Numbered from the stretch's first letter, positions 1 to 53,120 are shown. The stretch: 53,120 nt of DNA from Nemertoderma westbladi (GCA_032718475.1 JAUCBJ010002613.1:1-53120), one strand, 5' to 3'. Notes: generated by a model from the sequence alone, not told the origin. Made by a program: numbers and translations.

Positions 1-1563
1 AGTAAGGAACTCCTAGCCAAGTTACTACCGCGCAAGGATACTACTCCCCCGAGGCTGTATGGCCTCGCTAAGGTCCACAAGGCTGGTGTCCCCCTCCGCC
101 CGATAACTTCAATGCCCGGCAGCATCTACCACCCTGTCGCTGAGTACCTCAGGGACATGTTGCAGGTGCTGCCAGAGGGTAGGATTGGTACTAACAGCGC
201 CGGGGCTGCCGATCGTCTCGCCGAGCTGGAGGTAGAACCCACGGACCGCCTCTACTCCCTGGACGTAGTGAGTTTATTCACTAATGTTCCACTCAAGGAG
301 GCGGTGCAGCTTGCTGCTGATCTACTGTACGAGCAACATCCTGACCAGCCTATCAACAAGGACCAATTTATTCGTCTTATGTTGGTTGCTACACAGGATG
401 TTGTATTCCTGGATCACCGTGGTAACTACCGTTGTCAGAGGGATGGTGTCGCCATGGGCTCCCCTTTGGGTCCCATACTCGCCAACATCTTTCTGTCACA
501 GTTCGATGAGCAGATCGCGGCGGGTACCAAGCTTAGCGATAGGTACGTTGATGACGTGTTTAGCGTTGGTAGTAATGACCCCACTGAGAAGCTGAGAGAG
601 GTCAATGCCCTCCACCCCAATCTTAAGTTTACACTTGAGTTGGAGGAACAGGGCCGCTTGCCTTTCCTTGATTTGGTTGTGTCCCGTACTGACCACGCGC
701 TTGCGACGGCGTGGTACCGCAAGCCTACAGATACCGGGCTTGTTCTTAATGCTACTGCGTGTGCCCCTGAGGCATACAAACGGGGGGTAGTTCGTGGAAT
801 GTTTCATCGCATTTTCAACGTCAGTAAGGGCGGGGATGGCTCCCAGCTCCTTTCTGCAATTGGCGAAGCTAACACCATTCTTAGCAATAACCAATATACG
901 AATGCGATGATTCAACGCGAGCTTACCGCCGTCCGTGCCGCTAGGGGGCGTCTTGGCAATTGTAGTGAGAGCGAGGTGACTGCGGTTGCACCCACTGAGG
1001 TCATTGACCTGGTGGATCCAGCACCCGTAGATAATCCCAGGCCTATCATCTGTAAGTTTGAGTACCGCGGTCGGGCTACCGAACTTTTCGTTCGTAGGCT
1101 ACGTGGTCTAGTACCGAGATCTTGCGCACGGCCAGTGCGGTTTGTTTACACAACTGCCAAACTGCGCCAATCACTGCCATCATTGAAACATCCGGTTCCC
1201 GATATTCTGGCTTCTAACGTCGTGTATTCATTTGCTTGTCCCTCTTGTAAGGGGGAATATGTTGGACATACCATCCAACACTTATTTGAACGCGTTAGAC
1301 AGCATCAAGACGGGTCGGCCAATGATGGTAGTGAACAAGGCAAGACAGTTCACAACCATATCATGACGCACCGCGGGGAGCCCAACACACGTTGGTTGAC
1401 TGACTGGCGAGAGTTGTTCAAACACTTCAAGGTTATTGCACGGCACCCTTTGCGTCCTGTCCTGCAAAAACTAGAAATGTTTTATATACGCACTCGCCAG
1501 CCAGCTATTAACAAGCAGAAACGTGATTGGCGCAAGTTTGAGGTGCTGCTTCCCAGTGGTTAG
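1..1563 (+). mobile_element. Penelope-like retroelement ORF (reverse transcriptase + C-terminal GIY-YIG endonuclease), 5' part outside the window
   Basis: The frame is open from base 1 (SKELLAKLLPRKDTTPPRLYGLAKVHKAGVPLRPITSMPG). PLE RT motifs are LYGLAKVHK..PLRPI, SLDVVSLFTNVP, GVAMGSPLGPILANIFL, RYVDD and LPFLD/WYRKPT. The GIY-YIG domain reads VVYSFACPSCKGEYVGHT...ERVRQH...LE.FYI....PAIN. There are no internal stops. Confidence 0.95.
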
Positions 1564-1644
1564 ACGGATACACTTCTACCTTGTTTCACTTTACCGTCCC
1601 GTCTCCCTTGGGAACTTCTATCTATTGTCTCCTTTCTAGCACTA

Positions 1645-1740
1645 GCTACTTGAGAAAGCCCCCATTGGGGCGAAACCTACTGATCAGCTGACAGCCGTCA
1701 GCTGATTACTGATTGCATGCAACGTCTAATGGTCAGTTGC
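1645..1740 (+). ncRNA. Type I hammerhead ribozyme-like motif in the Penelope 3' terminal repeat region
   Basis: Core TTGAGAA (1650-1656, the U3-A8 variant of CUGANGA) plus one extra A, stem II GCCCC-CATT-GGGGC (1658-1671), GAAAC (1672-1676), ACC...GGT-C closing stem III at 1731-1734, and stem I GCTAC/GTTGC. PLEs are known to carry hammerheads at this position. Confidence 0.7.
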
Positions 1741-1859
1741 TTTTTTATTTTAGTATTTGTATCGTACTGTACTGGCATACCTACCGGTAAGGTTTTTTAC
1801 TTCAGCTTGACAATTAAAGAATAAAATAATTGTATTAACTCAAGCATTTAATTATTATT

Positions 1860-4381
1860 ACTTTAATGCAAGTCTGCATCAATCACCTACATCGCCCTGG
1901 GTCTATAGCAATAGTGTTAACCGAAATTATGTCCATCTTCAGGATTTTATCTCTGGAAATGGATTGTTTTCGGCTGGAACCCAGTTCAAGAAGCGAACTG
2001 GAAAGCTATGGACTCATAGTGGACCCAGTGGTCACAAGTCCCAGATAGACCATATTCTGTTTCGTAGGAAATACAGGAGCTCTATACAAGACTGTAATGC
2101 ATTTACACTTCGACCCTTCTCCAGTGATCACCGCCTTATTGTGGCCAAGGTAAGACTTAGTCTGCGTGCTAGCAGAACAACGAAATCTGCCTTGCCACGG
2201 CATGACTGGTCCTCTCTGTTGCAACAGCCAAGTGTGAGATCCAGCTTCACACTACAGCTGAGCAACAGGTATGAGACTCTTGCCTCTGAGGCGGCAGATC
2301 ACTGTGAGGGCTATACTGCCTTTACAGAAGCAGTTAAGTTAGCAGCTGCAGAAACAGTTCCTGTATACCCTCGAAACAGGAAAAGGGCCCCCTGGACTGA
2401 CAATAAAATTCAGAAGTGCCGAAATGACCTTCATAAGGCGCAGAAAGAGTCCCGACTCAAACAGACAACAGCGGCCAAGAATGCAGTTAAAGCTGCATCT
2501 AGGTCCCTGAACAGGCAGTACTCTGTTAATCTACAGGAGCTAATAAACCAACAGGTTGATGCCATCAATGATGCTGACGACAGCAGGCAATCATCCCAGG
2601 CATGGAAATCGATCAATCTGCTTACTGGGCGGAAAAGCCAACCAACCACCAAGGTTAAGGCTGAATCACCAGCCGATCGCCTCAATGGTTGGAAAGCCCA
2701 CTTTGAAAAGCTCCTCAATAATGACAGGGTATTGCCTGATAACTTTATAGAAGTAAAAGTGTCTGAGTCTGTACTCCCAGATATTCCCATTGGCGATATC
2801 TCCTTTGCAGAAGTGAAGGCTGCTGCAAAGAGCATTAAGACCAATCGTGCCAGTGGAGTAGATGGTGTTCCCCCTGAGGTCTTTAAAATACCTGAGTGTT
2901 TAAAGCTCATCTATCCCATCATAGTAGACATGTACCGTACAACAAGAGTCCCACAAGAAATGAAAACAAATAAGTTGGTGCCAGTTCCCAAGAAGGGCAA
3001 CCTAACACTCTATGGTTCTTTTCGGGGAATCTCATTGATCTCGATTGCTGCAAAACTATACAATAGAATTCTATTAAATCGCATCAGGGATCCCATTGAG
3101 AGACTGCTACGTGGAAATCAGAATGGGTTCCGTAAAGGTCGTGGGACCATGGAGCCCATTTTGGCACTTAGAAGGATAATTGAAGAGTTATCAAAAAAGA
3201 AAGACAGGCATCTGGCTGTTATCTTTGTTGACTTCTTCAAGGCCTTTGATTCAGTCTCTCGCTCACGTATGTTCAGCAACTTTCATTATATGGGATTCCT
3301 GATGAAATTATTGCAGCAATCAGATCAGTATACGATGGTTCGACAACATTTGTGTCTACTGTTGACGGTGACACAGAACCATTTGAAGTGTTATGGGGCG
3401 TCCTCCAAGGAGACACACTTGCACCATTCTTGTTCATTATTGTGGTTGACTATGTTCTACGCATGTCCTTAGATCATCATAATGATGATGGGGTGATGAT
3501 AACTCCATCTACTGGCTCCAGAAGTCGAGGAAATCCTGCCAAGTACCTAACTGATCTAGACTTTGCTGATGACTTAGGAGTACTCTCAGAATCATTAGAG
3601 GGAGCCCAGCGGCTCCTCAGCTCATTAGAACATGCTGCTTCTAGTGTTGGTCTTTTTATTAACTCCAGAAAGACCAAAATTCTGACAGTTAACTTTGAAA
3701 GTCCTCAGCAAGTCTCTGATCGGATGAGCATAAGCTCAAAGGATGGTATGCTTGAGCATGTGGACGACTTCTGTTACCTGGGATCATGGATCCGGAAGTC
3801 AGGTGAGGACCTTCGAATACGTAAGGGAAAGGCATGGGCAGCCTTGAATAGGCTTTCCAGGATTTGGAAGTCACCTAGAATTAATCGGAAACTTAAGGTC
3901 CGATTATTTAGAGCAGCAGTAGTTCCAGTACTCCTCTACGGGAGTCCATGCTGGGCTCTAACTGCTGAGGACACCAAATCTCTGGATGGCACATTCACAA
4001 GAATGCTACGCCGGGTACATTGTGTCAAGTACAATGCACACATCTCCAACCAGACACTATATAACATTGGAGGTGTCTCATTGGTTCCCCCAAGCTTGAC
4101 ACTAGAACAAAATCGCCTCCGCTTTGCAGGACATTGCTTTCGCCGTGAGGACCAGCCAGTGCATAATCTTGTACTTTGGCAGCCTCATGGAGTGAATAAG
4201 CATGGTGGACAGCCCATGACGTTCTTGAGACGCATCTTAAAGGACACTGGCCTTAAAGATGCGGATGATCTAGCAAATGTCATGGGTGATAGGGAGTTGT
4301 GGCGGTGCAATTTTGTTGACAAGCCGGCACAGCATTCTTAAAAATGCAGCTGGAATGCAGCATGCCGATCCTAGTAGTAGT
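1860..4381 (+). mobile_element. RTE-clade non-LTR retrotransposon, 5'-truncated within the AP endonuclease, with one frameshift at about 3278-3280
   Basis: The frame begins at (D)FNA, with APE motifs WTH..QIDHIL..SDH and RT motifs GVDGVPPE, NGFRKGRG, DFFKAFDSV, GVLQGDTLAPFLF and DFADD. The RTE-type C-terminus is RLRFAGHCFR...DRELWR, followed by a short 3' UTR ending in (TAG)n at 4372-4381. ORFs 1964-3472 and 3352-4341 join if one base is restored (MFS[I]LSLYGIPDEII). Confidence 0.92.
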
Positions 4382-4429
4382 AACTGGAGAATATTCAAAC
4401 CCCCAAGTGCCCAACTCTAATTCATGAAT

Positions 4430-5040
4430 TTCTGAAATCTGTCAGTCTTTCTGTCAGTTTGTCTGTCAAGACTTTAGAAAGAATAAAATCTACAAACGTT
4501 CTTGCTATGGGGGTTTTCATTGTCAAGGATTTCATTTCCACTGTCAGTTTTCACTTTTGACCCTATCCAGACTGTCTGTCGGTCTGCCTGTCAGTTTGTC
4601 CGTCAAAAGTTTAAGGAATCACATTAGCTAATTAAAATTCTCGCTATGGGGGTTTTCCTGGTCAAGGATTTCATTTCCGCTGTCAGTTTTCACTTTTGAC
4701 CCTATGCAGACTGTTTGTCGGTCTGTCTGTCTGTCTGTCAGTCTGTCGGTCGAAAATATAAGGGATCACATTAGCTAATTAAAATTCTCTCTATGGGGGG
4801 TTTTCCTGGTCAAGGATTTCATTTCTGCTGTCAGTTTTCACTTTTGATCCTATCCAAACTCTCTGCCGGTCTGTCTGTCGGTCTGTCTGTCTGTCGGTCT
4901 GTCTGTCCGTCAAAAATATAAGGAATCACATTAGCTAATTAAAATTATCTCTATGGGGGTTTTCCTGGTCAAGGATTTCATTTCCGCTGACAGTTTTCAC
5001 TTGTGACCGTATCCAGACTGTCTGTCGGTCAGTCTGTTTA
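4430..5040. repeat. Tandem ~130-170 bp repeats with (CTGT)n tracts; member of a dispersed non-autonomous element family
   Basis: CTATGGGGGTTTTCCTGGTCAAGGATTTCATTTCC...CTGTCAGTTTTCACTTTTGACCCTAT is repeated four times. An inverted relative lies at about 6730-6900 and another relative at about 52730-52860. Confidence 0.7.
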
Positions 5041-7373
5041 GGCTTTTTTGTTTCGGCTGTTTAGTCAGTTTAGGCCTACCTTACTGCAGTACTGCCTTAT
5101 TCTGTTATTGCTAATGTCTGGCAGTCTGTAAGCAGATTTGAACTAGGCCTACCGTAGTTAAATTACAGTAGATGCAAGTTGAAATGCGCCGTAAAACATA
5201 TAGAAGCATGTACTTAAGAGACCAGCAACATTTTCCCTTCTTATAAATCGAATAAATGTCATGGAACAGACGTGAGTGTCATGGCGCAATACCCATGGAA
5301 CAGACGTATGTGCCATGGCAGCATGGTACCGAAAGGGTTAAGGAACAATTCAAACCTTCCCGCTATTTTAGATAATACCATTTTTCCATGTTCAACAATA
5401 ACTTTGTCAAAAATGAATGAAATTCAACGAAATTTTTAAAAGTAGTTTAATACGAAATACTGTCTGCTGGTTGGTAGTTGGGTGTTGACCAATGGCGGCT
5501 TGGATGAATCAATTCAGCATCAGCTGATCAGTGTTCTAGTAGTGTATTACATTGTACAGTACACTGTACAGTGACTGCCAGGCAAGTGGCGCATGCTAAC
5601 AGGCTGACTGGTGATCGTAACTACACAGAACTGCAGTGCAGCAGTCGAAATGCTGAAGGCCTACACTCTGACTGCTGTCCTAATTTGAGCGCCATTTTGT
5701 GGTGTTTTGCCATCATTGGTTTACCTCTAAAAACCAACCAGCAGACAGTTTGGTATTAAATTGTGCCTTCTAATAATACCGATCTCACTGGAAAATGAGA
5801 TTTTATTTAAAGTTATATAATTTCGATATTTTCGTTAATAATTTCGTCTTTTTCGTTATTTTCAGGTTTTATAACCATCCTCGAACGAGTTTGTAAATCT
5901 CGGGAATACAAAATAAAGGTTACAAAACTAGCCGCCAATGGCCACCAATCACATGTACACTAGTCTTTCAAAAGTTTAGATATTTTCCAAAGTTAACTTA
6001 TTATTAAAGGGGCTACAGTAGTCGCATTTTGTGAACATAATCAAATGACCTTCAGATGTTTTCTGAAGACCATCTGAGTTTTCGAATTTGTTAGCGATTT
6101 CGCCATATCTTTTAACGTTTTCAAGATATGACCCTTTTTTTACTTCTTGCACTTTTCATTCGCTAGAACAATATTTCAGAAACTCAGAGTTTTATCCAAA
6201 TGTGCTAATTTCATTTCCTGTGGGGTTGTTGAGGATTTCTGGGAACCCTTGTTAAGGTGACAAACATTTTTCAAATGTCTGACCGAGAATTGTCTGTTTT
6301 TTCACTACTTGCACTTATCGAATTTCGGAAATGACGACAACCCCAAAACTGTCTTTAGTGGGATTAAAAGCTTAAATTAATTTAATTTAATACATTAAGG
6401 GAAAGTGTGTTACAGTTGGTGGTGCTTTCTAACCATAACAATAAACAAAACTTTATTTCATATGCGACCAATTTGCAGTGTATTTCACATTTTCTAATTG
6501 TGGTCTATGTGCACTACTATCTGACTTTCCGTGCTATGGAATAAAAAATGTCAAAATCACAGATATTTGTCTATTTTTTAACTCCTGTGTGGTTTTTGTT
6601 GGCGCGGAGTCCGTTTGTGATATTATTAAAAAAATCGAACTAAAATGTCCTTGTTTTTCTTCCTGAGACTAAAAGTGCAAGTACCATGTAGTGAAAATGT
6701 AACAGGTAGAGGTGTGTTTACGGATGCTTGGACAGGCAGACCGACAAAATAGACAGCCTCAATTCGCCAAATATACAAATAATCAAAATTAACAAATCCC
6801 TTACCTGGAAAACCCCCATAGCAATAATTAGCAGTCAAAGCAAAAATGTCATCTTTTTGCCACCAGGCATTAGCGAAATCGACTATCTGAGTCTGACAGT
6901 CACCGTCATCAATTTGACAGTTTGCAGAAGACAGACTTAAAAAGCCAGTTTAAACGGACACAAAAAGTCACTACAAAATATGCAAAATTGAAAGGACAAA
7001 AAGTGAAAAAAATGGACATAAAAAATAACATAAAAACATTTTAATCTCCCGGGTGGGGAAGCAGGGCAATTCTCCCTCCACTCCACAGCTCCATGCATTA
7101 ATTATTATACAGTACTGTACTAAACAGACTTAACAGTTTAGCAGGGGGAAACCAGGCAGTAGCAGTAAGTAAAACGTAATTTACAATTTACACTACCGGT
7201 ACTTTCAGACTTTAGTAGTAGTGCAGTTGTGCCCAGCTAGCCAGCCTACCCTTATTTCAGTGATTGAGTGCAGAAAGTGGGAAAACATTGCATCGCAGAA
7301 TGTTCAGCATCAGTTCAGACTGTTAGATATGTTAGTCCTACTATTTTTTAAATAAATTTGTTTTAATCTGGCG

Positions 7374-7507
7374 ATGGGTGAACGTGATACTAATAAGACG
7401 ACGACAACCTCTGAATTCAGAGGTTTTCTGTATAAATGGACAAACTACATGCGAGGATATCAGCGTCGATGGTTTGTTCTCAGTAATGGATTGTTCTCAT
7501 ATTATCG
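7374..7507 (+). CDS. OSBP: OSBP-like gene, coding exon 1 (start of PH domain)
   Basis: ATG at 7374. Translates [45 protein letters not shown], matching the OSBP PH signature [24 protein letters not shown]. Phase-2 donor CG|GTTAGG. Confidence 0.92.
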
Positions 7508-8065
7508 GTTAGGCCTAGTTTAGTTTAGATTAACCTTATCTTACTGTTTGATTATTTATACCTGGTGCCTGGGCAACTGGCAGGCAGCAGGCTCTGAGGC
7601 TGGGGAATTTAAGATAAACAATGAACATGAAAAGTAGCCCCAACTCCCAGAGCTCTGTCCCCTGTCGGACAGTCGGATGTCTCTGTCAGCGTCATGCAGT
7701 CAGGCTGTAGACGTCAAGACTCATGAGTACCCGTACCTACCGCTGCCAACTTCTGAACTTGCCAAGGCCTACAACCTCAGACAGTCAGAACCTGACAACT
7801 GTGCATTATTCTATTGCAGAATTGAACTGCTTACACTCGACATTACAGCATTAATAATTTTATTCATGTAGGATGTAGGCCTTGGCCTATCCTGCTATCT
7901 CAGTAAAGTCTGAAAATTCTTGATTTTATTTACCGGTAGGCTAGGCCTATATTCTGACTGTCTGATCTTAGTTTAATAAATAAGGTAGGAAAGGAATATT
8001 ACAATACAGCAATAGGCTGATAGTAATAGATAAGTTATGTTACTTTGTTAATACCGGTAAGCTTC

Positions 8066-8736
8066 GGATACATGACCGAACGTAATCAGGATCGAATGTA
8101 ACATTTGGCCTAGTTATTTATTACGTATCTAACGTAACCGCATTTATGTTACATTGGATCCTATAACTATGTTACATTCGATCTACAAATTACTTACAGC
8201 TGACTAAGCCCGAATGTAACATTGCCATTTGAAGGGGCACGTTACATAGCAGCAGACAGGCAGAGGCGTGTTGGGGGAACCAAAACAATAAACGAAAGTT
8301 AACACATGTCTGCATTTTACATGTTACAAGATCAGAAGATTATGGAGGTTACTGGGTTAAGTTTAGCCTACTTTTATTTAAAGGAGCAGGTTACAGTAGA
8401 GGCGTGTTGGTGGACCAAAACAATAAACGAAAGTTAACACATATTACAAGATTATGCAGGTTACTTCAGTACCGGTACTTAATTCAGTAATTGGGTCTTG
8501 GGTCTTTGTTTTGTACTCACCAAACTGTTTCTTCCTGTAAATAAACGAAGCATTTCATCGGTTAGGGCCTAACTCCTGAAATCAAAACACAACTGAAATA
8601 AATGTATGTTACATTCGGGCTTAGAATTTTGTAGATCGAATGTAACATAGTTATAGGATCCAATGTAACATAATTGAGGTTACGTTCGATTCGTAAAAAC
8701 TATGTTTCGATCCTGATTACGTTCGGTCTGTCACCC
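8066..8736. mobile_element. Non-autonomous TIR element (MULE/Mutator-like MITE)
   Basis: Long imperfect inverted repeats (about 8066-8222 vs 8607-8736), GG...CC termini and a 9-bp direct repeat GTAAGCTTC at 8057-8065 and 8737-8745. Confidence 0.8.
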
Positions 8737-8758
8737 GTAAGCTTCCTATATTATATTA

Positions 8759-9343
8759 CCGGTGTAATAGAGAATTATCACTCCCCATGCAAAATCACCT
8801 CCCGGTTAAAATTCCCTAGTGTATTCTCACACTTCCGGGATGTATTTTCCCTAGTGTATTTTAACCCCCTCCTGTCAGCCAGTGAAAACTCATCCCTGCC
8901 AACCTGAATTTATAAATTTTCACTCTGTGCAAATCCATCCCGGGTTAAATTTCCCTAGTGTATTCTCACTCCCTGTGTATTTTTTTGTATCTTTTACAGT
9001 ACTTTACTATATACAAATCTCCAGCGTGTGTTTGTCTGTGTGCTAGAGTAGCAGTAGAGGTATCTTTGGTCTTATCTGTAGGCTTATATCGAATTTAAAT
9101 TATATTGAAATGTAAAATATCATGGGAGTAAGAATACACTGAGCAGCTGACCCTGAGCCTGAGGCGGTTAAATTTCACTAAAATAATCACCCAGGGTAGA
9201 TTCACCACCGGTCTGCCGGTTAAAATACCCTACAGCCCTAGTAAATTCTAACCTGGGGGTGAAAATACACTAGTGAATAGTAAAGGAGGGAATGAATTTT
9301 TTTTTTTTGGGGGGGGGGGGGTGGAAATTCTCTGCTACACCGG
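8759..9343. mobile_element. MITE with CCGGTGTA termini and TA target duplication
   Basis: CCGGTGTAATAGAGAATT ... AATTCTCTGCTACACCGG flanked by TA on both sides, with internal inverted subrepeats (CTAGTGTATT / AATACACT). Confidence 0.7.
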
Positions 9344-9879
9344 TACACGATTAAAATAACATTATTTTAAAAACTGATTTGTTCATGATATATCATTTTG
9401 TGTAGAATTAATTTAGTAGTGTAGTTTAGTAGTCTGGTAGTTGTATTAGTGTATTTAGTAGTTTTTAAAATAATTAAATATTTTAATGAGGTTTGTCACT
9501 GTCAGATAAGAGGATAGGCCTATGCTGCTATGAGTTTCTCACTCCCATGCAAACCTTGTCTAATGGAACAAATTAAGTCCATATGTACAGTATTGCGATG
9601 TATGGGCTATGGCCTATGCGGCGTTCCATACTCTACTCCTATCCAAACCTTGTCTACCGGTAGTCTAATGGAGCAAATAAACCGATATGTTCTTTGCCGA
9701 TATGTATGTGTTCTTTGAGGGTATAGTTTGAGGGTCTGTTACATGCCTGGCTAAATTCTCACTATTTTGTTGTTGTATTTTCTCAGTAATTCTATAATAA
9801 TATCAAAACAATTCGCTTAAAAATATGTATATAGGCCTCCTATTCCTTTCTTACTTATGTCATTTTTATTATATTCCAG

Positions 9880-10094
9880 AATGCAGATCAGTGCTAGTGA
9901 TTTACCGCTTACTACGGCATGCAGAGGGACTATCAACCTCTTGAACGCTTTTATAACCAGCGTAAACGACTGTAACTTCGCAATATCTAACGGCGGGTCG
10001 CAGACATGGCATCTCAAAGCGAGTTCCGAGGCAGAGAAGATGCGATGGTTGACGGGGTTGGAGTTGCAGAAGAATACAACGCAAATGGAGATGG
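9880..10094 (+). CDS. OSBP: OSBP-like gene, coding exon 2 (rest of PH domain)
   Basis: Pyrimidine-rich acceptor TTCCAG|A is phase-compatible with exon 1. CRGTINLLNAFIT..DCNFAISNGGSQTWHLKASSEAEKMRWLTGLEL matches OSBP CRGTINL..A.I...D.CNF.ISNGG.QT.HLKASSE.E..RW.T.LEL. Donor G|GTTAGT. Confidence 0.92.
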
Positions 10095-11129
10095 GTTAGT
10101 AGGTAGAATGGGGGGGGGGGGGGGGGGTCTAAATACTAACTAGACACTCCATTGTAGTTCCTTCCACGTTTTGCTGATAAGGATTTAGCTGCTCTTCGGT
10201 TAGTTGTCAATAAAATCTATCTATATCTATCTGTGAGTTTCGTAGAGTTTGCTACTGCAAATCCAATCCAAATCCTAATTATATGTAAATATGCTACACT
10301 TCTCCCATTCCAAACTGACCACATGTCGTACCGACAGGCTCATATATCTATCCGCGAGCCTTCGGATTTCTTCCAGTATGGCATGTTTCATGTTTACCGA
10401 TCTCAGTTTACCCGCTGTAAGGTCCAGTAGTATACCGCTTACTGGATCCTAGTAACGATGTATCTTACCGTAAGATCTAGTAATGTATACGGGCTCGTAC
10501 AGTATCTGACAACAAATCCCAGTCCAGGATATCTAAACAAACAGATACAATACACAAACTACTACTGGCGAGGAACAGAGCCTAGTGTCTATTCTATGTA
10601 CGTGAGCGGGTCTAATGCCTACGAACTAGACAAAAGGATACCTGTCCTCTAACCGGTGAGGCAGATGTACAGTTACAGTAACAGACCAAACTCACGGGAA
10701 AACAATCCCCGCGCAGCGAATCCTAACTATCGCTGACAGTCCTAAATACAGTAACTTGCCGCGGTGTGATTTATATGGTTTATATACGAGCTAGTGGGTT
10801 AACAGACCTAGCGTAACAACACTGATTCAGTCCTAAATCAGTCGAAAGAGGGTCGTGCCTAATGTAACAATACTGCTGAGCAGAAAACAACAGTTTAATA
10901 ACGAAAATGAAATACTCCTTATTGCCGTAACTAAATATCAGATCCTAATTTACAAATACAGATAAATTCTGCCTAAAGTAATATATAGTACGCTATAACT
11001 AGTAGAACTCTAAGGGTAAATATGTTTTCTCTGTTATCTCTTAGTTAAGTTATCAGAATTTTATCAGAGTTGATCAGAATGATACACAATGTTCATTGTA
11101 GATAAAATATAAACATCCGCAGTCTCACT

Positions 11130-14100
11130 GATGAGACATTGTGTACCAAACGATACATTGTGGACCAAACGATACATTGTGGACCAAACGATACATTGTT
11201 TACCAAACGAGACATTGTGGACCAAACGATACATTGTTTACCAAACGAGACATTGTGGACCAAACGATACATTGTTTACCAAACGGGACATTGTGTACCA
11301 AACGATACATTGTTTACCAAACGATACATTGTTTACCAAACGAGACATTGTGTACCAAACGATACATTGTTTACCAAATGAGACATTGTGGACCAAACGA
11401 TACATTGTTTACCAAACGAGACATTGTTAACCAAATGAGACATTGTTAACCAAATGAGACATTGTTGACCAAACGATACATTGTTTACCAAACGAGACAA
11501 TGTTTACCAAATGAGATATTGTGTACCAAATGAGACATTGTGTACCAAACGATACATTGTTTACCAAACGAGACAATGTTTACCAAACGAGACATTGTTA
11601 ACCAAATGAGACATTGTGGACCAAACGATACATTGTTTACCAAACGAGACAATGTTTACCAAATGAGATGTTGTGTACTAAATGAGACATTGTGGACCAA
11701 ATGAGACATTGTGTACCAATGAGACATTGTGTACCAAATGGGAAATTGTGTACTAAATGAGACATTGTGTACTAAATGAGACATTGTGTACTAAATGAAA
11801 CATTGTGTACCAAATGAGACATTGTGTACCAAATGGGAAATTGTGTACTAAATGAGACATTGTGTACTAAATGAGACATTGTGTACCAAATGAGACATTG
11901 TGTACCAAATGGGAAATTGTGTACTAATGCTAAATGAGACATTGTGTACTAAATGAGACATTGTTTACCAGATGATACCTTGTGTACCAAATGAGACGTT
12001 GTTTACAAAAGGAGACATTGTGTACCAAATGAAACATTGTGTACCAAATGAGACATTGTGTACCAAATGGGACATTGTGTATCAAATGAGTCATTGTGTA
12101 CCAAATGAGACATTGTGTACCAATTCAGATATTATGTACCAAATGAGACATTGTTTACCAAATGAGACATTGTGTACCATGTGAGATATTGAGATATTGT
12201 AGACATTGTGGACCAAATGAGATCTGCAGAAGAATTCGAGTATATGTTATCGTATATGTGTACAAGCTGATCATTTCTACTTAGTTACTATAGATACCAA
12301 TACCTATTTTTCAATTTGCGGTTTGGCTATACACAATCTATCTTTGTATTTGTATTTTATATTTAGTATATTTGTGCTTGCTGTACTCTAGGTATATCAC
12401 ATATGTGTGTATTTCTATGTACGATATTAAATTAAATTAAAATCAGACATTATGTACCAAATGAGACATTGTGTACCAAATGGGAAATTGTGTACTAAAT
12501 GAGACATTGTGTACTAAATGAGACATTGTGTACCAAATGAGACATTGTGTACCAAATGGGAAATTGTGTACTAAATGAGACATTGTGTACTAAATGAGAC
12601 ATTGTGTACCAAATGAGACGTTGTGTACCAAATGAGACATTGTGTACCAAATGGGAAATTGTGTACTAATACTAAATGAGACATTGTGTACCAAATGAGA
12701 CATTGTGTACCAAATGAGACATTGTGTATCAAATGAGACATTGTGTAGCAAATGAGACATTGTGTACCAATTCAGATATTATGTACCAAATGAGACATTG
12801 TTTACCAAATGAGACATTGTGTACCATATGAGATATTGTGTACCAAATGAGATATTGTGTACCAAATGAGACATTGTGTACCAATTCAGATATTATGTAC
12901 CAAATGAGACATTGTTTACAAAATGAGACATTGTTTACCAAATGAGACATTGTGTACCATATGAGACATTGTGTACCAAATGAGACATTGTGTACCGAAT
13001 GAGACATTGTGTAGCTAATGAGACATTGTGTATCAAATGAGACATTGTGTACCAAATGAGTCATTGTGTAACAAATGAGACATTGTGTACCAATTGAGAT
13101 ATTATGTACCTAATGAGACATTGTGTACCATATGAGACATTGTGTACCAAATGAGACATTGTATACCAAATGAGACATTGTGTAGCTAATGATACATTGT
13201 GTATCAAATCAGACATTGTGTACCAAATAAGTCATTGTGTAAAGTCATTGTGTACCAAATAAGTCATTGTGTAACAAAGGAGACATTGTGTACCAATTCA
13301 GATATTATGTACCAAATGAGACATTGTGTACCAATGAGACATTGTGTACCAATGAGACATTGTGTACTAAATGAGACATTGTTTACCAGATGAGACATTG
13401 TGTACCAAATGAGTCGTTGTTTACAAAAGGAGACATTGTGTACCAAATGAAACATTGTTTATCAAATGAGACATTGTGTATCAAATGAGACATTCTGTAT
13501 CAAATGATACATTGTGTATCAAATGAGACATTGTGTACCAATGAGACATTGTGTACTAAATTAGACATTGTTTACCAGATGAGACATTGTGTACCAATGA
13601 GACATTGTGTACCAATGAGACATTGTGTACTAAATGAGACATTGTTTACCAGATGAGGCATTGTGTACCAAATGAGACGTTCTTTACAAAAGGAGACATT
13701 GTGTACCAAATGAGACATTGTGTATATACCAATTCAGATATTATGTACCAAATAAGACATTGTGTACCATATGAGACATTGTGTAGCAAATGAGACATTG
13801 TGTATCAAATGAATCATTGTGTACCAAATGAGACATTGTGTACCAATTCAGATAGTATGTACCAAATGAGACGTTGTTTACAAAAGGAGACATTGTGTAT
13901 CATATGAGATATTGTGTACCAAATGAGATATTGTGTACCAAATGTGACATTGTGTATCAAATGAGTCATTGTGTACCAAATGAGACATTGTGTACCAATT
14001 CAGATATTATGTACCAAATGAGACATTGTTTACCAAATGAGACATTGTGTACCATGTGAGATATTGTGTACCAAATGAGATATTGTGTACCAAATGAGAC

Positions 14101-16975
14101 ATTGTGTACCAATTCAGATATTATGTACCAAATGAGACTTTGTTTACCAAATGAGACATTGTTTACCAAATGAGACATTGTTTACCAAATGAGACATTGT
14201 GTACCATATGAGACATTGTGTACAAAATGAGACATTGTGTACCAAATGAGACATTGTGTAGCTAATGAGACATTGTGTATCAAATGAGACATTGTGTACC
14301 AAATGAGTCATTGTGTAACAAATGAGACATTGTGTACCAATTCAGATATTATGTACCAAATGAGACATTGTGTATCATATGAGACATTGTGTGCCAAATG
14401 AGACATTGTGTACCAAATGAGACATTGTGTAGCTAATGATACATTGTGTATCAAATCAGACATTGTGTACCAAATGAGTCATTGTGTGTACCAAATAAGA
14501 CATTGTGTACCAAATGAGACATTGTGGACCAAATGAAATCTGCAGAAGAATTCGAGTATATGTTATCGTATATGTGTACAAGCTGATCATTTCTACTTAG
14601 TTACTATAGATACCAATACCTATTTTTCAATTTGCGGTTTGGCTATACACAATCTATCTTTGTATTTGTATTTTATATTTAGTATATTTGTGCTTGCTGT
14701 ACTCTAGGTATATCACATATGTGTGTATTTCTATGTACGATATTAAATTAAATTAAAATCAGACATTATGTACCAAATGAGACATTGTGTACCAAATGGG
14801 AAATTGTGTACTAAATGAGACATTGTGTACTAAATGAGACATTGTGTACCAAATGAGACATTGTGTACCAAATGGGAAATTGTGTACTAAATGAGACATT
14901 GTGTACTAAATGAGACATTGTGTACCAAATGAGACGTTGTGTACCAAATGAGACATTGTGTACCAAATGGGAAATTGTGTACTAATACTAAATGAGATAT
15001 TGTGTACCAAATGAAACATTGTGTACCAAATGAGACATTGTGTATCAAATGAGACATTGTGTAGCAAATGAGACATTGTGTACCAATTCAGATATTATGT
15101 ACCAAATGAGACATTGTTTACCAAATGAGACATTGTGTACCATATGAGATATTGTGTACCAAATGAGATATTGTGTACCAAATGAGACATTGTGTACCAA
15201 TTCAGATATTATGTACCAAATGAGACATTGTTTACAAAATGAGACATTGTTTACCAAATGAGACATTGTGTACCATATGAGACATTGTGTACCAAATGAG
15301 ACATTGTGTACCGAATGAGACATTGTGTAGCTAATGAGACATTGTGTATCAAATGAGACATTGTGTACCAAATGAGTCATTGTGTAACAAATGAGACATT
15401 GTGTACCAATTGAGATATTATGTACCTAATGAGACATTGTGTACCATATGAGACATTGTGTACCAAATGAGACATTGTATACCAAATGAGACATTGTGTA
15501 GCTAATGATACATTGTGTATCAAATCAGACATTGTGTACCAAATAAGTCATTGTGTAAAGTCATTGTGTACCAAATAAGTCATTGTGTAACAAAGGAGAC
15601 ATTGTGTACCAATTCAGATATTATGTACCAAATGAGACATTGTGTACCAATGAGACATTGTGTACCAATGAGACATTGTGTACTAAATGAGACATTGTTT
15701 ACCAGATGAGACATTGTGTACCAAATGAGTCGTTGTTTACAAAAGGAGACATTGTGTACCAAATGAAACATTGTTTATCAAATGAGACATTGTGTATCAA
15801 ATGAGACATTCTGTATCAAATGAGACATTGTGTATCAAATGAGACATTCTGTATCAAATGAGACATTGTGTATCAAATGAGACATTGTGTACCAATGAGA
15901 CATTGTGTACTAAATTAGACATTGTTTACCAGATGAGACATTGTGTACCAATGAGACATTGTGTACCAATGAGACATTGTGTACTAAATGAGACATTGTT
16001 TACCAAATGAGACATTATGTACCATATGAGACATTGTGTACCAAATGAGACATTGTGTACCAATTCAGATATTATGTACCAAATGAGACATTTTTTACCA
16101 AATGATACATTGTTTACCAAATGAGACATTGTGTACCATATGAGACATTGTGTACCAAATGAGACATTGTGTACCAAATGAGACATTGTGTACCAAATGA
16201 GACATTGTGTACCAAATGAGACATTGTGTACCAATTCAGATATTATGTACTAAATGAGACATTGTTTAAAAAATGAGACATTGTGTACCAAATGAGAGAT
16301 TGTGTACCAAATGAGACATTGTGTACCAATTCAGATATTATGTACTAAATGAGACATTGTTTACAAAATGAGACATTGTGTACCAAATGAGACATTGTGT
16401 ACCAAATGAGACATTGTGTACCAAATGAGACATTGTGTACCAAATGAGACATTGTGTGCCAATTCAGATATTATGTATCAAATGAGACATTGTTTACCAA
16501 ATGAGACATTGTGTACCATATGAGACATTGTGTACCAAATGAGACATTGTGTACCAATTCAGATATTATGTACCAAATGAGACATTGTTTACCAAATGAG
16601 ACATTGTTTACCAAATGAGACATTGTGTACCATATGAGACATTGTGTACCAAATGAGACATTGTGTACCAAATGAGACATTGTGTACCAATTCAGATATT
16701 ATGTACTAAATGAGACATTGTTTACAAAATGAGACATTGTGTACCAAATGAGACATTGTGTACCATATGAGACCTTGTGTACCAAATGAGACATTGTGTA
16801 CCATATGAGACATTGTGTACCAAATGATACATTGTGTACCAAATGAGACATTATGTACCATATGAGGCATTGTGTACCAAATCAGACATTGTGTACCAAA
16901 TGAGACATTGTGTACCAAATGAGACATTGTGTACCAATTCAGATATTATGTACCAAATGAGACATTGTGTACCAT
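11130..16975. repeat. 19-bp minisatellite (consensus AAATGAGACATTGTGTACC), about 5.8 kb, with an internal 2316-bp higher-order duplication
   Basis: Direct reading. A unique ~220-bp insert at about 12223-12443 recurs at about 14539-14759, and ORF-track pairs are offset by 2316 (12729/15045, 13199/15515). Confidence 0.97.
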
Positions 16976-17642
16976 ATAGAATCAAATTTCCCATCAATAG
17001 TGGAAAAATATGCATCAATATTTGATAGTATCGATATTTTTGACAACCCTAGATGTAACGCACATATTTTTGGTGGCGAAGCGAGTTCATAAATATCTGT
17101 ATTATTCATGTCGGGATCCATCATCAATTGTAGTTTTCCTTTAACTCGAATAATTCCACATCCACATGGCTGATTTTACCTGGCGACCACTGTGGTATAA
17201 GTGCCATTCTTGGTTGGTCTATATATCCATCTGTTTGAGAGGGAAACGTTATCGAACCATAAGTGATTCAATTGTAGCAATTATAATAGTCAGTTACGTC
17301 AGGGTGTGTATAACCTGTACAATGATACAATGCTATTATTAACATATAAGTCTTACCCGATGTCAGTTGGGGTTTTCATTTATTGATTATATAATGTGAT
17401 GGCACTTCTATTAGGCTGCTCGGACCTCATACTCACATACAGCTGACGGCAGGTGTTCTGTTGTATAGCCACATTGGCTTGTTGCCTTAATCTCAAGTGG
17501 ACTTTGTATTAATTTTTCTTGGACAAGACGTCTTACTGAACATATGATGATTTATTAATTAAACAATATTATTTCGCGCGTGTCTTTATGTATATCGTAA
17601 TTATATTATACAATACAAAAATTATTATATGCATAAATTGTC

Positions 17643-17951
17643 AAAAGTTACAAATGTTTTTCTGCTTTAGGGTTACATAGTTACAAAAGTTACAAATGTT
17701 TTTCTGCTTTAGGGTTACATTGTTACAATAGTTACAAATGTTTTTCTGCTTTAGGGTTACATTGTTACAAATGTTTTTCTGGTTTAGGGTTACATTGTTA
17801 CAAAAGTTACAAATGTTTTTCTGCTTTAGGGTTACATTGTTACAAAAGTTACAAATGTTTTTCTGCTTTAGGGTTACATTGTTACAAAAGTTACAAATGT
17901 TTTTCTGCTTTAGGGTTACATTGTTACAAAAGTTACAAATGTTTTTCTGCT
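17643..17951. repeat. 42-bp tandem repeat, about 7 copies
   Basis: Unit TTACAAAAGTTACAAATGTTTTTCTGCTTTAGGGTTACATTG. Confidence 0.93.
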
Positions 17952-18182
17952 ATTGTTAAATTAACTGGTAATCGATATCATTTCCATATTACCAATTCCC
18001 GATGTTGTTATATTAAATAGCTTTTCGATTTGTTCCGATTTCACCTAACTTTTATATCCTGACGCCAAACTTTGTCCGTTTATTTTTCGGCTTCTACAAT
18101 ATTTTACTATTTCGTTTAATATTTGTCTATTTCGGTTTTTATTCCATGTTTGTGTGGTCTTACTGGTATATTTCTTGCAGAT

Positions 18183-18424
18183 GGGGGGGGGGGGGGGGGG
18201 GCATTCGACGCAATCAAATTTCATCCCTGTCCGGGTGAAAATTGTCACAAATATCAACTGATTACTCCCAAAATTATAACTGCAATCTGTTGGTTCTTGA
18301 TATTCGTTAATTGTCGTCATAGAGTAACCCGCCCCGTAACCTGCTTTGTTCCTTTAATTGATAATTTAACATTGAGACGAGATGTTAATTTGCCGAGATT
18401 GAATTTGCGTCAAGTTCCCACCCC
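18183..18424 (+). mobile_element. ~250-bp MITE-like element with G-run/C-run ends (copy 1)
   Basis: (G)n-CATTCGACGCAA ... TTGCGTCAAGTTCCC. Related copies lie at 18866-19130 and, inverted, at 49992-51137. Confidence 0.65.
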
Positions 18425-18865
18425 TGTCTCATTTTTGGAATCCTGGATCTGGGACACAATAATATATTATAAACCGTGGGTTATTGACTCCAAACATGTA
18501 GTCATTATATGGCTGGTTACCAAATACAGCAAATACCATTTTGAGTCTGGCGGACCACCATCTTGGCTAGATAGGGGGATGAAATATAATTATAATTCCA
18601 TACGGCTGTTCACACTTAGCAAATACAATTCCTAGTGTATATGATTCTGTGTAGTGCTGTAATTACAAATAATGTAGGTAATTATTCAAATATTCTAAAT
18701 TAATATTTTAGTTTAACTTCTCTATGTATCATGGACTGGTTGTTTAGTTATTAGTCGTATATCTATTTAAATAGTTTGAATTTTCATTTTATTTAATTGG
18801 CATTTGTTTGGTAGTGTTTTGTGGATCGCATGATTTAGGTCTGAAATGTAGATAAGTATGTGTGT

Positions 18866-19130
18866 GGGGGGGGGGGGGGGGGGGGTACCGTTGACCTAAT
18901 TTATCCATTTACAGGGGAGAATCGACGCAAATAAAACCTGATTACGTAATAATTAAAACTGTGACCTGTTTTATTGACTTTTGTTTATTGTTTTGGTCAG
19001 AAAAACGTGCCACTGTAAGCTGCGCCTTTCCCTTAATCGATAATTAACCTTTGAGGCGAAAGTCATTTATCGAGATGGGATTTGCGTCAAGTCCACCAGC
19101 CCCCCCCCCCCCCCCCCCCCCCCCCCACCC
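18866..19130 (+). mobile_element. ~250-bp MITE-like element with G-run/C-run ends (copy 2)
   Basis: Collinear similarity to 18183-18424 (TCGACGCAAA, TAAxCTGC...TTCC.TTAAT.GATAATT, GATTTGCGTCAAGT-(C)n). Confidence 0.65.
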
Positions 19131-19813
19131 TGACTCTAATAATAATTTTGAATTTTGTTAATTAATTAATTTCATTATTGTACATTTAATTGAAATCTTA
19201 GTTATTCGTTTACTTTAATTGTCTCAGGATTATAATTTAATGCCGCCATTTTATGAGAGAGGATTAAGTACCAATATTTTGCGGAATTTTATTTTGATGG
19301 TGCTATAGTTTTATATTGGTTGCAAAATGTCATATTCCATAAATCTTTATATTATACTATTTTTAATCTATATCTATTTAATTACAACCGCATATTAAAT
19401 ATTTTTACTATTATGAAGATGCTTGAATATGTTTACTTAATTAACTTCAATTAGCTTGACCCAATTAGCTTGACCGCAGTAGTTTTTATAAGCGAATCGG
19501 TTAAGAAATGTCTTCTAAACGCCGAAACTCGGGGAAACTCAACAAAAAGCAGCGAAAAGCGTTGTTCAATGCGACAGAATTTAACGATAAATCATTAGCG
19601 TGTTGGAGAAAGTCGGCAGTGCTGAATGTCGACGTTGAAGGTATCGGGACTGGTTGTACGTACCCTATTGTAGTTACATTACTGGCTCAGATAGAGTAAC
19701 AATTTATAGTAGAAACTTTATACAGTTGTATCTGAAGCTTTTTTATTAATCAAGTTAAAGAAATGTCTCGATAAACTTTACAACATATACAATTTTGCTT
19801 CAAGGGTTTGCAA

Positions 19814-20130
19814 CGTGGGTGTAACATAGCACACCTTGGTGTAGTTAGACCGTGGGTGTAACATAGTACACCTTGGTGTAGTTAGACCGTGGGTGTAACA
19901 TAGTACACCTTGGTGTAGTTAGACCGTGAGTGTAACATAGTACACCTTGGTGTAGTTAGACCGTGAGTGTAACATAGTACACCTTGGTGTAGTTAGACCG
20001 TGGGTGTAACATAGTACACCTTGGTGTAGTTAGACCGTGGGTGTAACATAGTACACCTTGGTGTAGTTAGACCGTGGGTGTAACATAGTACACCTTGGTG
20101 TAGTTAGACCGTGAGTGTAACATAGTACAC
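19814..20130. repeat. 37-bp tandem repeat, about 8.5 copies, with internal hairpin TACACC-TT-GGTGTA
   Basis: Unit CCGTGGGTGTAACATAGTACACCTTGGTGTAGTTAGA, head-to-tail without spacers. Confidence 0.95.
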
Positions 20131-20606
20131 GGACATAGTACACGCAACGGCGCAACAGCACAACAGCTCTATAACCAATGAACAACATTGGCGCAACAGC
20201 GCAAAAACCTAAGATTGGTTTATACATTCCACTCTAATTCCATTGGCTTGTGCATTCTGTTGCGTTCTATGGCATTCCATTTCTGTAGCGCCAATGGCGC
20301 AACAAGCAGAGAACAGGAGAAGTTAGGCCTACAAATACATGAAAATTGATCAGCTGACATGAAGTAGTCAGGCTGTCAGGCAGGGTAAATCTTTTCGACC
20401 TACGCCTAGTTTGCAACATTGGGTCATACATCACCACTTTCAGAGTTTTAACAATAACTACGCGTAGGTGCTACACGGAGGTGCTACGTATAACTACGCG
20501 TAGGTGCTACCCATAACTATGCCTATTCGACGTTTTAAGTGGCCTAGGTCTACATATTCCAAGCGGTTCAGTACTAAAATAAGACAATGCGGTGGTATGT
20601 TCAATA

Positions 20607-22886
20607 TACACGAAGTGGGGCCTTCGCGCAGCACGTGACTTAAATTTAATTTAAGTACTAATTCGAAAGTATTACTGTATTAGGATATTATTGGAATGTG
20701 GTGTGGAATGTTAGGAATGTATATGAATCAGCAGTCCGGTAGAGGTTTACATATTTAAAAGAACTGCCGAAATATAAGTTATATGAGTATTATTTGTTAT
20801 GATTTCTACCATTATATTCTTCCACGCAAAGTTCCTAGTCCTATAGGTCCAATCAAAACATTCTGTATATTGCCAATGGTTCAACGTAATCAAAGAGACG
20901 ACGCTAGACACGCACGCAGCCAATCCCAGTGAAAAATGCACGCAAATAAGTAGTCATAAGTGATAATTCTAGAAAGGCTTTTCTGCGAATGTAGGCTATT
21001 GTGTAATTCATTTCAGTACCGGTCTGCCTAACTGTCTGCACCAGGTGTCTGCACCAGGTGTCTGCACCAGGTGTCTGCACCAGGTGTCTGCACCAGGTGT
21101 CTGCACCAGGTGTCTGCACCAGGTGTCTGCACCAGGTATCTGCACCAGGTGTCTGCTTAACGTTTACACCCCAATTCCGCTTGGTTTATATCTTGATTAT
21201 CAATAAAATAGTAACGTGAAATATTTATGGAGCGTATATTTGAGAATGTTGAAATAATGCGTTTAGTAGTGTGACCAGCGTCTTGAATTTCCGCTTACCT
21301 CTAGCGGCAGACTGGAGAAATGCAGATCGACCACCTTCCTCAGAAAGACGCAGCATGTGCTCTAGTACATATGCCAATATTCACTTTAAATAAATTAATA
21401 TCAAGGAATTGGGGACAGTTATACATTTCGCCCTCTAGCGGCAGACTGGAGGACTCCAGACCGTTTACTGCCCACCAAAGACTCAGGCCGACTTCTACTA
21501 CATATCTGCTACGTTTCAGCTTGAACGGATCATAAATAACGAGATGGGAGAAAGATTTCACTTTCAAACATTTCGCCCTCTAGCGGCAGACTGAAGAACT
21601 GCACACGGATTAGCCTTCAATTCAATTCAATTCAATTCCTTCTTTCAAAGTCACAGCTAATGGTCTAGTACATATCTGCCAAATTTCAGCATAAATGGAT
21701 TAAAAGCAAAGAAATGGGAGGACATTTAACGTTTAGACATGTGGCCCTCTAGCAGGAGACTATTGCTCTGATGGTGTCTGAAAGTCTCTCAAACGTCTCA
21801 ACTTTAGCTCATATTGATACCTACAAATTTTCAACTTGGCAGCTTTAAATCCGACAAAGTTATTAGCATGTCAAAATCGTAACGACGACAACGATTTCAC
21901 TTTCACACCTTTGGCCCTCTAGCGGCAGACTGGAGAACTGCAGATGGATTCGCCTCCTTTGAAAGTCACAGCTAATGGTCTAATACATATCTGCCAAGTT
22001 TCAGCTTAAACGGATTAAAAGCAAAGAAATGGGAGGGCATTTAATGTTTAGACATGTGGCCCTCTAGCGGGAGACCATTGCACTGATGGTGTCTGAAAGT
22101 CTCTCAAAAATCTCAACTTTTGCTCATATTGATACCTACAAATTTTCAACTTGGCAGCTTTAAATCCGACAAAGTTATTAGCATGTCAAAATCGTAACGA
22201 CGACGACGACGACGACGACGACAACGACGACGACGACGACGACAACTATTTGCATAAATTGACCCACCCCCTAACAGTGTCAATTCGCTAAGGCTCCGCC
22301 AACTTCGTGGCTCGCCCCACAACCCACAACAATCAAATGCTTTCAACAGTAATGTATCCTATACCTGTATACTCTATGTAGTGGCATACGCTAAGACTAC
22401 ACGAAGTGGGGCCTTCGCGCAGCACGTGACTTAAATTTAATTTAAGTACTAATTCGAAAGTATTACTGTATTAGGATATTATTGGAATGTGGTGTGGAAT
22501 GTTAGGAATGTATATGAATCAGCAGTCCGGTAGAGGTTTACATATTTAAAAGAACTGCCGAAATATAAGTTATATGAGTATTATTTGTTATGATTTCTAC
22601 CATTATATTCTTCCACGCAAAGTTCCTAGTCCTATAGGTCCAATCAAAACATTCTGTATATTGCCAATGGTTCAACGTAATCAAAGAGACGACGCTAGAC
22701 ACGCACGCAGCCAATCCCAGTGAAAAATGCACGCAAATAAGTAGTCATAAGTGATAATTCTAGAAAGGCTTTTCTGCGAATGTAGGCTATTGTGTAATTC
22801 ATTTCAGTACCGGTCTGCCTAACTGTCTGCACCAGGTGTCTGCACCAGGTGTCTGCACCAGGTGTCTGCACCAGTTGTCTGCACCA
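20607..22886. repeat. Direct repeat pair (20607-21156 and 22398-22886, offset 1791), each ending in a 13-bp tandem array (TGTCTGCACCAGG)
   Basis: Near-identical ~430-bp blocks, with identical ORFs at 20747 and 22538. The 13-mer copy number differs (about 9 vs about 5). Confidence 0.93.
21290..22322. mobile_element. Non-autonomous element with internal ~145-170 bp tandem units, (GAC)n microsatellite and a GC-rich terminal segment (Helentron/HINE-like organisation)
   Basis: Repeated GCCCTCTAGCGGCAGACTG units, (GAC)n at about 22198-22243 and a GC-rich possible stem-loop at about 22290-22318. The classification is inferred from organisation only. Confidence 0.5.
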
Positions 22887-23236
22887 TGATTTGACGAAAC
22901 ACATGTATACATCTAATGAAATGAGGTCGCGACACAATATATATGAAGATAATGAGATACAGACAATAAGTAACATATTTAAATTCATCTTCACGAGGTG
23001 TTTCTAATGATATATATATACTTAGAAAAATTATGGTTTAGAACAATTTTAATTTATTATTATTTTTCATTCTATCTGGGCCAGCTCATTTACTTTAAAG
23101 AACTCACTTGTTCCGAATGGAGTTAGGAACTCCAGTTATTTTGTTCTGTGTGTAGTTCATAGTGACAGTGACTCTACTCAGTAAGTTAATTATTTCCGAT
23201 ATTTAGTTCTTTATTTCTCGTTTTATTTTTTTTTAG

Positions 23237-23374
23237 ATGAGGAAGATAATATTTCCATTCCTGACGCCAATGACATTCAGAACGATAACCGAATTCTAAG
23301 TGTGAAACTTGAAGATCTTACTACCTGCAATTCTATGATAATAAAACATTGGTCTGCATTACATAAAGTGTTGG
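23237..23374 (+). CDS. OSBP: OSBP-like gene, coding exon 3
   Basis: Poly-T acceptor TTTTAG|AT, 138 nt, phase 1-1. DEEDNISIPDANDIQNDNRILSVKLEDLTTCNSMIIKHWSALHKVL matches OSBP LS.K.EDL.TCN.LI.KHG.ALQR.L. Donor G|GTTAGT. Confidence 0.88.
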
Positions 23375-23452
23375 GTTAGTTTGGGGAGTTTTATACGGAG
23401 GCCCGTAGAGGTCATGAAATCCGCGTTTTTTCGCTTAGATAGATTGATGTCA

Positions 23453-24141
23453 TCTAACTCAATATATTGAGTTAGAAGACACATGCTCGCTAACTCAATA
23501 TATTGAGTTAGATGATACATGCTCGATAACTCAATATATTGAGTTAGAAGACACATGCTCGATAACTCAATATATTGAGTTAGAAGACACATGCTCGCTA
23601 ACTCAATATATTGAGTTAGATGATACATGCTCGATAACTCAATATATTGAGTTAGAGGACACATGCTCGCTAACTCAATATATTGAGTTAGATGATACAT
23701 GCTCGATAACTCAATATATTGAGTTAGAAGACACATGCTCGCTAACTCAATATATTGAGTTAGAAGACACATGCTCGCTAACTCAATATATTGAGTTAGA
23801 AGACACATGCTCGCTAACTCAATATATTGAGTTAGAAGACACATGCCCGCTAACTCAATATATTGAGTTAGAAGACACATGCTCGATAACTCAATATATT
23901 GAGTTAGAAGACACATGCTCGATAACTCAATATATTGAGTTAGAAGACACATGCTCGATAACTCAATATATTGAGTTAGAAGACACATGCTCGATAACTC
24001 AATATATTGAGTTAGAAGACACATGCTCGCTAACTCAATATATTGAGTTAGAAGACACATGCTCGATAACTCAATATATTGAGATAGAAGACACATGCTC
24101 GATAACTCAATATATTGAGATAGAAGACACATGCTCGATAA
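23453..24141. repeat. 36-bp tandem repeat, about 19 copies, each with a perfect 20-bp palindrome
   Basis: Unit TAACTCAATATATTGAGTTAGAAGACACATGCTCG(A/C); TAACTCAATA|TATTGAGTTA is self-complementary. Confidence 0.96.
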
Positions 24142-25595
24142 TAATAATAGTAAAATAAGAATAATAAAAAAAACGAGAATTTCATGTCCACTTAGGGGCT
24201 CCGTAGTTTTATCCGAAATCTATATTTTTTATTTATAAAGTTTCCGTTTGGATATTTTAAGATTGATCTGTAAACTTTCACTATGAAGACGGAGAATTGG
24301 TACTACTGGGTAGCTTCGCAAGCCATTTAGTTTAAAAAAAGTAGCACTTTTTGTGCAGTTCTATCTTCTATCTATACATTTAAATTATTTCCATGCTTTT
24401 ATGAAACTCGTGTAGAAGGATCATTAATATCTACAGCACTAGATGCCAAAGTGTAGGAAAATTCCATCGCAATACTAATGTTTTTTTCTATATTTGAGCT
24501 ATATTTAGGCGATCGTATATTTTGAGATAACCAAACTTTAGCAGATACTAAATTGGTTCTTGAACATGCAATTAATTGACCAAGTGTTATAAAACCAATA
24601 TAAACCATCATGCCCTAAAGCTTCTGAACATTTTGGTACAACTTTGATGAAAATTGCGTGAAAAAATATAATATTTAGTAGGGAGGGAATCTATAGTGTA
24701 GCACTGTAGCACTGCGAATTCAGAATTTTCATGTCGAATTCGAATTTTTGAGAGGTTAAATTCGCGAATTTGATTTATAATTTCTCGCCCTTTTTATTAT
24801 TTTGACCGATGGGAAGGTACACTTACGACTTACAAGGATTCCAAATCTGTTTATAAATCTGAAGTTCTTTTAGAATTAGTGGAAATTAGGAGTTTAAAAA
24901 TGCCACGTTTTTTTTACTCCATGAAGCTATTTAATTACAAAATGTTCTAGAAAATATTTATCTGACAGGTCAGTAAATCCAGATTAACTCGCATGTGTTA
25001 ATCACTTCCACATCATTTTGCAAGAATTCGAAATCGTGTAGAATTTAAAGATTGATAGCATTATAATTCATACATGTAATAAAATTTTAGTTAGAATTTA
25101 ATAAAATTCCACATTTCGGCTTACCATATTTAGTGGTGTGTCTTTGCGAAAAAATTGTGACAAATGTTCCAAAAATTTCTATAGCTGTGTATAAAAAATC
25201 CCAAAAGTATTTGTTCAAGGTTTTTGGAAAAAAGTCCAAAAATATGTGTAGTTTTCACATAAAATTGTGCTTGCGCTTTCGATTTTAGGTGTAATTCACT
25301 CCATTTGTTTCATTTAAAAACGACAATAGTTTATGTTGAAATAACGAATAAATTTTTTGGCAACGAGGGTTTTTGAGGTCGTGAAATCAGTTTGACTGTG
25401 TTACACATTCCCTCGTGTAGTATAGAATTGGTGTTAAACACCGTCCTATATTGAACCAGAACCAGCCAAATGATAATAAAACTAATTTAACAAGCGCGAA
25501 AACGCGCTTAAAGGTCCGCGTCTACTAACGCATGGACTGTCTCCTTAAATGGCTTACTACTACCAATCTTACTATCAAAACAAATTCACCAGAAA

Positions 25596-25659
25596 GTGGG
25601 ATTGGACTCGGTACCTAGAGATTCCAAGCCCCACGCTCTACCAACTTCGCCACTGCGAC
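25596..25659 (-). other. Degenerate tRNA-derived sequence (SINE head or tRNA pseudogene)
   Basis: The minus strand reads GTCGCAGTGGCGAAGTTGGTAGAGCGTGGGGCTTGGAATCTCTAGGTACCGAGTCCAATCCCAC, with an A-box-like TGGCGAAGTTGG, an anticodon-loop-like CTTGGAA and a degenerate B box. There is no good acceptor stem. Confidence 0.55.
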
Positions 25660-25705
25660 GTGTGAAGCCTTATAAAACTAAAACCCAACTGTAACTTAAC
25701 AACAA

Positions 25706-26283
25706 CAACGGGGTGAATACTAGAGGTCTCGCTACTCGGGGACCTACTAACGGAGTGAATACTAGAGGTCTCGCTACTCGGACCTACTAACGGAGTGAAT
25801 ACTAGAGGTCTCGCTACTCGGACCTACTAACGGAGTGAATACTAGAGGTCTCGCTACTCGGGGACCTACTAACGGAGTGAATACTAGAGGTCTCGCTACT
25901 CGCGGACCTACGAACGGAGTGAATACTAGAGGTCTCGCTACTCGGGGACCTACTAACGGAGTGAATACTAGAGGTCTCGCTACTCGGGGACCTACTAACG
26001 GAGTGAATACTAGAGGTCTCGCTACTCGGACCTACTAACGGAGTGAATACTAGAGGTCTCGCTACTCGGACCTACTAACGGAGTGAATACTAGAGGTCTC
26101 GCTACTCGGGGACCTACTAACGGAGTGAATACTAGAGGTCTCGCTACTCGCGGACCTACGAACGGAGTGAATACTAGAGGTCTCGCTACTCGGGGACCTA
26201 CTAACGGAGTGAATACTAGAGGTCTCGCTACTCGGGGACCTACTAACGGAGTGAATACTAGAGGTCTCGCTACTCGGACCTAA
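25706..26283. repeat. 40/42-bp tandem repeat, about 14 copies, each with a hairpin
   Basis: Unit AACGGAGTGAATACTAGAGGTCTCGCTACTCGGGGACCTACT; AGGTCTCG...CGGGGACCT can pair. Confidence 0.95.
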
Positions 26284-28049
26284 AAATGATAATGACAAAT
26301 CTCCGCTATTATGGGAACTAAATTGGTAGCTCTGTGGGATTGTTGGTAAATAGTTCTATCAATCATTCACCAGTGGACTAAAGTTTGTTTTCACAACATT
26401 TAGGAAGAATGTCACCAATATTTAGTTGTTGCTGTTGCTATGTAAAATCCATATTGCTAAGGAAAGAAACATTGAAAATGTAAATATTGTCCGATTTTTG
26501 GGATTTCATCTATATACCCAAATAAGGTACTTACATAATATTTTTGTCACAGTTGCACATTTTCATGTCGCTAAGCTGCTGCGGGCCATTCTCATGTGTA
26601 TATCGGCTTGTAAACGCTCACGGTCCACCCTGCATTAAATATATTTTAGTTAGAGACCTGTTTCACTTAAATTGCTAAATAGTTTAATTCGAGGTTTTAA
26701 AATTAATTAACTTACAAAAAGATGATAACATTTTTTTTGTCCGAGTTTTAATCCGTATTTTCGAGGAATAGTTAAATCATTTTTTACAGTACATACAAAA
26801 TTCATCATTTTTTATTTATAGGTACAGCATGTAGTGCATTGCCTTCTTTCTGAAATTCAAATGAAAAATAAATTCTAAAGGAAAATTTGAAAAGAACAGA
26901 ATTTGTGTCAGTGTCCAAAGAAAGGGCCCTTAAGTTTAAAACGCCGTTTCTGTTTATCTCACATTTAGTCATATGTTTGTCAAAAAAAATAGATTTTCTT
27001 TTTAATATCTCATTATGTCCGAAATTTTATGGAGATTTCAAATATACAATCGGCTTCGTCATATCTTTTTTCGTTTTGACGATGTTTAGCGAAAAGTAAG
27101 GGACATTCAAAAATTGTTACAACACAAAAATTTCAATTTTCAGAAATTTATAGAAATAATATAATAATATATAAAGAAACGTATAAGCCCTGATTCACAA
27201 TCTACATAGGTTTTGTGGGGTGCCGAATGCAATGACAATATTTGTGAGGTGACTGAATGGACATTTATACTACTTTTCGTTGGGTGCTAAAATTCGATGC
27301 ACAACATGAACATTTCAATTTTAAAGATTATGAATTATAACTTTATTTGACCTGATTCATAATCTATATAAGTTTTCTCGGGTGCTGAATGCAATGGTAA
27401 TATTTATTAAGCGACTGGATGGACGGCTATACTATTTTTCTTTGGGTGCTAAATTTTGGTGCTGGCTCCAACTTTTTGCACCCAGTGAAAAGTAGTAGTA
27501 ACATTGGTCTGATTGTGTTTTACTTGGATCGGTTGAATTCCTAACCACAGAAAACCTATAAAAAATGAAATTAATACTATTCATTAATATGTGGAGGAAG
27601 TCTATATCGGGCTATGCAAGAATACTTCTAACTTTAAAGGTAAAGTATATAACATTAACTTATGATATACTGCAGCTGCTATAATTTATAATGGCAGTGA
27701 TTTTTTATGTCCTTTTATTTGACTTTTTTTGTCCTTTTTTTTTACGAATTATGCATAATGACTTTTGTTGTCCTTTTAATGACTTTTATTGTCCTTTTAA
27801 TGACTTTTTATGTATGTATTTCTTCAAACTGTCAGACTGCTGATTTCTGGACTGTCAGACAGTTGATTTCACTATGCCTGTGCCAAAACATTCCATGATT
27901 CCATGATTTATAGACTATGAGATAGATTTCCATATGCGCCTGTGGTAAAAAGACTCTATATTTAATAGTTTGTGGTTGTTGTCGATAATCGATTACCACA
28001 TGACGTAGCAAAACACTCATTTTATAGCCAAAAACAATTACCAATTGAT

Positions 28050-28682
28050 GGAAAGGAGCAGGTTAAGGCCGAGTTTTCTAACCAAAACAATAAACAGTCA
28101 CTTTACCAAATCAGGGAAAGGAGCAGGTTACCGAGACGGGATTTTCTAACCAAAACAATAAACGATCACTTAACTAATTGAGGGAAAGGAGCAGGTTACA
28201 GAGGCGGGATTTTCTAACCAAAACAATAAACGATCACTTAACTTATTGAGGGAAAGGAGCAGGTTACAGAGGCGGGATTTTCTAACCAAAACAATAAACG
28301 ATCATTTAACTAATTGAGGGAAAGGGACAGGTTACAGAGGCGGAATTTTCTAACCAAAACAATAAACGATCACTTAACTAATTGAGGGAAAGGAGCAGGT
28401 TACAGAGGCGGGATTTTCTAACCAAAACAATAAACGATCATTTAACTAATTGAGGGAAAGGGGCAGGTTACAGAGGCGGGCCTTTCTAACCAAAACAATA
28501 AACGGTCACTTTACCAATTCAGGGAAAGGAGCAGGTTACAGAGGCGGGATTTTCTAACCAAAACAATAAACGATCATTTAACTAATTGAGGGAAAGGGGC
28601 AGGTTACAGAGGCGGGATTTTCTAACCAAAACAATAAACGATCATTTAACTGATTGAGGGAAAGGAGCAGGTTACAGAGACG
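28050..28682. repeat. 68-bp tandem repeat, about 9 copies, of a module also dispersed through the window
   Basis: Unit GAGGGAAAGGAGCAGGTTACAGAGGCGGGATTTTCTAACCAAAACAATAAACGATCACTTAACTAATT. Confidence 0.95.
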
Positions 28683-29540
28683 ATAAAACTAATACAGTAA
28701 TAGGCCTAAATTATGTGAAAGGTACATTTTCCACAATCCTGCAATCCAGTTTGGCCTATCAATTATTTAAAATTTATTAGAACAACCGGTAGGCCTACCA
28801 TTACCGTATTTAAATGGTAGGCTACACAGTAGGCCTATAGCAGTACCGGTGCCGGTACCGGTACTAAAATACAGAAATACCTGCTTTATACCTACATCTG
28901 TACATACAATACAGCAAAATAGTGCTATATATACTAATACCGGTACTGATAGCCTGAGAGAACAGCAGTATAGAAACCGGTAGCATGGAACCTAACATTA
29001 GACTTTTGGAGGACATAAAAAATAAAAAAAAAGGACAAAAAAAGGATTTAAACGGACAATAAAAATTATTGCGATTTATAATCATTACTTCTGATTGGCT
29101 ATCAGTGCTGGAAATGCCACCTTTCAACTTTCAAGTAAGATAGAACATAGGACTAGTGCATTTTGAAAGTTTCATGTTGAAAGTTGACTGTTTGTTTATG
29201 TGTAAACGTCTGCATAGGCTACAATATGTTCTATATTTTAATTGGAAGTTGAAAGCTCATATGTGACCCGGGCCTAAATAGAATAACTTACGCAGGCGCA
29301 AAACCATGCAACTTTCGAAGTGGAGGGCATGTACCTGAATAACGACACTATATTCCAGGACGTGGTGTATGGATATCTGTTAAAATAGAAGCGGAGTGCT
29401 GCGGAGGTTTTTGTGCTCGTTCGTTTCGCACATATTTGGAAAAATCTAGGAAGCCCATCTGTCTGTCGGTTTGTCCGTCACTATAAATCTCACACCCTAG
29501 CTAAGATTTACACCGTGATCCCAATATATTATATTACGTA

Positions 29541-29871
29541 GACCCGTGTCCGAGTGCATACAGCGCCTGAACTTCTATCACAATAGGGTAGGTACAAATC
29601 CGACAAAAGGGCTTTAATAATTTCGCATTGTTGTGTCCCTAAGAAAGACACTAGACATTTGTGCTCAGCTCACTCAACACAGCGGTACAGTGGGAACCTG
29701 GCTTCGGCTGGGGGGAATAAATAAAGGGTTGGATAGTTATGGACTGTTCTCCCTTGGGAGTTAGTGTGGCGGCCTCCCTGCCTAATAGGTAACAGCCAAG
29801 AGAGAGGAACCTTCGGGTTGCCTTCGGTGTTTCGTGTCTCACACGTTCACCGATCACTTTACTATTACTTT
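29541..29871 (+). mobile_element. tRNA-derived SINE with CORE-like central domain
   Basis: A-box-like GTGTCCGAGTGC and B-box-like GGTACAAATCC, then TTGTGTCCCTAAGAAAGACACT (resembling the CORE-SINE GTGTCCTTGAGCAAGACACT), and a simple-repeat tail CTTTACTATTACTTT. Confidence 0.55.
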
Positions 29872-29967
29872 CAAAGATATCTAAGATATCTAAGATAAGG
29901 TATATTTAGTAGCACTAATGGATCTATGGGTTGTTGTTATAATTATGTTATTAATAATATTTACTAG

Positions 29968-30077
29968 GTGACTTGGATACTCTACCCCGGTTGGACAGTG
30001 ACGAAGTAGCCCTGCAACTGAAGTGTCTGACGGAACGGGCTACCCTATTTAAAATCAGCAGTAATGCCATGCGCAAC
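29968..30077 (+). CDS. OSBP: OSBP-like gene, coding exon 4 (later exons not found in window)
   Basis: Acceptor TTACTAG|GT is phase-compatible with exon 3. GDLDTLPRLDSDEVALQLKCLTERATLFKISSNAMRN matches OSBP ERATLFRITSNAMIN. Phase-0 donor AAC|GTTAGT. Confidence 0.9.
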
Positions 30078-32440
30078 GTTAGTACCAATATCAACAGTAA
30101 TGCCATGCGCAACGTTAGTACAATTATCAACAGTATTGCCATTCGCAACGTTAGTACAATTATCAGCAGTAATGCCATGCGCAACGTTAGTACCATTATC
30201 AACAGTAATGCCATGCGCAACGTTAGTACAATTATCAGCAGTATTGCCATGCGCAACGTTAGTACAATTATCAACAGTATTGCCATTCGCAACGTTAGTA
30301 CAATTATCAGCAGTATTGCCATGCGCAACGTTAGTACCATTATCAGCAGTAATGCCATGCGCAATGTAGTAACAATATCAGCAGTAATGCCATGCGCAAC
30401 GTTAGTACCAATATCAGCAGTAATGCCATGCGCAACGTTAGTACCAATATCAGCAGTAATGCCATGCGCAACGTTAGTACCATTATCAGCAGTAATGCCA
30501 TGCGCAACGTTAGTAACAATATCAGCAGTAATGCCATGCGCAACGTTAGTACCATTATCAGCAGTATTGCCATGCGCAACGTTAGTACCAATATCAGCAG
30601 TAATGCCATGCGCAACGTTAGTACCATTATCAGCAGTAATGCCATGCGCAACGTTAGTAACAATATCAGCAGTAATGCCATGCGCAACGTTAGTACCAAT
30701 ATCAGCAGTAATGCCATGCGCAACGTTAGTACCAATATCAGCAGTAATGCCATGCGCAACGTTAGTACCATTATCAACAGTAATGCCATGCGCAACGTTA
30801 GTACCAATATCAACAGTATTGCCATGCGCAACGTTAGTACAATTATCAGCAGCAATGCCATGCGCAACGTTAGTAACAATATCAGCAGTAATGCCATGCG
30901 CAACGTTAGTACCAATATCAGCAGTAATGCCATGCGCAACGTTAGTACCAATATCAACAGTATTGCCATGCGCAACGTTAGTACCAATATCAACAGTATT
31001 GCCATGCGCAACGTTAGTACCAATATCAACAGTATTGCCATGCGCAACGTTAGTACAATTATCAGCAGCAATGCCATGCGCAACTTTAGTACCAATATCA
31101 GCAGTAATGCCATGCGCAACGTTAGTACCAATATCAGCAGTAATGCCATGCGCAACGTTAGTACCAATATCAGCAGTAATGCCATGCGCAACGTTAGTAC
31201 CAATATCAACAGTATTGCCATGCGCAACGTTAGTACAATTATCAGCAGCAATGCCATGCGCAACGTTAGTACCATTATCAGCAGTAATGCCATGCGCAAC
31301 GTTAGTAACAATATCAGCAGTAATGCCATGCGCAACGTTAGTACCAATATCAGCAGTAATGCCATGCGCAACGTTAGTACCAATATCAGCAGCAATGCCA
31401 TGCGCAACGTTAGTACCAATATCAGCAGCAATGCCATGCGCAACGTTAGTACCAATATCAGCAGTAATGCCATGCGCAACGTTAGTACCAATATCAGCAG
31501 TAATGCCATGCGCAACGTTAGTAACAATATCAGCAGTAATGCCATGCGCAACGTTAGTACCAATATCAGCAGTAATGCCATGCGCAACGTTAGTACCAAT
31601 ATCAGCAGTAATGCCATGCGCAACGTTAGTACCAATATCAGCAGTAATGCCATGCGCAACGTTAGTACAATTATCAGCAGCAATGCCATGCGCAACGTTA
31701 GTACCAATATCAGCAGTAATGCCATGCGCAACGTTAGTACCAATATCAGCAGTAATGCCATGCGCAACGTTAGTACAATTATCAGCAGCAATGCCATGCG
31801 CAACGTTAGTACCAATATCAGCAGTAATGCCATGCGCAACGTTAGTACAATTATCAGCAGCAATGCCATGCGCAACGTTAGTACAATTATCAGCAGTATT
31901 GCCTTGCGCGACGTTAGTACCAATATCAGCAGTAATGCCATGCGCAACCTTAGTACCAATATCAGCAGTAATGCCATGCGCAACGTTAGTACCAATATCA
32001 GCAGTATTGCCATGCGCAACGTTAGTACAATTATCAGCAGTATTGCCATGCGCAACGTTAGTACAATTATCAGCAGTAATGCCATGCGCAACGTTAGTAC
32101 AATTATCAGCAGTATTGCCATGCGCAACGTTAGTACCAATATCAGCAGTATTGCCATGCGCAACGTTAGTACAATTATCAGCAGTATTGCCATGCGCAAC
32201 GTTAGTACCAATATCAGCAGTAATGCCATGCGCAACCTTAGTACCAATATCAGCAGTAATGCCATGCGCAACGTTAGTACCAATATCAGCAGTATTGCCA
32301 TGCGCAACGTTAGTACAATTATCAGCAGTATTGCCATGCGCAACGTTAGTAACAATATCAGCAGTAATGCCATGCGCAACGTTAGTAACAATATCAGCAG
32401 TAATGCCATGCGCAACGTTAGTAACAATATCAGCAGTAAT
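30054..32440. repeat. 36-bp minisatellite, about 66 copies, made of the last 24 nt of OSBP exon 4 plus the first 12 nt of the intron
   Basis: Unit ATCAGCAGTAATGCCATGCGCAAC|GTTAGTACCAAT. The first copy is the exon end itself, and one unit at about 30365 is 1 nt short. Confidence 0.97.
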
Positions 32441-32683
32441 ACCAAGCCCAATAATCCCCCCCCCCCCCCCCCCCCCCCTAATTTAATAGTTGCATCTCGA
32501 ATGGAAGTTTCGTTTCAGTAAAGGGAAATATTTAATATAAACTAATAATAAAACAAATTAACAAAATTAACGAAGTAAGTAAGTTTGGGCATGCACCTTA
32601 TCTAAAAAATATAGTTTTACTGTACCTAGATTGCTCTGTGTATAGTGTATGGGTCCCAGTAGGTGTCCGAATCGCCGGCGGAC

Positions 32684-33311
32684 TCACCTCACTGGATTCC
32701 ATCCACAAAGAGAGGGAAAACTGGGCTTCTGCGGAGCCACATTGCGGCATTCCCACGCCAAACGGGCACAGACAAGCGTTGAAATAAGTGCTTGACTGAG
32801 TCTCACACGGGAATGCCACGGCGCAGGCTCTGCAGACGCGCGATTTCCTGAAGGATGGCATTGGATTGGAAGTCCCATCCTCCCAGAGCCTCCACCACAA
32901 TGGGGTGAACCTCACACCTGTGTTGCAGCACACCTCCAAGTGGGCAGCGAGTTTTCGCTCTCGGGCAATGGAGAGTGCATGTCCAGGTGTGGCGGCGGCT
33001 TGGGAGATGGTTCGGGATTGGAGAGGGGAGATAACGATGACGTCCAGGGTCATGGGTTGACCCCTGTTCAAATTTGGGAGGTATACATCAGCAGGGTGAC
33101 TACGTGAGCCCGAGATCAAACCAGGGACTACACTCCGGGGCGCTAGAGCAGCAGATTGGGCTGCTTGAAAGATAGCATTCCGGAGTGAGTCATGGCGGGT
33201 GATCCTGTCTCCCTCGCCACCACAGCCGACATGGTTGTCCCCAAATGGGTCTACAGGGGTGGGGCAGGGTGAAGGTCCCGAATTCATGCGGACGCCAAGC
33301 CAGTATTCCAA
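32684..33311 (-). pseudogene. 3' fragment of a CRE-like (restriction-like endonuclease) non-LTR retrotransposon, frameshifted
   Basis: CP...D.FGD.H.GCGGEGDRITRHDSLRN (zinc knuckle plus RHD), [R]PADVYLP...LDV.VISPLQ...RERK (RLE PD-D/E motif), FTPL/[VVE]ALGGW, and HLF...LS..VWRGNA after frameshifts. Confidence 0.75.
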
Positions 33312-34086
33312 GGAGAGCCGGTAAAGGAAACCGAAATTTTAAATTATTTTATTTATTTTTGGTCCAGGAATCAGCACAGAACTCAAAGACAGAATTTTAC
33401 AAATTATCTAAACATGGAAACCCAATGCGTTTAAATTATTATGAAGAGGCTTAATATAAGGCTTTGAAAAAGTCCAGATATACAAATAAAATTGTTTATT
33501 GTTTTGTTCCAACATTATGTTTATTGCGGATTATTCAGATATTGGTATGAATGTCTGGTCTGGTCTGTTTTGGTTTTATTGAAGGTGAATTTATTTGACC
33601 CCGAGGGTTGAATGAATGGATCCTGCTTGACTCAGACAAGCTGGCATTAAAGTACATTCTAGAATTATTGTCAAGGATAACATGGCTGTCTACGCCATCG
33701 TCAGGCGAATAAATATGATTGACTTGGGGTGATGTTTATTGTAATTATCTGATATAAAATATAATGATGATGGCATTTTGCTTCCTTTTCCCCAAGGCCA
33801 AATCACCAATTATTAGGAATCAATAACCTTTGATGACCTTACTTTCATACTGATCCCCTACGAGGACATGGAAATATATATTATATTCTCGCCTATTAGG
33901 CGCAGCACCAGTCAAGCTGGTATATAATTGAATAGTTAAATAATGAAGTAAAATGACACATCAGTGACAATAAAATATGGCTAATCGTAAACAGTGACTA
34001 AAATCATAATTATAATTATTTACGTAAACAGAGACAGTATCATCAATTAAAGTTATTTACCATTTACGTCACACACCTTGACAACT

Positions 34087-34600
34087 TTAAAACCAGGCGG
34101 GATAACAAAATAAATCTAATATCATGTTGTGCTTAAATTTAAAACTGGTAGATAAATGGTAGCAGCTATCTATGAAGTTGATTTTGACCGCCTCTGCTAG
34201 TGATACTTCACCTGGTATTATTCGATTTTTTAGGGCTGATTTTGAGTATTTATTTGTTAAAAGAGACTGCATATTGGGGAGTGGGTATGCTTTATAACTC
34301 TTTTCATATGTGGAGAAGACACCTGTGTAAGAAGCACCGTATTCCGAAGCACTTACTCGAAGGAATGACTGAATTAACATATTGTTGGATTCAAACGATC
34401 GTGTAATGATCCCAATATTTTGCCGATATACTTCCATTGAGAGTGGAATACAACCAAGTAGGTTGTACACAACCTGGTTGTCTGCATATGGTCCGAGGTG
34501 GAGGATGCTCCGTAAGGCCTTACGGTATGCCACATCTAACAGTTCGATTTCAGTATCACGCATGGAACCCACAGAACGCCTATATAAAAATTTTCCCACG
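34087..34600 (-). pseudogene. Degenerate non-LTR retrotransposon fragment (post-RT region)
   Basis: LDVAYRKALRSILHLGPYADNQVVYNLLGCIPLSMEVYRQ resembles the K.ILGL..T.N..VY.ELG..P segment downstream of LINE RTs. No RT core is visible. Confidence 0.5.
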
Positions 34601-34829
34601 AAGTATACAAAGAACCAATTCATGAATGTTTCTAGCTGTATTATACATTGGTATATTTATAAGTTGTTGAAGGCAAGATGGTTTGAAGAGATGCTATATA
34701 TTTAAATATATGAGATATTATATAAATTTCATTAATTCCATTTCTATAATATAGGCCTACAAGCACGGATAACTCTACTACAGGACTGACAGACCAGAAG
34801 TTAGGATGCCGATTGCGTTAAAAGTATTA

Positions 34830-36020
34830 CTATATACTATAGCCTACCAATTAAAGTCATACCAAAATCGATGAAAATTTCACCAAAAAAAATTATATTA
34901 CACCAATTTAATTAATGTGACCCCAAAACAGATTATTCAACACCAAATAAAAAAAAAGTCACCCCAAATAAAATTATCCAAACACCAAAGTAAATTTTTC
35001 AAAACCAAAACCAATTATTCAATACCAAAATAAATAAATACTCACCAAAACCAATTATTCAATACCAAAATAAATAAATGCTCACCAAAACCAATTATTC
35101 GCACCAAAATAAATGACAAAACCCCCAAAATAATTACAAATTTTCCCAAAATAAATACAAATTTGCCCAAAATATATACATATTTCCCCAAAATAAATAC
35201 GTATTCCCCCAAAATAAATACGTATCACCCCAAAATAAATACTTATTCCACCAAAATAATTAAATATTCTACCAAAATAAACAGACTCTTATTTACAGAC
35301 CATCAGTTGCAGACTTCGTTAGGTCCCAAAGAACATTAATTCCCATTGCTATTTAAAGGAGCTGGTTAGTAAAGGAGCAGGTTACAGAGGCGAGGGGAAC
35401 CAAAGCAATAAACGAAAGTTAACGTTTAAGTTACAAGATTATGCAGGTCTTTATATTAGATTGGGTCTTTGTTTTGTAGGCCTACTCATCCGAGGATCGT
35501 CGGTATAATAATATTAAACATTTTGTTTGATTTATGGAAATAAATAATGAATGATTTTGTATAATTAAATATTCCATAAAATATTTGGTGCTGGAAGAAT
35601 TGTTTTTGGTTGACAAGTAATTATTTTAGGGAGATTGAATAATTGTTTTTGGGGTATGAATAATTGTTTTTGGGGGATGGATAATTGTTTTTGGGGGATG
35701 GATAATTGTTTTTGGGGGATGGATAATTGTTTTTGGGGGATGGATAATTGTTTTTGGGGGATGGATAATTGTTTTTGGGGGATGAACAATTGTTTTTTGG
35801 GGGATCAATAATTGTTTTTGGTGATTATTTTAGGGATATTGAATAATTGTTTTTGGGGGATCAATAATTCAAAACGAATAACGAATAAAATAAGAGATAT
35901 TCAAAATTGGGAAATGTAAATTGGTGCTACAAAAAATATTTTTGGTGCTAAATAATTTTTTTTGGTCTGAAATCATCTAATTTGGGGTGGCATTTAATTA
36001 TAGTGGCGTATACTATATAG
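34830..36020. mobile_element. Foldback-like TIR element with modular repeat arms
   Basis: The inverted ends are CTATATACTATAGCC..AATTAAA..CACCAAAAAAAATTAT and its reverse complement near 35950-36020. The left arm has CCAAAATAAAT-type repeats and the right arm has 21-bp ATAATTGTTTTTGGGGGATGG repeats. TTA lies on both flanks. Confidence 0.65.
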
Positions 36021-36189
36021 TTACACTAGTAGGCCTATTATATATATCATAATAGAAACTGTTATTTTTGCGTCCGTTTTAACCGCATCATGTACACATT
36101 TTGGGTTCGCGTAATTTTTAATGAAATTAATATCTCACAAATATTTTTCAAACCGTCTTTCCTTCAACAACTTGTTACTATTATAATGT

Positions 36190-36684
36190 ACTAGAAAGCC
36201 AGCAAGCTGGCTTTAAACGAACCTACCCCTCAAACCAGTACCCTGAGTGAGCGAAAATGAAAACACGAAAATTGCCATCAACTCAACGATAGAAACACCA
36301 GCTGCTGGTACTCATGAGCGTGAGGGCTTAGTAAGCTACTGCTATTTATTGAATAGATAGGCCCAAACTGCAGAGAAGTATATTACTTGCTAAATTTATT
36401 ACTCTCCCACTCTAACCCAGACAGTAATTAAACATCAACAAACTGTTAGTTTGTATAATGTATTAACCCGCCAGCTGAATAGCTCTTCTCATTGAATCCT
36501 ATGGGAATATCTATAAGGTTTACTACTCACTGCTATGTTAGGTGGGAGGCCAGCTGATTGAATTGTAAGCACTGGGCCGTTCAAATGTTTTATAGGTTGA
36601 TGATAATGAATGAGGAGGGACCCAACTAACACTACGTTTGTCTATGGACGCTCTCCTTATAGCCAGCTTGCTGGCTTTTCTAGT
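36190..36684. mobile_element. MITE-like element with palindrome-containing terminal inverted repeats
   Basis: ACTAGAAAGCCAGCAAGCTGGCT ... AGCCAGCTTGCTGGCTTTTCTAGT. Confidence 0.65.
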
Positions 36685-38092
36685 TGAGTCATATTATTCT
36701 GCAACCAATAATTTACTCTTTTAGACGAATTAGTGCGTTTTTTGCCGGACTAACAAATTTTGGCGACGTTCTGTGCGAGATTGGTGATATTTGAAAAGAT
36801 TCTGAGGCTCATATATGTTGCTCAAGTGACTGAATAGCCCAAATAAAAAAAGTTGGTGCATACTCGACGAGTTGAAATCGGTGAAATTCGACTTTAAATT
36901 TTCAAAACCGCTATTTTTCAGTGACCCCCTAATGAAACGCCACAAAAAATATAGTCTTGTGCGCAACCAAAATTTATGTAGAGTTTGTTATTAAAATGTT
37001 TGCGTACCTGCTTGAGTTTTTGAGATATTGGATCGTTATACATACATACACCAATATATACATAACTACATCGTGTTTTTGAACGGCTCAACTCTTGACA
37101 AGAACTACCCTAGGCAGGTTCGTGTAATGGAGAAAAACAGAATTCAATACAATTTCAACTTTTCTATGATTAAATATAAAGTTAATATTGCGTGACGTGA
37201 CAAAGGGAAGAGGGGGGTCCGCGCTATCGCGACACTTTGTGACAGGGGAGGGTTGGGGGGGGGGGGGTGGCAAAAATCGTCCAAAAACCGTTACGGTATT
37301 ATTAAGGACGACGCCCTAAGACGACGTGGTGTTTGTACTTTCCTCTTAATATAAAAACATAAAACAAATTGGTTTAGCTCTGCTCTAAATCTACTTTACC
37401 TAACCCTAACCAACTCCACTCATTGACTGCAAGGTAAATGATAATAAATATTATTTTATTTTGTAATTGTGGGTGTGGGTGTGGTCCTGTAACGCACTGC
37501 GAGTCACATTCTCAGCCTGTTAAAGTATATTTATGTCCAGCTGCCCGCATATTTATGGTGTGTCTACTGTCTATATGGGTGAAAGAAATGGACTTTATAA
37601 CATTACGCGACTATTTAATGTTGTTGATTTCCTTTTAAAAAGTAGAAATCAAGGGAAAATGCCTTCACTGGTGGTTTTCTACATAAAGATTAAACGAAAC
37701 ATTGCAACACACTTTACCCCCCCCCCCCCCCCCCCCCGTCCGAGCGGTATTAGAAACATAAATTTCATCTAAAATTTCAGTCTGCCCGAAACATGATAGA
37801 GCACAGGTTTCAGTATCATTTTGTGGTTGTCGGCATATCATTTACACCTAATTAAATTGATTTATATAAATATTGCATGTATTTAAAATGATGTTTGTCA
37901 GCTGTGCCACTTTACTTTCACGGTTCTCATGGGCCTCGCAGTTTGCAAGAGTGGCGGTCCAAACCCTAATTAAAGCAGTAATTTAACGCTAGCCCTAAGT
38001 TATGAGGCTATAATCTAAGATATTTTGCAGTTTTGTTTTTTTAGATTAGAACCTCATGACTTAGGGTTAGGGTTAAATAATTACTGCTTTAA

Positions 38093-39282
38093 CCCTCCCC
38101 CGGTAACGTGGGGTAAAATAATACCCCTTTTGCCCTTAGGGGATACATTTTGATATTTTATAACAATCTCTCATATTATGTTTGTCCAGCTTCATAGTAT
38201 CTTCCAAAAAAAATTGTAATCTAGTGATTGTGTGGGTCAAACCCATAAAATTTTGTTTATGAAAAATGTTATGGGTCCTTAATTTGAAAACAACTTAGTT
38301 AGGTAAGATGGGGTATAAAAATACCCCATAACGTTATGGTGCTTTGTGACTCATTTTGGTTTCATTAGAACCGCAATTGTCGATTTAGTTGTACTAGACA
38401 GCTGGAGGCATGTTTTAACTTTGACCTTTAAGACCAAGTTATCAGCATTATGAAGCTACTGTTTTGTGTATGGCCTGTATTTCACAAGCCAAAACTTCGG
38501 CCTAATCGCGATGTGATAGATTGACCTTTAAGACCAAGTTATCAGCATTATGAAGCTACTGTTTTGTGTATGGCCTGTATTTCACAAGCCAAAACTTCGG
38601 CCTAATCGCGATGTGATAGATTGCTAAGTATATGTGAATAATACTTATTGCAGGCTTTCTTAGTGGTGTTCTGGCCTTTTGGGTCTCATTTTGGGTTCAT
38701 TGGAACTGCAATGTATAATTTAGTTGGACAATAACCACATTTTATGACCAAATTATCAGTACTTTTGCAGTCACGGTGTATATTTCATATTACATACAAT
38801 TCAAGATCTTGTGCTATTGCGAGGTGATATATCTGTATGTACAGTATATATATATATATATATATCACCTTGTTGACTTTTAGTGGTGGTATTCAGGTAT
38901 TTGACTCATTTTATGCTTATTGGAACTACAATGGTATACTTAGACCCATAACACCACTAAAAAACCTACAATGAGAAACGCTCTCACAGAATGCTTCGCT
39001 ATGATAGTATCTTGTTGCAAAACGCCCCATCGCAACGTTAACGATGATCGCGATTGTAGTAGGATAACTTTGGTGGCATTGAGCGTTGGGTAGACTTCAA
39101 CCAAATTTAAAAAAAAAATCACAACTTATTTTTTCACCATTTGGCAAATTCTGGGAGGGGGATTGCAAGTGTTTTTCTGTTTAATGTTACTTAAAATGTC
39201 GTATCAATTTGGGGTATAAAAATACCCCATGTTACCGGTGAAGGATAATTTTTTACCATACCGGGCTGCCGGGCGGGGAGGG
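38093..39282. mobile_element. Non-autonomous piggyBac-like element
   Basis: TTAA|CCCTCCCC ... GGGGAGGG|TTAA, subterminal inverted repeats CCGGTAAC.TGGGGTA / TACCCCATGTTACCGG, and an internal 100-bp tandem duplication at about 38421-38623. No transposase is present. Confidence 0.8.
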
Positions 39283-39468
39283 TTAATTATGGTTTTTACC
39301 TGACCAACAAACCCTAACCTAAAAAGCAAACCAATATCCCATTCAGTACCTACAAAACATCCCAAAAACCATGTCATTAAGTAACCTAAGTCAGCCAAGT
39401 AAAATGACGCTGTATGATTTCCATATAAAATGTAGTGTGATAGTGATGATAGTGTGATAGTGATAGTG

Positions 39469-39929
39469 AGTAGTTCCAGTACTCCTCTACGGGAGTCCAT
39501 GCTGGGCTCTAACTGCTGAGGACACCAAATCTCTGGATGGCACATTCACAAGAATGCTACGCCGGGTACATTGTGTCAAGTACAATGCACACATCTCCAA
39601 CCAGACACTATATAACATTGGAGGTGTCTCATTGGTTCCCCCAAGCTTGACACTAGAACAAAATCGCCTCCGCTTTGCAGGACATTGCTTTCGCCGTGAG
39701 GACCAGCCAGTGCATAATCTTGTACTTTGGCAGCCTCATGGAGTGAATAAGCATGGTGGACAGCCCATGACTTTCTTGAGACGCATCTTAAAGGACACTG
39801 GCCTTAAAGATGCGGATGATCTAGCAAATGTCATGGGTGATAGGGAGTTGTGGCGGTGCAATTTTGTTGACAAGCCGGCACAGCATTCTTAAAAATGCAG
39901 CTGCAATGCAGCATGCCGATCCTAGTAGT
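39469..39929 (+). mobile_element. Second, heavily 5'-truncated copy of the RTE element
   Basis: Near-identical to 3918-4378, with two substitutions noticed. It is flanked by the direct repeat GTGATAGTGATAG (39454-39466 and 39928-39940). Confidence 0.95.
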
Positions 39930-41117
39930 GATAGTGATAGAGCCTAAATTAGACATAAAATTATAAAAATAATAAAATTAGACATTACAGAACTTGAACA
40001 ATAGTCTACTACCAGAGAATACGCATAGTTTTATAAACTTTAAAAATAAAATATCCGAATTGGCCTACATTATTATTTCAAAGTTCCCTCCACGCTCCAC
40101 CTTGTTTTTCGTTACAGCCTTAGGCTACCTCTGTCTGTACCATAGTAAAACTTTTACTGTAGCGTGTAGCATAGCTGCACATACTGACATAGCCCTATTA
40201 CAGATTGCATCAATTCAAAATTTGTGTTACCGGTACAGCTGACAGCGGTCAGGCCGCAGGCGGTAGGACTACTGCAGTACTGATGTGTCCTGCAGGGCTG
40301 TACTGGACTGCTGTAGGCTGTAGGGCTACCGGCTGACCTGTCTCTGTCTGTCTCTCTGTCTGTAGCCTTCGCTAAATGCTGAAATTGTCTACGCGAAATG
40401 TTAAAAGTGTGTCTCGGGTGGCCAGGCCTAGGCCTACCCCTCCTACCAGCCTACCGTGCAGCCGTGAACACTAATGTGGGCATTCCACAATTTGCCAATG
40501 ACAGAATGAAGTGGGTAGGTTCACCATGCAGCCATGTGCTGATGTGCCATGCACCATAAGCACCAACTGCAAACTGCCAACTTCTTAAATCAACTGTAAT
40601 TTTTGTTAACTAGTTAACTACAGAACTAATATACCGGTCAACCACTGAACCACTCAGCCAGTAGACCTACCTGTACTTACCTATGTAATCTGTAGACTTT
40701 AAATTGTACCGGGAATGAAACGTTCATAAATCAGTAAATAGGCCTACCGGTACTGTTGTCTGGCTGTACTGAAATACAGAAATGGGGTTTTTATTAGTGG
40801 CCAAATCAAAATAAACGAAATAAAAATGAATGACTAAATCTGACTGTCCTTAAAAAAAATAGCCATTACTGCATTACCGGTAATAAAATCTTTAGGCCTA
40901 CAATTTTTGGGAAAATTTTTTCCCGGTATTTTCCCGAGGAAACCGGGAAATTTGCGAAAAATATCAGAGTCTTTTCATATATAGGCCTAGACAATGTAGA
41001 AATGAATATGTGAAAATTTTTCTAAGTGTTTTCCCACCAGACAAGTGTTTTGGACACATGCGTTTTTTAGTGTATCAGTGCCCCCCAAACAGCCAAACCG
41101 GAAATTCCCGGGCAATT

Positions 41118-42577
41118 GGAACGTGGACAATTGCGACCCATTATTTTATTAAATTTGCTGACTCTTAATTGTACGGGTAGAAAACTACATTTAAATAACT
41201 AGCTACATTTTAAAATAGTGACTATATTATTCGCAATGTTATACGGTATTATGGAATGCTTTTTATATTAGTTTTACTATTAATTGTATTATAATTAGGC
41301 CTACTATAGTTACATTTCATTACCTGATTACATAGTTCAATAATTAATCCTATCCGTACTAAAATTAATAGATTACCGGTACTGCATGCAATCACGTTTA
41401 GTGATAGATTTTCATCTTCTGTGCCTATTCACAAATCTTTGAATATTTTACCTATCCAAGCGCTCGGCCTGCAAATAGGCCTACCAGGTTTTAATATTTA
41501 TGTATAATGTTTTAAAGGCCAATTGTCCAAGCGATTTAAACAATTTTCTAGAACTGACGCTGTCCATTGCCATAGAACACGGTCGGCTAGCCAAAAAAAT
41601 TTATATATTCCAATAACACGTATTCTTTTATCTCAAAGATCACTAAAATATCAGGTCCATTTTTGTGGAATTTATTGCCTATTTCAATTAAAGAGTGTCA
41701 ATCATTAAACATATTTTCTGATAAACTAAAAAAATATTTAATTAATGAACCGTAACTGCGGGGTCTATGTCTGGTGCCTTGGTCAGTTTTCATTGTGGTG
41801 TCGTTTACGGCTCGTAATATTAACGTTGTTGTCTATTCCGTTATCCACATAATTTGGGTTTACTTTATTTTTAACTTGGCGCCTTCCTTGTGTGTAATTT
41901 TTAATTCAAACGTCGTTCAAACAGATGGATCGTCACATTTAGTATTCATATATTTCTACACGTCGCTGTAAATTTAATTATATATAACGTATACGGTAGT
42001 AATTTTAATGAACTCATGTACTGTATTAAGTTCTTCCATAATCTCCTAAACGGCGCACAGCCACGTACTAGCTTTGCTATATTTCTGTGTTGCCCTTTTC
42101 ACTATTACCTAGTTAAATTTCAACATTACTTTTAAAACTTATTTCCCGGCACTTATTTCCAGGTATCTTAACTGTTTGTAAATACGTAAATTTTGATTGT
42201 AATTTTTTTGTTATGTATATTGTATGTACTTTATATATAAATTAGTGAAATAAATAAATAAACTGAAACTTACTATAGCTACATTTAATTACAGTACCGG
42301 TAGCTACATTTGAACAAAAGGGAGCGGTTGGCCTTACATTATTTGCAATTAGATATTCTGGAATAATGCGTAGAATTAAAATTAATTGTTTTGGCATAAC
42401 CTACGTCTGTACGTATATTGTTACCATTGTTCATGTATTATTTTTTTACTAGCTATTGATATAATATATTTGAAATTTATTAATGTTGTATAACTATGTA
42501 TTTATGGTCGGGTCGCAATTGTCTGAGTCGCAATTGTCTGGGTCGCAATTGTCCAGATCGCAATTGTCCTAACATCG
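41118..42577. mobile_element. Possible non-autonomous TIR element
   Basis: GGACAATTGCGACCC at 41125-41139 is inverted relative to four tandem ~15-bp GGGTCGCAATTGTC(T/C) units at about 42510-42570. Confidence 0.5.
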
Positions 42578-43106
42578 GATGTAAATGTGAATGAACCAGC
42601 AAACACAGAATCACCACCAAAAGATCTACTGATCATTAACGATAGATTAAGCCTGTAAAGGAAATGTGTAGTGACAGTGATGGTAATAAACGCGAACGAA
42701 CCGAGTGGGAGTTCTTTTTTTTATGAACAGCCTGTAATTCACCCTACCGGAGAATTGAATGCATGCCTTCAAAAGTGTATGTGAAGTGTTCCGGTACAGG
42801 TACGTTGGATAATCAGGCTTACAGTACAGTATTGTTTTCCGCATTAGAATCAGATTAGGCTAATAATACCGGTATAATAAGTCATTCTCCACTCCATCCT
42901 CTATTGCAGTCGTGGAATTTGATTATTAACTGAACCGTATATAGCTATGGTATATACGATAGTAGCTTTTGGTAAGTGTTCACAGTTCTGAAAGATTTCG
43001 TAGTGGTTGTGTATCAGTATATATAAACAGAAACACTAAACCGATGATATATGCGGAGTGCTGATCGGGAAGTTTATTAAGATAGCCTCGGAAATCTGGT
43101 GTTGCC

Positions 43107-44930
43107 ATGTCAACGAGTCCGGATCACCCGGTCGACATAAACCAGGCGACGGCGGCTGAGTTGGGTCGGTCGCTGGTCCGAGTGGGTCTGTCCCGCGCCC
43201 AGGCTATAGTGGACACCCGCAACGCCGTGGGCCCCTTTGTATCGGTGGACCAACTCTCCTCTATCGAGGGAATCTCTGCGGGTTTGGTCGACCAGAATCG
43301 CCATCGTCTCTACTGCACCACGCTGACCCCCTCGGTTTCCCCGACTACGAGGTCCGCCACGCCCGTCGCCATGAAACGCAAGTCGACCACGATGGCGGTG
43401 GGGCTGAGCGGCGGGGCGCTTTCCCCCGGGAAGAAAACCCGCGTGCGGGGGGAAACAGACTGCGACATGGAGGAGGACGACCCGTTGCCTAGCATCGGGG
43501 GGTCGCCAGCTGGTCCCACCGAGCTCTCTGATTGGTTGGCAACCTTCCAGGAATGGACCCCGACGGAACGCAGTAAAGCCTTACGGACTCTGGTTGAGAG
43601 CTGTTCGATAGAACACGTTAAAGAGATGCTGGCTATTATAGAGCCTCAGTTACAACGCGACTTTATTTCCCTGCTCCCCAGGGAGTTATCGCTTTATATC
43701 CTCGGCTTCCTCCTTCCCTTCGACCTGTGCCAGGCCTCCAAGGTCTCCAGACTGTGGCGCATTATGAGCGACGACCATCTGTTATGGCGTGATAAATGCC
43801 GATTAGAAGGCATCGAGTTGCCCGCGGCGTCTCCCCAGCAACACGGTTGCCCGTGGAAACGGGCGTACCTGCGCGAACGCGAGATGGACGAGAACTGGCG
43901 CTCCCGGCCGCTGCGATCCGCCAAGCTCCTCAAGGGCCACGACGATCACGTGATCACCTGTCTGCAGTTCCGGGGCGATCGGATCGTGAGCGGCTCGGAC
44001 GACAACACGCTCAAGGTGTGGGACGCCTCTAGCGGTGAGTGTCTGCGCACGCTGACAGGGCACACGGGCGGTGTCTGGTCCTCACAGGTCACCGACTCTG
44101 TGGTTATCTCCGGGAGCACGGATCGCACATTGAAGATCTGGTCGTTGGACAGCGGGGAGTGTCTGTACACGCTGTACGGACACACGTCGACGGTGCGGTG
44201 CATGGACCTGTCGGGGGACCTCGTGGTGAGCGGATCACGGGATGCGACGCTCAGACTGTGGGACATCAACACTGGAGTCTGTCGGCGAGTGATGATGGGA
44301 CACGTAGCAGCGGTTCGATGCGTTCAGTACGACGGTAACTACATCGTGAGCGGGGCTTACGATTTCGTTGTGAAGGTGTGGAATCCGTTGACTGAAGAGT
44401 GTTTGCACACCCTGCAGGGTCACGCAAACCGCGTGTACTCCTTGCGTTTCGACGGAGAGTTTATCGTTAGCGGCTCGTTGGACACCTCGATACGGATATG
44501 GAGGGTGTCTACGGGGGAGTGGTTGCACACCCTGGTGGGGCATCAGAGTCTCACCAGCGGGATGGAGGTCTGCGGGAACCTGTTGGTGTCCGGCAACGCG
44601 GACTCAAAGGTGAAGATCTGGGACATACCGTCCGGGCGGTGTCTGCACACTCTAGAGGAGGGGCCGAATAAACACCAGTCCGCGGTCACCAGTCTCGCGT
44701 TGTACAACAAGAAGTTCGTGATCACCTCGTCGGACGATGGGACTGTTAAACTGTGGGACCTGAGGACGGGGTTGTTTATACGCAATCTAGTGGTGCTAGA
44801 GTCTGGTGGCAGTGGGGGTGTCGTCTGGAGGGTCAATGTGTCAAACACTAAACTCGTTTGTGCAGCCGGATCTCGTAATGGCACAGAGGAGACCAAACTA
44901 CACGTTCTAGACTTTGGTATTCATAATTAA
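43107..44930 (+). CDS. FBXW7: FBXW7/Cdc4/Archipelago-family F-box WD40 protein with an N-terminal ComEA-like helix-hairpin-helix domain; single coding exon, 607 aa
   Basis: GCCATG start and an uninterrupted GC-rich ORF. It has a D-domain (WL..FQ.W...E...AL..LVESC...VK.M..IIEPQ.QRDFISLLP), an F-box, and WD40 repeats with FBXW7-diagnostic strings (LKGHDDHVITCLQF, GHTSTVRCM, SGSRDATLR, GHVAAVRCVQYDG, GHQSLTSGME, GPNKHQSAVT, ESGGSGGVVWR, GSRNGTEETKL). Confidence 0.96.
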   Translation: MSTSPDHPVDINQATAAELGRSLVRVGLSRAQAIVDTRNAVGPFVSVDQLSSIEGISAGLVDQNRHRLYCTTLTPSVSPTTRSATPVAMKRKSTTMAVGLSGGALSPGKKTRVRGETDCDMEEDDPLPSIGGSPAGPTELSDWLATFQEWTPTERSKALRTLVESCSIEHVKEMLAIIEPQLQRDFISLLPRELSLYILGFLLPFDLCQASKVSRLWRIMSDDHLLWRDKCRLEGIELPAASPQQHGCPWKRAYLREREMDENWRSRPLRSAKLLKGHDDHVITCLQFRGDRIVSGSDDNTLKVWDASSGECLRTLTGHTGGVWSSQVTDSVVISGSTDRTLKIWSLDSGECLYTLYGHTSTVRCMDLSGDLVVSGSRDATLRLWDINTGVCRRVMMGHVAAVRCVQYDGNYIVSGAYDFVVKVWNPLTEECLHTLQGHANRVYSLRFDGEFIVSGSLDTSIRIWRVSTGEWLHTLVGHQSLTSGMEVCGNLLVSGNADSKVKIWDIPSGRCLHTLEEGPNKHQSAVTSLALYNKKFVITSSDDGTVKLWDLRTGLFIRNLVVLESGGSGGVVWRVNVSNTKLVCAAGSRNGTEETKLHVLDFGIHN

Positions 44931-45552
44931 TCAGTCGTATCGGGTGGGAAACATCGAGCTAACGTTGGCAGTTAGCGAGTGAGACAGTCAGATGGGTTTT
45001 ATTTAATGGATTTTTTCGAACTCTTATTGTAATCCGTCAATCTGTAAAAATGGGAACCTTCAAACATTTAAATTTTAGTTGAATATTTTGTAAATTTAAA
45101 TCGTATTGATAGTGATTAGTCGACTTTTTATTGTCTCATTTGCATTTAGAACTATATTTCGATTTTCGGCACATTCGCGTGATTCATTTTTGTGGTTAAT
45201 TTTTATTTTAATTTTCCTTGGTTGACAGCAACTCTATTGATTAACCCAGTATATTTATTCATCCATTCAACATTGGCTCAGTTGTGGTTCTGTGTTGAAA
45301 CTTCACCAAGACGATCGCCTATTATATATATATATACGCCCCGTCCCCACCATGAAATGAATTTACTTTTAGGTAATTTGTAAATAATTTCATTATTGTG
45401 TATCGTATATGTTCCAAATATTTAGTTTAACATTTTGCAGATTATTTACAGCATGGCATGGTTTATTATTATATAACAAACAGTCGTCTTAGAGCATAAC
45501 ATAATGATGGTTTTAGTTTATTATTTTCTCTGCTGCCTCTATATAACCCACG

Positions 45553-45790
45553 GTGGTGAACAAGCAGCATTCCTTTGGGAAACAGAGTGGAAGGGTTTAC
45601 TGTGGAAGATCACCCATGGTGGTGAACAGGCATTCCTTTAGGAAACAGAGTGGAAGGGTTTACTGTGGAAGATCACCCATGGTGATGAACAGGCATTCCT
45701 TTAGGAAACAGAGTGGAAGGGTTTACTGTGGACGATCACCCATGGTGGTGAACAGGAATTCCTTTAGGAAACTGAGTGGAATGGTTTACC
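45553..45790. repeat. 63-bp tandem repeat, about 3.7 copies
   Basis: Unit GTGGTGAACAGGCATTCCTTTAGGAAACAGAGTGGAAGGGTTTACTGTGGAAGATCACCCATG. Confidence 0.92.
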
Positions 45791-47280
45791 GTAGAAGACC
45801 TTGGTGGTGGTTTTATCTGGTAATTATAACTCTATTAAATTGCGTAATAAGCGGTCTTTTGTATTTCCGCGTCTGAATTTAGAGTTAAAAAACAGGGTCA
45901 CTTTTTTTGTAAACTAAAATTTGAGATTTTATTTAAATTATATTTTGAATTTTTTGTAGATTTCGTACAAAAGTTTCCGCATTCTTCGGGAAAATGTCAC
46001 CATAACTTACTTCTAAACTATAATTTAAAATTCCTTCTGTTTATTTTTTATTTTCACATAAAAAAATAAAATCGTACGACGTGGTGATTTTCGTTTTTTT
46101 CCTTTTTGGTGTGAAAATATTTGTTTCCTATTTTGCTTAGAAATTATAATTTTTCTTTTTGTTTTGTTTTGTAGCTTATTATTTTTCCCTTTTTTTTGGC
46201 TTAGAAATTACTATTATTTTCTTTTTTTTATTTAAGAAATTTATATTTTTCCTTTTCTTGTTTTTCATATTACTTTTTCCTTTTTTTTAGATACATTTTC
46301 TTTTCTTGTTTGTTGTTTGACATTTAGTCAGTTGATATATAAAGTGGGGAGATAGGCTAACTCCACAGTTTAGTGTCACTCATGTTCTTGTCCGGACCTA
46401 CCGGGCTTGTATTATTCACAATTGCAGTATCCATTCTGTAAGCAGTGTCCTTACTTTTAGCCTTATGTATATGTATCCCACTGCACTAGGCCTACTACTA
46501 CACTACTATAATACTGCAAGGTTAGGTAGGATACAGTGACACTACTGCAGTTCCACTACACATACTCCTGTAACACAGACTTCATAAAAAAAATAAAATA
46601 TCGTTCTAAATTTTATAAAATTAATATCAATAAAAGGAAAAAAATTATTTTTATTCCTAAATTGTTACTTTGTCGCTCGATTGCACTTTTTTCCCACGGG
46701 AAGAAAAGTAATCCATAGGATTTCATTGATTTTACTTTTTTCGTGGCGGAAAAAGTAAAATAAAATATTTTTGGTGGAATTTCTTAAATTATATTACATG
46801 AGTTGAAAGAGCATCGAATTAGAATAGGTTTGCGCGTAATTTGAGCAAAATCCATTCACACACTCACAAGTTATTGCAACTTTAGTGTCTGCAAGGCGAA
46901 CTCCAAAACGGAAATCAATACCCAATATTGGTTTATGTAGTTAAGCGGCTCTCTAGTTACGTAATAAATATTCGAGAACACTAAATTATTTAACATTGAG
47001 TAAGGCAGCATCAGATCCATAAAAGGTCTATAATCACCACCGTAAAATCGTCCCCAGAAATTTTAATTTTTAAATAAAATTTATTTTGCAACCAATGATT
47101 TTTTATTTAAATTCAAGTGAAATTCTAATGTTCCCGCCATTTTTAGTGCTGCATTATGTTATTACACTAATTTTTCGTTGTCATTTTTATTTAAATTATA
47201 CATTTTCAATAACTTCAACCAAATACAACCATAATCGTAGCTGAAATGCATTATACTTAAAGAAGAATTTGTTATTAATA

Positions 47281-48485
47281 CAGGGTGTCCCGCGAAATTT
47301 GATACGATTTCATTTTTTAGTAAATCGCTGAAATGCGAACGATAATGCGATTTCTTGGTATCTTCTGAAAGCGAGTATCCTAATTTAGATGTTGGTTTAA
47401 GTTTCGATTAATTTGGTTGTTATGGAAGCTCAGTACACGTATTTGTATTTCATAATGATATTCCCCATAGTTCATAAGTTTACAACCAATTTTTAACTGC
47501 TGTTACTTATGTGAAAGAAATTTTTGTATGATAATTATTTAAAGCAATAAATAACTGCTGAATTCATTTAAAAATTATTATTATCTTATAATTGGCTGTA
47601 AATTAATTAATTTACTTTACTGTTACTACAGTATAAAGCCTATTGCATACAAAAATTAAAAAGCCCATTGAAATTTATAAGGAGGTCCGGCACCAAGGAA
47701 ATTACCAACTTAGGACTCCTCCTTAAGGAGGAAAAACCAGTAGCCGAGAATACATATGAACTATGGGGGATATCCATGACGTTCTATACAAAAGGCCTAG
47801 CAAACATGACAATATTTTGATATGGGGAGAGTTCTATAAAATTTTCTTTCTACAATTTGGTCGATGAACATAATTGAAGCATCTTCATTAAGCAAGATAC
47901 AAAATTTTATGGTAGCTAGTGTTTTAGATAGGTTTAGCTATAGTAATTTCGACCCTGGTTCCGACATCCTACTTCCTTTTATATATTTGTTCTAGAACAT
48001 AATATTTTGCTAAAATTACTAGCTAACATGTTCTGGAACATTTTCTATACAAATAGTAACAAGAACTAGCTACTACAAAATATTTATAGAGGGAAGTAGG
48101 ATGTCGGAACCAGTGTCGAATTTACTAGCTAAACCTAGCGAAATCACTAGCTACCATAAAATTTAGTATCTTGCTTAACGAGGAGACTTCAATTACGTCC
48201 GTTGACCAAATTGCAGCAAATGAAAATGTATATAACTCTCCCGATATCAACATATCTGAATAATTGTCATTCAGAAATTCGGCCTTCAGTTATTTGAAAT
48301 ACTGACATGTTTGCTGGGCCTTTAGTATAGAACGCCATGGGAATATCATTATGAAATACAAATACGTGTACTGAGTTTCCATGACACCCAAATTAATCAA
48401 AACTTAAACCAACATCTAAGTTAGGATACTGGCTTTCAGAAGATACCAAGAAATCGTATCAAATTTTGCGGGACACCCTACCCTG
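47281..48485. mobile_element. Tc1/mariner-type non-autonomous element, largely palindromic
   Basis: TA|CAGGGTGTCCCGCGAAATTTGATACGATTTC ... GAAATCGTATCAAATTTTGCGGGACACCCT. The outer arms are about 47281-47465 vs 48340-48479 and the inner arms about 47775-47980 vs 48085-48340. Confidence 0.8.
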
Positions 48486-49479
48486 TGTTACGAACGCTAA
48501 GAAATCTTGAAATATTTACAATAGTTATGAAAATTGATTTTCCTCACTCGTCGAAAAAAAGTTAAAAATAAAAGTTGTTTCATGCGCTATTGACTTCAGT
48601 TTATTATTTTAGTTAGAATAACGTGCCACTGTAACCTGTTCATTTCGCTTTCCCTTACTTGTCTATAACGTGTATTTTTGCGACGAGCTTTGTTCGGGGG
48701 CGTTTATTTTACTGGGGGAGAGGAATACACCAAGCTTAAATTTATTTCATTTGATGGCCATGCATAACATAGGCAATATTAAATTCTAAGAAATAATTAA
48801 CGAAATTATAATCAGTTTTCCCGAACTGGCAGTCTCAGTAGGACATCGACTAAGCGCATTGAATTGTGCAATGCGCTCTGGTTATAAGGACAATACTTTG
48901 GCCGAAATTTATATGATGCGTGTTGACTCCAGCTGCATTTATGTTACTTAGCAACTACTAATAAACAAAAAGGGGGGTGAGTCAGCCATTTTACTCTTGG
49001 TAAATTAGTCACTCAGTCAGGGGTCCAGAATGGGATTACAATTCACTTCATTTTCAATGAAATCTCATTAAATAGAAGTCAATTAGCCTCATGATAAGGC
49101 AGGGATTTCAAAATATTTGATATTTATTGTTATTCAATCGGCTATTGGGAGTGGTATAAATAGATAATAATTTAACCTGTGATTGGTCGACTTATTTCGG
49201 TTTTTATCAAAAGTCTGAAACTACCGGTACTGTCCGTGTAACCGGCAGACCATTCAACCAGTACTGTTCACTGTTATTATAGGCCTACTCCAGTATTCCC
49301 CGGTATACCCCCGGTGTACAATCTAAGATACACTGTGCCTACGTTTCACTATAGGCCTACCCTACTTATTTCAAATACTAAATTTCAGCATTTTGGAATG
49401 CAATGCACTATACTGGTATTATTAGGTTGTTCATTGTGATACTATAATGTAAAGACAAACCAAACTCAGACTTCAAGAC

Positions 49480-49772
49480 GAAAACATTGAGAATAAAAAC
49501 ATTGAGAATAAAACATTGAGAATAAAAACATTGTGAAAAAAAAACATTGTGAAAAAAACATTGAGAATAAAAACATTGTGAAATAAAAACATTGAGAAAA
49601 AACATTGAGAATAAAAACATTGTGAAAAAAAAACATTGAGAAAAAAACATTGAGAATAAAAACATTGTGAATAAAAAACATTGAGAAAAAAACATTGAGA
49701 ATAAAAACATTGTGAAAAAAAAACATTGAGAAAAAAACATTGAGAATAAAAACATTGTGAAAAAAAACATTG
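49480..49772. repeat. A-rich 13-16 bp variable tandem repeat
   Basis: AAAAACATTGAGAAT / AAAAACATTGTGAA units. Confidence 0.9.
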
Positions 49773-50100
49773 AATGTTAATACTAAATGTATGCCATATT
49801 TTCGTACTTACTCCACTGGTGCACAGTACCAGTATCGTACCGGTAGGTCATCATTACTTCGGAGTCTCTAGCGTATCTCCAATAAATTGTCTTAACTTTT
49901 CAATTTCGTAAAAGATAGACTTCACGATTATCTACAAGTAACAAAAATTTCAGCTCTGGAAAATGAGGCGTTCCGGGGAAATTTGGAGAGAGGGGGGGGG
50001 GGGGGGGGGGGGAATTGACGCAAATCCCATCTTGGCTAATTAATATCCCGCCTCAATGTTACATTCTCAATTTAGGGAAAGAAACAGTTGTGAACAGAAA

Positions 50101-51040
50101 TATTGTGTACCAAATTAGACATTGTGTACCAAATAAGACATTGTGTACCAGATTAGACATTGTGTGTACCAACTGAGACATTGTGGACCAAACGATACAT
50201 TGTTAACCTAATGAGACATTGTGTACCAAATGAGAAATAATGTACCAAATGAGACATTGTGTACCAAATGAGACATTGTGTGTACCAAATAGACATTGTG
50301 TGTACCAAAGGAGACATTGTGTACCAAATGATACATTGTGTACCAAATGATAGGCTACATAATGTACCAAATGATAGGCTACATAATGTACCAAATGAGA
50401 CATTGTGTACCAATGAGACATTTTGTACCAAATGAGATATTGTGTGTACCAAATGAGACTTGTGTACCGAATTAGACATTGTGTACCAAATGAGACATTG
50501 TGTACCAAATGAGACATTGTGTACAAAGTGAGACATTGTGTACCAATGATACATTGAGTACCAATGAGACATTTGTGTACCAAATGAGACATTGTGTACC
50601 AATGAGACATTGTGTACCAATGAAACATTGTGTACAAAGTGAGAAATTGTGTACCAAATGAGACACGGTGTACCAAATGAGTCATTGTGTACCAAATGAG
50701 TCATTGTGTACCAAATGAGACATTGTGTACCAATGAGACATTGTGTACCAAATGAGACAATGTGTACCAATGAGACATTGTGTACCAAATCATATATTGT
50801 GTACTAAATGAGACATTGTGTACCAAATGAGATTTTGTGTACTAAATGAGACATTGTGTACCAAATGAGACATTGTGTACCAAATGAGACATTGTGTACC
50901 AAATGAGACATTGTGTACCAAATGAGACATTGAGTACCAATGAGACAGTGTGTACCAAATGAGACATTGTGTACCAAATGAGACATTGTGTACCAAATGA
51001 GACATTGTGTACCAAATGAGACGAGACATTGTGTACCAAA
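50101..51040. repeat. Second array of the 19-bp AAATGAGACATTGTGTACC minisatellite, embedded in an inverted G-run MITE (49992-51137)
   Basis: Same unit and orientation as 11130-16975. The flanks are the reverse complement of the two halves of the 18183/18866 element. Confidence 0.93.
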
Positions 51041-51872
51041 CTGTTGACATTGTCTGCCAAGCTGTTATTTGCGTCGAATTTCCCCTGGAGAGGGATAGAT
51101 TTTTATTGCGTCGAATGCCCCCCCCCCCCCCCCCCCCTCCCCACTCCTACCTGGTAGTTTGACATTTTCTTAAAACACAATCTTTCGTAAATTACGTCAG
51201 ACTGCATGATTTTTCACCAAACTTTACAAATCGTCTAAACCTTCCCTCTGCTACTTACCTACTACGTTTGGTTCAATTCCGAACCAGCGATACCGAGAAA
51301 TTCGCGTTCAAACATTTATCAGACAGACAGACGGACGGACAGACAGGCGGACTTTGCCCTGTATCAACCGTCCGCCAAGGCTCCCCGGCGACTTGTCTCT
51401 CCCCAGATTTATATAATTATACAACAACTGACGATTCATTGGCTACCACGTTATCCGGTCTTAAATTATGTGGTCGATAGATATTGAATAGTAGATTAGA
51501 TAATAGATAAATTTGGGATAGGTATGAGTAATCCTGTGCCAAAAATGTGAAGAGACCTAGACCTGTTTAGTTACTAAATTACACTGCTCAGAACTACAAT
51601 GGGCTCAGTCTAACCGGTAAGTGGTAAGGCCTAAACTTAATAAGACTATACTTAAACTCATCTCATAATATATGTTAACCAGACGGTGACTAGCTTTAGT
51701 TTTAATGCAGTATATTCCACAATAAATAGGTATAACATTGGTTATAGAAAATGAACAAATATTACTGTCGAAATGTGAAATATTTGATCTGCCAACTTTT
51801 GACATTGTGGCTTGTGAGTCAGAATTATTATTTTCTCTTTCAATCTTCTGATTCACAATAACAAATTTTGAG

Positions 51873-52203
51873 GCCCATGTGAAGAATACCAGACTTTCTG
51901 CCGTTATATTTCACTTTGTAGTTACCCCCATGTGAAGAATACCAGACTTTCTGCCGTTATATTTCACTTTGCAGTTACCCCCATGTGAAGAATACCAGGT
52001 TTTCACCAAAACACAGGTTACAGAAGGGCTGAATCTAACCAAAACAATAAACGAATTAGTATATGTACAGGTTATAAGACAGAAATAAGCGCTATAAAAC
52101 ACTTAATAAAGATAAATTTAAAAAAAAATAAATAATCTTCATATATAAAATTCCAATAAAAAGTCGACCGAAAAGTGAAATCCTGGTATTCTTCACATGG
52201 GCG
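51873..52203. mobile_element. MULE-like MITE with tandemly amplified left end
   Basis: GCCCATGTGAAGAATACCAG ... CTGGTATTCTTCACATGGGC, with the 9-bp direct repeat AATTTTGAG at 51864-51872 and 52204-52212. The left terminal ~54 bp is present about 2.3 times. Confidence 0.7.
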
Positions 52204-53120
52204 AATTTTGAGGAGTTGTTTTAGTTTTTCAAATGTTAATTTCAATGTAGAAAAATTCCGCTCAGATTTTTCTCTTATGGAATCAAAAATGAATTTAATA
52301 TTTTGATTCTAGATTCAATATAGTCCGCCCAAGATGTACCTTACAGCTTACTCATTATTTCACTTATTTGCTTCTTGATGCACTATTCATCAAACCATAC
52401 ACTACAGTATGGATGCACTATGCATCCATACTTCCAACCAAGTACCCCTCCCCCTCAAATTGTAAAGTTGATATCTACATGCTGATAAAATTATATCTTC
52501 CTTATAAAACGGTCCTCCGACCGGTAGAGCTAGAGGCACTAATGTATAATGTATCGCAAGTGTAAAAAGTTATCTCCATCGCAAATCGCCCGGAGCAAGG
52601 GGTACCCCCCCCCCCCCCCACACTTTTTTTTCAAAATTGTTTTTATTATTTAATATAGATATTTTATCAAAATTCCAAATTTGATAACCGTTTAGCAAGA
52701 TATCTCTTACTTCTCGAGATATGGCTGTCTGTCCATTTGACTGTCGGTCTGTCTGTCAGTATGTCTGTCCGTCAATAAAAATCATACTATCTATCTAAAA
52801 AATTCCCTATATGGGTTTTCGAGGTTGGTGACTTCATTTATAATGTCATTATTCACATTTGGCCTCGTCTTTTCTTTTGCTTTCTTGTTGCTAGACATAG
52901 TTGACAGTTTTTGCGCGGGAAGGTTCAATCTTTAAAGGCAATTATCTCAGAATGACATTTTTTATTTTAAAACACTACTCCCCTGCGATTTTCAACCAAA
53001 TCTCATGATTTTAGGCTCATTCGAAAGGGTTTCGGCAATTCTTTAACATTTATGTTATAGAATTTCGAAAAAAATTTATATTTCATGTAATATCTAATTT
53101 TAATCAAAATAATTTTAATT

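Follow-up and report, generated by a model that had tools for sequence, protein, structure and literature searches.

An FBXW7 ubiquitin-ligase receptor with an N-terminal ComEA-type helix-hairpin-helix domain in Nemertoderma westbladi and other animals

The tumour suppressor FBXW7 has been studied intensively, and the list of domains assigned to it derives from the proteins of human, mouse, fly, worm and yeast. The human and mouse proteins and, to our knowledge, those of fly, worm and yeast have been described without a helix-hairpin-helix (HhH) domain. In a 53,120-nucleotide stretch of Nemertoderma westbladi DNA, referred to here as the window, an open reading frame places such a domain ahead of what reads as a complete FBXW7, raising the questions of whether the fusion is real, where the domain came from and what it might do. 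The gene has the following features.

43107–44930, + strand: intronless open reading frame of 607 amino acids, an FBXW7 orthologue with the order (HhH)2, linker, D-domain, F-box, WD40.
43125–43316, + strand: (HhH)2 domain of the ComEA/HHH_3 type, residues 7–70, from profiles, models and fold searches; ends in N-x3-hydrophobic-x-C.
43317–43517, + strand: linker, residues 71–137, predicted to be disordered (pLDDT below 50 over residues 76–137), with Met89 (43371) and the basic segment MKRK...GKK.
43518–43661, + strand: dimerization (D) domain, about residues 138–185, from model helices 140–189 and alignment to human FBXW7 5' of the F-box; role as given in the available text of PMC1802738.
43665–43802, + strand: F-box, residues 187–232 (F-box-like PF12937, E = 8.5e-12; PF00646, E = 2.8e-8; both over the cut-off).
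43911–44915, + strand: WD40 propeller, about residues 269–603, from a profile and alignment to human FBXW7.

The window protein is an intact FBXW7 carrying an N-terminal (HhH)2 domain. The best solved-structure match of its body is human FBXW7 (E = 1.6e-213, with beta-TrCP at only 1.4e-70), and core identity with vertebrate FBXW7 reaches up to 70%. Sequence features expected of an FBXW7/Cdc4 SCF receptor are present: a D-domain 5' of the F-box, an orthologous WD40 domain after it, and three WD40 arginines, R364, R378 and R404, that correspond in spacing and in identical sequence contexts to R465, R479 and R505 of human FBXW7. These human residues are the substrate (phosphodegron-binding) arginines, numbered here according to PMC6486556 (available in part). 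The MKRK...GKK segment coincides with the point at which, in isoform models, the common part of the vertebrate FBXW7 isoforms starts. The initial annotation had thus identified the partner of the HhH domain correctly.

The domain itself was described there as a ComEA/HHH_3-type (HhH)2 module at 43131–43310, and both the assignment and the coordinates stand. Pfam HHH_3 (PF12836) matches residues 7–68 with 52.7 bits (E = 4.6e-14, cut-off 27). TIGR00426, which represents the ComEA HhH region, matches residues 9–68 with 55 bits when scanned against residues 1–80 (cut-off 53.1) and with 49.9 bits, under the cut-off, in a scan of the whole protein; the family-specific end of the domain reaches Cys70 (43316). 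AlphaFold2 models the domain at a pLDDT of about 96, and a fold search with this model retrieves ComEA from Geobacillus (8dss, Z 11.9, rmsd 3.1, 70 residues aligned) and Thermus (2duy, Z 10.0, rmsd 1.6, 63 aligned) as well as Tex (Z 10.3), with concordant results from Foldseek. PsbU and GspK have the same fold in this search, and we know of no DNA binding by either.

In each of four sequencing runs examined (three studies, with one run possibly the source of the window), one contig crosses the HhH-to-WD40 junction without a gap, so the fusion is not an assembly join and the domain is in frame with FBXW7, as had been claimed. The HhH part is matched by only one contig per run (at 85% likeness). 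Four coding differences are listed between the runs and the window, all of them synonymous, and none is listed between runs within 43107–43316. The HhH part and the core have third-position GC values of 0.71 and 0.72, whereas the overall GC of the flanks is 0.39 and 0.33; the reading frame as a whole, at 57–69% GC, is distinct within a window of about 30–45% GC. A TAG stop lies in frame 24 nt 5' of the ATG at 43107, and the sequence from the HhH domain to the D-domain yielded no acceptor-like site. Run X4 covers 42910–45359 about 1500-fold and 42669–42835 not at all, a pattern that might be that of a transcript assembly.

The window surrounding the gene is repeat-rich animal DNA with reverse-transcriptase remnants. 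A reverse-transcriptase reading frame open at its 5' end occupies 1–1563 on the + strand (RVT_1, E = 9e-8) and has a C-terminal Cys/His region that we take to resemble those of Penelope-like elements. It is followed at 1811–4341 (+) by a frameshifted LINE-type reverse transcriptase with RVT_1 in two frames, the 3' end of which recurs at 39470–39892 (+), with an identical translation at 39554–39892. Long tandem or low-complexity repeats with spurious reading frames lie at 12700–15430, 23359–24219, 29950–32520, 45550–45790 and 49400–51500, and the repeat unit at 45550–45790 is very high-copy in all runs. An Rfam scan of the window gave no matches, Atlas matches were confined to FBXW7 and F-box clusters, and no relatives were found in 134 candidate stretches of viral contigs.

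The fusion had been presented as special to one lineage. This reading fails: many invertebrate FBXW7 proteins have the same architecture, as does a second vertebrate gene, and its being common among invertebrates was an outcome that the initial annotation had named beforehand as one that would count against the idea. The analysis covered the best 120 of 889 matches to a whole-protein query (E ≤ 1e-100); ranking by an HhH-bearing query biases these 120 towards HhH-bearing proteins. An FBXW7-HhH profile (E < 1e-3) matched 72 of them, and 60 have the whole domain in the same place, at or near the N terminus. These 60 comprise 25 proteins from named invertebrates of eight phyla (arthropods, molluscs, an annelid, a brachiopod, a nemertean, echinoderms, a hemichordate and amphioxus), 13 from other assemblies, and 22 vertebrate proteins of a second type, FBXW7-like, from rays, lungfish, a caecilian, a newt, turtles, squamates and birds. 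The other 12 profile matches are one truncated nemertean model, eight half domains in bird models fused to RRP8 and three remnants in canonical FBXW7, and each of the 48 homologues of the 120 without a profile match can be assigned to vertebrates from its name or its place in the tree. Clusters supplied further members from more sharks, alligator, axolotl and oysters. Many members without a species name are whole on contigs of about 2.5–4.4 kb, which from their length are likely to be transcript assemblies.

A WD40-pattern scan of metagenomes found the domain in frame with FBXW7 at 6 of 80 loci (L001, L010–L012, L031 and L034). Invertebrate-type FBXW7 lacking the domain is frequent among the metagenome loci, with 12 others used for trees, and many of the remaining loci are fragments or other WD40 proteins; some of the HhH-less forms may be other isoforms or incomplete. 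Eight loci (L002, L003, L006, L008, L014, L033, L043 and L063) encode arthropod-like FBXW7 with no HhH domain detected and long acidic N termini, which have a common motif around DPKPGPS...FDLEVFDSGSSCS. When residues 1–155 were searched against 50% clusters, at least 150 proteins were returned, mostly with multiple HhH motifs, and no F-box, EEP or kinesin family was among the best Pfam families of the 31 scanned. Two word-indexed searches restricted to the HhH region gave 0 of 766 candidates and, among 123, the query alone, results that are due to the word filter given how many such proteins the whole-protein query retrieved.

Grouping the HhH-less forms as a single clade (15 of 43 rows, with the long branches L018, L019 and L023 left out) was rejected (p-AU 0.008), which points to repeated loss of the domain. 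HhH-FBXW7 is likely to be the ancestral animal form, and the window gene is an ordinary member of an old, apparently overlooked architecture.

In a 53-row tree of the D-domain, F-box and WD40 core, canonical FBXW7 and FBXW7-like each form one clade, and the two vertebrate groups together are separated from all invertebrates and the window with a branch support of 99/98. The core trees exclude Acipenser P0006, which has a duplicated C terminus, and the window core is a long branch in no supported group. A canonical protein occurs together with an FBXW7-like one in sawfish, in wall lizard and in rattlesnake, and database models of FBXW7-like with a whole HhH domain occur in sharks, rays, lungfish, amphibians, turtles, squamates, crocodilians and birds. 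The sister relationship of the two genes fits a duplication in early jawed vertebrates, after which FBXW7-like would have retained the domain and canonical FBXW7 would have dropped its first hairpin, with its alpha isoform now starting inside the last helix; independent losses of the domain would have taken place elsewhere among animals. No mammalian or ray-finned fish FBXW7-like was found among the best 120 of 889 matches or the cluster members examined, and it is possible that the gene was lost in both groups.

Database models of bird FBXW7-like frequently bear the name of 'ribosomal RNA-processing protein 8' (RRP8) isoforms, in some cases as RRP8-FBXW7 read-through models (P0001, P0007, P0015, P0088, P0090, P0095, P0096, P0103, P0120 and one cluster). 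This annotation may have hidden the FBXW7-like gene. The RRP8 region is presumably paralogous to the FBXW7 region, with ARFIP, TRIM2/3 and DCHS as gene pairs.

Two bacterial explanations of the N terminus were considered. The first, that the sequence is a bacterial ComEA protein, does not fit a full-length TIGR01259 score of 36.9 bits (cut-off 152.35) or the six residues that are all that precede the domain, with no signal peptide. The second, recent horizontal acquisition, had been raised in the initial annotation and is disfavoured by the presence of the domain in 60 orthologues and by the HhH tree (58 rows, 69 columns, EEPD1 and KIF22 left out), in which the window and 25 FBXW7 domains are separated from 32 other HhH domains with a support of 97/95. 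In a quick HhH tree, the window is the first branch on the FBXW7 side. An AU test taken alone does not reject forcing the window together with three ComEA-like proteins (p-AU 0.21, 69 columns).

We consider it highly improbable that the window domain is a separate recent gain from a proteobacterial ComEA/YbaV gene, even though several comparisons other than the AU test lean that way. In pairwise comparison the domain scores highest with P0252, a ComEA-like protein that appears to have a signal peptide (59.0 bits, with the top FBXW7 domain at 53.6), profiles of window-like HhH proteins score the domain at 83–87 bits against 74–76, and the domain has a GPF motif and a one-residue insertion in common with a Motiliproteus sequence (L081, 50% identity). 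However, the proteins compared had been chosen because they resemble the window and L081 came from a search with window-derived patterns, so the bacterial match scores are inflated; the insertion also occurs in vertebrate FBXW7-like; and the location and C-terminal motif of the domain are those of at least 60 orthologues. A single old origin of the FBXW7 HhH domains is the simplest reading. The best solved-structure sequence match of the domain is EEPD1 (E = 1e-10 summed over two domains), followed by KIF22 and ComEA, and a five-sequence profile gives EEPD1 (E = 6e-30), then ComEA and KIF22. The ultimate source may have been either an ancient bacterial gene or an EEPD1/KIF22-like eukaryotic one.

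What the domain might do can be approached through the residues on which ComEA depends. DNA binding by Vibrio cholerae ComEA depends on residues that follow the first hairpin, namely G60 and K62/K63; a further residue, R71, is conserved (PMC3879209, in the text available). By spacing, G60, K63 and R71 correspond to G27, R30 and R38 of the window. Across the family, a G[IV]GxxK/R-A motif that includes the K63-equivalent position is present in 60 of 62 homologues, the R71-equivalent arginine in all 62 FBXW7 HhH domains, and the hairpin of vertebrate FBXW7-like is strongly basic (GIGRRRAR). The C-terminal N-x3-hydrophobic-x-C motif occurs in 58 of the 62 and in the window, against 2 of 150 other HhH domains. 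Within the window hairpin, R-V-G-L-S-R, the second glycine and the K63-equivalent Arg30 are retained. The first glycine, invariant in 62 of 62 homologues, is replaced by Arg25, the K62 equivalent is a serine, and the net charge of the domain is −1, against a homologue median of +4. From its sequence, therefore, the domain of the window looks weaker than those of its relatives.

These substitutions bear on the possibility that the domain has been weakened or is mostly skipped in N. westbladi, with the working protein made from Met89 in the manner of the short vertebrate isoforms. The context of Met89 (43371; GTCGCCATGA) is equal in quality to that of Met1, so that translation could begin at either. 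Within 200 nt of Met1, at 42947–43080, there are three short upstream ATG frames (14, 6 and 9 codons). Repeated loss of the domain among animals is in keeping with the same idea. We nevertheless think this distinctly unlikely, given that the domain exceeds its family cut-offs (HHH_3, and TIGR00426 on residues 1–80), is modelled with high pLDDT, has the codon signature of the core and spans a segment without listed differences between runs.

Our best guess for the role of a functioning domain is a DNA tether. We consider it reasonably probable that the protein acts as an SCF receptor dimer in which two flexibly tethered, weak, putative DNA binders hold the ligase on chromatin. Dimerization through the D-domain would display two HhH domains on flexible linkers of about 65 residues, each of which would grip the backbone of duplex DNA weakly and without sequence specificity through its hairpin and Arg30, with avidity arising from the dimer as in EEPD1. 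The local concentration of the ligase would thereby be raised at DNA-bound substrates and damage sites, and the choice of phosphodegron would still be made by the WD40 pocket. The model draws on the retained ComEA hairpin residues and on three precedents, each from a source available in part: EEPD1 binds double-stranded DNA only as a full-length dimer, its isolated HhH pair showing no stable binding (PMC12988330); Fbw7 dimerizes via a domain ahead of the F-box (PMC1802738); and human FBXW7 is recruited to DNA breaks through poly(ADP-ribose) (PAR) binding by its WD40 domain (PMC6486556).

A conserved ancestral domain could instead have another ligand (protein, RNA or poly(ADP-ribose)) or serve as a structural or auto-regulatory cap. 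HHH_3-like folds include PsbU, GspK, Tex/Spt6 and TEFM, the HhH motifs of a ComEA homologue bind fibronectin (PMC2601033, in part), and the family-specific C-terminal asparagine and cysteine could mark a different surface. We regard this as unlikely, because the hairpin glycine and the basic K63 equivalent are retained in 60 of 62 homologues, the FBXW7-like hairpin is so strongly basic, and the nearest solved relatives by sequence, EEPD1 and ComEA, are DNA binders.

The HhH domain also bears on canonical vertebrate FBXW7. The initial annotation held that characterized FBXW7 proteins have no such domain, which is true of the whole domain in canonical vertebrate models, but a remnant of the second hairpin is found at the alpha start. 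Seventeen canonical models (from rabbit, pika, bats, bustard, lizards, teleosts, sawfish and one other) reach 5' of the annotated alpha start and have a block in common, which in most tetrapod models is NVKTFASSDSLAKVQEVASWLLE, immediately before MNQELLS. In a gap-free alignment the block matches the second hairpin of the HhH domain and the start methionine falls on the last helix, suggesting that canonical FBXW7 probably broke the ancestral domain. When an invertebrate-only profile was tested against shuffled sequences for 6 of the 17 models, none of 2000 shuffles scored as high as the real sequence in rabbit, bustard, gecko and bat, 0–1 of 2000 did so for a teleost and 3 of 2000 for sawfish. 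With a vertebrate FBXW7-like profile the sawfish result was weak (28 and 22 of 2000), and hhalign profile-profile comparison gave the short remnant an E value of 3e-4 with a probability of only 40–45%. On this evidence, the annotated FBXW7-alpha start likely lies inside a remnant of the HhH domain.

The divergent 5' ends of the canonical models merge four residues ahead of a conserved phenylalanine, and the bird models fused to RRP8 enter FBXW7-like at the residue equivalent to this convergence point. The common junction residue suggests a shared exon boundary, as judged from protein models. An axolotl FBXW7-like model has a short first exon like that of a canonical short isoform. The available text of Liu et al. 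reports no new reading frame in seven human alpha 5' UTR forms (PMC3498124).

In canonical lizard, teleost and sawfish models (P0097, P0099–P0102, P0065, P0066, P0081, P0086 and P0106), a Cys-rich start, MCGCGCSIISSLMKRLGR, is the same from sawfish to lizards and is in frame with the HhH remnant. The Cys-rich segment is absent from the six mammalian models seen. This form looks like a real long alpha isoform, and the segment is possibly lipid-modified, which is a guess.

Taken together, these observations lead us to offer, tentatively and as a serious possibility that falls a little short of probable, a joint reading for FBXW7 as a whole. Ancestral FBXW7 would have been a DNA-tethered ligase, a form kept as a second gene beside RRP8 in non-mammalian jawed vertebrates, and the alpha methionine would fall within the last helix of what is left of the domain. 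The second hairpin would be encoded by the 23 conserved codons that precede this methionine and are treated in mammals as 5' UTR; sharks, teleosts, lizards and perhaps mammals would still translate them, in a longer isoform whose first exon is Cys-rich. If so, the PAR binding and ATM-dependent retention of human FBXW7 at DNA breaks would be a residue of, or a replacement for, a direct DNA tether.

The HhH-FBXW7 architecture is apparently undescribed and may have been noted elsewhere. No description of an HhH-F-box-WD40 FBXW7 was found among the literature matches listed, a set with most subscription papers outside its scope, and automatic Pfam annotation shows the architecture. The matches listed likewise held nothing on N-terminal extensions of FBXW7 itself, and nothing was found on the FBXW7-like paralogue or its HhH domain. 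A review of FBXW7 in the DNA damage response gives, in its available text, only the DD, F-box and WD40 as domains (PMC8573206), and one supplement of PMC11317171, in the part available, has no FBXW7 entry. The interest of the locus lies in its implications for vertebrate FBXW7, the gene of the window not being special in itself. It points to a vertebrate paralogue without a name of its own, concealed by gene models labelled RRP8, and suggests why sequence directly 5' of the alpha start codon is conserved. Should the HhH form be ancestral, the way in which SCF-FBXW7 locates its substrates on chromatin becomes directly testable.

Among known systems, human FBXW7/Fbw7 (Cdc4, SEL-10, Archipelago) resembles the window protein in its D-domain, F-box, WD40 domain and three arginines. 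Its isoforms, in the available text of PMC8573206, have only these domains and variable N termini, whereas in the window protein a complete (HhH)2 domain precedes them. Vertebrate FBXW7-like and invertebrate FBXW7 have an architecture identical to that of the window protein, with the HhH domain N-terminal, but their linkers are longer (and acidic in the vertebrate models), and the window gene differs from them in being intronless and on a long branch. ComEA (HHH_3, TIGR00426) is alike in fold and in the residues matched by G27, R30 and R38, but it is exported or membrane-anchored and acts in DNA uptake, whereas the window protein has no signal peptide before the domain. EEPD1 and KIF22, like the window protein, are animal proteins in which a ComEA-type (HhH)2 is flexibly joined to another module, namely an EEP domain in EEPD1, which has two HhH domains, and a kinesin motor in KIF22; unlike the window protein, neither is a ubiquitin-ligase receptor.
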